Positions 1 to 64,000 of a DNA stretch of 64,000 bases are shown here, piece after piece (position 1 is the stretch's first letter; each line of letters begins with the position of its first letter). Below the pieces are notes generated by a model, which did no database searches, was not told where the DNA came from, and saw nothing but the letters and a program-made list of their open reading frames with translations. Origin of the DNA: Vezdaea acicularis (lineage: Eukaryota); contig JAPEUI010000086.1 in NCBI GenBank assembly GCA_026025075.1, positions 1 to 64,000 on the forward strand, in the 5' to 3' direction. A program made the position numbers and the translations under genes.

Positions 1-814
1 GACCGGTTTCGAAGTGACAACAAAATTCATTTCGTTGCCCCCACTATGATGTTTTTGTTCAACCGGGGGAAGCCTGTTTCATGATCGCCATCCCAAAAAT
101 AAATGGCTGGTGTAGAAAACGCCGGTCTAGCGACCCGCCCAGCCTCCAACTTGCGACATTTGACGTGTGACGAAGGGGCTCTAGTTGGAGAGTTTTGGCC
201 ACCCAAAGGCTCCAGACCGGCTTTCGAGGCGCGAAAGATGGCACTCTCATCACGTCGGAAGATCTTGCGGCGTTCGATTGGTGAGACGTCCTGGTATAGA
301 GCACTGGGTGATCCGTGGCCCATGCATAGCTCCCCTGCCCCGGGTTTCCTATTCCTACATCATAGCCTGTTGTAGTGACTTACATTCATTTGAAATGACA
401 TTCCTCGAGATCATTCTCTTGCTACATCTGGTTTTTTCCTTAATGAATCGTGGTGGTTCAGTCGTTGCGTCGTAGGCTTCAACGACCGCGATACACGATC
501 AATCTTTCGCACTCTTTTTATGGCGCATTCCTAGAAGAACTGGCAACCAATCCTTCCAAAACGGCAAAACCCTCTGCTGGCCATAGTGGAATCCTCATGA
601 CCTGCCCATAAGGACTGAAGATTGCATTCGCAGCAGTTTCGTTTGTCCATATACCCATTTGCGATGCACGTATGGCCCTGTAATAGCATCTCTGGCTTGT
701 CGGAATAGTCCTTGATACCAAACTGTGATTATGCGTTGGATCCTACAAATGAGTTAACCAGGGCTCGATTCCACAGATTCAACGCCTGGCGCGTTGTGAA
801 GAACATTACACTAA

Positions 815-2761
815 ATGGCGACCATCATGGAAGTGTCGACGGCGATTGTGCAACCAATCCGAAATCTCAAGAGGGTCATTCCGTATAAAGTACAGGCAAA
901 CAAGACGACTGTCGACTTAAAGGCAGGCCAAGGAAAACGTCAGCGTGGAGATACACCTTTAGGCAAAGAGGCCCAAAGCAATGAATTGGATAACCGTGGG
1001 ACCTCTAAACACCAAGGTGGAGGAACACGATATGCGAAGCTCGACAAGGCACTACCTCCTATCCCTCGGGAGACCTTGATAACGGTCGCGATTGCTTCAG
1101 AGAAGGTTATAGCTTCAGAACCAGTGTCACCGAGCAAGCCATCCTTAGGCCTTCGGCGTCGTCCAGGGAAGTTATCAATAATCGCTGCAAGTTCACCGTA
1201 CGGCGACATGTCAGAACCAGAGCCTCGCCTATCAAACTCCCCCGTACCAGCAACTCTTATTACGCGAAAGCAAGAATCTGGTCCACGCGAATTGTCTTCA
1301 CCCTCACACAATTCGCCGCAACGTGATGGGCATCTGCCACCCAAATTCCACATGAATGGGAAGAAAGGACAGAGGAATGGTAGTGTAGAAAGTGCTGAGA
1401 CTTTCACTACCCAGGACCAGGAATCCTCTGCAGAGATTGCCTCGACTTCTACGTCGCTCTCTTCGCTATCAAGTCCAATTGCATTGAAAACATCGCCAGT
1501 GGAGACTATTTCTACACAGCCCCCTAAGATTGATGATAGCAGGCCATCGGAACGGTCTCGGAGCCAGAGCAATACGAAAGAACTTGGCGAATCTTGTATA
1601 CCGGAGCCATCGGTTTCGCTACATGGGCAAGACACATACCCTATACAGAAAAGCTCTTCGAAATCTCCTGTCAGTGACCCTGATATCAAGAACCAAGAAC
1701 CAACTTCTCCGCCACATGTTATGGGCAATAAAGTATCCAAGCATGAAGAACGAAAAGAGCAGCTGGGGGTAGGTAGGCAGCCAAGGAGTCCGTATCCACA
1801 ACCTTCTAGTCCATTAGCCGGCCAAGAGTCTGGGAGTCTAAGCGCCCCGATTGGTTCTGAAGCTCCGCAAAGTACTCTACTTCCGATTAAGAGGTCTTCT
1901 TGGAGCAAACCGGTAGCTCCGAGCCCAGCCCTTAATGATGGTACAAGGACGACCTCTATCAAGAACAAACTGAGCTACGCTTTCCACCGCAAAGACCGCC
2001 GAGAAAATCATCCAATAGACTCGTTATCTGTTACTAGCCACCCAAGACAAGCTTTTTCAAAATCGACTGGGCAACTAGAACTTTTCGCGCCGCTCACTTC
2101 GATCACCAATAGCTCTCAACCCTCCCTGAGTACTGCAAGCGACTCCGCTCAAGAAAATGAAGCTTCAATCAGGTCGAGAGATATATCAGGAGCTAGAAGA
2201 CCTAGTAACTTGGCTATACAAACAGACCTGCTTCCTCCGTCGATTGCAGATACAGGAAGCCCTTACGCAGATTCGATCGATAGCGCAACCCTCACGATTC
2301 TACCATCATATTTGACTCCACCATCCCCCGAATCTCGACCTGCTTCACTTTATAAGCCTCGTAATAATCCGCGTAACGCTTTCCCGCCAAAACCTACTCC
2401 AAAGCCAGACCATGATCAACCTGTTCTGGATGCTCCAACTTTGCTACCCTCACATTACTCTTGCTATAATAGACACACGCAGATGCCGCCATCTGGTAAC
2501 TCTCATCATCCCATTGCCTGCATGACATGCAAGAAGGCGGACGCCGGGAATAGGTGGAAATGTGCCTGGTGCTGTCTAAGAGTATGTGGGCCGTGCATGG
2601 AACGACTGGATAAAGCTGGGAGAAGGGGTCGAGGCCCGCTCACACTGAAGGTGACACCGCGCGAGGGGGATGAAATTGTGCTTACCAACGAGGAAGGAGG
2701 GGGAATATTACAACGCATGCTGGACGCTATGGAAAACGAGGAAGGGAATAAGATTTCATGA
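815..2761 (+). CDS. Hypothetical Ser/Pro-rich protein (648 aa) with a C-terminal Cys/His-rich putative zinc-binding domain
   Basis: Long intronless ATG ORF with a low-complexity body. C-terminus HYSCYNRH...HPIACMTC...WKCAWCCLRVCGPC. Confidence 0.8.
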   Translation: MATIMEVSTAIVQPIRNLKRVIPYKVQANKTTVDLKAGQGKRQRGDTPLGKEAQSNELDNRGTSKHQGGGTRYAKLDKALPPIPRETLITVAIASEKVIASEPVSPSKPSLGLRRRPGKLSIIAASSPYGDMSEPEPRLSNSPVPATLITRKQESGPRELSSPSHNSPQRDGHLPPKFHMNGKKGQRNGSVESAETFTTQDQESSAEIASTSTSLSSLSSPIALKTSPVETISTQPPKIDDSRPSERSRSQSNTKELGESCIPEPSVSLHGQDTYPIQKSSSKSPVSDPDIKNQEPTSPPHVMGNKVSKHEERKEQLGVGRQPRSPYPQPSSPLAGQESGSLSAPIGSEAPQSTLLPIKRSSWSKPVAPSPALNDGTRTTSIKNKLSYAFHRKDRRENHPIDSLSVTSHPRQAFSKSTGQLELFAPLTSITNSSQPSLSTASDSAQENEASIRSRDISGARRPSNLAIQTDLLPPSIADTGSPYADSIDSATLTILPSYLTPPSPESRPASLYKPRNNPRNAFPPKPTPKPDHDQPVLDAPTLLPSHYSCYNRHTQMPPSGNSHHPIACMTCKKADAGNRWKCAWCCLRVCGPCMERLDKAGRRGRGPLTLKVTPREGDEIVLTNEEGGGILQRMLDAMENEEGNKIS

Positions 2762-3896
2762 TTATACGAGTAATGGTTCGCAACACTACGGACGCAGTTT
2801 TGCGAGCGGTTTGTTTTGATCGTTTCTTGAGCGAGTGCAATGGGAGGCTTTTGTGCTAAGGCCTCACACACGCGCTATATGGCCGCCTTTGCAGCCTCTG
2901 CAGTCGGTATGGGATATATGGCTAGCGTCCTCTGAAGAATGGGTCTTAGTCCTTCTATAATAAATACCCATCATGCATTTATCTTGCTTATTTTCTTACG
3001 CTAATTGTACTCTAGCTCTCAAGTCTTGAGTCTTCATAGAAGGATAAGAATAAAGGAGCTTCTGTCTTGTATATGTGCGGAAAGCGAGGTCCCCTAAAGG
3101 AGTGCAACGTTAATCCCGTAGGTGCCGAATCCGGGCCCAATGACCATAGCCAAGTAGGTCAAGAAAATGAAAACATGAGGAGAACAACGCATCCTTCTTT
3201 CCCCCCCATGGCCTACAAATCAAGTAGTGATTCTGGAGGTGCTAACATTGGCAGCAGGAAAGATGGAGCTTCAATGGAGGAAAGGCAGAGCTGGAAGTTC
3301 AAGATGTCTGTGGAGACTGGAGAACTTCGAGAGACTGGCGTTGCTTATTGGTTCTCAACGAGAAGAATCTAAGTTCGCTTTCTGCACGTGCCTTCCTGGC
3401 TGTATTGCTACTACCTCTGTTGGTGTACGAGTTCAAGCTTCCTAAGTACAGATCAGGAAAGAGGCCACGGCTTTGATAGGCAGTCCCTACCATTTTGATA
3501 GCTACATAGTTCGTCCACAATTCTGCCAACATTCAAGCTGAACATCCACATCTTTATCTCGATCATCTTTATCTTCGAGAAGGAAGCGTATCTCTAGCGT
3601 TAATCCACCATCAGAGCCTGAAGCTTAGTACTGAGGTCTTCGGTTTTAACACAAAAGTTCATCCCTAGGTCTGGCCACTCTCAACTTAAGCTCGCTCCAC
3701 TCATTCCTCAGCGGGGTCATCAAGGCGAGGTTTGCATCTGTTATTGGGGCAAGAGAAAGTCCTATCTTCCTGTCTTCCCCGTAGGTTCCGTAAGCGCGTC
3801 GAAACAGTTCAATACTGATGTGTGAGACATCAAGAACCGTTAATTCGACACGACCGAGTCTAAAGCAGTCCGACCGCTGCATATCAATCAGTTGCC

Positions 3897-4721
3897 ATGG
3901 CTCCAACCGGGAAATTTCCGGCACGGCCTCTGCCATTTCGTCCTGCGAAAACCGATTATAAGGTCGCCCCTGGATCCAAACTGATACCCTCCTCACCAAA
4001 CTTACCTGTCCGTCCGGCAAAGGTCTACCCTAAGACGCCCGTCCCTTCTTTAACGGCCTCCCCGCCGGTATCTTCTCGCCCCACAAAAGCTTGCCCCGGG
4101 ATGCCTCCATTGAAGCAGAAGCACTTGGCTGAAAAAAGAACCTCTAGCAAACGAATCCAAGAGGGGCTCAAGAGTGCTCGTAAGCAAGTCATCAAGCGAT
4201 TGTCTATGACGTCCCTCAAACGGAAAGCCAGTACTGAGCATGAAGCATCTCCTCCTGGTAAGAGAATGCTTAGTGAGGATGCTTCTGCATCTCATGCTTC
4301 ATTGAAACTGGAGGAGACTCTCGGCAGCAGTTCAAGCCAGTCTACGACAACTAAAGAGCGTCTTTCTGAAGATTCTTCTCACTGGAAGTACTTGGAGCTT
4401 CTCAGAATGGGCTGGCTACATGCGGATGATACTGTTTCCGATCATTTGGGAACCGTACAGCATTCGGTGTACGGAAGATTCAGAGACCAAATTGGGCACA
4501 TCAAGCACCGTGCCAAATCTCTTGAAGCTGGCAGTCCTGGGAGCTTTTCAAGTTTGACTGACTGTTCAAGCCCAGCTTCTCTGGGCAGACCCTCACTAGA
4601 AACCGTGGGAGAGTGCACCGTTGTCGTACCTTGTGCGTTGCCTATCCTGGCTCCGTTCGACTGGGAAGAGAAGGAATACATTGTCCCAACCTTGCCGCTT
4701 GAGGAAAACGTTCATTTGTAG
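3897..4721 (+). CDS. Hypothetical basic/Pro-Ser-rich protein (274 aa)
   Basis: ATG ORF in good context (GCCATGG) with NLS-like LKRK/GKR. No recognisable domain. Confidence 0.5.
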   Translation: MAPTGKFPARPLPFRPAKTDYKVAPGSKLIPSSPNLPVRPAKVYPKTPVPSLTASPPVSSRPTKACPGMPPLKQKHLAEKRTSSKRIQEGLKSARKQVIKRLSMTSLKRKASTEHEASPPGKRMLSEDASASHASLKLEETLGSSSSQSTTTKERLSEDSSHWKYLELLRMGWLHADDTVSDHLGTVQHSVYGRFRDQIGHIKHRAKSLEAGSPGSFSSLTDCSSPASLGRPSLETVGECTVVVPCALPILAPFDWEEKEYIVPTLPLEENVHL

Positions 4722-5114
4722 TCTATCGTTGTGAGCAATCAGGGAACGCTCGTTCTAAAAGTGTTGTTGCGATTTGGAATAGGCGTAGAGGTGGATACGG
4801 GCTGCTCCTTGCGTCGTCCGTTTTAGATTGGTAGTCCCATCTTTCAGATCGCCTGTAATGTCGTTGATTGCTGGACCCTGGCGCTTCCCGAGATTTTGGG
4901 TGCTTATTTTAGCTGCGCTTGAGCGGTAAGAGCGGGCAGAAAGTGGGTTGCGACTCGCCTGAATTACCGCATAGAGAAACCATTGAACTACTGCCGAACT
5001 GCCTAAAAAGCACTCGCCTTGCTCGTTCGACTCATACTCATGCTTCCTTTCTGACCTTCGACGCAGACCTCTATCTGCTCTTTAAAATTCTCTGCAGGCC
5101 AGAGTGTGACGATT

Positions 5115-6131
5115 ATGGATCCAAAGCGCCACCCGTCGTCCTTCCAGCAGCTGGAGAAGCTGGGTGAGGGGACTTATGCTACCGTATGCTCCAAACCTGC
5201 CCGTCTACTTTGGCGTGCTGTAGGAAACATGCTCACTTGAGGTGCACAGGTATTCAAAGGCCGCAACCGGCAGACCGGCGAGTTTGTTGCCCTGAAAGAG
5301 ATCCACCTCGACAGCGAAGAAGGCACACCTAGTACAGCCATCCGCGAGATCTCCCTAATGAAAGAGCTCAAGCACGAGAACATCGTCAGCCTCCACGATG
5401 TGATCCACACCGAAAACAAGCTCATGCTCGTCTTTGAATTCATGGACAAGGACCTGAAGAAATACATGGACTCGAAGGGCCAGCTCGACTACCTAACGAT
5501 CAAGAGCTTTATGCAGCAGCTCCTGATGGGTATCGCCTTCTGCCACGAGAACCGCGTCCTCCACCGCGACCTCAAGCCGCAGAACCTCCTCATCAACAAC
5601 AAGGGCCAGCTCAAGCTCGCCGACTTCGGCCTCGCGCGAGCCTTCGGCATCCCCGTGAATACGTTCTCGAACGAGGTCGTCACGCTCTGGTACCGCGCGC
5701 CAGACGTACTCCTTGGCTCCCGCACCTATAACACCAGCATCGACATCTGGTCCGCCGGCTGCATCATGGCCGAGATGTACACAGGCCGCCCGCTCTTTCC
5801 CGGCACCACCAACGAGGACCAGCTGCAGAAGATCTTCCGGCTGATGGGCACTCCCAGCGAGCGCTCCTGGCCCGGCATCAGCCAGTTTCCCGAGTACAAG
5901 GCCCATTGGCATGTTTTCGCCACCCAGGACCTGCGCCTCATTCTGCCTCAGATCGATCACGTCGGCCTCGATCTCCTCGGCCGCATGTTGCAAGTAAGAC
6001 CCGAGATGCGCATCTCCGCCAAAGACGCCCTCCAGCATCAGTGGTTCGCGGATATGCCCGGTGTGCCGCCGCAGGTCGTCGGGCAGCAGGTGCAGACAGC
6101 GCAAGCGGGGTTCGTGAGCTCAGGCTATTGA
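5115..6131 (+). CDS. PHO85: Cyclin-dependent kinase Pho85/PhoA (exons 5115-5183, 5250-6131)
   Basis: [27 protein letters not shown] intron 5184-5249, then [44 protein letters not shown] and [14 protein letters not shown], typical of Pho85. Confidence 0.97.
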
Positions 6132-6402
6132 ATTGATAAAGGGGCTTTAGTAGGAGTGTAAGAGACGCGGGATTGAATCTGAATTTGGGCCTGGCAAGAG
6201 AAGAGTTCGTGGTTAGAAGGCGCGAGGGAAGGGATGGCTTATGTTGATGACGATGACGACGATGCATGGAACTCGGCGTTCTAGGTCACGGTTCTCCCGG
6301 GTCTATATCAAATTTCCCCACATCAAGGCGCTCTATGCCTGCCGTCCAACTCTCCTACGTGAACATACACATCTGAAGACGAAAAACTTAGACCATTCCG
6401 CA

Positions 6403-6477
6403 CCCCCCCCCCCTCAAATATCTTCAAACGTCCACAAACAAACTCAGGCACTCATCCAAGATAAACCCCCCCCCCCC
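6403..6477. repeat. Two poly-C tracts (C11 at 6403-6413, C12 at 6466-6477) in the convergent 3' intergenic region
   Basis: Read directly from the sequence. Confidence 0.8.
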
Positions 6478-6614
6478 TCTCTTCCTCTCTCGTAGCCCCC
6501 TCCTATCCCTACCCCAATCACTCGTCCCACTACCGAAACCTGCCCCCTTAGCAGCGTTGCAGTAACCGGGGTAATGAACTAGGCAACACGTTTCTCCTCT
6601 TTCAACGCGGGGAA

Positions 6615-6628
6615 AGAGAGAGAGAGAG
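6615..6628. repeat. (AG)7 microsatellite
   Basis: agagagagagagag. Confidence 0.7.
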
Positions 6629-7431
6629 AAGGGCAGGGGTGGGAGGAAACAAAATATCCATTTACATGGAACGCTTCGCCGAGGAGTGCTTAACGACGGG
6701 AAGAAAGAAGAAAAGGCAGAGAAAGCGCGAACGAGCGAGCACGGAGGTATCAGATGTCAGGAATGGCTTGCGCGGTAGAAAGCCATGATATATTCTCTTT
6801 AATCACCTTCGCTGTTCGTACAAGGTATCAATCTGCCCCACACGTCGCCATCGCCCTTGCAAAAGATGGCATATCGTGAGCGTTATCCCAACCACATAAT
6901 CGCGTGCCCCGTACATTATCCTGCATAATACGCTCACAAAACCCCTCAAAAATAATAGAAAGAGGGAACAAGAAGGAGCGCATTACCAGCATGTGCCGAC
7001 CCGCCGCCAGAAAAAAAAAGGTCCGTCCCTTCCCGCCCATACGTGTTTTTTTCCCGAGAGGGTATTACCGGATGATGCGAGATGGCTTGCGCCTGGCGGT
7101 CTTGAGCGAGATTTTTTGACTTTATGTGTGAAAAGAGAGAGAAAAGGGGTGGAGAACCGGAGAATAGATGAAAAATTTCCATCAACCATTCGCTATGCAA
7201 CGCTTGCTCGAACGCAGGAGACGGCAAAGACAGAAACACTGACATGAGAGGGGAATTGAAAGATTCGCGACGAGTGGAAAAGACGCTCAGATGTAAGACA
7301 GTCAACAAATTGACGGAAAAAGTCCACCCGCTATGCAAAATCATCACAAATAAATCGTACACGCTCAATAGGCATCATGAAAACATGCATTCGTACACTA
7401 AAAAAAACCAACCAACACAATGATGACAGTG

Positions 7432-10400
7432 TCAGACTGACACCGTCCGTCGTCGGGGCGTGAGCGGTTTCTGCGCGTAGCAGATCAAGAGCTTGAAGCT
7501 CGTCTTGCGCATCTCGCACTCGCGCAGTAACGCGCGATCGTTCCAGAGACTCTCCGCTTCGCTGCCTTCTGGTAGGATGGCACTCTCGTAGCACCGGGAG
7601 TACCACCAGCGACCCACTCGTGCCACCATGTTGGTGATGCCTTCATCGCCTTCTTTTGTCTGGTCGCTGAGCATGGCGCTAAGGCTGACCTTCTCTTCCT
7701 GCGGGGAGGTTTCTCGGGAGTCGATGCGTCCGGCGGCAGGCACGCCGACCATGCATCTGTTGAGATTCTCGAAGCCGCGGCGTCCAAGCATCTTCTGGAT
7801 ATTGTCTGAGATGGGCTTTAATGAAATGGTGGCGTCGTCGACTTGCAGCTTGACTTTGAGCGCCATGACGGCGCGTCGGGCACGGTTGCCCATGTTCATC
7901 ATATCTAGATCCAACACGCTTATCTCGAGGTACCCGCCTGGTCGAAGGACGCGTTTGCACTCGGAAACAGCCATGCGGTAGGTTGTATCTGAGCTGACGA
8001 CTGGAAAGCGGAGAACCACAGCTGTGAAGAAGCCGCGCGGGAAGGGGAAGGGATTCGCAATGTTGGAATGATAATGTTGGCGATGGTTGGAGGGTGACTG
8101 CCAAGCCCCAGAATCGCGGTTCATGGTCGACACGCTGTTGGATGACGGAGAAGGGCTGAGGTTGTATACTATCGCTTGGGGATAGGTCAGGGCACAGTAG
8201 AAAGACCAGTCGTCTAAAACCTAATTAGCACAATTTCAAATGCTGCTTTGGAGGAAATTACCATTGCCTAAGCCGTCCAGTATCAAGATTCGGTCATCTC
8301 TACCGACCCCAGCACCTTGCTTGATCTCCGTATGTGCCGGGCTAAAGAGGACTCGACCGAAGGAAAGCCATTTGCTGGTCATCAAAGCGCCAAATCGAAC
8401 ATTCATCTGCGTATCTAGCCCTTCTCTCTCTTTATCAGCAAAATCCATCAGTTGCGTGTCTCGATACTGCGTCTTCTCTCCCGACTCGTTGCGCGAGTAT
8501 ACTGACGTAGAGCTCAGATGACTTCCTTCGGACAAATTGCTGAATCGTGTTACGTTGGACCCGCGGACACTGAGGTTGCGCTCGCCATATCCAGAGAAAA
8601 AATCCGTGAAAGACATTGGCGTGGTAGGAATGCCAGAGTGGGGAGGTGACAGGAGATTGGAGCTCTGCTCTGGGCTGGTCGTATCATGTTCGGACGCTCC
8701 TTCTTTGTCTGATCCAACGACTGGCGACTCTTTCACTGGACGTCGGGCATTACTCAACTGCAAGGGAACAGGTTTCGCTGGCGTGAATTTGAAAGGCGAG
8801 CCAAGTGCCGAAGGTTCTGGCGCAGGGGAGAGCACGTCAATAAGGTCGTCATATTCGTTCCACACCTCATCGTCGCCTGGAGCAGCATGCGGAGGAGGAA
8901 CGATGGCAGTAGTCGCAGCGTAGCCTCCGGACGAACTGGAATAGGAGACTTCGGAGCCTTTGCGGAGAGGAAAGTTTAGAAACTGGTTTGGGTCGAATGG
9001 GCCCGTACTAGAATCGCTCGTGTACGTGCGGGTTGGCATGATCCTTGCCTTTGCTCTCTCGTATTCAGCGTCGATGTCCGGCGAGGTTATCACCGCATCT
9101 CTTCTTGGCTCATGAACCTGATGGACTAGAGCGTTACTCTCTTGAGTTTGCAGAGGTACTGAAGCTGGTGCCGGTGCCGGCTTAGTGAGCGCTTCCTCTT
9201 CCGTCTTTGGTGTGACAAGAGGAAAGGCCCGTGGAGCAGGCTGATTACGGTTCCTCGTCGACACAACCCGCGGAATCCTGCCAACCTGAGCTAAGCGGCT
9301 AGGTTTTGTTGGAAGCATCTCATCTGCGCTTGGCTGTTGCGGCTCTACAGACCTGAGCATGACCTTTGGCGAAGCTGGTCGCGAATTCTGTAGTCCAGCA
9401 GGGATTGAGGGGGGATCTGGAAGCAATACCGAATGAATGTCCTCTCTTCTAGACTCAGACGGGTCTGAGAAGGAAATACCGAGATCGTCGGCATCTTGCA
9501 TGTCTCCAACCTCCTGCAATATGTCCTCAAGATTATCCGAGCTCCCTTGATCCGTTGAATCGAGGATGGCATAATGAGCTACCGGTCGAGGAGGGGGGTT
9601 CCGAGTGACCGTGACTGCGACTTCGGTTACAGAAGGCGTCGTCGGAATAGGAGTCTTCTGCGCCGCCCCCGTCTGTGCTCGATGGAAGAAATTCCACTTT
9701 CTTGGGGACTTGCCGCGTTTGTCTACCTTCTTGGGTTTGAGCCAATTTCCTTCCTTCCCCTCGGAGAAATCCTCTTGCATTTGACTTGAGCCAGTGGTAG
9801 GGGGCACCGCAGAGTATTGACCGGTCTCTTGGCTGCCGATAGACGGTGATGGAAAGGGTGCGTTCGTGTCGATCGGTGGCGGGATAGAGAGGGGATCTTT
9901 GTCGGTGAAAATCTGTGATCTGTGTAGTGATCGTCGCATGGCTAGAGAAGGCTTTTTTGGTGTCTCGTCGCTGCTCGTTGACGGCCTTCGAGAAGATGAG
10001 GTAGATCGCAGCTGGGGAGACATGCGTGCAGCGCCAAAGAAGCCAAAAGTCGGCCGGGACATCTCATTGCTGCGCTTCGAACCTTCTGATATCTGAGATG
10101 AGCTGATCTTGGAGTCAGTGCTTGGTCTGCCGACTACGGAACTCTGGTTGCTGCCAGTGCGAGCCATATCGGCTGCGTGGGTGTTGGGACCAGCGCCACC
10201 AGGGATGACGACCGGATCCAAACGTTCCAGGAAGAATTCATCCACAGAGGGCTCTTGACCACTGGTGACGCTTCCTTTCCGACTCGTCACGCTTCGACTT
10301 GCACTTCCCACTGTCCCAGTACTGGCGCTTCTTGCGTAGCTACCTGTACTCGTCGTACTTCCACTGCGGCCTCGAACATACTTCCCATAGCCTTCATGAC

Positions 10401-12084
10401 CGGTTCCCGCGACCGGTCCTTTCTTCAGCGAAGTAATTTCTGGGACCTCGCGGTTCACGACTGGCTTCGGGCGACGGCTGAAGAGACCAAATCGAGATTT
10501 ACTCGGGCTCTCACCGATAGGTACAGGCGTCTTCTTGCCACTTCTCTCAGCATCTGGGGCTTTCAATACCGGTATTGATCCGAGGGTCGCTGGCTGAGAT
10601 GAGGCCGACTTGAAGCTGGACGTTTGACTTGGGCTAGGTGAAGGGTTTCTTGAAGGAAGGCGAGAGAGAGGCTGTTTCAACTGTACATTGTCTAGTAGAG
10701 GGGCGTTTGCATTTGATGCTATTTGCCTAGAGCCCATCGCTGGCGCATCACTAGAATCTCTCCTGCGATGGCTCGACAGGGTCGGGAGTTGGCTTTGGAT
10801 AATGGGAGGAATCGACTCGAAAGACTCGTTGAGGTCAGGCGCACCCTCACGACTTGGGCGAGGTGGACGTGCAAGGCGAGAACCTGTGAAGAGGGATCTG
10901 GGAGGTTCTGGAATGCTGTTTTGTTGTTGTTGAGCACCTCGAGGAGATTCGTCTTGTGCTGAGCCTTTCATGAACCTTTGAGACGACTTCCTTGGGGGAG
11001 GGCTGGGAGGTGGAGGGGAGAGACCACCTTTCTTCTTCCTCTTCTTGATTTCCGGACTGCTCTCTTTCCGTCTGTCGCCCTTTTCCCCAGCCTTCATCGT
11101 CGAGCCAGAGGATGATGAAGAGGTTACCGATTCGCGAACAGAAGGGAGTCCCTGCGCATCGAGAGAACCCAATGCATCATCCGGATTGAAACTATCCGCC
11201 CTACGTCTGGTGACAGGAGGTCGACTTCTTGTTGGGCTTATCTGCCGCGACTTGACGGGGAACTTCGACGGCATCACTACTCCTGGAGAATGTGAGGACA
11301 TGGACGTAGGGGTAGAGGTCCTGCTCCAAGGGCCCGGAGACTCGGAGTAGCGAGTGGAAGGACTGCTGGTAGGTACTATGAATAAGGCTGTAGGTGGTGG
11401 CATCTCATTAGCCAGAGGTTGATAAGGTATTCCAAAGGGCAGCTCCTCTGGCGTCTTGTTCGAGCCCGCTCTATTGCGGCCCTGGATGCCTAACACCGGG
11501 GTAGAAGTGCTTTTCAGCGGCATCGCTAATCCCATCATGGACGTCTCGGGGATTGGCTCCGTCTGTCCTCGAGTGACTGAAGCAGAGTACATGGTGGGTA
11601 GCGACGGTGTAGAATCGGTTTGTGCATCGCTATGAGTGTATGCTGATCGTTGATTGATCGAGGAAGGCTTCCTCCGAAGCACATTGCGTGGAGGCTTATC
11701 CTTCTTTTCCGGGGAGCTTGCTGAACCGGATCTGGACCTGAAACCAAAGTGGGATGAGGGAGAAGGTGCCGTCTGAGATCTTGGGGGCATCAGAGGTGTT
11801 GGCGTTCGTAAAGTAGACCGGGCTTGCTCCTCACTTCCCCGGGACATCGCCGGCCCCGTTGCAACATCGTCCTTTAGGTCTACATCCGGCACCGCCTGCG
11901 GTTCTTTCCTTCGCGTAAAGATGGAAGAGGCGTAGGATGGTAGGCCGGTCTTGCTCGTCGAGGGGGCCGCCGCTCTTCGTGACGGCAGCCTAGAAGCAGA
12001 CTTGGACCGCATCGAGGACGAAGAGCTTTCTTCAGGCCGTCCTGGGGGTCTATCGTAGGGAGCCATCAGATATCCTTGGGCCAT
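7432..12084 (-). CDS. Large disordered protein with a C-terminal class I SAM-methyltransferase-like (Methyltransf_11-type) domain, about 1534 aa (exons 12084-8262, 8213-7432)
   Basis: 48-nt GT-AG intron (8261-8214) joins RILILDGLGN to DDWSFYCALTYP. Downstream FPFPRGFFTAVVLRF and ECKRVLRPGGYLEI are methyltransferase motif II/III-like. Confidence 0.88.
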
Positions 12085-13096
12085 CCAGCCCTATTCCTTT
12101 GACCTCGCCTGGCCGAGTGCTTTCATAGAATATCATATGTAGGTTGTTGCCGCCTTCTCGTGAGTCAGCACATGGGATTATGAGCTTGCGCTCGTCGAGT
12201 CTTGACCTGCAGTTTGGCAAGGCCAGGTCAGCAAAGCAATAGGGTGGGGAAGCTGTACACGAACGGACCTCTAATATATTGGGATTATTACTCTAAAACG
12301 CTGGTCACCAAGGAAGCCGGGGAAAAGATACTAAGGATCAAATGGGGAAAATTATGCCACGCTTCGCACACACACAAAATCGAAGAGACGAGGTCAAAAT
12401 AAACGGGTGCCGGAGAGGGATATTGATTGACGGTGAGGCGGAGAAGGACCGGGATATGTGTGAGAGAGCGGCGCGCGGCAATATGAAGGGATTTGCGAGG
12501 ATGGCGGACGGAAAGCAAAGATCCTCGAGGGTTCGGGGGGAGTGTGGGGGGGGTCTGGGTGTGTGGGCGCCAGGTTCGGAGACGAGGCGACTCTTTAAGG
12601 TGACAGAGTTGTGGGTGTAGTGGGCTGGCCGATCGCTGGCCCTCCCGGCCACGCCTGGCGCCACCAGGTGGATCTGAAGCTGGACTAGGAAGAAACGAGA
12701 GTAGGACGACGAAGTGATGCCAACGCCCCTGAAAGCCGAGCACAGGATGGCTTGATCAGGCCTAGGAAGAGTCAACCAGCTGCGCACCGTTCAACCGTCG
12801 TGCGAAAGTGGAAAAAGTCAACTGTTGCGCGGATGGAAATAGAAGGGGAAGGGGACAGCAGGTGCCTCGTCCGTGGTCGCTGGTGTCGCTGTGCAGTGAA
12901 ATCATACGCTAACCACGCTGGACACGGGTCAGCCCAGGGCTGTGTCTGCAGCACGCATCGCGCTACAGTGGGTTGACGACCCTGGCCACGCCCGTCCAGA
13001 GCGCGCCTGTCCCGGAGCCAGAGCCCACGGGCGCCTCTCGCAGGCTGGCGGGCCCGCCGACGCCGTTGGTCCTTGCGACAGATGCGCGATGCCATG

Positions 13097-13115
13097 CGGA
13101 CGGACGGACGGACGG
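13097..13115. repeat. (CGGA)n tetranucleotide microsatellite, about 4.75 units
   Basis: cggacggacggacggacgg. Confidence 0.75.
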
Positions 13116-16100
13116 CGAAACTCCCCCCGGAAGACGCCAGCGTGTAGCCGAGGAAGAAGCCGAGGAAGCCCGACCGGAGACGAAGGCGAAATTTGCACAT
13201 TTGCAACGGCGCGCGGTGATTGCCCAGCAGCCGTCGAATAACGTCCCAGCGGCGCGCCGACACGACTTCATTCGTTCATGCTGCAGATGATGAGGCAACC
13301 GTCTCCCTTCGCGTCCTCCACCTCCTCTCCCTTCGCCGTCCTCCCCCGCCGCCCTCCGCCAGCCGCACCGTCGTCATTCGCCCAGGCCGGGGCATGCGCA
13401 GGCCGTCGCTTGCATGATGCGAAAAGCCACCGCCTGCAAATACCCCCGAAAGGCTGCAGTGCCGTACTGCGTCTTCATCTCCATCTTCTGCACATCGTCG
13501 CATGGAGACGTCCTCGTTTCCCTTGGGCGCTTCGGCGCGACCTACGACTGGCTCTCTTGAGCCCGCCCAAGCTTCGGAGAGTCTGGAGAAAGCAACCCGC
13601 CCCGCGGACAGCTGCTCCAGTTTGTCGTGCGTTCGAGGAGCGTCTGGACTTTGGCTCCCACGGCCGTTTGGGAGCGCCGGGCCAAGCTCAATTCCTGTGC
13701 GCCAGGAAAGGCGCGTTTCAGCGCTCTGCTCAGCGTCATGCACGCTGCCAGGTACCGGCGACTGGCAGCGACGGGCTTTCGCGCCGACCACCTGACATCG
13801 GTCGACTTGACCCATCGTCCTATCGTGGACCCCGTGATGCGCCGTCTTCAGCTTCAGTCGCCCCCCGGAGGAGACCGTGACCGTGACCGTCCGTCCCCTC
13901 AGCGTCGGATCCTCATGTTAAAGGCGCTGCTGAACACAGGCTATTGGACCCGAGGGCTTCTTCTCTTCGAGCGATTTAAAAATTCCAACGCTGCGTCGTG
14001 GCAGGAAAAGCCAATCGCCGTGACAGCTTCCGAGCGAGAGTGGAGTCGCATCGTGACTTGCCGACCAATCGTGCCCTTAGGGTTTCCTGCTCGCCAATCG
14101 CGATGCCATGCGCCACGAGCGTGGTTTCGTTTGCAGGTCTGGAACCAGCCCCCTCTTTGCTCGACAGACTAACTCTCATCCCTTCTCCTTCCAGGACGTT
14201 TCCCACATCAGCGTTTGGATTTGAGGCTGCTATCCAGAGGCAACAGGTCGATCCCGTCGGACAAGGCGAGCCCCACACACCATGGTTCGACCTTCCCCAT
14301 CTTTGGTCTCGATGATCGTCGCGTCGCATTCCCGGATCGGGCTGATTCGCGGCCCGCTCTTCCTTGATTATCACGGCTTCTCAAGCAGGATTGTGATATC
14401 ACAATCTCGAGGTCGAGAGAAGAGTTGGATCTGGAATGTACCAATGGCAGATCCATCGGCCAGCCTCTAGAACATATCTCAGGTCCTTAAGACAGTTCGG
14501 AGATTAATGTCAGCGAGGGATCCTAGACGACGGCCCGCCCGAGTAACCTGGACGTGGCGCTCGGACCTGATACCGCTCCGTCTGCTAACCGATAACTGTG
14601 GATAATGAATTTTTTTGAAAGAGAATTTGGGATGATAGGAGCCCTTGACCTTGCTATAGAGCCTCCTGTTGCTACGATCGACTAGGCACGACTCCCGTGG
14701 AAGCTCAGCCCGGGCTCCCGACTGCGAACCCGTTCATCGTAAAGACTCTCTTGATTGGATCGAATCGCTAATTCCCTCTTCCTACTTTCAGAAAACCCCC
14801 AAAACTTTGACCTTGAGTGTGGTGGTCTCAAAGGACTTGGTATGGTCTGCGATCACAATCCTTTCACGAAAGCTCCCACGTCTCCGTCGCCCAACGTGAC
14901 GCCACTTTAGATCTCTGGTGCCCAACAAAATGCGCAATGCGCTCTGACTGGTAACTGTTCTGCTGGTAGATCGACATGGCTGTTCATGCTGTTCCCAAAA
15001 TATTCCTTCCCTCTCCGTTCTTGCTGAGATTATGAGCTCCTTGTTGCTGGAGCGTCTTTGGCGAGCCATGTCATGTTCTTTCTCAATCGTAGGGCGCTCG
15101 CCCGTTTGTACTTCGTACCGACCCGCTGGATTGGTCGATCCGGCAAAGCTGAGTGCTGCATTAGTGTTCGCGCCTTGGTTTAGCGTGGAAAATTAGAATC
15201 CTCCGACGGTGGCTGAGCCCTGCCACTAGCCACGATCCAACTTTGAATCTTGATCGCATCGTGCATCTGTGACGTGGCAGAATGGCAAACTCGATGGCAA
15301 AAATACTCCCTAGTTTGACAGCCTTGATGACTCTTACGATCCGTTTCTTCGGGAGACGTCCTTTGACCCTAACCCGTAAGTGCCAAACAGTCCGAGGAAA
15401 CGCTGCCGCAACAGTCGCTTGTTGGGGGTTTTAGTTTCCGCCAACCACCTCGCGAAGATGGAGCTGCGCAATGCGATTGGTCCCCTGGACATGTTTTAGA
15501 CCTAACCAGGGCACGTCTGTCGGTGCCATTTCGCTCACGTGATGAGGAAAGGGTGTCATGTCTCATTTTGGGCATCATGGAACGACGCGTCCTCCTTCCC
15601 GTAAGCGCCCGTTGTGGTAGATTCGCCTTGTTGACGGGCCCGGAGCGACGTGGGGTGATGAATCCTTCGAATTCGTTGAGATGCTAAGCTCCCGAGTGGT
15701 GCGTCAGGTTGAACCGGGCATTGGCTGAGGGAGCGCCGATTAACTCTTGCGAGTCCAAGTATTTATGATCCCTGTTCAGTGAAATGCTCCAGTACAGCTT
15801 CATCAGGTCTTGAGGCAAATACTAGAGAAAGTTAACGCTTACTTGACTGGTGATCAGAGTAATCTTCGAGGAAAGATCGATAGGCCGAACTATCAAATTG
15901 TATCCAAGAATTGGCAACCCTCACTCTTGTCCCAAGGGTATGATACATCTGCAATGTATCAGCGTATGGCAAACTCCACGAAGGGAGGTTGCCAGAGAAA
16001 TTAATCAACGGTACATATCTGTTCCGCAGGTACCTAGACTCTTCCAAAGTGAGGAAAAGAAAAAGGCTATGGAAATGAATCGCTGGACTTCAAGTTGAAC

Positions 16101-17168
16101 CTAAAGGGAAGAACTGCTGAACTGCGAGGACAAGATCACTTCCGGTAGGAATGATAGACACAGAAAATTGGGGCATCACTGAGTCAAAAGGAGCGAGAGG
16201 TGCGCATGTGAGCGGCGATAGAATATGCTCGATGAGGAAACAATGCAAGCATCAAGAAGAGAAGAAATAAGAGATGCCAAAAACCAGTCGACACTTGACC
16301 GGCCAATGGATGGGTCTACCACAGAAAATAGAGAATCTTGGACTCAGGGCTTGGCCCGCAATCTTTTTCTGGATTTGGATCACGTGACTCCGGCTTGGCA
16401 CGATGTGGGCGAGAAGTCCCTTTGCTTCCCTATTACCCGCAGAACTTGTCCTCTTTGTCATCCTACCTGTATACCTTTAACAACTATGACAACTTTGCCT
16501 TGGTTTCGTTCTTTCATTTATTCTGAGGTAGAGACCACTTTCTGGAACTCGTTCTAGATCCTCTAGTCCGATCAAAAGACCCTTTCTCTCAGGGTACTAA
16601 TGAGCTGATGGTGGCGAGGATAAGGCTGAATAATGGCGGGTGGGGTACCTTAGCTTCCGACTTTGGCTGCGTTTTGTAGAGGAAGATCATACCCCGTTGT
16701 GAAGCTCGGGTGAATTGTCTGCTTTGCAACTGACTGAAATCTACGCCACGATGATGCATGATATCTGCTTTAGTTCGACGCATGATTGCAACACAATCTA
16801 TTACTAAAGTGCGAAGACTTTATAGAGTCGGGAACTGACTGGGCTTTGTTGCCAGAGGGAACCTGGCCTAGATGGCTCCTTCTACGTGGAGAATTTCAAC
16901 CAGCGCATCTCATGTCACACACGGAGATTAGGTCCGGATTGCTAATAGGGTAGGGATGTTGATGGCCCGGAGCGAGATATATCTCACCTGGCCCATAACC
17001 AGGAAGGACAGATACATTTACATATCAGGGTGCCAACCTTTTTTCTTTTCACAAACGCATTGTTTTCTCGACAGAGTCTCTTGTACGGAACTAAGCTTGA
17101 AGTTCATCCATTGAAGCCTGTTTCTAACCTCCCTTGATCAAAAGAATCAAAAGATTCTCTTTCTCAAT

Positions 17169-18053
17169 ATGCTATCCTCCAACCCGACCGTGGTCCTCAT
17201 TCCAGGCGCCTGGCATACTCCCGAGGCTTATGAGGAGCTTACCCCCTTCCTTGACGTAGCCGGCTTTCCCCACGTCTCTGTTTCACTTCCTAGCGTAGGC
17301 GTGTCTCCTGGCGTTGAAGACTTTGGACCTGACGTTGCAGCCGTGCGCTCTGCGGTTTCTTTGCTCGCAGACCAATGCAAAGACGTCGTCATCCTCATGC
17401 ATTCATACGGCGGCCTTCCTGGAACGGAAGCACTGAAAGGTCTGGGAAAACGAGAGCGCGAAGCAACTGGGAAAAAAGGCGGCGTCACTAGATTAATCTA
17501 TGTGGCAGCTATTGCACCACAACTCGGCGAATCTGCCGGCGCAGTTCTCAAACGGCTCAAGACCCTGCATAACTTAAGAATCGAGGGCGTGGCGGGTACT
17601 CCGAGCACTGTAAGCCAGGGAAAGCTGATGAGTGAAGTGGATGGGCGAATGCTGATGATCGAAGGATGGGACTTCAACTGTCTTTGATGGCAAAGATTTA
17701 TTTTACCAAGATTTGCCGGAAGGAAAGGCAGACTACTACAACAAGAAGATGAAGACACAGTCGATAGGGTGAGAATGAAAATCACTGCTGAAGATGTAAG
17801 GGGAGTATCGGCTGACACGTCCAACTTCAGCGTCTTTGGCAGCCCCCTGAGCTATGAAGCATGGCGAGACATCCCTACAGCTTATCTGATCACCGCAAAA
17901 GATCAGGCCCTTGCTCCTGTAATCCAAGAGAGTATGGCAGTAGAGATCTCTGCCAATATGGTAGAGACCATCGAAGCCTCACATTCGCCATTTTTGTCTT
18001 GCCCGGATAAAGTGGCAAGTTTCATTGAGAGAGCTGCATCAACAGCGGCATAG
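17169..18053 (+). CDS. Alpha/beta-hydrolase (Abhydrolase_6, methylesterase-like); exons 17169-17609, 17665-17768, 17831-18053
   Basis: VVLIPGAWH, nucleophile motif MHSYGG, KDQAL (Asp) and ASHSPF (His). Two GT-AG introns restore a continuous frame. Confidence 0.92.
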
Positions 18054-18488
18054 GAATAGATGTCGTTGGTAGAGATGAATCAATGTAATAAGTCCTAGAG
18101 ATCTTACAAACCTCTGGATGTAGAATTCGAGCAAAGCTTACTCGCAAAAGGTGATTTTGAACCTGATTGAACGTAGTGGAGCGTAACGAGGCAATGTGAA
18201 AGTAATATTACGTTGTGTGACTGAGAATGTCGCTCGCTTCCAAGCGATCAATCTTTTCTACCTGCTCGACAATTTCCAACATAATTAGAATGCGTGCGTC
18301 CTAAATCATAAAATCCTACGCTCTAGAAAAAACCACATAAATCCTGAAAGACTATGCACATACCTTAGCAACTAGCCGCGAAAGCAGCCGATGCGGAAGC
18401 GTTCAGGATTTTAAGAAACACACGTCTTGACGCGTCGAGAAAGCTGACTTTTTTCCACCCAAATTGAACCATTTCAAGCGAATCAAAC

Positions 18489-19307
18489 ATGCCAGACTAC
18501 AGTTCATTGAAAGTTTCAGAACTGAAGAAGATCCTCCAGGAACGATCCCTCGCAGTATCTGGCAACAAGCCAGACTTGATCGCGCGCCTAGAAGAAAACG
18601 ACCATGCATCAGCGGCTGCTCCTACACAAGTACCCTCAACTGCCCCAGCAAAAGTTCCAGCGCAAACAGACGACGAGATAGACTGGGGAGATGAAAACTC
18701 TGCGGAGGCCGCAAGGTCTACAAACGCTGTGGTCTTAGAAGCTGGAGATGGTGGACAGGCTCCTAAGCCAGTGGCAGCACCCAATCGAACAGTCGATGCA
18801 GATCCACCCAAAACCTCCGATCGAAGTGTCAAGGAGCCAGACAATGCCACTACTACAGAGGGAACGGGCAACGGACAAACAAAACCAGCCGTCAACTTCA
18901 CCGCCGGACTCGAGAAAACAGATTTGGAGAAGGAGCTGGAGCGGCGTCGAAAACGCGCCAAGAAGTTTGGGCTGGACTTGACTGAGACAGACGAAGCCAC
19001 AGCAAAGGCTCTAGAACGAGCTAAGAAATTTGGTACGGAGGCGAGTAGTGGAAATACTCTAGTTAAAGGCTTGGATCAAGCTCTCCCAGAGAGGGGTGGG
19101 CGCAAAAGGGAACGGGGCGACGAGGGGAGTACAGAACGGGAAGGAAGTAAGCGTGGGCGCGTCGAAGGAGCAGATCGTGATAAGAGAGTGCAAAAGCCCC
19201 AGGCTGGAGGTAAAAAGTCTGCTCCTGCGCTAAAGAAGGTTACCGATGATCCTGTTGAGAAGGCTAAAGCAGAGGCCAGAGCTAAGAAGTTCGGCACAGT
19301 TAAATGA
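18489..19307 (+). CDS. THO1: SAP-domain ribonucleoprotein (Tho1/Mos11/CIP29-SARNP family)
   Basis: N-terminal SAP domain YSSLKVSELKKILQERSLAVSGNKPDLIARL. Repeated RAKKFG motifs are characteristic of the Tho1/MOS11 C-terminus. Confidence 0.9.
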   Translation: MPDYSSLKVSELKKILQERSLAVSGNKPDLIARLEENDHASAAAPTQVPSTAPAKVPAQTDDEIDWGDENSAEAARSTNAVVLEAGDGGQAPKPVAAPNRTVDADPPKTSDRSVKEPDNATTTEGTGNGQTKPAVNFTAGLEKTDLEKELERRRKRAKKFGLDLTETDEATAKALERAKKFGTEASSGNTLVKGLDQALPERGGRKRERGDEGSTEREGSKRGRVEGADRDKRVQKPQAGGKKSAPALKKVTDDPVEKAKAEARAKKFGTVK

Positions 19308-20496
19308 ACATCCGAACTTAAGGTTAGGCTTTCATAGTTTTTTATAATGTTCTTGTAGCGTTTGAAAGATAAGGGAGATGGATCTGGAGGGGCGCTTTGT
19401 TCAAGAAGAATTCTGGCACAAAAATGTACTATCACATCTCGTATCAGTTCGTTGAGCCTCATGGTACCACATGATGTACGGTGGTTCTCGCGGGTCTCAA
19501 AATGGCTGAGGAAACCCTTTATAGTCTAAGAGCTATACTAGAATCTAAGCTATCAAACGCAAGGCATTGAAATCCACGCTTAACAACTTTAAGTAAGAGA
19601 TTAGAAGCATTCAGGTCTGATATAAAAGTTGGTGACCGGTCCGAAACGAGTTACGCGCTTACTTGAAAGGTGCTAGCGCCCGTATGAGGCTGAGTTAGCT
19701 AGATGTGCGAAGACCACTGGAGGCTGTCCAGCGGGGTCATGCAAAGGCCAACCATCGTCTGACCGCTCCCTTCTTAATTTATGCCATCGCAAATGATATT
19801 GTTACTATTATGATCTAAACTGAAATCGTCAAAATAGTTGCGGCGCGTGCAACCCCAGGCCAATACGACTGGCCTCTTTCGATCTCCGACAACGGCCCCC
19901 GAACCTTGCGCCATATCTGTTTTGACATCGAATAAGGCTGTGAATTGGCAGCAGACATTCGAGGCCATCGCTGGGCTACCCTAAGGTCTTGCTCTCCGAT
20001 TTGTGGACGTCAAAGTTCGTGAGAAAGAGCCATTGCAGTCTCCTTAACCTTTCAAGCCGCTTGAGGCTCTTACGGTGTTCGCAAAGACTCGATCGTATGT
20101 CCCCATGATCCAGCACTTCACAGCCTGGAGCGTCATAAGCCTTGCTAGCCTTGCATACGAATCTTGTAATGAACCATAAAACTGACAACAACATGACAGG
20201 GAGGCTACCTCTTGTGGCTAATGCCATCCATGCCCAAGAGCTGGAATTCAACGTTATTTGTTTTAAAGACACGCGGAATTAGTGTGAAAAGTGGACAACA
20301 AAAGAGCACTTTCTTGTAAAAATTTCCGTGTCAGCAGTTTTAAAAATCATCATTCGCACAACACTCGGTGTAGGACGTCAAGGTCTCTGGGGGCCTGAGC
20401 ATATATATCTCAGTTGGGAAGATTCAGATAGGAGTTATCGACTGCCAGTGCGGAGAGGCGGTCCCCCCCTCTTCGGCGCTGACATATTCGGACAAA

Positions 20497-22111
20497 CTGG
20501 CGGAGTACTGGGACGAACAATTTAGCCTTAGGGACAATAATACACCCCCCCCTCAGGCTATCAAACCAAACCTCACACCTGTTGAAAGCCCAGTACCTTT
20601 AGTGAATCAAAGGGCGTCACCCGAAAGCGTCAGTCCTCCATCCTCACAGACGGCGAGGAAGAAGTCTAATCGTCACAAGACGCGATCAACGCAAGCTGAC
20701 GCCGTCCTCCTCCGTTCCCTCGGTCCACAACATCCTGACGTCGCGCGAGTGGGAGGGGAGCGACCTCTCTCACTTGGGGAGGAGTCCGAGGCTGGCGACT
20801 CAGGGGACGATATGGATGGGACGGAGGAAGGGCCAACCACATCTGAAGCTCCAAAAGATCCAGACAAGGAAAGTCTCCGGCACCTTGCGCTGCAAGTCTT
20901 GTCGAGCTCTCAGGATGCATCAAAACTCGAGGCTCAATCGTCATTAGAGACACAGCAACGCTCCTATCCGAAAGATGCAATAATAGACAGGACTCTGACA
21001 AACAACAACGTCCCGGCAGTTGCCGCTGAGACTCTTCTCACACTGAAAGATGACACTTCACCCAGGCTCAAATCTGAGATGCATAGCCTGAGGGTGGGCT
21101 CGCCGATACATCGTGAGAATGGCCTTCCCCCATTTCAGCCATCCAAGGACCAGAAGCTGGCCGCCATCCATCCGACATCGTTTTCTAACGGCGAATCATC
21201 CGGCAAGCAAGAGCGGCCGAGTCTACCTGGTATGCGGGAAGTGGGTCTCACAGAGGCAGCCCAGTGCGTAGACGATGTTGCAAATGGGAGATTACAACAA
21301 AACGCAGATCGGCGATACCAGCAAGCCCACTCACCATACAATCATCTTGATCATAGATCACCTCAGAGCACTTATAGTAGACCTTCTCCTCATGAAGGTT
21401 ACCGTAAGATAGGCGATGCGAACAGCCCCCAGTCCCATGCACCAAGCCCTTACTATGGAAGAAAGCCGTCTCATCAACCAGAAAACAATTCATACTCAAC
21501 AGCGCCGCCTGCTGAGAGCCCATATCCGACAGCTCCTTCGACAAGTAACGAGCCAAGCAGTGTCGAGGCATTCAGTCCAAGCATAGGCTCGACTCCTGGT
21601 GATAGGATGGATCTGGATGGCCAAAACACTCGTCAAGCTCGGCAAAATCAACAGCAGCCTGTAGCACCAGGCGGCATGGGCTACAAGTGCGACAACCCAG
21701 GTTGTACCGCTCCGCCATTCCAAACGCAGTATCTGCTCAACTCCCACAAGAATGTCCACTCGCAAGCGCGGCCACACTACTGTACGGTCCCAGGGTGCAA
21801 TCGAGGCGAAGGAGGGAGAGGGTTCAAGAGGAAGAACGAGATGATACGCCATGGGCTAGTACATTCATCACCGGGCTATATATGCCCGTTCTGTCCCGAT
21901 AAGGAGCATAAGTATCCTCGACCAGATAATCTTCAACGGTATGTGTTACATATACTGTGTTCACTAATATTACTCTCTAACGATGATCAGACATGTCCGA
22001 GTTCACCACCTGGATAAGAAGAAGGATGACGCTCAGCTCCGCGACGTCTTAGCGCAACGCCCTGAGGGCGGACACCGCGGACGGCGTCGACGTTTAGGTG
22101 CAAGCAGCTGA
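20497..22111 (+). CDS. C2H2 zinc-finger transcription factor (exons 20497?-21938, 21991-22111); start uncertain: candidate CUG at 20497, first AUG at 20812
   Basis: Three fingers: YKCDNPGC..FQTQYLLNSHKNVH, HYCTVPGC..FKRKNEMIRHGLVH and YICPFC..YPRPDNLQRHVRVHH, the last completed by GT-AG intron 21939-21990. The frame is open from 20374. Confidence 0.9.
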
Positions 22112-22879
22112 CGTCAGAGTTAGGCCGAGTACATATGGGAGGACAAAAAAAGGGTTCTTCATATACATATAGTCGTCCTGATTAGCGTGCGATGTTTTTC
22201 CTGATGAAGAAATGAGGTTTGGCGTTTCACGAGACTTCTGTCATACACGGTTTTTCCTTAAAGAATGGCCGAGTCGTGCCGTACGGTGTCCAGCGGTCTT
22301 ACCTCCGCTCCCAGGGGATTTGGGGCCAAAGTGAGGAGTTTGGTGTTCTACGTCAGTGTGAGAGTGATGAAAGGCTCGGAGTCGCATCTGCCGGGGTGAT
22401 TTTAGAGAGCAGTGGGAGTATGTTGATTGCATCGGACAAATAGAAACGCTACGTTATGCCCCTTCTTGACTTCCTGGTTGAGGATTTTGCGAACAATTCG
22501 CACATTCCGGAAATATTGATTCCATTTGTTAACATCTTTTGTCAACTACCACCAGCTTCATACTTGCCAAGTTTAGCACACCGCTCCTTCCAGCATGATG
22601 GCCCACGACCCATATCCCGTCGCATTAAGCCCAATTCCTGCAAGCAACAACCCGAGTTTAGAAGAAAGAGCATTGCTTTTACGGCAGAAGTGGCTAATAA
22701 TATCCATAATTATAAATCAAGTTTAGGCAGCAGTAATTGTCCCCTCGCCCAATTCCCCTTCCCCGCTCCATTTCAAAGCTGAAGCTATAGGAAACATCGT
22801 TGTCGACACTTCATTGAGACCACGGGGCTCAAGTAATAAGCCAATTGGAGAGCAACTGCATTCGTAATATCATTCCAAC

Positions 22880-24129
22880 ATGGAGCCAGATCAAGTCTCA
22901 GCCGCGGCGAAAGTGGCAGCAACCGCCTCAGGGGATAAACTCGAACCATCCATTACTCCTCTCACTCCGGCCGAGACCAAATCTGCGGTAGGCCCTCTCC
23001 ACTTCGAGGAGTTTTACGACATCCAATGGCCAGGCGGCAGTTGCTGGGGTTTCCTTAACAAAGAGGCCTCTCCGCCTGCCACTCCAAAACACACCGGCGT
23101 CCAAGAACCCATCAGAATCTGTATTGCGGGAATAACCGGGGAATTGGGCACTCTGATAGCCAAGTATCTCCTGGAGCACAAGCATGTCACAGTTCACGGC
23201 ATATGCCGGCAGAGTTCTGTCCTCCAGGATGTGATAGTATCGCACCCGCGCCTCGTCATCTTCAGAGGTCCCGCGGAGGACGAGAATGTTGCTCGGCAGG
23301 CCGCGAAGCTCTGCAGCGCTATGATCTGCGCCTACAACGACGTCAAGAATAACCAATGGATGTACGACATCCAGCAACTGCTCACAAAAGTGTGCGATAT
23401 CGAGAAGGTACCGAGATACTTCGCAGCAGACTACGTCCCGGATTTCACGACCTTGAAGCCTCACGAGATCCCGTTCAAGGACCCGCAGCTTGCATTCTAC
23501 CAGTCTCTCCTACTTGAGAACGAGAGAAACACGAAGAACGTGAAAGGCGTGCACATCTTGACTGGCGTCTTCGTCGAAGCGTTCTTTGGAGGCTTTTTCG
23601 ATCCGAATAAGCCGAAAATCTGGGGTACTGGTGATGAAAAATGGGACCTCGTTACCTATCGCACTATCGCGCAGTTTGTGGCTTATGTAGCCATGGATCC
23701 TCGTGGCCCGTACGGCGTCTTGAAATGTGGGTTCTTCTCTTGGATATCCTCTGCTTAGGCTAGCCACCGACTGATGACAAACAGTCCATGATGTTGCATG
23801 CACCATAGAGGAGATAGTTAAAGAGATTGATACGAGAAAGAAGGGCGGTGTCCAAACTCATATCTCCAAGGCAGGCACAATGGAGCAGTTGAAGGAAGTT
23901 GTTGATAATGCTCGGGCGAGTGGAAATCTCTTCCCTCACGTTATAAGGCACGTATACGTATGACCACCTAGATCTTTCTTCCGAGAATGCTGACGGCGCT
24001 CTTCTCAGTTTCCTGACTTATTGGGTCCAAACCAAAGGCCAGCTTGGTGATCACCTCCACAACCATCTCTACCCAGTTGTCAGAACGCTCACATTGGGAG
24101 ACATTGTGGAGACCTACCTGCGTCCCTAA
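22880..24129 (+). CDS. NmrA-like atypical SDR (NAD(P)-binding Rossmann fold); exons 22880-23726, 23785-23947, 24009-24129
   Basis: ICIAGITGELG (GxxGxxG), RYFAADY, WGTGDEKWDLVTY. The second intron needs a GC donor to reach the C-terminal LHNHLYPVVRTLTLGD segment. Confidence 0.85.
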
Positions 24130-24448
24130 CAAGACAAAGAATCTTGTCAGCGTGCAAGGCGGTGCGAAAAATATGTTCTTCGACCAGGGTTTCGACCATA
24201 ACACCATAGATAGCCAAATCATCTTCCAAAATGATGATGGTTTTTTCTGTATATTTTAGCATGCTTCTTGAGACTAGCCAGCGTCTTGTGAACCGATATG
24301 TTCCTTATTGACCCATAAACTACTGTCTACATTGTACCAGGTTGCTTAGCCACACATCGCACTTGCTTCTTATAAGCTTTTACCTAATACCCTCAATAGC
24401 ATACATCGCTTCTTCCTCTTAAGCATGTAGATATACCAAAGCCTTCCC

Positions 24449-27400
24449 CTAAGCGTCCCCAAAATTCATCGTCAACCGTATTGTCGGCTCCTCTTCATGA
24501 CCTTTCTCTCCCTGATGCTCACTCGTGACTTGGCCTCTCGACCTCAAGACTTCTTCCAACAGACCTCGTTGTTCGCCATCGAGCTTGCCAACTACTGCTC
24601 TGAAAACCATGCCGTCGACTGCGGCAAGCTCGAGGAAGCGTGAGGCTGTTTCTTGATAGACGTCACTGCCCACCGATCGCGCGCGAGTGAGAAGGGCGGG
24701 GACCAGAGCACTTAAAAGTTTAGGCACTGAGAAAATTAGCTTTACGCCCAAATTGGAGGGGAATGTACAGGCGCATACATTGCGATCTCTCTAGCGTTCC
24801 CGCAAAGGTAACAATGCCATGTGCGACAAGCGCGCGAGCGTTGACCGGATCTTCGGTGTCAGTCTCCGTTATGAGGGCCAGCAGGTGTGGCAGAAGGTAT
24901 GCAGTTGAGTACTCATCCGATGGAGATCTAGGCGTATGGAGCAGCAAAGAGCGGATACAATTTGAAGCAACGATAGCCGTCTATTTGGGTCAGCCTAAGT
25001 CCATGCAAAGAGTTCGGACAGGGTCTACCATTCTGTCACTCAGACAATCGACGAGCTCGTCTAAGAACTTGATGAGTAGCGGATCGTTTGGCGGCACTAA
25101 GTTGACGCCGCCAGTGAGGAGTATCGTTGTGGACAGAAGGGTGTTCTTCACGCAAGGAAGGCTAGCTTCTGTCTCGCGTTTCTGGGCGCTGGCCAGGATT
25201 GCTAGAAATCGCGCTAGACAGCCTCGAACTTGGGTGGCGACGGTGTGTGAGGTGGATTTGGTTATGCTTCCAATATACCTCTTGAGAATGGGCAATGATT
25301 GCGGGACAATTATGGCCTGTGCACTCCCAGTACCAAGAATTACAGAGAAAATGTGGAAAACGCAAGCGTGAAGGTCGGCTTTTATGACAGACGGGAAAAC
25401 TTCTGCTGCATCGATGAGGGCGTCCAAAGATAGTCTAATAAGAGTAACGGCTTCATCTGAAAGTTGATGTCGACTTAGTGACTTCGTCTCCCCTAGATTT
25501 GGCAGTAAACCTGCTATAACGAGCACTATGATTCGAGTAAGTTCGAAGAGCTGATCAATATCCTCAGATAGGTTATCGTTCGCTGTGCTATCTGACCCTC
25601 TGCGAGCAGAAGGGTGAGTGATGCACATATCTCTTGCAATCTCGACAATGACTGTCTGAACATCAAGACCCTCTGTCAAGACTAGCCGATCAAGCAGGTC
25701 CATGGTTTCTGAGAAGACAACGTCCTGATAAATAGCTTGGCCAGATACTGAGGGCCGTAGGATCTTCTTCAATGCTTTGAGGATCTCAAGATTCTGTTGC
25801 TCAGTCGCCAGAGAGTCATGACCAGATCGGCTGGCAAGAGCTTCAAAGGCTATCCCAAATAGCACGAAGAAGAAAGCGACGGGCTCATCACGGTAGTTAA
25901 TCTCATGCTTTTTGTCCGTGCCATTGGCGATAACGCTAGTCTTCCCATCGAGAGCATCGAAAACAAACTCGCTATCCTGTTCAATGAGGCTAGCGATCGC
26001 GTCCACTAGGCTTAGCCAGGAGTCTTGATAAAACTTCGTCATAGTTAGCAATGCCCAGAAGAGTATTCCAGGCTCTCACACCTTTAAGAGCGTCTCCCGG
26101 CTCATCGCAGAATATATCACATCTGGGCTATCGGTCAAAGACGGTGGCCCGTTGTTCATGGATATGTCAGGCTCAAACCGAAGTCGAGCGAATTCTTGCA
26201 AAGACTCTAGCCAGAGGGGCGTGAGTTTGGCGACGTGGGGCGCTACCACCTCTATCAGATACTTCTGATCCAGACTTGATACTTGAAGTTCTGCCCAGGC
26301 AGATAATATTGCCGTTTTTACCATAACTTGAGCATTTGAACTTAAGCCCTGCAGATCTCCGACGGATGCTGATTGGGAATTATCTGAAGTTTATTAAGAC
26401 TAGATATAGATATCAGGAGAAGACTTACTTGAGAAGTTTTCCAGCGCAGATACGAGCAGTTTTAGTATCCTCCCCATTCGCTCCACATCTGTCACAATAC
26501 CCGTTGCGATGAAGCCTCCACACACATGTATTGCCTCGGATGCTAGTTCAGGAGATGAGTCTATTGCAAACGCAGGTGTGAGGGCTGAGCTAATCTGGGC
26601 TTGATACTGTTCGAGAAGGGAAGCTTCGGCGAAGTCAGGGTCGGGCGTCTTTCCAAAGATCTAGACAAATTAGCTAAACTCCAGTATTACTCTGGAAGTA
26701 TCTACCTTCAGGACTTGGTCGATTATTCGCAAGCCCCACACTCGAAGCTCCACTACATGGGCCGTTGAGGCCGAAAAAGCCATCCGAATCACTTCTGCAA
26801 CTCTCTGCTGCAGTGCAGCCTCTGCTGGGGAATCTTCGTCCGCAAGTATGCTTTGGCTGACCATCTCGAGCAGGTCAAACAAGAGACTCATCGCTAACGT
26901 CCGAACCTGCCATTTCAATGGCTCTTGACCAGACCCAGGCGCGTTGGTAGCATCTTCTTCATTCGCGCCAGCTGAGGCTGCAAATCCAGCTACCTCTTCA
27001 TCCTGCAAATCTTGCTCCAAGGTCTTGGCTACTTTCGCCTTAGATTGAGGTTGACCCTGCCTGTATCTCACCTTCGTGAAAGTCTTCTGCAATCTCTGTA
27101 GCCAGCTTGCAGTGTTGTGAAGGCCAGTATGCTCAAGCCAATTGCGAAAAAGGCTTCGTATCACGGCGTGGTTGGGATTGTCATCAAGAGCTAGCCAGAG
27201 CTGATCCTCTAAGCCAGGGTCAGCGTTGCTGATGACTTCCTCAGCGTCTCGTCGCATCAAGTTGAATAGTCCATCGATAGCAACATCCCTCAATTCGTAG
27301 TCTTTTCCGATGAGATCTTTCTGAAGTTGGCGAACGTAGGTGGCAAATCCCATGTGGCTGGAGGCATACAGAGACAGATGTTCAAAGCACTTAAGACTTA

Positions 27401-30400
27401 CAAGGAGTACCGAAGGGTCTTCCTCCATTTGGAATTGAGCAACAAGCGTTAGAATCAGATCACGCTCCTTAGCCATATCTTGGAGGTCGGGCCCAAGAAC
27501 ATTGATAAGAGCATCAGTGCATCGAGAGATTGCCACTGTTGTCGAAAACTCAATTTCCAAATTAGAAGGCCCCATAATTGCAACCTCTTCGTTATGAGTC
27601 TCTGATACATAAAGCTGGCCTATAGTGCCAAGTGTGCTTGAGACGTATGCAGCGAATGTCAGGCCTGACGAGTCCGCAACTATGGCTAATGCCTCCATTG
27701 CCCAAAAATGAACAGTTGGGTGTGGGTCGGTTCCCAGGGACGTTAGAATTCCATGCACAGTCTTAATGTGGAACCCTGCAGCCATGCCACCCACCTGGGC
27801 AAGGATACAACTTAATGCGTAGGCACATCCAGCTCGCGCATTAGGGTCACGATTTGTTACAATCGTATCAACGAGATAATTGATCTCGTTAGCCGTGAAG
27901 GTATTTCCAGAGCTGTCACATAGGCGGCTGAGGGCTTCAATGCCAATGTTGCGAACAAATGGGTCAGGCTGGATGACAAAGCCCTGCGCATGGTTAGAAA
28001 TAACGTAGACCTGGTTTCCGAGGAACCTACTCTAAGCATTTCTTGTATCGCTCTTTCGACTGCAGGGCTCCTCAAATCGCCAGCAGCAGACCCTGTCTCT
28101 TTGACAGCCACCATTAAGGTCACAAGCAGTGCTGTTGCAATATTGACGGTCATTGCAGCTTTCCTTCCTGGATCTCTGTGTAGACTACTCGTAGAGAGGA
28201 ACGTCGCAACCTGCTCTAACATACTTTCCTGGATCTTAGGAGCTTGGAGAGGAAGGGCCACAGCGAACAGCTTGATTGCTGAATTTACCACTTCTGTAGC
28301 TGGTGGGTCTGGAAGGTCATTTTCATCTCTTGAATCGCCCGTATAAAGTCGTATGGAGTCATGTTCTCTTGCGCCAAGAATTGGTGTGATGAGCTGGATT
28401 GAGTTAGCGAATGCAGCGTCACTCAACGGTAGAGTGACTGACACATTCATCTATAGCTCCATCAGAGCTGCGCGGAGAGAACCTGTGCCTCTCGATAACA
28501 GAAGATTGCTCTCCTGGTAGACTGCGTATCTCAAAACCATGGACTAGTCCGGTGATGCCGAAGCCAGACTGATCTCCTACTTCCCACACATTCTCGAAAT
28601 TCCCAGCGGAGCTTGCTATTGAGGTACTAAGAGAGCTGGGGGTGTATTGGTCAGGGTCAGCAAAGAACGAGACCGCAAGCGTCAATAGGTTAGAGTGAAG
28701 GAGGGCCTCTCCAGCTCCAGAGGGGCTGAGATTGACGAGTTGAGTATATGCCTGAAGCACCCTTCGACGAACCATTAGATCTAGATCCAGCAACTGAATT
28801 GACGGCGACAGCCTCTGCGTGTGATCATCCGTAATCCTCCTAGCCGGAAGGCTATTGAGAAAGACCGTGGTGTTCTGTAACATCATGGCTATCCGCTTGG
28901 ATACATCAGTGGTCAGTAACTTGCTGTTGAACTTAAGAAAAGCAAGGATAGAGCCCAAGACACACTCCCGAACATGCGCTAAAAAGCTCAACTCGAGCAA
29001 GCTCCTTTGTGCCATGTTTTCTTTCGGCATTGGTTTTGGGAGTGAATTCTTCCAGAGTAATAAAAGCTGGGAGAGATGGATCTTCACGAAATTGGGTCCT
29101 AAAGACATCAACCCCCCAATCAGAATCCATGCCACCTGGACTTGAGTCGATGAGATCCTGAGTTCTGACTCCCCACTAGATTTGAGAAGGTCCGTTGCAA
29201 GACTGAACACCCTTGCATTGATCTCCACAGAACCGTATAGGGGTTGTAGAGGAGCAGTGCTGACCACAGCAGCCAGCCCATTCGCATTACCCACACATCT
29301 GCGGGGAGAGTATCGAGGACCGCCAAGGTGATCGACCTCGCGCTTGACTTTATTCATACAAATCGTTATACAGGGCAGAAGCTGTTGCGGGCAGGCCAAA
29401 ACAAATGCTTGAAGACAATGAGAAGTTGCAATTTGCACGGTATAGCTTCCATGCTGAAGGACCTGTAACAGTCCCTCTTGGCAACTATGTGCAAGGCTGT
29501 TCATAGCAGCACCCAAGGAATCAATAAGAGACGCAAGAGTGCTAAGTACGCCAGTCAGGACATATTTGCTAGGCTCTGGACGCTCCTTTATCACTTGAGG
29601 ATAGTTCTTAATGAAATCGTTTATTAAGATCTTAGCTGCAGCAAGCTGGCCTGTTTCACTGAGTATTTGACGTCCAATGACATCCTCGAGAATGACTCGA
29701 ACGCTCTTTCTTGCAGTGAGCAGTCGATATCGGTTGAAAACAATAGTAGGGTGGCTCAGTATATCCATAAATAGATGATCAACAATCTTTGCATATTGAG
29801 TCTCGACGATCTGCTCCCCAATCCGCTTGAAAACCTTCGTATAGGAGACCGCGATACCAGCTCTCACCCTATTAGTAGTCGAAGTTCTTGTATAATGGGC
29901 AGAAAGTTGCTTCAAAATATCAAGAAGGCTAAAAGAGAGCCTCTGAGTAGGTCTCTTGGCTTCGGAGGACTGCGGTCTTTGAGCCTCCACATCTTCATCC
30001 TGACCTTCCGTACCCGATTGTTTCTTCTTTGGCTTCTTTAGCCGCACTGCAGTTGTACTGGGTAGGTCTTCAACGAAGTTTTTGATAAAGGCACTCGCTA
30101 GACAGGATGCGCCTGCGTGTCTCACAGTCGGATACGGGGAATCAATGGCCTTGAACATAGACGTCCGTAAAGAATCGAAATCGCTTATGTTATCAAAGTA
30201 TGGCGTGCAACGGACCAATTGCTCCAGACACCAAGCAGCGCTCTTCTGAACAAGGGCAGCCTTTTCATTAAATGATGACTTTCGTGCATGAGTCCAGACA
30301 TCTCTGGCCACAGCTTCATCCGCAGACCCCCCTACCATAGCAAAGAGCTTCCCCAGCGCCTTATATATACTGCTGCGATACCCCACATGGTTCTGAGCTG

Positions 30401-30881
30401 GCTTAAGTTGCTTCAGTAGTGATACACACGCGAGGCTTGATAATGATATGGCACTATCGCCCGCAGCTCCGAATATCTCGCCAAGGCAATGAGTTGCAGC
30501 ATGCCGTTCTTCTTGTGTCTTATCCTTGGCCCCCGTCACTATGGCAACAAGCTCGTTGATACTCTCGTAGAGTAGCTTCCGGTTTCCTCGTCCAAATATC
30601 ACAGCAAAACAACGTCCGATGTTGTTTCGGATAGCTCTGGTAGGAGCTGGTGAGGGTAAAGTAATGAGCTGTACGAGCTCTTTCTTAAGCGCTGCTTGGT
30701 CTTTCGAAATTGTGTCAGCATCGAGAGCCGCTATAAAGCGCGCGAGGTCGGCGGAGAAGGTGAGAATATAGAGATCTCGTTGCTCAGGTGGTAGACCTGT
30801 GAGCTTGTCGAGATTAAGAGACGGTGCTTGGAAGGTGCCATTGGTATCTGGTTTAGTCTCGTTTGGGTTCAGCGTGGGCAT
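24449..30881 (-). CDS. LAA1: HEAT-repeat protein HEATR5/Laa1/Sip1 (AP-1 accessory), about 2032 aa; exons 30881-28443, 28393-28031, 27983-26706, 26660-26429, 26383-26082, 26033-25029, 24980-24779, 24726-24449
   Basis: Seven phase-compatible 45-52 nt GT-AG introns. Motifs LMSLGPNFVKIHLSQLLLLWKNSLPK, PDPDF..ASLLEQYQAQISSALTPAF and C-terminal PTIRLTMNF match the HEATR5 family. Confidence 0.92.
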
Positions 30882-31616
30882 TGGAGAGCAGAAACTTTGG
30901 CTCTTCTTAGGGGAGAATTGAGATTTTGTGCTTCTGGCCTGTTCGGGATGCTCAGCTCACTGTCCTGGCGGTCTAGGGTCTTGTGGTGAAGCTAAGTCAA
31001 GTTTCGTAGGTTAAACGTGAGCTCTTGATAGAAGCGACCGAAATTATTCGATCAGCCTATCAAAACTAGTTTTCCACTCACTCATCACGTCGTGACTCTA
31101 CCATCTGTAACAAACTTTTCATTTTGGTTCATGGGGATTTTAAATATTAGGAGCTATCAACCTTTCTAGAGATATCCTGCTCATACACCGGCCCAAGCTC
31201 ACATGTACGCTCTACGGACTTTCCCAAAAGCGCGCCGCGCCATGAGTTACTCCTAGAGCAAGTTTAGTCATTACTATGCTGCTAAGTCAACACCGAGACT
31301 TTCAAAAAAAACCGACCCTCTATTTTCTAGCAAAGACAAGGGAGAAATGCAAAGGCAACGCAAGCAAATTTACAGGTGAAGTAGAGGCCTCAGAGGCTAG
31401 TAGTCGTAGAGGTAAGGAACCAAGAAGCAATATTGCTCTCAATACTTTTGAAGGTCGTCTGAAGTGTTTTGAGATGTGACCAGGTGTTGCAAGCATCGCA
31501 CTGTTCCTCGGTAGATGTAACGTTTCCTCTATAAACCCGGCCTATAATGGCTCATATTGTACGGGAGCGTGTGTAGACCGCTTGCTGTTCAAACTTTCAT
31601 GTTCCAGTCATGTGGT

Positions 31617-32917
31617 CTATGATTTCAGACCATCTCGGACACTCTGGCTGCTGGCACTCATTGGCGCATTCGATACTGGAAGTCCAACCTTCTTCGCTGA
31701 TTGCTTAACTTTGGCAAGTGCGTATACCATCCCGCTGACAAATCCGACGGCGATTGCGGATACGCTGGGGAATGTGACTGGCGCATCGAAGAAGATGAGA
31801 CCACTGAGCGCGATAGGAAGCTTGTTTAACGCTCCAACCATAGAATATGTCGTGGATGACGTGACACGGACACACCATGCGGAAGTGTAAGAAATAAAGA
31901 CCGAAGAAAGACCCGAGAAAACCATGGCAATGATTAGATTATTGCGTTGGTCAATAGGGAAGTTTTTGCCAACGTTCTCGCTTGACCAGTTTTCCATCAA
32001 GATGGAGCAAATGAGAAGGATCGGAATGGAAAGGAGGTTGTTGTAAAACATAGCTGCCGCCAATCAGTCCTACATGCTTCAAACGATTGAGGGGATATAC
32101 TCACTATCGAAATCGGCAAAGTTCGTCAACTTAATGCGCTTCCTCATTCCGAGGACATAAGCCGCACTACAAAAGCAGTTGATCATCATCCACACATAGC
32201 CTGCATTCAATGTTGAGATTTTCGCAGCCGCCTCGGTGTTGAGATGACCATAATTGTCCAAAGCATGTCGAATGTCGGCCCAGGCGGCAATGATGGAGCT
32301 CAAAACCATGAGGCCAAACGAGAACAGTGCCATCCCAGTAACGACGCCCCCAAACCAGAGGACTTCACCATAAGCGATGAGGATAATTGTGAGGTTCTTG
32401 AAAATAGTATACACCGGAATCGAAAGAAACTGCAATGCTTTTGTGCTTGTGTAGATCATGCCAATCAGGAGTAGCGAGATAGGGAACCCTGCATATCAGG
32501 TCAATCTTCTCCACCTCTGATTTGCAATCAGGAAACGTACATTTCTTAGCCTCGTCAGAATTGAAGTCACGATAAGTGATCCAGCCGAATGTCTTGCAGG
32601 TCTGGATAGCAATGATACAGACAACGGACTGGGGAGCCGTCAGCAAGGCTTCAAAGCGTAGTTCTTCTTTCTATACTGACCTGCACGCAAAGAAGAAAGA
32701 AGTTCAAGTTGAAGTCCAGGCCGGAAAGGACGAACTTGTTCGTGACTGTCATTAGAATCGATGAGGCGCAATAACTCAAGATTGGGAAGATGGGGTTGTT
32801 GACAACTGCTGCAGTTGACGGAGTATGAGCAGGTCTCGGTGGTGGTGGAGGGCTATCAAGGCGACCCTTCTCGCCCATATCGATGGTGTAATCATCTCTT
32901 TTCTTGTCGTCCGACAT
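31617..32917 (-). CDS. VRG4: Golgi GDP-mannose transporter, about 381 aa; exons 32917-32681, 32628-32541, 32488-32105, 32053-31617
   Basis: [35 protein letters not shown] and the GALNK motif ([13 protein letters not shown]). Three GT-AG introns. Confidence 0.96.
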
Positions 32918-33424
32918 GTTCGCGGCCAGTGACCGTTGAAAAGGAGCGTGGGATGGTGGACTCTTGTAGCGCGACTTTGATTGCGCAAGGCCGCGAATTG
33001 GGGTGTCCTTCGAGACACAAATACCTAGTAAGGTGCAGGAGACGCTGTGGTAATAGCCTACTTCGGTCCCTTTAAACACGTAGCTTTGAAGCGGTAAGTG
33101 ACAGTAGAGCAGCTAGTAGAAAGGCCTGAAGGGGGGTTGCGCGGAGTTAAGTCGAAGAGGAAGGGGTTCGGAAATTCTGTCGATAGCGAAAGGGCCACCG
33201 ACACACGCTAAGCCGAAAGGGGCTTCATTTCGGGAGGGAACCGAAATAGCAAAACTCTCGCTTCTGCGGCCAAGCTTTGAGTGGCGCAGCCATAAGAACC
33301 TTTGAAGTTGCTCTCCGACTTCGAATTTTAAAGATCTGACGTCGTAGCGGATGTTTGCTTACGGTCTAGAGATGACTCGACGCGGTATTGACTAAGAAGT
33401 CGACGGTCAGAGATCTGAATACAC

Positions 33425-34129
33425 ATGTCTCAACTAGATGCAAAGGTAGCATCGGTACTTGACAACAGACCAAACGGAGATACCTCGGAAGATGATGACG
33501 ATGCACTCCTTGCAGCTCTCGAGGAAGATGATGGCGGTCTCGATGCATTGCGAGAGAAGCGCATGCAGCAATTGGCAGAGGAGCTATCGAGGGCGAAATA
33601 CATGAAGAAGCAAGAGTATGGTGTGTATACTGAGATCAAAGAGGAGAAGGCGTTGATGGATATTACGGCATCAGAAGCAAAATATGCTGTCGTCCACTTC
33701 TTCAAACCGGACTTCAATAGATGCGCAATCATGGATGCTCATCTAGAGGTATGAACATGAATAGCAGCCCGTGGAGTGGGTGCAATACAATATCAGGGCT
33801 GAAACTTGAGGCAGTCCTTAGCACCAAAGCACTTTGATACACGCTTCCTTAGGATTAACGTGGAGAACGCCCCCTTTCTCGTCACAAAGCTTAAGGTCCA
33901 GGTGCTGCCTTGCGTTATAGCTTTTGTCGACGGGATCAGCGTCGACAGAGTAATTGGTTTCGAGGGGCTAGGTCATACGCCTGACACATTCACGACTAAG
34001 GATCTGGAAGCAAGACTGTTACGGTCTGGGGCTTTAGTGCGGGCAAAAATGGCTAGTTCTAAAACGATTTTCAAGGAAGGTCTTACAAAGGCGGCTAATC
34101 AAGAAGATGATGAAGATGAATGGGAATGA
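33425..34129 (+). CDS. PLP1: Phosducin-like thioredoxin-fold protein (Plp1/TXNDC9 subgroup); exons 33425-33748, 33815-34129
   Basis: LREKRMQQL, VVHFFKPDFNRCAIMDAHL, APFLVTKLKVQVLPCVIAF...GFEGLG and an acidic C-terminal tail. Confidence 0.9.
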
Positions 34130-34657
34130 TAAAATCCAAGTCAGACGAGGAACGCCAAACGCGATTGAAGTCAACTTCCCTTATGAAGGGAGGGGAAACA
34201 GCACAGACTAGGCCATAATCGGTCAGGCGATCGTATGGCAAAGTTCAGACATAGTTGAAGACCACCTTCATATGCAAAGCAAGAGCGCAAGAAGATGCTG
34301 TAAATATGAATTTTCTGTAGGCGAAAGACGCTAGGAGAGTTATGCATAAGGATAAAAACGCCCGATCAAATGCACTCCCGCCCCTCCGGGCCAAAACCAC
34401 GCTCCTGTTCCAATGCCCTAAATGCGGTGATGGTCGGTCAAGAAAACGCCCCAAGACCGAATAACGCCAGACCAGTTTTTCCATCAAATGCAGAAATCTA
34501 TACCAGCGCCAGGCGGGTGATGTTCGAAAATTGGTATCGTATGCCAGGTTCAAGAAACCAAAGCAGATTCAGAGCAAGGACCCCTCTATCGAGTGCATGC
34601 ATCTGACCGAGATCTTTGAGCGAGATCTTGCATCGTCATAGCTACTTCTAGAGCAGT

Positions 34658-34921
34658 CTAGGATTGAAATAGGCGCTTGAAGAAGGATGTTTGATTTCCA
34701 TTCTTCTCTTCGTAGAAATGGCTATTGATGAAGTCTCCGTTGGGAATGAAGTTGCCCGACATGTATGAATAGGTTTCCTCACAACATTGAGGGCTCGAGA
34801 CAGTGTGAGAGGTAGTTGCGGATTTGCTAGCCTCTCCAATGGTATAAGGGATGGAGTCGTAGCTAGATGATCGAGTGGTGGAAGTGGTGCTATGAGCAGA
34901 GGACGAGCTTGATTGAGACAT
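34658..34921 (-). CDS. Small Ser/Thr-rich orphan protein (87 aa)
   Basis: ATG ORF MSQSSSSS...SFFKRLFQS, preceded by a CA-rich leader and a TATATAA box about 180 nt upstream. Confidence 0.45.
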   Translation of the reverse strand: MSQSSSSSAHSTTSTTRSSSYDSIPYTIGEASKSATTSHTVSSPQCCEETYSYMSGNFIPNGDFINSHFYEEKNGNQTSFFKRLFQS

Positions 34922-35097
34922 TGCGTGGATAAGAGGGTTGTTGGAGTCTTGGGACTCTGAAGCTTTGAAGAGCAATTGAGGATATTTGTGTGAAGTTTTG
35001 AGGACTGGAAGTAGTCGAGATAGAGTAAACTGTCTGATTGTTTGATTGTTTGATGATGCTGTGGAATGAGGGTTATGTTCGAGGGGATGATGGAGCA

Positions 35098-35104
35098 TTA
35101 TATA
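35098..35104 (-). promoter_or_regulatory. TATA box for the small minus-strand ORF
   Basis: + strand ttatata = TATATAA on the minus strand. Confidence 0.5.
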
Positions 35105-36832
35105 GAAGTTGCGGAGGAGTTATCCAGTTGGTGCTTACTGAAGCCAACCCTAATGTGAACTTCATGACCTATCCAAATTGAGATTAACGCTGCTTCGACG
35201 GCATGCGCTTGGAGAGTGGCTCACGCAGCAAGCCCTATGCGTGAATCAGCACTGTAAAGTAACGCGCCCAAGCCCCCAGAAAGCCACAATTCGAGTGCAT
35301 TGCTGTGTCGGGGATGGTCATAGACCAATTGCGGCTTCTAGAATAGCCGCACTATGGGGATTTCAAAGTGTAAGGCTGGGCTCCACCCTGACTACCGCAG
35401 CAGGGGTCCGGGTGTCGTGTGAGCTGGCCAACCCTGCCATCCTGTCATGATCTTGAGAAGCACCTGCAACGCGGACTGGTGGAGGCTTGCATGGGCGGGG
35501 ATTGAGGAGAGTTTGGCGACGACGCTTGTTGCTTCTGGTCCGGACATGGCGGACGGTTCGCGGAGGTATCGACGGATTGGTAGGGTTCACCGGTTGCGCA
35601 GCGGCGCTTGGCTCGACTCCAGAAATCTGCATTAGAGTAGGTTAAAGTCGTCGATTCTACCAATGATGAAGGTGTTTGGCCAGGAGCGCCGTCCGATTTA
35701 TTTTCCAGAACGCGGTTTTCATTGGAGGAATGCCAAAGGTTTGAAGCTGGTGGCTTTCTTTGGGCTGGCTGATGGCTGCGCTCGAGCACATGTGATAAGG
35801 AGATTGATAAGGTTCGGAGCCACCACTTTGCCTGATGAGGCCAAGCGCATGGCCAGTTTGCAAGAAGGGATTGGTCGATGCATTGACGAAAGTGGCTGTC
35901 CTCAGCCTCTTGCGCAGAGGCGTGGTTACTCAGAAGCGGTCTGTCCCTGATCCTGTTTAATTGGCTATCACCATTCGTATGGCTGCAATGCATCGGAGAG
36001 CTGTCATAACACCACATAGCTTTTGAACGGAGGACGAACCTAAAGAGATGCTGGCACAGGGCTGGCGCCGTGAAGTTCTCCGCATTGGTAGACTCCAACA
36101 TCCATTTAGCTCATTTATTTCAGGAGAACTGAACGGCTTCAGTCAGCCCCACAACCTAAACAGCTGCAAGGCTTGTTTGATCTCTGCCACCCAGTGCTGT
36201 GATATGAACGTGCATTGCGCTCCTCGCGATTCAATTGGACAGAAGTGGGTACAGACTGGACCCAAGAGCTGAGTGCTGATTCGGCCCAATGACAGTCAAT
36301 TGAAAGGGCCTGGCTAGTCTGCTCGTACATTGATTGATAGACATGCCCCTTTTAAAGTCAAGGAAAAGTTTTAGACGCATGATCAGAGGCTTTCAGGAGC
36401 AAGGACTCCGCTGCCAGATACCAGCAGGCCGTGTTGGCTATTCTGACTGAATATCGACCCTGAAGTTCCTTACCAGTAAATCTGTGTATTTGGGTTCCGT
36501 TTGGCGGGTGGCCAAGCTTACACTGTCTGACGGCGTAGATCCTGGCCTTGAGTTCATTTCTGATAGTTTAAGATTTCGAACCATCATTCAGTCATGCGGA
36601 TGTAAAGAAACTGGGAGTTCCTTACTTATACGTATATTGCAGTCCCAACGACTTATCGAAATCGTTGCAGGGTTCCACGTGGGGGCGATGGCGTCAGAAG
36701 GAGAAGCGAGACAAAAAATTGCTTATGCGGTGTCAACAGGATGATATTCCTTTTCACAATTCAGTCAAACATTACACTGTCTACGCAGCCGGCGTATAGA
36801 ACCCACCTGCTTGAACACTCAAGGTAATACAA

Positions 36833-37478
36833 ATGAAGGCCTACTGGTACGACAACCTACCTGTGAGTACTACCCCCCCTTAGGCATTAACCGGAGCTCG
36901 ATTGACGACCGAGCTAGGGTGACCAGCGCGAGGACCACGACTCCGGTCGACCGGTGGATCCTGAATACCTTTCCAAACTCGGTGTTGTATATTCCCGACA
37001 TCCAGACGTCCCATCAGTGGACGCACTCGCAGAGAAGCGGAGCTACAAGAACCGAGATGAGATCACGGTATCCCCCGAGAAGATGGGGGCGGTATACGAG
37101 GAGAAGGTGAAGATGTTCTTCAACGAGCATTTGCACGAGGATGAGGAGATCCGCTGGATCAGAGACGGAGAAGGCTTCTTCGATGTTAGAAGCGAGGGTG
37201 ATGACTGGGTACGCATTCGGCTGGTGAAGCATGATCTGATCATCCTCCCCGCTGGCATCTACCATCGGTTCACGACTGACAGCAAAAACGTATGAATCTT
37301 CTTTCTGCATAAGCTCCTGGGATAATGCTGATCCTTGGAATAGTACATCAAAGCGGTGCGCCTCTTCAAGGAGGAGCCGAAATGGACGCCTCTAAACCGG
37401 GCTCCAGAAACAGACCAAAACCCTTTCCGAAAGGAATACCTCGAAAGGCGCGCTTCACACTCCATTGAAGCCAACTAG
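36833..37478 (+). CDS. ADI1: Acireductone dioxygenase (methionine salvage); exons 36833-36862, 36918-37289, 37344-37478
   Basis: [20 protein letters not shown], cupin metal ligands [13 protein letters not shown] and [10 protein letters not shown], then [19 protein letters not shown]. Confidence 0.97.
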
Positions 37479-37654
37479 ATCGAGTATTGAACTATCAGAT
37501 TGAAAATTGCTGTCTTAGAATCTCCAAAACATCTAGCAGTCCTCTCCATACCGTAGCACGGTAACTGAACCCAGCCAAGCTCGCATAACCCGCCCTGCCC
37601 CACTACCCCGCCAAACTTCCCCAGATTTTCCGCAAGCCGTACCTTTCCAAAACC

Positions 37655-39013
37655 ATGCAGCCCACCTCTCCTCCCTCCCCCACCCCTCCACCCCCAACCT
37701 CCAACCTGCACCTCCCCCCCTCCTGCTCTCCTCCCAGCGCCTCCAACCCGGCCAAACCGCTCGTATGGATCGTCTTCGGCGCAACCGGCCACCTGGGCCA
37801 ATCGCTCACGAAGCGCATCCTCGCCGCCTCGTCCCAGGACAACGTCACCGCCGTCGGCAAAACTGGCGAAAACACGCTCGAGAGCATGTCCGGCTGGAGC
37901 AGTCGCTGCGAGGGCATGCTCTGCGACGTCCGCGTTCGGGAGACGGTGCAACGCGTGATTGACCGCTCGGTCGAGCGATGGGGTCGGATCGATGTTATCG
38001 CGAAGTACGCCTTCTTCCTCCCCCCCCCTCCGCGGGGGGTGTATCAAACCCCACACACTAACCTCCTCTCTCCTCCCGCATAACAGCTGCTCAGGCTACG
38101 GCGTAATTGGGTCCTGCGAGGACCAATCCCTGCCCGAAATCCGCAATCAATTCCGAACCAACTTCCTCGGAACGCTCTACATGATCCAACTCTCCCTCCC
38201 CCTCTTCCGCCGCCAACAGAGCGGGCGTTACCTCATCTACAGCTCCACCAGCGGCGCTCTCGGCGTCCCCGGTCTCGGACCTTATTGCGCGACGAAATAT
38301 GCTACTGAGGCACTGATCGAGAGTCTGCTTTACGAAATCGATCATTTCCGCATCAGGGCTACGCTCGTCGAGCCCGGCTTGGTTAGGAGAGATGATCACA
38401 GCGCCACGCTGGATGATACATCTGGACATCCCGGACCAGCAAACACCACCCCCGCAGCGGCCTCCGCGCCACCACCAGAACCCCGTCCATCGACAACCCT
38501 CCCGGCCCTCCCGCCCTTCGGACACTTCCTTCTCCTGCCCCCTTCAGCGCCGTATGCCTCGCCGACCAGCCCGTCAGGCCACGCGCGCCGCATGATCTCG
38601 TTCCTGGGGACGAGTCGGCAGCCGACGAGCGCGGTCAAGTGCGCGGAGCTGGTGTGGCAGTTGGGGCATTGTGCGTACCCGCCGCTGAGGCTGCTGCTGG
38701 GGAGTTATGCGGTTGAGTCTGTGAGGGATAGACTGAGGTGTGTGATTGAAGAGGTGAGTTTGGCTTTTTCTTTGTTCTCGGTTTCGTGGGGAAGAGAGGA
38801 GATGGGGGGAAAGAAGGGAGGGGGGTTAGAGCATGCATGTGGGCTGACCCAGAGTAGATCGAGGATTGGAAACACCTTAGTTTTCCGGTGGAGGGAGAGG
38901 GCGAGAGGCGCGAGAGTGGGAGTGGGATGGATGTGGATGTGGATGGGGAGGGCGAAGGGCAGGACGATGGCGAGGGGGAGGAGGAGGTGGAGATGGATGG
39001 GGAGCAGGAATGA
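37655..39013 (+). CDS. Short-chain dehydrogenase/reductase; exons 37655-38004, 38087-38753, 38858-39013
   Basis: WIVFGATGHLG, GRIDVIAN|CSGYG, TNFLG and catalytic YCATK. The last exon reads IEDWKHLSFP plus an acidic tail. Confidence 0.92.
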
Positions 39014-39388
39014 GCCATATTAGCAAGCGCCATGACAATCCCAGGCGTCAAGGCGTCAAGTTCGGATATGAACGAGCGTGTTTCAATTGCCTTCCGATAT
39101 TCCCTCTCGCCGTCCCCTTCACGCGAGAGTTTGTCTATTGATACAAGAAGTGATTTCCTATTGCTTTCGATTACCTCGCTTCGCACTCCATCATACAGCG
39201 TTATCGAAACAGCCGCCAGTTTCTTCGTCAACAGTGACTAATACAGAGAGGGAGACGGTGCGTCTGAGGAAGGGAAAATAGTGGTTTCGCTTGCAGAGAC
39301 ATGTCTATGACGGACCCAATGCACCCCGGTTGCGCCTTAAGAAATCAGACGGTTGTATTCACGAGCACCGACAGAGATGCAGATGTTG

Positions 39389-41055
39389 CTATACGGTGAC
39401 ATCAGACGGCTGTTTTGGTGGAGTGTTGTTGATGCCCTGCACACCTAAGCCCTTGGCAGGCGGACTTTTCGGCGGGTCGCCATCCAAGCCAACTGCTTCC
39501 ATTACGCCCTCCAGTTCCCTTTGACCCTTCTTTTCGTCGCTTGTTCGAGGTGTCGAGAGGTCGACGAGTTTTGTTTCTGTAGGAACGACTTTGATTGGGG
39601 CCGCGCCCTCCTCGGTGACTCGAGAGAGCGGGCTTGGTTTGCCGACACCACCAGGTCTAGGACTTCCCGAGGATGGACCGCCACTAAATCTGTGCGTGGA
39701 CCGGCCTCTTGACGGATCGACATCTGAGGTTGGGCTTGCATACGGCGAGATGCTGCTTCCCCTTGGCGAGGAGCTGCGCTGGGTATTGATTCCTGTGGGT
39801 GGTTTCCGCTTTGCGCCCCTGCGCCCGTACTTCTGGTCCATCCGCCACCTCAGAATATCCAAGTATCCAGGCTCCACATTGTTGGTCTTAAACTCTTTCA
39901 GCTTCAACTCGTTGGTATCTTCATCGACCCACCACTTTTCGCTTTGTAGGTCGTCGGCCACCATGGCGAGGAATGCAGACCACGAACGGGCGACCACGTA
40001 CTTGCAGTCGTAGTCTCGCCCGAAGATGATGATTTGACCCCACTTACCAGTAGGGCCCGGCGCAAGATCCACAGCGATGTTGTTGCCACCCCAATCACGA
40101 GCCAAGGGAATCCAGCCTGGGTGTGCGTAGACTCTCTGTACGGCATTGGGAGGTTGCGAGTCTTGTCGCGACTGAAGCTCTTCTCTCCAAAGTGGGTTTC
40201 CAGACTGCTGCAGGGGAGCCATCGATGAAGATGATCCTGCACCGCTGCCGAACGCCTTGGGAAGTTTTGTTGGTTCGGGACCCGCACGTTCGGGGAAATA
40301 TTCCGAGTTGACCTTTCTCCAATTCTCCCATTCCTGCGCAATTTCCTCACAATCTAGCAACATGCAACTGAAGATGATCCCGGTGGGTAGTCCACCTCTC
40401 TCTTGTCCATCGTGCGTCTGTAGGGATTCTCGAACTTCTAATGGAAGAGAGCAGTCGAGCTGATGTTCCAACTCGTTCAGATCATTGTTCGTTGCTCCTT
40501 CCGCCAGTTGGTCGAACAACTCCGGATAATTCTTCTCCGCCCACGCATCAATTCGCTTCCAGGAATGTGATACAGGTGGAGGTGGTGGAAGACCGCCTTG
40601 AAAGCTCTGCAATTGAACATCGCCTCGTTGTACATTCTCAAAAGGATTATTCTCGGTCGTCGGCGTATGTTGGGCAGCGGCTTGTGATCTCATACCAGGG
40701 GAATACGGCGACGTTGGGCTCTTCAACGAGCCTGGTGAGCCAGGATGGCCATTTACTGCAGGCTGAAACCCCGTCCTCGATCGTCGGGCGGGATCATCGG
40801 CATACGGTGAGTTGAGGTCCTGTCGAGAGTCCAGAGCGATGGTCGATATGGAGCTGAGAGTATTTCGATTCGAGTTTAGAGGAACATGCTGGCCGGTCTT
40901 GAATGGAGAGTTATGAGAAGCGTGCCGATCATTCGATGTCATGGTATGCCAGAAGTCGCGCCATAACGACCCTATACTGTGACATTGGAAGACGTGATGA
41001 GCATACGATCAACGGGGACTTTCGAGGCACAAGGCAAGGCTTACCCGGGCGCCAT
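39389..41055 (-). CDS. SMI1: Cell-wall glucan synthesis regulator Smi1/Knr4 (Gs-1); exons 41055-41045, 40976-39389
   Basis: MAPG|IGSLWRDFWHTMTSNDRHAS and the SMI1/KNR4 domain LPLEVRESLQTHDGQERGG...HPGWIPLARDWGGNNIAVDLAPGPTGKWGQIIIFGRD. Confidence 0.95.
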
Positions 41056-42399
41056 GTCTGGCGGAAGAGGAGCAGCGGTCGACACCTTGAGGGCAGGTTG
41101 CTGTTGTTATGCCAGAGAGGCCGCTACTATAATATTTCCTCCACCGAGAAAAGTTGAAGCGGTGAGTAGAGGTCTTGTTTGAGGTTCGAAAGGGGACGGT
41201 TCATGTGTCGCTTGTCGCCCGTTTTTCGCGTGTCCCGAAGAGGAAAGAAGCCAGTGGCCGGCGCCCTCCAACAAACACGCCGACTCTCGTCGCTATCTTC
41301 GCTTGCGAGGGGTGACGACCGTTGGGATAGGAATTGGCTCGAATTGCATGCCGTGCCGTGTCGATTAATTGAAGGGCCGCTCAGAACTAAGTACTTGATG
41401 GTGGAGGAGGACGAGGAGGACAATGAGGAAGACAGGCCTTGAGAATTAAAAATGTCTATATCGGCGATTCGGCTACGGGAATTGCAGGGCGTCGTCCGTG
41501 CGTCTGGCGGGTGTTCCGTAAGTGGCAGCGACGGGGATCGCTTTGGGCGCTGGATGGCAAAAGTTTGGTATGCGAAGATCAGGTTTATAATTAGCGTCCA
41601 CGGTGCCACCTCCATCATCGTGAACCCTTTTTTCCCCCTCAGCTTCCCTGTAAACATCCAGCCCGGAGCAGATTCGCCACAGCGTGCAAGAAGTCATTTC
41701 AATGACTAGCAGCGTTGCAAAATACGGAGGGGCTCTGGGGGGCGACACTCCCGCCATTCCAGACCTTCCCACCCTACCACCCCTGATGTCAGCGCCTGCC
41801 CCTTTCGCCGGGCGCACAGAACGTGACCGCCTAATGCAGGTCCGCGAGTCGGTGGAGCCCCGTTCGTGGGGCGACGACGGAAGCCATTGGCGTGGGCAGC
41901 CAGACTCCACGTCGTCCACTCGCGGGGAAAACATCGCGGTCTTCAAGTTGACCGTCGAGGGCTTGTGACTGGTGAATGCATCGAATCAGAACCCTCCGGG
42001 CGCCGTTGTCGTGCATACCTCCACGTGTCAGCGGCCGTCGCGGCACTGTGATTCGTTGCGTGACTCTCATCGCGGCTGGCTGGCTTGCTTCCCTACTCAG
42101 CTGTTCGTTCTGTAGTCTGACCAATCAAGCAAAAGACAAGGGACCAAGGCAGAACACCAGCATAGCGACGCCATTTTGGCTAAGTGGGAATGTATTCGAG
42201 GCTTTCGCGAACGTGAGGATAGATTTACTTCAACTCACGATCCTATACAAGTACAGGTTATCCTCTGTTGACACTATCACACTCCCAATGCGTGGCGCGA
42301 TATAACGCTATGCTCCATTGTGAGGCTGAACCGGGAGACATGCAATCCAGTATCGGTACTCTTATGCCCAAAGGCCTATCGAAACACAATCACTCTCCC

Positions 42400-45300
42400 T
42401 TAATCATCGAATGCATATATCCATGTGCCAACGTTGATTGCGAAATCAGCCAGCACTTCGATCAGTATTGTCATGTTCTTCTCTTCCAAGGGTGTGGGCT
42501 CTCTCTCGACCACCACCCATATCCCTTTCCGTCGCACAAGCTCCTGCGTGATATCTATGTCTTCTGTCCGGAACGTTTGGGGGTAAGTCGTGAAGGTGCC
42601 ATCGCCGCTGGACTTAAGAGTCCTTCTCGTTGGACCTCGTCCGTTCTCAACGGAAATCCGCATTGGCGTATGTGGTGGGGCAGTATGCCATCCAAGACCT
42701 GCGGAGCCTGGCTTGTTCGAGGTAGGAACATCACTCCCCCAACTTGGAGCCAACGGCAGCACCTGGTCAGTGGGTCTTGGCCTGGGTGCACCTATCACTA
42801 CCAAGCCTGTATCTTCTGAGTAGCCAGTGAACGGGCGTCTGCCATTAAGTCTCCAAGGATCAGCTTTAGGCTCTGGAATCAGATTCGACTTGTTGATTGA
42901 TATGGCTCGCCCGATGAGCTTCAGCCGCGTTAGGCGCTCAGGTGAAATAGGGATGATTGCCCGGTCAAACCCGGGGCGAAGTGTGACGAGTGGAAGTTGT
43001 ATAGTCACGCGACCGGCGTTTTCTGGCAGCAAGGGGCTAACCTCAAATTCCACATCTGACTCAACGCGGAGAGTGAATTTGGCTAATTGACGTGGCTCCC
43101 ACGTTGCGCAAACAATCGTATATTTCCCTGGTTCAACAGCGCTGATCTCGGCAAGAGCAGACCCTTTACGATAGATGCCTGATTCACCCACAACGTTATT
43201 ACGAGTCACAGTTGTAACCCGCAAACCGCCACTCCAGAAGAGTGCCACGTTCACCGGGATAAGGTCTTTATCTGTAGCGTGACTATCAAGGAGTAAAGTG
43301 ACGTTGGCCTTTCTCTGTACGGCGAAGCTAAATTGTGGATTGGCCGCATAGTGCACGCTCTCTGCCCTGCCACCCGAGGTCGATCTCTCCCATCCAGACT
43401 TGAGAATGACAGAATGAGCCAATGCTTGTGGCGCTGATTCAAGCATAACATGTCCCTGGGAGAATGCTGAGAGTGTAAAATTATATCTACGGGGCTGTAG
43501 ATCCAACTGCTGAGCAACAATAGTGTAACATGTATCAGCCGGGATGTCGACTTGGACGAGAGTTTGCGGCGCATCAACAAATGATCCACGATGAACAGGG
43601 CTTTCATTCAGAGCCACTCGTTTTCCTTTCTTGTCAAAGACATATATGCTAATCCAGCCGCTTCTTTCTCCAAGCTCATTGGATGTTTGCGGCTTCTTGA
43701 AATCTTGATCGGGGCGCCCCTTGCCATCCAGGTATCCGCGAATCCGCTTTCCATCATCAGTGCAGTAATGCCGGCTTAGCAAAAGCCAGACTTGATCAGC
43801 GGATCTTGACGTGGAGACCAAGAATTGGGGGTTGTTGATCAGACAGGTAGAAGATGTGACATCATCCGTTAGGTCCCAAGCAAAGTGTATGTCCTGTCGT
43901 TCCTGGAATAGCGCCGGGTTCCAATTCATATGAAAGACGTGGAAGAACTGGATCACGTTCTTAAGATCTATCCAGAAGGTGCCTGGACTTGACTTCTCGT
44001 TGAAAAGCGATAGGTCATGGATTGTCTGGCTGATTCCTGAATCATCCTCCGAGATCTTGCTTCCTTTCCATACTGTGCCCTCTATCCCAGGATTCTTTAA
44101 AAGAAACCTTTTGCTAGAGATTGTTTCTCTCATATCCAGGACGGCATAGTCATGCTCACTCGCCAAGCCCGTGCCTGCTTCAGCTTCAGGGGTGATTCTT
44201 CCGGTGCCGACAGTGATCAGGACATTTCCATCGATGAAGCTAGTATATACACGCTTCCAGAACTCCGCCAGGATCAGACTTTCACTAGAAAATGATAAGC
44301 CTCGCCTTGGAAACTTTTAGGTTTCTAATCAGGGAACACTCACCTTGTCATATGTATAGTTTCGGGTATCCAACCGACCAGGGCCCAAAGATCCGTTGCC
44401 GAGTTACTCCCAGGGAAGTCATACCCACCTCGTATTTTAAGATACGCCTTTTCAACCAAAGCGGGCCATACAAGAGATCTGTTATTACGATCAACAGTAT
44501 GGATTTGCCGGTGGGTACGGGAAGATGGAAGTCGATCGTCTATCACCACCTTCCGATCGCAGCCGTTGAAATGAAGTCGGAAGACATATTTTCCATTTGG
44601 TGATGGCACGAAATCATCTTTGAGCCGGTCATATGGCCAGACCGATGCCGATAATATCTATCGAGCTTAGCACTAGCAGTGGTAGTGGCAAATGGGTCAG
44701 GTTACCCTGTGGTGACCGCGTTCTGTCCTCGATATTTCACAGCAGATGCCCGCTACCACGGAGCAGTCCGTATTCAGATCTTGAACCAGATCAACGTCTT
44801 GCCGTGCTGAACTGCCCCTCATTTGAAAATTTTCCCTGTCTCTATATCTTATCCATCCTCCAAAGGATTCAAGCTGCTTTGGTGACAAATTCATGTCAAA
44901 GCCATCTCTACAGCAGTCTCATGTCAGCATTGTGGAGCAAGGTTGATAACTGTACCCACAAAAACAGATCTGCTCCCTCCACCAGTGCAAATTCATCGTC
45001 TATAGGATCATCTTTCCAAGGAGGAAAGAGGTGGCCATGCAGCTTGGCACTTTGCAAAAGTATGATCTGCTCTTTTTTGGACAATTCTCGTGAGGATCGT
45101 GGCCCCCTAGGTCCCGACCTTGAGATGGTCTTCATTTTTGAATCACCAATGCCATCACATGGTCCAAAGCGCTTGATACAACCACTTGCGTTGAGTTCCG
45201 TGAAAGATTTCTCTGCTTGCTTGACAAGCTCCGCTTTTTTCAGTACTTTTGAAAAGTTCGTCCTAAGACGGTCTTTCTCGGCTCCGTCTTTCACAAGCTC

Positions 45301-45794
45301 GGATGCTTTAAAGTAGCACTCAGCTGCATCTATCAACAACTTGACAACTTCTTTATTTGCCTGGCAATCAACGCTTTGTGCTTCAAGTCCCTGCCATATT
45401 ACAAGTCAGTAACGATTCGTATTGTTGACGGCCAGATGAATAAAGCGCTGGTTGGAGGAGAATATTTGGAATTGTCATCTTACAAAGGCGTCAAAGAAAA
45501 CTCTACAAAATGCTAGTACACAAAGCCCTGGCTTCTTAGCTCGATAATCTTCAGCAGATATGTGTTGAAGGATTGATGAGAAGCAATAACTATATCAAGA
45601 TGACTTGTACGGCATGAATTGACAATTACAGCAAATGTTTCGCGAAAATCGGGTAGACTTGCTGTACTTTATACAATAATTGATACAGGGCAGAAAACCT
45701 CGCAAATTGCAAAGCGATTGAATATAGGAGACTGATCTGGAATGGTATGACATGTCCTTACCTCAGCTTGTCTCTCATACGATATCGGATCCAT
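42400..45794 (-). CDS. palB: Calpain-like cysteine protease PalB/Rim13, about 954 aa; exons 45794(or 45812)-45762, 45390-44960, 44907-44706, 44657-44344, 44284-42400
   Basis: Catalytic Cys (QDLNTDCSVVA), His (EHDYAV) and Asn (LKNP). Also WPALVEKAYLKIRGGYDFPGSNS, calpain III domains (NNPQF, ANPQF) and a MIT-like N-terminus. Confidence 0.93.
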
Positions 45795-46362
45795 ATTCGA
45801 GGTAGCATTCATCCTGCGTCAATATGTAGAGACAGGGTATGAAGCCCACAAATATTATCTAATATTATGTGCGACATACTTCAATTTAGGGCCTCAGAAC
45901 AGTCCCTTGTGCCGTATGCCGTGTGCTAAACAAACGAAAAATCAACTTGACTCCGCCACGATGCTTAGGTTGAGAGTACCGAATCTAGCCTAGCGTCTCC
46001 CAATGACGCCAAACCTTCGGATATATGTTTTTCCATAAGAAGCTTAGTCTAACCGAGGTGCTCACGGAAAAGCGTGTGTTATGGCGTAATTATCGGCCTA
46101 TCTGGGTGCCAAAGTGCCAAGGAATTTGAACATATGGCTGCATCAATTATGTGAATCAAGCACACAGAGGAAAGAAACTTCTCTAAGTCAACCTGTAGTC
46201 AGTGCTATAGTAAAGAGTGTGTTCCGGAGGTCATTCCCGCTGAAGCAAAAAGCCGAGAGAACTGCGGGGGCAACTTATCTCCCTTATCCTTCATACTTGG
46301 ATGTTCTGACGTAGATTCACATCAAAGACCTCCGGTTGAATCAAAAGCGTGAACTGGCCGGA

Positions 46363-47631
46363 ATGGCCAACCAATCGAAGCCGGCACCACTGCCACCTTG
46401 GGGCTATGCTATAGCTGGAGCAACGGGAGCGGTACTTGCAAATGCAGCTGTGTACCCATTGGATATGTGAGTTTTGCGCTGCACTCATCGAGAGCTCTTC
46501 AGACTGCGTCTTTTCGTTATCGTCTTAAATTCATGGGACTAATTGCTCGCATCTACTTAGAGTAAAGACCCGACTTCAGGTTCAAGTAAAGAGCGATGGC
46601 CTAGAACGTGATCTTGAAGGCCATCCGCATTACAAGTCTACCTTGGACGCCATTACCCATATCATTGCTGACGAAGGCGTATCCGGCTTATACTTGGGTA
46701 TGGAGGGGTCTCTGCTCGGTGTTGCATCAACAAATTTTGCTTATTTCTACTGGTATTCGGTTGTACGGACGCTTTATTTGTCCACCCAAAAAATCTCGAA
46801 ACCTCCAAGTACTGCTATAGAATTGTCTCTAGGCGCTGTCTCTGGTGCAATTGCGCAAGTTTTTACTATCCCTGTCTCAGTTGTGACCACAAGGCAGCAG
46901 ACACAAACGAGGAGGGAGAAGAAAGGGCTCATAGATACCGGAAGGGAGGTGGTAAACAGTGAGGATGGTTGGACGGGTCTTTGGAGAGGGCTCAAGGCCA
47001 GCCTGATTCTCGTTGTTAACCCCGCCATAACGTATGGAGCATATCAAAGATTAAGGGATGTGCTGTACCCCGGAAAGGTCAATCTGAAGCCGTGGGAGGC
47101 TTTTTGTAAGCATATCTTTATTTATTCATTCGTATGGTCTAGAGGGAAGAAATCACTGATCTTGCTTGTTTAAAGTTCTTGGAGCATGCTCGAAAGCGCT
47201 CGCTACTGTTGTGACGCAGCCTCTGATTGTCGCGAAGGTTGGATTGCAGTCGAAACCTCCCCCAGGTCGCCACGGAAAGCCTTTCAGGAGTTTCTTAGAG
47301 GTGATGCGTTTTATCGTCGACCGAGAAGGAATCCTGGGTCTCTTCAAGGGAATTGGGCCTCAGATAATGAAGGGCTTGCTCGTGCAAGGCATGCTGATGA
47401 TGACCAAAGAGAGGTGAGTAAAGATATATCACCCTCCAAATGATTGTTCTGACCTCTCAAATTAGGATGGAACTGTTATTCATACTTCTCTTCCGCTACA
47501 TGCGAAAAGTAAAAGAGAAACAAGTCCAGAAGCTTATCGACGTTGCGGCGGAAGGGGGGGTAAAGGCGCGCCCAGTTGCAAATAAGACCGTCGAAAAAGT
47601 AAAGAAGGTGCTACCTGTTTTGGCTAAGTAG
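46363..47631 (+). CDS. ANT1: Peroxisomal adenine nucleotide transporter (mitochondrial carrier family); exons 46363-46466, 46561-47105, 47176-47413, 47466-47631
   Basis: PWGYAIAGATGAVLANAAVYPLDIVKTRLQ, NFAYFYWYS, GLKASLILVVNPAITYGAY and GIGPQIMKGLLVQG. Confidence 0.94.
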
Positions 47632-47799
47632 CTCCATATGGATAACCACATTTCACAACCATACATGTTCCCCATCATACAACTACATTCTCATTTATAT
47701 AGGAAATTGGACAAGGTGTAACTGCCTCAAATAAGCACAACCTTCATTGACGCCAAGCTAGCATAGCTCGATTTCCTAACTCATTATCATACCTGATTC

Positions 47800-48751
47800 T
47801 CATGAACTTCTATCATCTACTTGTTCGTTGCTTCCAGACGCCACCCCTCCATTGAGAGAAGCTACAAATTCCTGATACTTGAATACATCTCCTTTCTTCG
47901 ATATACCGGATTTTCCAAACGCGCGACGCGCTGTAAATCCGCTAAGCGCTCTATCAATATCTCGCTCGCTCATATTATGCCCTCTTTGTCCTGGCTCAGG
48001 AGCTGTGTGAAGTAAGGCGTCTCTCAGATCGGCTATATCGACTTGCCCGCTATCATCCTCGTCAAAGGCTGCGAAGGCGGAGATCAGCTCAGGTGGTGCA
48101 CTGAGAGGAGCTAGCATATTTGAGATGGTTGTTAGAAAAGTAGGCAAAGCCATATTCTGCGGCGCCCCGGGAGGAAAATAAGATGCGGTATTCGTATCTT
48201 GACCTATTTCACGGTCCATAATTAGCGGTGGATGTAGTCGGATGGGATTGAATGCTTACCCAAACTCGCGAGCATATCAGTCACATCATCGCGGCCTATT
48301 TGGCCATCACTATCCCGATCCAATGTCTGAAACGCTTCCTTCATCTCACGCACTTGCGCTGGTGGCAGCTTCGACAATGCGTCCCTCCCATCAGTGTTCA
48401 ATCTCTCGATGCGTGGCACTCCATTGCTCCGACCATTCACGCCCCGAGTCGAACTTGGCACTATTTCTTGCTGGCTGGGAGAATCAAGACCTCGTGGAGT
48501 CCAGCTCCTTCCTGGACCTGGCGATGGTGATGGGACTGGTGATACAAGCTTGTTCTGCCTTGTCGGTGATGTCTGAGGCGTAGTGGCGCGAACCGTTGAT
48601 GGAGAGGTTGGTGTCTCTGGTCTCCGAAATGGAGACCGAGGAGATCCAAAGGAAAGAGGAGAGGGCTTATACGCTGAAGCCTGTATATCATGCGCTTAGC
48701 TTTGAACTTGGAAGAGTGCTTTACGAAGGGTGGGCTGGGAGCACTAACCAT
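47800..48751 (-). CDS. EF-hand protein, myosin regulatory light chain-like (Rlc1/Mlc2), about 275 aa with an SP/TP-rich N-terminus; exons 48751-48749 (ATG only), 48680-48260, 48203-47800
   Basis: QVREMKEAFQTLDRDSDGQIGRDD and ELISAFAAFDEDDSGQVDIADLRDAL. ATG|GTTAGT...GCTAAG...CAG intron. Confidence 0.88.
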
Positions 48752-49067
48752 TGTTTACACAAGCCTGGAGCGTCCAAAGCCAGTCAAGATAGATTGAAGT
48801 ACACTAATCACAGCAATTCGATTGATTTTGAGGGGTCTACGGTACGAATTATGCTCAACCACAGCGCTTTGGAAAGGTTCTCTGGTATCAATGTTGATAT
48901 TTCACTGTTTCCCTTGGAGTCTTCGGGTATGTTAGAAAGCGCCGTTACTGTGCCAACCCTCGCTTAAAGTCTGGGTATCAATAACCTCGCGTCCTCCTCT
49001 AAGCGCCAGACTTCTCTCGGCAGGAGCGATGTTGTCGTAAAGACTTTAAGGGTTCTACGCGTCAAAT

Positions 49068-52000
49068 ATGGCTAGTATGCAAGGCATCCGAGTACCTGAG
49101 GGCGACTTCACTTTTGGAGGAAGAGAATTCAACGGGCGCCTATCCCATATTCCGATATGGTCGAACGTGGACGAAGATACGACCACGAACCTTGATTACA
49201 CAACGGAACCCAAAGCTACACTGAGGAATGCGCCGCCACGACGGATGAGGAGAACGGTAATGGACAAGCCGCATCATGCAATCGAACCAAGTGGTATGAT
49301 AGCATCCTACTGCCCTTAGTCTGCGCATGGCTAACCTTGATACTTAAAGCACAAGTGTATGGTGCACCTCTACCTCCACTAGGCCGAAGGCCGTCTTCCA
49401 TCTACGAATTGACGGAAAATAACCCTCAAAATAGGCGGCGCAGCGCAATTCTTGCTCGACCAGCACATCGAGCAACCACGGTCACAGAACAGAGGGCTAG
49501 CATCAAGAAACCTAATGCGAAAATGATACCTTCACCAAATGCTCGACCTACAAGACCAAGAACGTCTATACTGGAGCAAGAGACTTTACAGATTGATGGA
49601 GCTGGTGATGTTGATACCACGCCTGATATCAATAATTTGAGGAAAGAACCGCGTAGACGCACAATCTTCGTGCCTTCTGACGACACTACTATCATGACAA
49701 TCCATCCCGGCGCAAGTTTGAATGTACATAGAGAGCAAGCCAAAGTCCCACACAATCATCAGGAATGGAGGAAGAGCTTTCGTGCGGAGACTTCCAGCTC
49801 AATCGGTCGGAGGTCAATTGTTCCGGGCAACGCAACTGGGGTTAGACAAAGTCAGCCCAATAAAGCCGCATTAAGCGCGAGGAACTTAGGAACACTGCAC
49901 GAGGCAAGTGCACTGCCTCTCCCAGAAGATATTCCGTTGCCAGGGAACGATATGGATCTTCTGAATGAGCAAGCTAGGATAAAGCCGAAGTCTCGGAAAT
50001 CACTTGCAATTGCACCTCGCCGAGCTCCATTAGGACAGTTATCAAGGATGTATCAATCGGCAGTAGACTCCCCAGATCGAGTAGGTGCTGGGGGTGGCAA
50101 AGAGAACTGTCCGCCTGGGCATACTGTGGCTGTCAAACAGAAGAGTAATAAGGTCTTATTCGATATCTTTTCAACCGAAGATCCGGATCCACCAATTATT
50201 CAAAAGGCTGTCGAAACAAAAGGAGTGACCAGGTCTTCAATAGTTAAGGATGTGACGAAAGTCAGGCATGTGGACGGACAGAGACGTATAGGAAGCGGTA
50301 ACAATATACGACAAGAAGAAAAGGTGACCCTTCGTAATTCGAAGAGCACCAGGAATTCAAGGTTACCATTATCTCCAGTCATAGTATCCAAATACTGTGG
50401 GAGCTCAATCATTCTTCCTACGAAAGTCGAGAGGATTCCATGCAAGCTGAGTGTGCCAAAGGTGTCGATTTTGGAAGTCCCTCAGGAACATTATCCTGTC
50501 CTAGTCGAGGATATATCAAGACCAGAGATGTACGAAGAGAACTGGCTCAACTACCAAGAAGCAGCAATCACGCAGTTGATCAATGGACTCTTCGACACGG
50601 CAGACGAGACAATCAAGGGTGGCATTGCCAAGAGTGGCGAGCTACGAAGGTCCTTCCTCGATCTCTACCACGATACATCCTTCTCTTTGTTATACAAGCG
50701 TCTTCAAGCATCTCTCTCCTTTGGTGCTTTGAGCATACCCAAGGATCAGATGGCGAAGGCTCTAAGGTTGGGCGATGATCTTGGAATGCGGAGGAGATTC
50801 CTGGATCTATTCCTCAATAACTACGAGCCAATAGCTCTGAAAGCCGGTATGGAAACTGTTGTAGGCCGCGAGGTTGTGATCTCAGCAAGTAGGTGCTCCA
50901 ATGAGAACGAGCCGAATAGCAAAAGATGCGGCAGCAAAGCTCTAAGGAGATCACTGGATGATTTCTTGTGCACTTTCTTCATCCGGAATGAGGACGCCGT
51001 TCAGATCAAGGACATTACCGGAAGTATTGGCCCAATAGCTCGAGGATCTTTCCGCACCACAGCTGTGATAAAACAGGAATCTGAAGTTGGCAGCCATGGC
51101 TGGTCATGGAGAAGGACGGTCCTAAGAAGTCTCATGTTGATAAATCTCCTTGACAAGGCCAAGGCGAAAAAGTTAATCTCTGGATGTCTGTTCCGAACGG
51201 AGTCGCCACACAAGTCCTCTACAGCAATACTCCATGATCTTTCTCGGCTGGTACTACCCTCGATGGGAGACATTACTCGGCCTCTGGGTCATCTGAACTA
51301 TCAAGTTGGATATGTACAGTACCCTCTTCAAGAATACGAATACAACATCACCAACCTTGCAACCGACTTGCGGGACGGAGTTCGTCTTACTCGTATTGTA
51401 GAGCTACTACTTTACCCGACCTCCTCTCTATTGCGACAGAGCGACATCACCATTGCAATGCCTTCAGGGGAGACTCTGACATCGGTGGCTTGCCAAAGCG
51501 GCTCAGCGACGTTAGAAGAATCTTGGGTCTTGTCACAGCACCTTAGGTTTCCAACTACTGGTCGAGCACAAAAAACATATAATGCTCAAATAGCACTGTC
51601 AGCACTAGAAGGAGTCACCAGAGGAACGGCAAACGTGGCAGGCGTCCAAGCCGAAGACATTGTCAACGGACATCGAGAAAAGACCATTGGCTTGCTCTGG
51701 GGCCTTGTCAGCAAATGGGGTCTTGGGACTCTAGTTGACTGGAATGAACTCGAGAGAGAAGTAGGACGACTTCGGGCAAAGTATCAGAAGTACCAGGAAT
51801 CAAACACTGGATTGACCACACTCTATCAAGATGAAAGCGACCCCGAAGAGGAGCTTCAGTACATGGAGGATGGTGTCGAGAAACATACCTACCTTCTCAA
51901 GACCTGGGCGTCGTGTATTGCAAAGCTACATGGATCTCGAGTCGTCAATCTTACTACCTCTTTTGCTGATGGACGAGTGTTCGAGAATATCGTCAGCGAG

Positions 52001-52532
52001 TACGAAGCATTCTTCCCCCAGCCAGCGGCAAATTCAATCGCAGAGGACGGCCTAGAGGGCAAACTTAGGAGACTAGGGTGCAGCACCTATTTTGGTAAGA
52101 ACGCCTGAAGTCATTTACATTTCATATGAGCTAATTCCATCTCTAGCTGCCTTGTTCGGGCGCAACATTCGCTTCGGCCGGGTCTTCGACAAAGACTTCG
52201 TGATTGCTGGTCTTGCCTTCATGGCATCGCGCCTTCTGCAAGCCTCAATCAAAGGCCGTGCCGCGCTCACCATCCAGAACGCATGGAGGCAGGTTAACTT
52301 CCGCCGCAACATTCATCGCCGCTACATTCTCCTCAAGCTTGCGTATGACTGCCAGACCGTTGTGGCAACCCGCGACCGCGTTGTAGGGGCAGCGCGGATC
52401 ATCCAAGCAGCGTGGAGGAGGTGTCTGCACTCAAAGATCGACCAGCTAGTCGCTGAAGTGATTAGCTTCCAAGCTCTTGCAAGGGGCAATCTAGCACGAA
52501 AGAGGCTGGAGGCTGCGCTATGGGTGATCTGA
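49068..52532 (+). CDS. ASPM/Asp-like protein with calponin-homology domains and C-terminal IQ motifs; exons 49068-49293, 49350-52094, 52147-52532
   Basis: EYNITNLATDLRDGVRLTRIVELL and EDIVNGHREKTIGLLW (ASPM-type CH1), NLTTSFADGRVF (CH2). IQ motifs IQNAWRQ, IQAAWRR and FQALARGNLARK. Confidence 0.88.
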
Positions 52533-53848
52533 TCTAAAGTTATGGCCTTATTAAGTGATCGGAGCGCGTGTTTATTGGGATAGAGGACTGGAATTTTGGA
52601 CACAAACAGTTAGCTCCGGAGTAGATACCGCGTTACACCATTCTTGACTAGTATTTGATTTATGCCTCGCTTTAGGCTAACTCGTATTGCGCCATGATAT
52701 CAGATGCAAGGGCACAAGGCTCATGCGGTTCCGCTAAGAAATGATATCAGACTCTCACAACCCCCTGTTATCCACTTCTTGGTCTCAAACAGGTATTCTT
52801 GCTGCAGAAGACTTTCTTGTGCCATCCTGAAATGCCACTATGAACTTTAGGTTCTGGTTACATCTAAAGTCGCGGTACTGGAAGGGTCGAAAACTTGGGT
52901 TAAGTTTTAGCGGAATAACGTAGCCCTGGGCCCTCGTACTCATGAACATGGGTTTTCGGCCAATATGGACTATCTCTAGCTCTGGCACCGGCACAACCTA
53001 TCCATCTTGCGATCGGTGCTGGCGCAATGACCCGCGCTTACCATTTGTAGGTCGATCTCCCTCATTGGCCTAGATCTTTACCACTTGTCGACCTCGACCG
53101 GAACACCGGCACATTTTCAAAAACAACAAATCTGCACGTACGGCAAAACCCCATATCCGAACAGCCGGTAAGAGGATCGCCGACGCAGGACTGATTGGTT
53201 GACATATGCAGCTCATCCCTCACGATAATTTCTACGTCACTAACTTTTCTTTTTTCGCCTTACGAGCTTCAGTCTTCCAGCTGCTGGTGGTCTAGAACGC
53301 CTTGGGCCCGAACCGCGGAGATGCGGCAAAGGCTCAGACGCAGATCATGTCGAGCCCTTCTGATTGGTCTGGAGCCGCTCGGCTGCCACGCTCGGCTCTC
53401 TCGCATCGACCATTGCGCTGGGTGCGGGACCCGACGTTTCGTTAGACTACTCCCTGTAGCAGCATCGACGGCGCACGTCCTATGCCCACTTGGGCTTATT
53501 CGCCGTCGGAGTTTGGCCGAGGAGAGCAAGTGCATAGCAGATAACGTGAAAGATTTGTCGCTAGGGATGACGAGCATGAATGGATATAGCCTTCGCTAGT
53601 GGAGGAGTGGAGGATTGGTCACGAGGGTAGGGGAGTAAGGGATCGGGAGCTGATGACGGGAGCGGATGACAGTCGTCGAGATGCTGGTGGGATGATGTGG
53701 ATCTTGTGGATAAGAGGCAGGCGGAGCCTTAGGAGTTCAGGTATGCGTCATGCACCTACCTGTCTATATGTTATAGAAAGAGATTGACCTCCTCTCCGAA
53801 ATCCAGCTCCAACTCCTACTTCTGCCAGATGACAAGCCAGCAAGCAAG

Positions 53849-54845
53849 ATGTCATTCTCTGCTCTCCCCTCGGAGCTCCAGCGCGAATGTCTCAGCTATC
53901 TCCCTTTAACCTCCCTCCTAACCTTCTCTCTCACCTCCCACGCTTCCTACGTTCTTGCCCTCTCCGCCCTAACGACCTTGCACATCGGCATATACCACAC
54001 GCGCGTCTCTGCGCTCATAAGCAGCATGTCCCTCTCTGAGATCAGCAGCACACACCCGCAATCTGCGCATATCCCCCTTCTTCTGCCCAAGCGCGAAACA
54101 AAAGACAAGCATACAATCATTCGGCGCCAGAACGTCCGCATCGCTGCCATCCTATCCACCTATCTCGCCTCGCTGCGCGACCTCGAGCTTTCCATATGGG
54201 ACCTCGAACAGCCCCTTGCGGCGCTACTGGGCCGCATGCAGAACCTAAAGCATCTGAGTCTGCGCCTGGACCATCCGCACACGCGTCACGCGCGGTTAGA
54301 GCGGCACTTTTGGAGTAGCGCAGCACCGAGTACTGTCTGGAACGAGCTCGCAACACGCGCAGATGGAACTAAGGTCTTTGGCCGCCTCGAAAGCCTCAAT
54401 CTTGAGCGGAGCGGGATCACGGATTTTCAGCTAAGCCGCATTATCGAGCAGAACCCGCGGCTGCGGGAGATACGCTTGCAGAAATGCCTTACGCTCACGG
54501 AAGAATTTTGGGAGTATCTGGCATGCAGCCGTGTGGCGACGAGCCTGGAGAGGCTGGCGTTCACGAGGAGTGGTGCGCCGGGGATTGATGATGGGGTGCT
54601 AGACTACGTTGGGGCGTTGAAGGGGCTGAAGGTGAGTCTATCCCCTATTATTCTTGATGCTGGACAGTGTAGGGCTAACAATGCAATAGTACCTGAGTCT
54701 ACATCAATGCCATAACATCGATAACGAGCTGGTCAGAAAGCGCAATGAGACGGAATGGGGTATTGCGGAGGTGGTGCTACCGCATTCGCTAGATTCGCCC
54801 AGTGGAGACAATGGCTGTATTGAGGTGGACCCCCAATGGAAGTGA
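53849..54845 (+). CDS. F-box / leucine-rich-repeat protein; exons 53849-54631, 54690-54845
   Basis: N-terminal F-box FSALPSELQRECLSYLP. LRRs LRDLEL, LKHLSL, LESLNLERSGITD, LREIRLQKCLTLT and LKYLSLHQCHNID. Confidence 0.87.
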
Positions 54846-56267
54846 TTTTTGACGTGAATGATTCTCCTATTACACATTCCAGGTGGCTCAGGAAAGCATC
54901 GTGGAGTCCGGTGCAGGGAAAAGAGGCGTTTCAGGCTAGGTGTCGCAGGTCTTCATGCATTGTATTGTACTCGAATTGGCAGTATTCGGCAAGTTTGGGA
55001 GGCCGCATTTTGTAAAGGAGATTGCCATCGTCCACTGGATCTTTTGACAAGAAGTAGGGCGAATGCTCAGCTTGGAGCCCGAGGCGGAACAGGGAGTGTT
55101 TCAGGCGTGGTAGGAGGCTCGAAGTGGTCCCGAAATCGGCATCTTCTGGAAGGTACATTAGAGCTACATTAGGACCGTAGATCCCTTGTAGAATGTCAAT
55201 GTATTCTATTACACTAATGACTGAACAGCTTGTCTTTCTCAAGGTCTGCGTGCCCTTCAGCTACGTTTCCCTTAAGGCCTTTCCAATTCCGCACGACTGA
55301 ATCGGCATCAACAGCATGTCAGAGACTTCCCAGGGCCCTCAATACCCAGCATATTCGCCCGAAAAGTGGAGAAATAAATCTAGACTATTGTCGTTATATT
55401 ATGAAACACATCACCAAGCTCCCCTGAACACCCTGCATATTCCACTAAGTGCTAGTTGCGAAGTGCACCCACACTCTCGGGTCCTCGCTTAAATCTCAGG
55501 GGCAGATATCGTGACCTACAACACACCCGCACCCATGCACCTCTCAAGGGCCTTGTACCACCATTGAAATGCTGAATTTCTCTGCTGAGTCTTGTATTAT
55601 CGTACTAGACCTACTTCCTCTTCCGATGAAATTCGTATGACAAAATTTCTGGCGATCGTTCTGTAAGGCACTGCGAGCATATGCACTTTGAAGGGGTGTG
55701 TCAATAGCTTCATTCTTGGCGGTTTGCTTTACCATGTGAAAATTGCACCTGAAACACATTCTACAGAGCTCCGTACAGAGCATCCTATTGTCGCTGCTCG
55801 CTAAGACCATTGATGGTGAAGAACTCAGGGTCAAGAGCATCTTCTTCAAGTTTCATGCTATTGTCGCCCATACTGTCGGTACTCAACCTGTAGGCGTTTG
55901 CATTGCGCAAGTCATCGCAGAGAAATCTTATTGTCTACCGCCTGTTGCAGCGAGCCCCTTGGTTACAAGCTATTGTCCATTGCGATTGAGGAGTTTCATG
56001 ATCATGAAGCTATTCTCTGTGATGGAAGGTCAGTCTATTGATCAAGAAGCTATTGTTGGATTTGAGGATATAAGGCCGCTTCCCACCCCATCTGAGGTCT
56101 TTCATCTCCATCGTCCTTACATATTTCGTCTTCGCTACCTTTCGTCTCTTCTCATTGATCGAGAACTTTACCATCTTCCTTCTTCCTTTTACGGTCATCT
56201 GCTTTGGTTTCCGAGAGCCGGAATTTCATACATCAAAACTACCCTTCCTGATTATACCGAGAAAAGC

Positions 56268-58056
56268 ATGTCTTCCTCTTCTTCTTCGTTTTCCGTGGAC
56301 TATTCCACAGTCCTGCCTGAGTCCCGCTGGAATCAGCTGGCACGGACGACGCTGGAGGGGTTTGCGTGGTTTAAAGAGATGGTGATGACTTTGGCGGAGA
56401 GCAGTGCGCAGGTAAGTTTCCAATACAATTTGCATTACTCAAGAACTAACAAACGATTTAGGTCGCAACTGGGGGGAAGAGCCGGCCAGGAAAGCCGACC
56501 AAAGAGAGTCTCATTGCGGAGGCAGAGCGTCTGGCGCTCTTCCGAGAACAGCAAGCTCGAGATCTCAGAGAGGTCGCGGGCTTGTTAAAGGGGAAAGGGG
56601 CGCCTAAGAGGAAACTTGACGTCAACCAGTTCCTCAATGAGCTGTGCGACAGCGAGTTACAAGATGACGATCTGTTTGTCATCCAGCTACTCGAGCCTGT
56701 CGCGGCAGAGAGTCCCGACGCTCTTCTGTCAGCTGGGGAGGAGCAGGAGGAGGAGCAAGAGGAGGAGCAAGAGGAGGAAGAAGAGGTGCAGGCACCTGAA
56801 GAAGATGAGAACGAGGAAGCCAGATCCTCCGAAGAAGATAACGACGATGAAAAGGACGGAGACTATGACTACAACGAGGCCTTCAAGCCTGTGAAAAAGA
56901 GGGCGACGACAAGATCCACCACCAAGGTAAGTGATTCTATAGAGGATTCCTTACTTTTATACACATACTAACTGACGTCGAAGAAGGCTAGCAAGAGAAA
57001 GCATGACGGTGGAGAAGAGCAAGACGTTGCGCAGGCTGGTCCTGCATCAAAGCGCGTCAAGTTGACTCAGAAAGGCAAAGGGAAGCGGAAGGCCGTCGAT
57101 CAGGACGATACCGAGTCCGAAGCCGAGCCTCCCTCGAAGCGGGCCAAAGTAGTCCCAGAGCCTGACCCAGAGCCTGAATCGGAGCCTGAGTCGGAGCCTG
57201 AGTCGGAGCCTGAACTAGAGTCTGAAGTAGACCTTGATTCAGAGCCTGAATCAGAGTCCGAGAGAGAGCCTAATCCAGAGCCTGAAACAGAGGCTATCCA
57301 AGACCCTCCTCCGGTGAGTTTTCCCATTTGGACGTATGTAAGAGGAAATGCTGACTAGCTTAGACCAAGTCCGAGAATGGTCAGCGATGGAGCCCTAGAG
57401 AGCTCGAAATAGTTACCCGCGAATTCAAGAAGATCGTGGAGGGCGTTACTCGCGACTCGAACGGCGACCGAGTCTGGGGGGAACGTCGCTGGGACTTGCT
57501 CGTGAAGATCATCCGAGCACCCCCTCATAATCTTGATCGCTCCGTCGGCGCAATCAGAGGAGTCTGGCACCGAGGACTCAGAGAAAAGTCGGGCTTTGAC
57601 GAGCGCACCTATACGCCGGCCTTCCCAAACGGCGGAGCTAAAACAGGGCGCAAGGGATCAGGACGAAGGGCAGCTATGCCCAAAGAGGAGGAGGAGAAAG
57701 CAGAAGAAGCCTTGGTGGACACCAAGGAGGCCGCCAAGGAGGCCGCCAAAGATCCTGAGTTGGGGCTTCGGGGCTTCGAAGATGGAGACACCTTGGTCGA
57801 AGAGGACTCGGTGCCTCAGGGCTTTCAAGATGAAAGTACTTTGGTTGAAGAAGACCAGGGGTTGCAAGTCTTTGAAGACGGAAATAACCTGATCGGAGAA
57901 GACCCGGGGTTGCAGAGCTTTGACGACGGGAATAACTTGATCGGAGAAGACTTCGGCTATATGGCCTTCGGAGACGAAAGAAACTTTGTTGAAGAAAATT
58001 TCGGGATCGTTGGAGATCCTCCGATGTTTGTCAGACCTGGAGAGTATACCTTCTAG
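56268..58056 (+). CDS. Acidic orphan nuclear protein with a Myb/SANT-like domain and tandem repeats; exons 56268-56411, 56462-56926, 56984/56987-57313, 57364-58056
   Basis: Three canonical phase-0 introns (GTAAGT/GTAAGT/GTGAGT donors, CTAAC/CTGAC branches) join the ORF-track pieces into one frame. Basic NLS clusters are present. Confidence 0.8.
57155..57290 (+). repeat. Coding 6/12-bp tandem repeat (GAGCCTGAGTCG-like) encoding a (PE/SE)n tract
   Basis: PEPDPEPESEPESEPESEPELESE...EPESESEREPNPEPE. Confidence 0.85.
57760..57999 (+). repeat. Coding minisatellite, five degenerate 48-bp units (16-aa repeat)
   Basis: LGLRGFEDGDTLVEED / SVPQGFQDESTLVEED / QGLQVFEDGNNLIGED / PGLQSFDDGNNLIGED / FGYMAFGDERNFVEEN. 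Confidence 0.85.
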
Positions 58057-58430
58057 GGATTGGGGGAAAAGATAGTGACGAGGAAACTCAAATAAGGGGG
58101 AATTGTAATGGAACAGTCTGGACTAGTTATTTAGACAAAGAGGAATTGGCTGGTACCAGTTGCCACCGTGGGCGTTGTTGCTGTACCATATCGATAGAAA
58201 ATTTAATTTATTCATTATACTAATCGCTCCTTCACCTCGATTACTTGCGCTGATAGCTTCTGCCTCTCATGTGCCTGAGCTCTCGGTAAGTGGACCAATC
58301 ATGAATAGCCCTCGTCTCTTCTTGACCGTGCTCTGATTCTCCCATCACTTTTACTCCACATTCACCTCTCGACTTCCTTAAACTCATTTCACTATTCACA
58401 TGGTAACATCAATAGTATATCCTCTCGGCC

Positions 58431-60121
58431 ATGGAGGTGTCCAATGTTACTCCCTTTCCTACCTCCGAACTGTTTACCTCAGCTCTTGATGCCAGCCGTG
58501 CCCAGCATCCTACGACCATGGACGACGATATGGAGATCGATGTGGATGTGGACATGGGCGTCGAAGAGCAAGCTGTTATCTTGGATATGAACTCAGCGGG
58601 ACTGGTGAATTAAAAGATTCTCTATCTTACGTGTTGCTTTTGGAATACCTTCAGACTAACATTTACTTTTGTCTATAGAACTCATTAGAATCGAAGCTTG
58701 AAGAGACCCCAAATCAGAATCTTCGCGCATCTTCAACGGTATCATCTACAGATTCAAACCAGCTGGTACCAAACAAGGTACATATAAGGGGCCTGGACCT
58801 TCTCTCTACTAGCGATATAAAGGCCTTCGCGAAGGAGCACTTTCCTGATTATGAGCTGCAAAGGGTGGAATGGGTCGACGATACGGCCGCTAATATAGTC
58901 TACGATTCGCACGAAGTAGCTGTGCTGGCGCTCACAGCGCTCTCAGCTGGGACAACAGAAGAAAAGGACTCACTTTCAACACTACAATTGCGCCAAGCGA
59001 AGGGGTTTTCGACACATCCAGACACACATCTGGAGGTTCGTATGGCAGTCCATAGTGATAGAAAACAGCCTGGAGCTCGGGAGCGCTCAAGATACTACCT
59101 CTTTAACCCTGATCAAGCCCCTGTGGAGCGCCGGAAGCGAGAGAGAAGGCGATACAGATACGACGACCAATCTGGTGACTACAGACGCAATCGATACGAT
59201 GCTGCAGAGCACCAACGCCGGCGAAATAAGGATGAAGAATCTGGGTTCGATGCAAGTCTTTACGATGACGATGATGCAGCAGTAGCTGCACGGGTAGCTA
59301 GACAGCTCGAGAGAAATCCTTCGCGCTCAAGCTTTTCATCAGGTGATAGTCGCCTGCGGAACTCAGACCGCCATGTCCGTTTCCAAGCTAAAGCAGAGTT
59401 GTTTCCGGATAAGCTTCGAACCAATGGTCGGGGTCGACTTCGGGACCGTAGCGCATCGCCAGCGCGAGATCGAGATGGCGATGCTGATATGGATCACGAT
59501 ATTGGTAATAGGCGTACACATCGGGAAAGAAGCTACACACCTCCACCCCCATATGAGGAACGCAATTCTTTGAAAGAGCTTTTCCCGTCAAAGGCTCCAG
59601 AGTCTGCACCCGATCCATACGGTTTCTCGTCGGCGAGCAAAGCCAATGAGCTTTTTCCTAGCAAACTTGGTCCAACAAATCACCGAAGAGCTGATGCTTT
59701 CGATGCCGCCGACGAAACTGCTGATCTCTTCGCTGGCCGTATGACTGTCCCCTTTCTGGATGGTGCCTCCGAAGCGAGGTTATCTTCCAACAGAAGAACT
59801 GGTGGCATCAGCATAACACGTTCGCAGGACATTGAAGATCGCACGAGTTTCCCACAAGTGGCGGAAGCTGATACCCAAGGGAACTCGGGACCGAGAAGCT
59901 TCAGCATACGCGGTACTGATGGTAGTCGGGAGGGTCAAGGCTTTAAGATCCGTGGCCTCGCAAAGGACGATACGGTGGATTCCAAAACCAATGATCTATT
60001 CCCAACCAAAGCAGGCGTAAAGGAGTTATTCCCTACAAAGCTGAATTCAACCAAGGAACTATTCAGCGAGAAGCTTGAAGGAAGGGGTGGGCGGCGGAGG
60101 AGAGCGGAAGACCATTTTTGA
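58431..60121 (+). CDS. NCBP3: Nuclear cap-binding protein subunit 3-like (DUF2414); exons 58431(or 58518)-58604, 58679-60121
   Basis: PNKVHIRGLDLLSTSDIKAF...RVEWVDDTAANIVY and VRMAVHSDRKQPGARERSRYYL. Confidence 0.88.
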
Positions 60122-60644
60122 TTACTCAAAGGTACCATACATCTCAAAATCAAGGCCTGAAGGACTCAGACTCTAGTGGAGGATGTGGTACAGCACAAAA
60201 CTACCCACGGAGTTGCAACGCTCAAGCGTTCAGGCTTTGTCAATACTCCAAACCTTCTCTTTCTTTGGGTGATGATCTTTGTATGCATAGCGAGGACTGA
60301 GCAAGGGTATATCGATACAAACTACTATTTATGGCTTTGGCGATTGAAATGATCAGCATTGGGACTTCAGAAGGCGCTCGAGGGCATTCACAAGTAGATA
60401 TCGGCAACGATTTATATAATGCACAAAAGCTTACTTTTCCATTGCGCTAATTTCCTCTACATTCTGCTCTACTCTGAGAATATCTAAGTTGTGAACCTTG
60501 ATGTTGACGTAATTGTCTTTATCGATAACAATCAAGCGACCTGATATTTGACTTCGGCATATCAACAAGGGGATGAATTGACGAGATCACGGCCAGAACC
60601 CGTAGATAGCAATAGATCTAGTCTGTACCACGCAGGGAAGCACA

Positions 60645-62154
60645 ATGTCGGCCTTGGATTCTGCCGCAATACTGGTTGCCAGGTTCCTGCAAGCCAATCA
60701 TTACAATGAGGTATGAGGGCCGAGCTTCTTTTAAACACCTGGACTAATTAACCCAAGATGTCTGCCAGACCCTTGACGCTTTCCTCGTCGAGGCCGGACT
60801 GCCGCCCGATGCAGGGTTGGTTCGGCCTGGAGATCTCACGATTGAGAAGATACTGGATGAGAAAAGGGTCTTTGACATGAGCGTGCAATTCGAAAAGGTA
60901 AGGTTTGACAACGACATCGACAAGCCGTGGAAGACACCGGGTAAGCCCAGTCAGGCGTAATAAAATGAGCATTATTTCTGAACTATTGCAGTTCCAGCAG
61001 TTCCAACTATTACGAGCTCGATCTCTTTACCTGCCAACTTCCTTCATGTCTCCATTGAATTGATTGATAGGTTCAACGGTGCCAGCAACCTAAATACTCA
61101 TTACCTCCTGGCAACAACCGCAGACCGATGCTTGCACGTCCTCAGAGCCACCAAAGGTTATGCTCGTGAATGGTCATTCACGAACTTGCATGACTCACCT
61201 ATCCTGGCATGCGCTGTGATCAAAAGTCGGTATCTGGTCAGCAGCTGCATGTCTGGCGAGCTCACGCTCACTGATTTGTGGGACACCCATGTCATTGCAA
61301 CCCGCCGCGACCACTCTAAATACGTGGTGAAGATTGCATTATGGGAAGCAAGTGGGGGAGCATGGATTGCGAGCGCGGGATGGGATAACAAGATATTCAT
61401 CTACTGGACATCTCTCAGCGACAACGCTCTTAGCCTCAACGCTCCAAGATCAGTGATCACGCTACCCTCGAACCCTGAAACAGTCCTCTTCATACCCGAC
61501 CCAAACGAACGGGTGATTGAATCGACTCCTTTTTTACTTGTCTCACGACGCGACTCGACGAAGTTATACTACTATAGCCTTCCTCCTACTCAAGGCCTCC
61601 CTCATTCCGAACCAACCGAGCTTCCCCTCCTCGGGACACAAAACCTCTCTCCCCAATCCAACGCCTGGCTCGCTTTCTCTCCCTCCAGTATCGCCCTGTC
61701 GCCCCAAAATCCCTCTCTCCTCGCCATCGTCACCTCGAGTACGCCCACGCAAAAGCTGCTCTTCGTGCGAATCCTCCCCCCCGCTTCCCCAACGCCCGCA
61801 ACTACTTCCCTAACCCGCGCTCAGCAGACGGCGCTGGAGAACCGTCGCGAGGACGCGGAACTTGCGGCGATCCTCTCGCACACCTCGACGGGTGCGACAC
61901 AGACCAATTGGTCGACGCCGCAGGTGTGCTGGCGCCCGGATGGGAGCGGCGTATGGGTCAATGGGGATGATGGCGTGGTGAGGGGTGTGGAACTTAGGAG
62001 TGGGCGCGTGGTGGAGTACTTAAGGGGTGGGCATGAGCCGGGGGCGAAGGTAAGGGGGATATGGAGTGGATGGGTTGACGGGTGGGAGTGGGTCGTTAGC
62101 GGAGGATTTGACAAGAGGTTGGTTGTTTGGAAGTGTGAGGAAGACGTAAGCTAG
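60645..62154 (+). CDS. LisH + WD40-repeat protein; exons 60645-60710, 60769-60940, 60992-62154
   Basis: LisH-like ILVARFLQANHYNE|TLDAFLVEAG. WD repeats ASAGWDNKIFIY and VVSGGFDKRLVVWK. Confidence 0.88.
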
Positions 62155-62779
62155 AGTGTAGGGTACCATCGGAGATGTGTATATTTACTGTAGTTAAGGC
62201 TTGTTTTACGCATCACATCATATCATCAGATGAACAGAGCATGCGTTGGAAGAAGATTCGACCAAATCCCATTGCTCCCTAACGGAGTACCCACATTCAC
62301 TCCCCCATCACCCAATGGGCGATGCCTTGCAGCAGCAAAGCGGTATACGTGCCTGATTGGAGGAACACACAGAGATTCAAACATGATCGAAATATGGGGC
62401 ACACAGGAAAGGAAACAGCCGGCGCAGTATCGCAAGAACCCCCTCAAGTGAGACAATCAAGGAAAAGATGGATTCCAAATCTCGCAACCCTCTCCTCCCG
62501 CAGTGATCATTTCTGCTACAGATGAACTCGGCCACGACGTGTCGGTCTTTATTCTAGGCAAAGGAAGTTTGTGCGAAGGTACTCATACGCCACCCGCCTG
62601 TGCCCGAATGGTGTCCAAAGGTGATCCCATATGCGTGTGAAAACGATTGGTGCTTGCGTGAATGTGTGAGTATGGAAGGAAAGAGATTGAGGTGTGGAGT
62701 GGAGGGGCGGTGTCAAAAAGGATTTGGAAGTGGATTGTTTTTATGTTGGGACGAAGTGAATAGGCCTTGACAGCAAGTC

Positions 62780-64000
62780 CTACCTTCTTCGATGAGGTTC
62801 CCCTTTATCTTTCGGCGCTGCAGATTGCTCCTTGACGCTGAACTCGCTTAGAAGGGGCAAGTGGTCGGATGGAAAATGATAATTCGGAAAGCCTGGCACT
62901 CGCTGGAGGTATTCTTGATCTAGCTCGCCCAGTAGTCCAATTACTTCTAGTGCATTCGCCGAGTACCAAATATAGTCAATCACAGCAGTGAAGCCTGGAG
63001 TGTAATTTGTAAAGCTGAGCTCGCCGATATGCGAATATGCAGACTTGAGAGAGAAAGGATGAGCCATGCCCTCTCGAGTAAATTTGCCATATGTGCGATT
63101 CGCTATATCAGTGTGATTTTTCTCCAAAGCACCATTCGCGAGAAGGATGTACGCCCCTGAATCTGAGTCCGGTGTTGAATTGAAGTCGCCACATAAAACG
63201 AGTGGAATGTCGGGCCCATTCGCATATGCCATGGACGGTTTAGGTTCCGGGGGAGGCTTTTGCGACGATTCTGGATCGGAATTATCGTTTGCTTCGGAGT
63301 GTCGGAATGCTGCTTTATCCGTGCACGGTGGCCATTTTGCATAACCCTCTGCCAGCTTGGCGATTCGTTCCATTAGAATAGCAACCTGCACGACCTTGAC
63401 GTCTGTGAATGCTGGATCCCAAAATACATGTGCGTTGACAATTATTATTCTAGATCCAGTTTGTCGATTCTCAAAGAAGGTGATGAGTGCAACGTTGTCC
63501 TTCGACCCTACACGGTTAAATATGTCGTGCTCGCCCTTCATATCCGGTCTATTTATGGCAATATTCGCAAAATCGACTACCTGCTTGTCAAGGAGGATAT
63601 ATTTATTGCCCTTGTAGAAGGTAGCGCAACCGTCGACGAGTTTTGCTTCATGCTCGTGCATGGTCCTAGCGCGACCTTTCGACTGGAATGATCCTTTGTA
63701 GTCATTGTAGGCGAGTTCTGGCCGGAAACATTCATTGAAGCTTTGAGCATCAACTTCCTGGAGGCATACTATGTCGGCATTGTGAGCGCGCACCTCATTG
63801 AGGATGAGGTCTTTCCGATAGTCCCACTGCAGCGCATGTGATGGAGTATAGCCATATTGCGCCCTGGTCGCGTATTTGTCGCAGAGAATATTGTAGTCAA
63901 GGACAGTGAAGCGCTCTTCTTCCAGGTCGGGTGTTGAGTTGAGTACAATCCAGTCACGTTGCGAAGGAGGCATAGGGACTAGAGAGAACGAGTCAGCAGT
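62780..64000 (-). CDS. CCR4: CCR4-NOT deadenylase Ccr4, 3' part (EEP nuclease domain); 5' end lies outside the window
   Basis: YNILCDKYAT..YGYTPS, ADIVCLQEV, DGCATFY, CGDFNS, FTNYTPGF..VIDYIWY and PSDHLPL. Confidence 0.96.
   Translation of the reverse strand, partial: TADSFSLVPMPPSQRDWIVLNSTPDLEEERFTVLDYNILCDKYATRAQYGYTPSHALQWDYRKDLILNEVRAHNADIVCLQEVDAQSFNECFRPELAYNDYKGSFQSKGRARTMHEHEAKLVDGCATFYKGNKYILLDKQVVDFANIAINRPDMKGEHDIFNRVGSKDNVALITFFENRQTGSRIIIVNAHVFWDPAFTDVKVVQVAILMERIAKLAEGYAKWPPCTDKAAFRHSEANDNSDPESSQKPPPEPKPSMAYANGPDIPLVLCGDFNSTPDSDSGAYILLANGALEKNHTDIANRTYGKFTREGMAHPFSLKSAYSHIGELSFTNYTPGFTAVIDYIWYSANALEVIGLLGELDQEYLQRVPGFPNYHFPSDHLPLLSEFSVKEQSAAPKDKGEPHRRR

Follow-up and report, generated by a model that had tools for sequence, protein, structure and literature searches.

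A C2H2 zinc-finger gene of Vezdaea acicularis probably translated from a non-AUG start codon

Conserved N-terminal extensions initiated at near-cognate codons have been described for the Neurospora crassa transcription factor gene cpc-1 (Ivanov et al. 2017, mBio, PMC5487733). In that study, the cpc-1 extension is conserved across Pezizomycotina, the conserved codons include CUG, AUU, and ACG, the context positions that matter most are A at -3 and G at +4, and near-cognate initiation was shown in vitro; the AUG-started protein is the main and complete one, and the extensions are controlled together with a pair of uORFs (open reading frames located upstream). A CUG start, conserved in a relative, has also been proposed for another fungal transcription factor, a bZIP protein that belongs to a different protein family from the C2H2 gene described here. 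Leaky scanning generates alternative N-termini in fungi, with ACG, AUU, and CUG starts in Cryptococcus (Wallace et al. 2020, NAR, PMC7049704), and the cases presented there mostly concern the mitochondrial dual targeting of tRNA synthetases. RNA structure is involved in START, a structure-assisted non-AUG initiation in which a hairpin reportedly lies downstream of the start codon (PMC11165317).

The gene that we analyzed lies on the forward strand of the first 64,000 nucleotides of contig JAPEUI010000086.1 of Vezdaea acicularis (assembly GCA_026025075.1), a stretch hereafter called the window. Judging from its sequence, it spans positions 20497 to 22111 and would encode a 520-aa C2H2 protein whose translation most likely begins at CUG 20497, a reading in which we place somewhat better than even confidence; overall, the start is probably a non-AUG codon. 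As in cpc-1 (PMC5487733), a fungal transcription factor has a reading frame that continues upstream of its first AUG and contains no in-frame AUG in that part. Unlike in cpc-1, the near-cognate codon, as known from sequence, holds the start position of the family itself, which is ATG in other classes, and initiation at the first AUG would delete conserved motifs. The combination of a weak first start with an in-frame AUG, which may produce two N-terminal forms, resembles the cases reported in PMC7049704 but, unlike in those, what would distinguish the two forms is a conserved region, regulatory or NLS-like, of a transcription factor. CUG 20497 would be read as methionine by the initiator tRNA, favored by its strong context (A at -3, G at +4), at what would be the start site of the whole family, encoded by ATG in other ascomycete classes and by CTG or GTG in lichen-type lineages. 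40S subunits scanning past this codon would start at AUG 20812 and yield a 415-aa form devoid of the N-terminal motifs and the basic patch. The approximate isoform lengths given in the first-pass annotation agree with ours, since the joined segments 20497-21938 and 21991-22111 code for 520 aa, and for 415 aa when counted from ATG 20812. CUG initiation, the presence of two isoforms, and a role for the leader hairpin discussed below are candidate features, and a ratio of the two isoforms that depends on initiation stringency is purely conjectural.

The coordinates of the gene and its parts are given in Table 1. With an E-value threshold of 0.001, 984 proteins are similar to its product, the best named matches having 33-41% identity across 80-95% of the query, and the nearest Atlas cluster has a score of 0.98. 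The family corresponds to uncharacterized Pezizomycotina C2H2 zinc-finger proteins, with source names that include 'C2H2-type domain-containing protein'. Similarity is full-length, comprising the C-terminal finger block (82% identical in the finger region) and the N-terminal motifs. A Pfam search with the exon-1 translation recovered no family at E<=0.1, zf-C2H2 included; since the Cys and His columns are nonetheless invariant in our alignment A1, the fingers appear to be atypical, and the sequence-based placement of the gene in the C2H2 family is by homology rather than by Pfam.

Table 1. Predicted features of the C2H2 gene and its upstream region in the window.
Feature	Position	Strand	Remarks
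Possible uORF	20221..20319	+	Two ATGs (20221, 20230) sharing one frame; 32 codons; TAA 20317-20319
Upstream in-frame stop TAG	20371..20373	+	Polymorphic: P0002 (other assembly) has Leu there
Open unconserved stretch, most likely 5' leader	20374..20496	+	14% identity to orthologues
Predicted leader hairpin	20446..20481	+	Purine-rich 5' arm, pyrimidine-rich 3' arm; -23.1 kcal/mol, z -1.93
Proposed CUG start codon	20497..20499	+	Context aaa-CTG-gcg; aligned sites in other lineages
ATG-less conserved N-terminal coding segment	20497..20811	+	105 codons; profile match E=5e-24
First in-frame ATG	20812..20814	+	Context gat-ATG-gat; conserved acidic block; possible 415-aa short isoform
Exon 1 of proposed 520-aa CDS	20497..21938	+	Zinc-finger region begins near 21676
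Intron	21939..21990	+	52 nt, phase 2; GTATGT ... CAG; position common to family
Exon 2	21991..22111	+	Ends at stop TGA 22109-22111

A recount of the sequence agrees with the first-pass annotation on several points: the main frame, closed by the in-frame TAG, is open from 20374 and meets its first in-frame ATG 146 codons later, no ATG occurs in any frame from 20233 to 20811, and CTG 20497 stands in the context gac-aaa-CTG-gcg, with A at -3 and G at +4 (for CTG 20479 it is gcg-CTG-aca). On the forward strand, the ATGs at 20221 and 20230 are followed by the next one at 20812, which leaves the longest gap of this strand in the window (582 nt), where 8.3 ATGs would be expected from base composition and 5.1 under a first-order model. 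Other long ATG gaps in the window measure 560 and 514 nt on the forward strand and 732, 702, and 661 nt on the reverse strand, and 2 of 31 distinct AUG-started orthologous loci likewise contain no ATG in their first 315 nt (mean 4.1). Taken alone, the ATG-free stretch is weakly unusual and constitutes weak evidence, and the ATG depletion previously regarded as a signal shows no clear excess for this gene family. The 32-codon ORF that begins at 20221 is not joined to the main frame and would be a uORF only if the region is transcribed.

The evidence for coding comes from conservation. We built a profile HMM from 36 orthologues, leaving this gene out, and searched it against the 1304 six-frame ORFs of the window. 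It matched this ORF only, over residues 48-142 (nt 20515-20799, E=5e-24). Seven columns of the ATG-less part (P58, P73, D109, V111, L112, P121, and L132) are invariant across 37 sequences, and mean identity to orthologues is 36.7% in this part versus 22.8% in the middle of the protein. The product of 20497..20811 carries a Y-W-D-E-Q motif, the basic patch RKKSNRHKTR, an A-D-A-V-L block, and a P-D-V-A-R block. By these sequence comparisons, the ATG-less part is real coding sequence, and the first-pass suggestion that it encodes protein with an N-terminal motif of the family holds; the claim that the region departs from chance stands for the open conserved frame and is weak for the ATG desert, given the comparable gaps elsewhere and the two ATG-free orthologues. 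P0002, a near-identical protein of another assembly, also reads D-K-L-A-E-Y-W and, therefore, the leucine is not an assembly error.

These data bear on the alternative that AUG 20812 is the only start used, for a 415-aa protein, and that the upstream frame is an untranslated relic left after the loss of an ATG. This AUG has a good context (G at -3, G at +4), 21 of the 24 A1 sequences that are neither from Leotiomycetes nor from Sordariomycetes have a Met within a few columns of it and in the same acidic block, and the YDSDD motif has diverged to Y-W-D-E-Q in this gene. A relic, however, is hard to reconcile with 105 codons that have no stop or frameshift, that retain the seven invariant columns, and that are better conserved than the middle of the protein; moreover, the SNPs that distinguish the metagenome loci L071 and L073 in the ATG-less part are just two, both synonymous. 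The same ATG-less layout is found in L023, L071, and many lichen proteins, so that it has been kept across a long divergence instead of resulting from a recent loss. We consider exclusive use of AUG 20812 extremely improbable.

The proposed start site itself could be compared as DNA in three lineages, namely the window, L023, and L071, since among 79 metagenome loci only L023/L024 and L071/L073 qualified as lichen-type DNA. The codon aligned with CTG 20497 is found as aag-CTG-gcg in L023 and aaa-GTG-gcg in L071, so that A at -3 and a GCG after the near-cognate codon are present in all three DNA sequences, a small sample. No in-frame ATG occurs between the upstream stop and the motif in L023 or L071, and, reading on from the stop of L071, the GTG is the first near-cognate codon met in frame. 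Among 39 readable related proteins, the residue at the site is L in 28 and V in 11, the preceding one is K in 38 and N in one, and the next one is A in 38 and D in one. The K-[L/V]-A signature is thus found in 37 of 39, and the remaining two (N-L-A and K-L-D) retain A at -3 and G at +4; all 39 imply a purine at -3 and G at +4, and the residues immediately upstream are variable. ORF-caller predictions add to this: the first M of P0142 corresponds to the GTG of L071, that of P0146 to a TTG of L023, and eight further ORF calls start precisely at the K-[L/V]-A site. Conservation of the CUG, which had been put forward as a check, is borne out insofar as other lineages show CTG, GTG, or ATG at this position in the same strong context.

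Upstream of this site, sequence comparison suggests that the open stretch 20374-20496 is probably an untranslated leader: its identity to orthologues is 14%, a value based on the only seven sequences that overlap it, versus 37% downstream. Codon usage cannot separate this stretch from coding sequence because, of 1183 null windows free of stops, 25% reach its score (0.106 bits per codon). A single nucleotide string, read in frames 1 nt apart, accounts for the leader peptides of P0170 and P0171 up to approximately two codons before the K, and therefore the lichen leader is conserved as nucleotides and not as a reading frame. Translation could also begin further 5' in the open frame, at one or several non-AUG codons, giving a product of at least 526 aa, and the candidate near-cognate codons are CTG 20479, ATC 20437 (with G at both -3 and +4), ATA 20428, ATT 20422, and CTG 20395. 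The frame that contains them is open from 20374, its codon-usage score is compatible with coding, and Teloschistaceae proteins have some in-frame similarity in the approximately 12 codons upstream of the site, so that some lineages could have a start located more 5'. Against this, L023 and L071 contain no counterpart of any listed codon, L071 has no in-frame near-cognate codon between the stop and the GTG, and CTG 20479 sits within the 3' arm of the predicted hairpin; the low identity upstream of 20497 also counts against it, and the frame shift between P0170 and P0171 argues against a leader translated in a fixed frame. A more upstream non-AUG start in this gene appears highly unlikely.

A methionine could also be supplied by a short first exon, as yet unseen, made of an ATG and a few bases located in 19308-20373 and spliced upstream of 20506, with an intron that would be weak, non-canonical, or long and so missed by gene predictors and by our enumeration. 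Tiny first exons are easily missed. We enumerated models joining an ATG exon through one GT..AG intron of at most 600 nt over the whole intergenic region, which gave 112 open spliced models, then 93. Ten of the 93 use a GT[AG]NG donor, in every case the GTGTGA at 20282, which has the G at +5 that is also seen in 40 of 44 donors of the shared 3' intron of the family (a comparison of the donor side only). A CTRAY branch site located 8-50 nt ahead of the acceptor is missing from all ten, so that no model out of 93 combines both signals and, as regards the spliced ATG exon that the first-pass annotation had envisaged, for example from 20221, the models have no ordinary splice signals. An exon starting from Y-W-D-E-Q was also considered, with its acceptor at 20505 and CTGAC 20479 serving as branch site, and rejected: the donors that fit are all poor and no AG occupies the equivalent position in L023 or L071. 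L023 does contain a candidate mini-exon, formed by ATG 3866 and a single further base, with a GTACGT donor and an acceptor at 3953, that would yield M-P-T-T-K-L-A; it has no branch site, and the ATG and donor are not retained in the relative P0163 according to a manual alignment. No acceptor position or phase is common to the models of the window, L023, and L071. In addition, over the 8 codons upstream of the K, the genomic ORF calls P0155 and P0178 run collinear with P0038, a transcript-derived protein spliced at the 3' intron, and a spliced exon would leave the constant L or V between K and A unexplained. We regard such an exon as unlikely, and initiation at CUG 20497 as the preferred reading.

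The leader preceding this CUG contains a predicted hairpin whose 3' end lies 15 nt before CTG 20497, and its counterparts in L023 and L071 are spaced by 16 nt. The leaders of 29 AUG-type loci are far less structured than these three NUG-type leaders. In a consensus fold of the three sequences, the stem of the window falls out of register and a double change is seen in only 1 of the 12 pairs, hence there is no covariation support for the upstream hairpin. It is conceivable, albeit distinctly unlikely, that several lichen-forming and allied ascomycete classes swapped AUG for CUG or GUG aided by a conserved leader hairpin with its 3' end 15-16 nt upstream of the start. With an NUG in the P site, a structure at this distance lies approximately at the mRNA exit of the 40S subunit, where the re-formed hairpin might act as a backstop that keeps the scanning complex at the near-cognate codon. 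Such an element would mirror, on the upstream side, the downstream-hairpin effect reportedly described by Kozak, and would represent a new class of cis-element for non-AUG initiation. If functional, a hairpin at a fixed upstream distance would provide a testable element for the selection of weak start codons. As reported for START (PMC11165317), a near-cognate start is found together with a stable local hairpin at a fixed distance; unlike in START, the hairpin is upstream, ending 15-16 nt before the NUG, and none is conserved approximately 14-20 nt downstream. A conserved downstream hairpin was sought by folding the first 100 nt from the NUG and discarded, with z-scores of -2.0 in the window and +1.4 and +1.9 in L023 and L071, respectively, and no shared stem. 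An 'upstream hairpin' associated with a non-AUG start did not appear among the best literature matches, which is no proof of absence.

If CUG 20497 is indeed the start, this gene would add a comparative example, and a well-defined one, of a fungal transcription factor that relies wholly on a near-cognate codon for its full-length form. The presence of ATG, CTG, or GTG at one site in different classes would then mean that the site records start-codon turnover. Near-cognate starts are usually inefficient, and this fits oddly with a conserved domain reliant on one. On the practical side, we tallied 37 species-named gene models of lichens: 24 are devoid of the conserved N-terminus, a deficit probably due to predictors requiring ATG, and another 11 reach it only via unconserved upstream methionines.

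The reading frame under study, in a fungal window, opens at 20374 (+), directly after a TAG, and runs to a short intron. By sequence similarity it encodes a C2H2 zinc-finger protein belonging to an as yet uncharacterised family of Pezizomycotina: a homology search with the product retrieved 984 proteins at E ≤ 0.001, and the best species-named matches, mostly named "C2H2-type domain-containing protein", share 33–41% identity across 80–95% of the query. A Pfam search of the product gave no match, yet a family alignment of 37 sequences shows invariant Cys and His columns. P0002, a near-identical protein from another assembly, begins at GTG 20368, written M by the ORF caller, and reads Leu at the TAG at 20371–20373, so this upstream in-frame stop is polymorphic. 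The PalB-like ORF of the window also has a near-identical counterpart from another assembly (P0207), and near-identical proteins turned up in such public assemblies alone; the identity of this ORF to Sclerophora, Chaenotheca, Candelaria, and Leotiomycetes, where the best named matches are found, is only 37–43%, which points to an ascomycete lineage without a close sequenced relative.

Features of the window and of the orthologous metagenome loci L023 and L071 (NUG, CUG or GUG at the proposed start site; hairpins are predictions)
Feature	Sequence	Position	Strand	Details
Tho1/SAP-domain gene	window	ends 19308		followed by intergenic space up to the zinc-finger frame
32-codon ORF	window	20221–20319		opened by ATGs 20221 and 20230, ending TAA 20317
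Intron	window	21939–21990	+	52 nt, GTATGT...CAG
Second exon, short	window	ending TGA 22109–22111	+	
PalB-like ORF	window	42400–44316	-	
Long ATG-free gaps	window	61380–61940, 3304–3818	+	within the 514–732 nt range
Long CAT-free gaps	window	12171–12903, 18607–19309, 57526–58187	-	within the 514–732 nt range
Leader hairpin	window	20446–20481		-23.1 kcal/mol, z -1.93, 15 nt to NUG
Leader hairpin	L023	3923–3948		-25.4 kcal/mol, z -2.15, 16 nt to NUG
Leader hairpin	L071	2693–2715		-19.8 kcal/mol, z -1.53, 16 nt to NUG
Mini-exon candidate	L023	3866–3953		in-frame ATG, one base, GTACGT donor, CAG acceptor 84 nt on

The first-pass annotation had proposed that translation starts at a CUG within an ATG-less but protein-like part of this frame. 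The frame indeed runs for 146 codons before its first ATG, at 20812, and after the ATG at 20230 no further one occurs in any frame until 20812, over an interval in which 8.3 would be expected from base composition and 5.1 under a first-order model. This desert is nevertheless a weaker signal than claimed, since other gaps in the window reach 514–732 nt and, among 31 distinct ATG-started orthologous loci, the first 315 nt (mean 4.1 ATGs) contain none in two, and the first 210 nt none in six; the Ser/Pro-rich N-terminal region is simply ATG-poor. If transcription begins 5' of ATGs 20221 and 20230, the 32-codon ORF that they open would be a uORF.

Evidence that the ATG-less stretch is coding comes from its conservation. 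When 36 orthologues, excluding the gene under study, were combined into an N-terminal profile, this profile matched the zinc-finger ORF alone among the 1304 six-frame ORFs searched across the window (residues 48–142, nt 20515–20799, E=5e-24), entirely upstream of ATG 20812, and this part includes seven invariant columns in the 37-sequence alignment. Mean identity to the orthologues, with residues numbered from 20374, is 14% upstream of the CTG (residues 1–41, where only seven sequences overlap), 36.7% from the CTG to the ATG (42–146), 22.8% in the middle (147–434), and 81.9% in the zinc fingers (435–522), so that conservation sets in close to the CTG. Within the ATG-less part, L071 differs from L073, a copy 99.7% identical to it, at two positions, both synonymous. 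That only the AUG is used and the conserved N-terminus is a relic therefore seems very improbable to us.

A scan of metagenome contigs yielded 79 orthologous loci, 50 of them with an N-terminal region detected by profile. In most of these 50, the profile match, which starts at the Y-D-S-D-D motif, is preceded at a distance of a few to ~20 codons by an in-frame ATG. No such ATG lies between the motif and the stop upstream of it in two lichen-type sequences: L071, and L023 together with L024, a near-identical copy. At the proposed start site the window has gac-aaa-CTG-gcg, L023 acg-aag-CTG-gcg, and L071 ttc-aaa-GTG-gcg, so that a near-cognate codon is conserved in all three. A manual alignment equates this position with the ATG found in other classes, with Eurotiomycete-type M-x-x-D-I-Y-D-S-D-D, for instance, matching Teloschistales V-A-A-D-I-Y-D-S-D-D. 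In 39 proteins retrieved with a lichen-type profile, the site is L (28) or V (11), preceded by K (38) or N (1) and followed by A (38) or D (1), which implies A at -3 and G at +4, the very context confirmed for CTG 20497. Eight ORF-caller proteins, in which M is written for ATG, GTG or TTG, begin exactly at the site.

Initiation at another near-cognate codon further 5' is a rather remote prospect. CTG 20479 has G at -3 and A at +4, and the first M of the ORF-caller protein P0146 is a TTG in L023; that of P0142 is the GTG of L071, which has no further in-frame near-cognate codon between its stop TAA 2681 and this GTG. Residues immediately upstream of the K-[L/V]-A site are variable in the 39 proteins. 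Up to ~2 codons before K, the leader peptides in P0170 and P0171 can be derived from a single nucleotide string read in frames 1 base apart, indicating that the leader is conserved as nucleotides without being held in frame. These two proteins differ by a 1-nt indel directly before K-L-A.

An upstream ATG could instead be supplied by a missed exon. Within the intergenic space from 19308 we listed every model in which an ATG and an open first exon are joined, through a single GT..AG intron of 40–600 nt, to the frame without a stop. There were 112 such models with acceptors up to 20559, and 93 with acceptors before 20506. At the 3' intron shared by the family, 40 of 44 donors, read by position alone, have G at +5, and a GT[AG]NG donor occurs in 10 of the 93 models, all sharing GTGTGA at 20282; none of these 10 has a CTRAY branch site 8–50 nt before the acceptor. 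This lack of ordinary splice signals makes a spliced-in ATG exon unlikely. The mini-exon candidate in L023, which would encode M-P-T-T-K-L-A if spliced, has no branch-site consensus, and its ATG and donor are apparently absent from the relative P0163.

The stretch is conserved as coding sequence and has no ATG, the NUG is conserved along with its context, and ordinary splice signals are lacking; from this we infer, with moderate confidence, that some scanning ribosomes start at CUG 20497 and others at AUG 20812. Initiation at the CUG, in its strong context, would produce a 520-aa protein; ribosomes passing it would meet no other AUG before AUG 20812 (G at -3, G at +4) and would produce a 415-aa form, devoid of the N-terminal motifs and basic patch. 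Both lengths agree with those first proposed. ATG 20812–20814 (alignment column 219) sits in a conserved acidic block, and 21 of 24 non-Leotiomycete, non-Sordariomycete sequences have a Met within a few columns; what is conserved here may be an internal start, or the residue alone. The closest known case is Neurospora crassa cpc-1, for which the published account describes a frame extending upstream of the AUG without in-frame AUG, conserved near-cognate codons and -3/+4 context, and near-cognate initiation demonstrated in vitro (PMC5487733). In the zinc-finger gene, by contrast, the near-cognate codon occupies the family's own start position, and a start at the first AUG would deprive the protein of conserved motifs.

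In all three ATG-less DNA sequences the leader is predicted to form a hairpin whose 5' arm is rich in purines and whose 3' arm is rich in pyrimidines (energies in the table are for folded 54–58-nt segments). Folding of the 60 nt that precede the NUG gave -25.2 (window), -23.9 (L023), and -19.8 kcal/mol (L071), compared with a mean of -11.7 (sd 3.6; strongest -20.0) for 29 AUG-type loci, a comparison uncorrected for base composition. The stop-free arms help to explain the open frame upstream of the CTG and the recurring "P-P-S"-like peptides. A consensus fold of the three sequences had no covariation support, and no common structure was found downstream of the NUG. Any novelty may lie in this predicted hairpin at fixed spacing, which may have some role in initiation.

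The conserved N-terminus is absent from 24 of 37 species-named gene models from lichens or allied fungi (tallied by hand among P0124–P0194), which start at a downstream Met directly before the basic patch (17), further downstream (6), or use another exon (1). The pattern resembles a systematic artefact of annotation that insists on an ATG start. Eleven others reach the motif via non-conserved upstream Mets, and two (Pycnora and Trapelia) have an ATG within 2–4 codons of the site.
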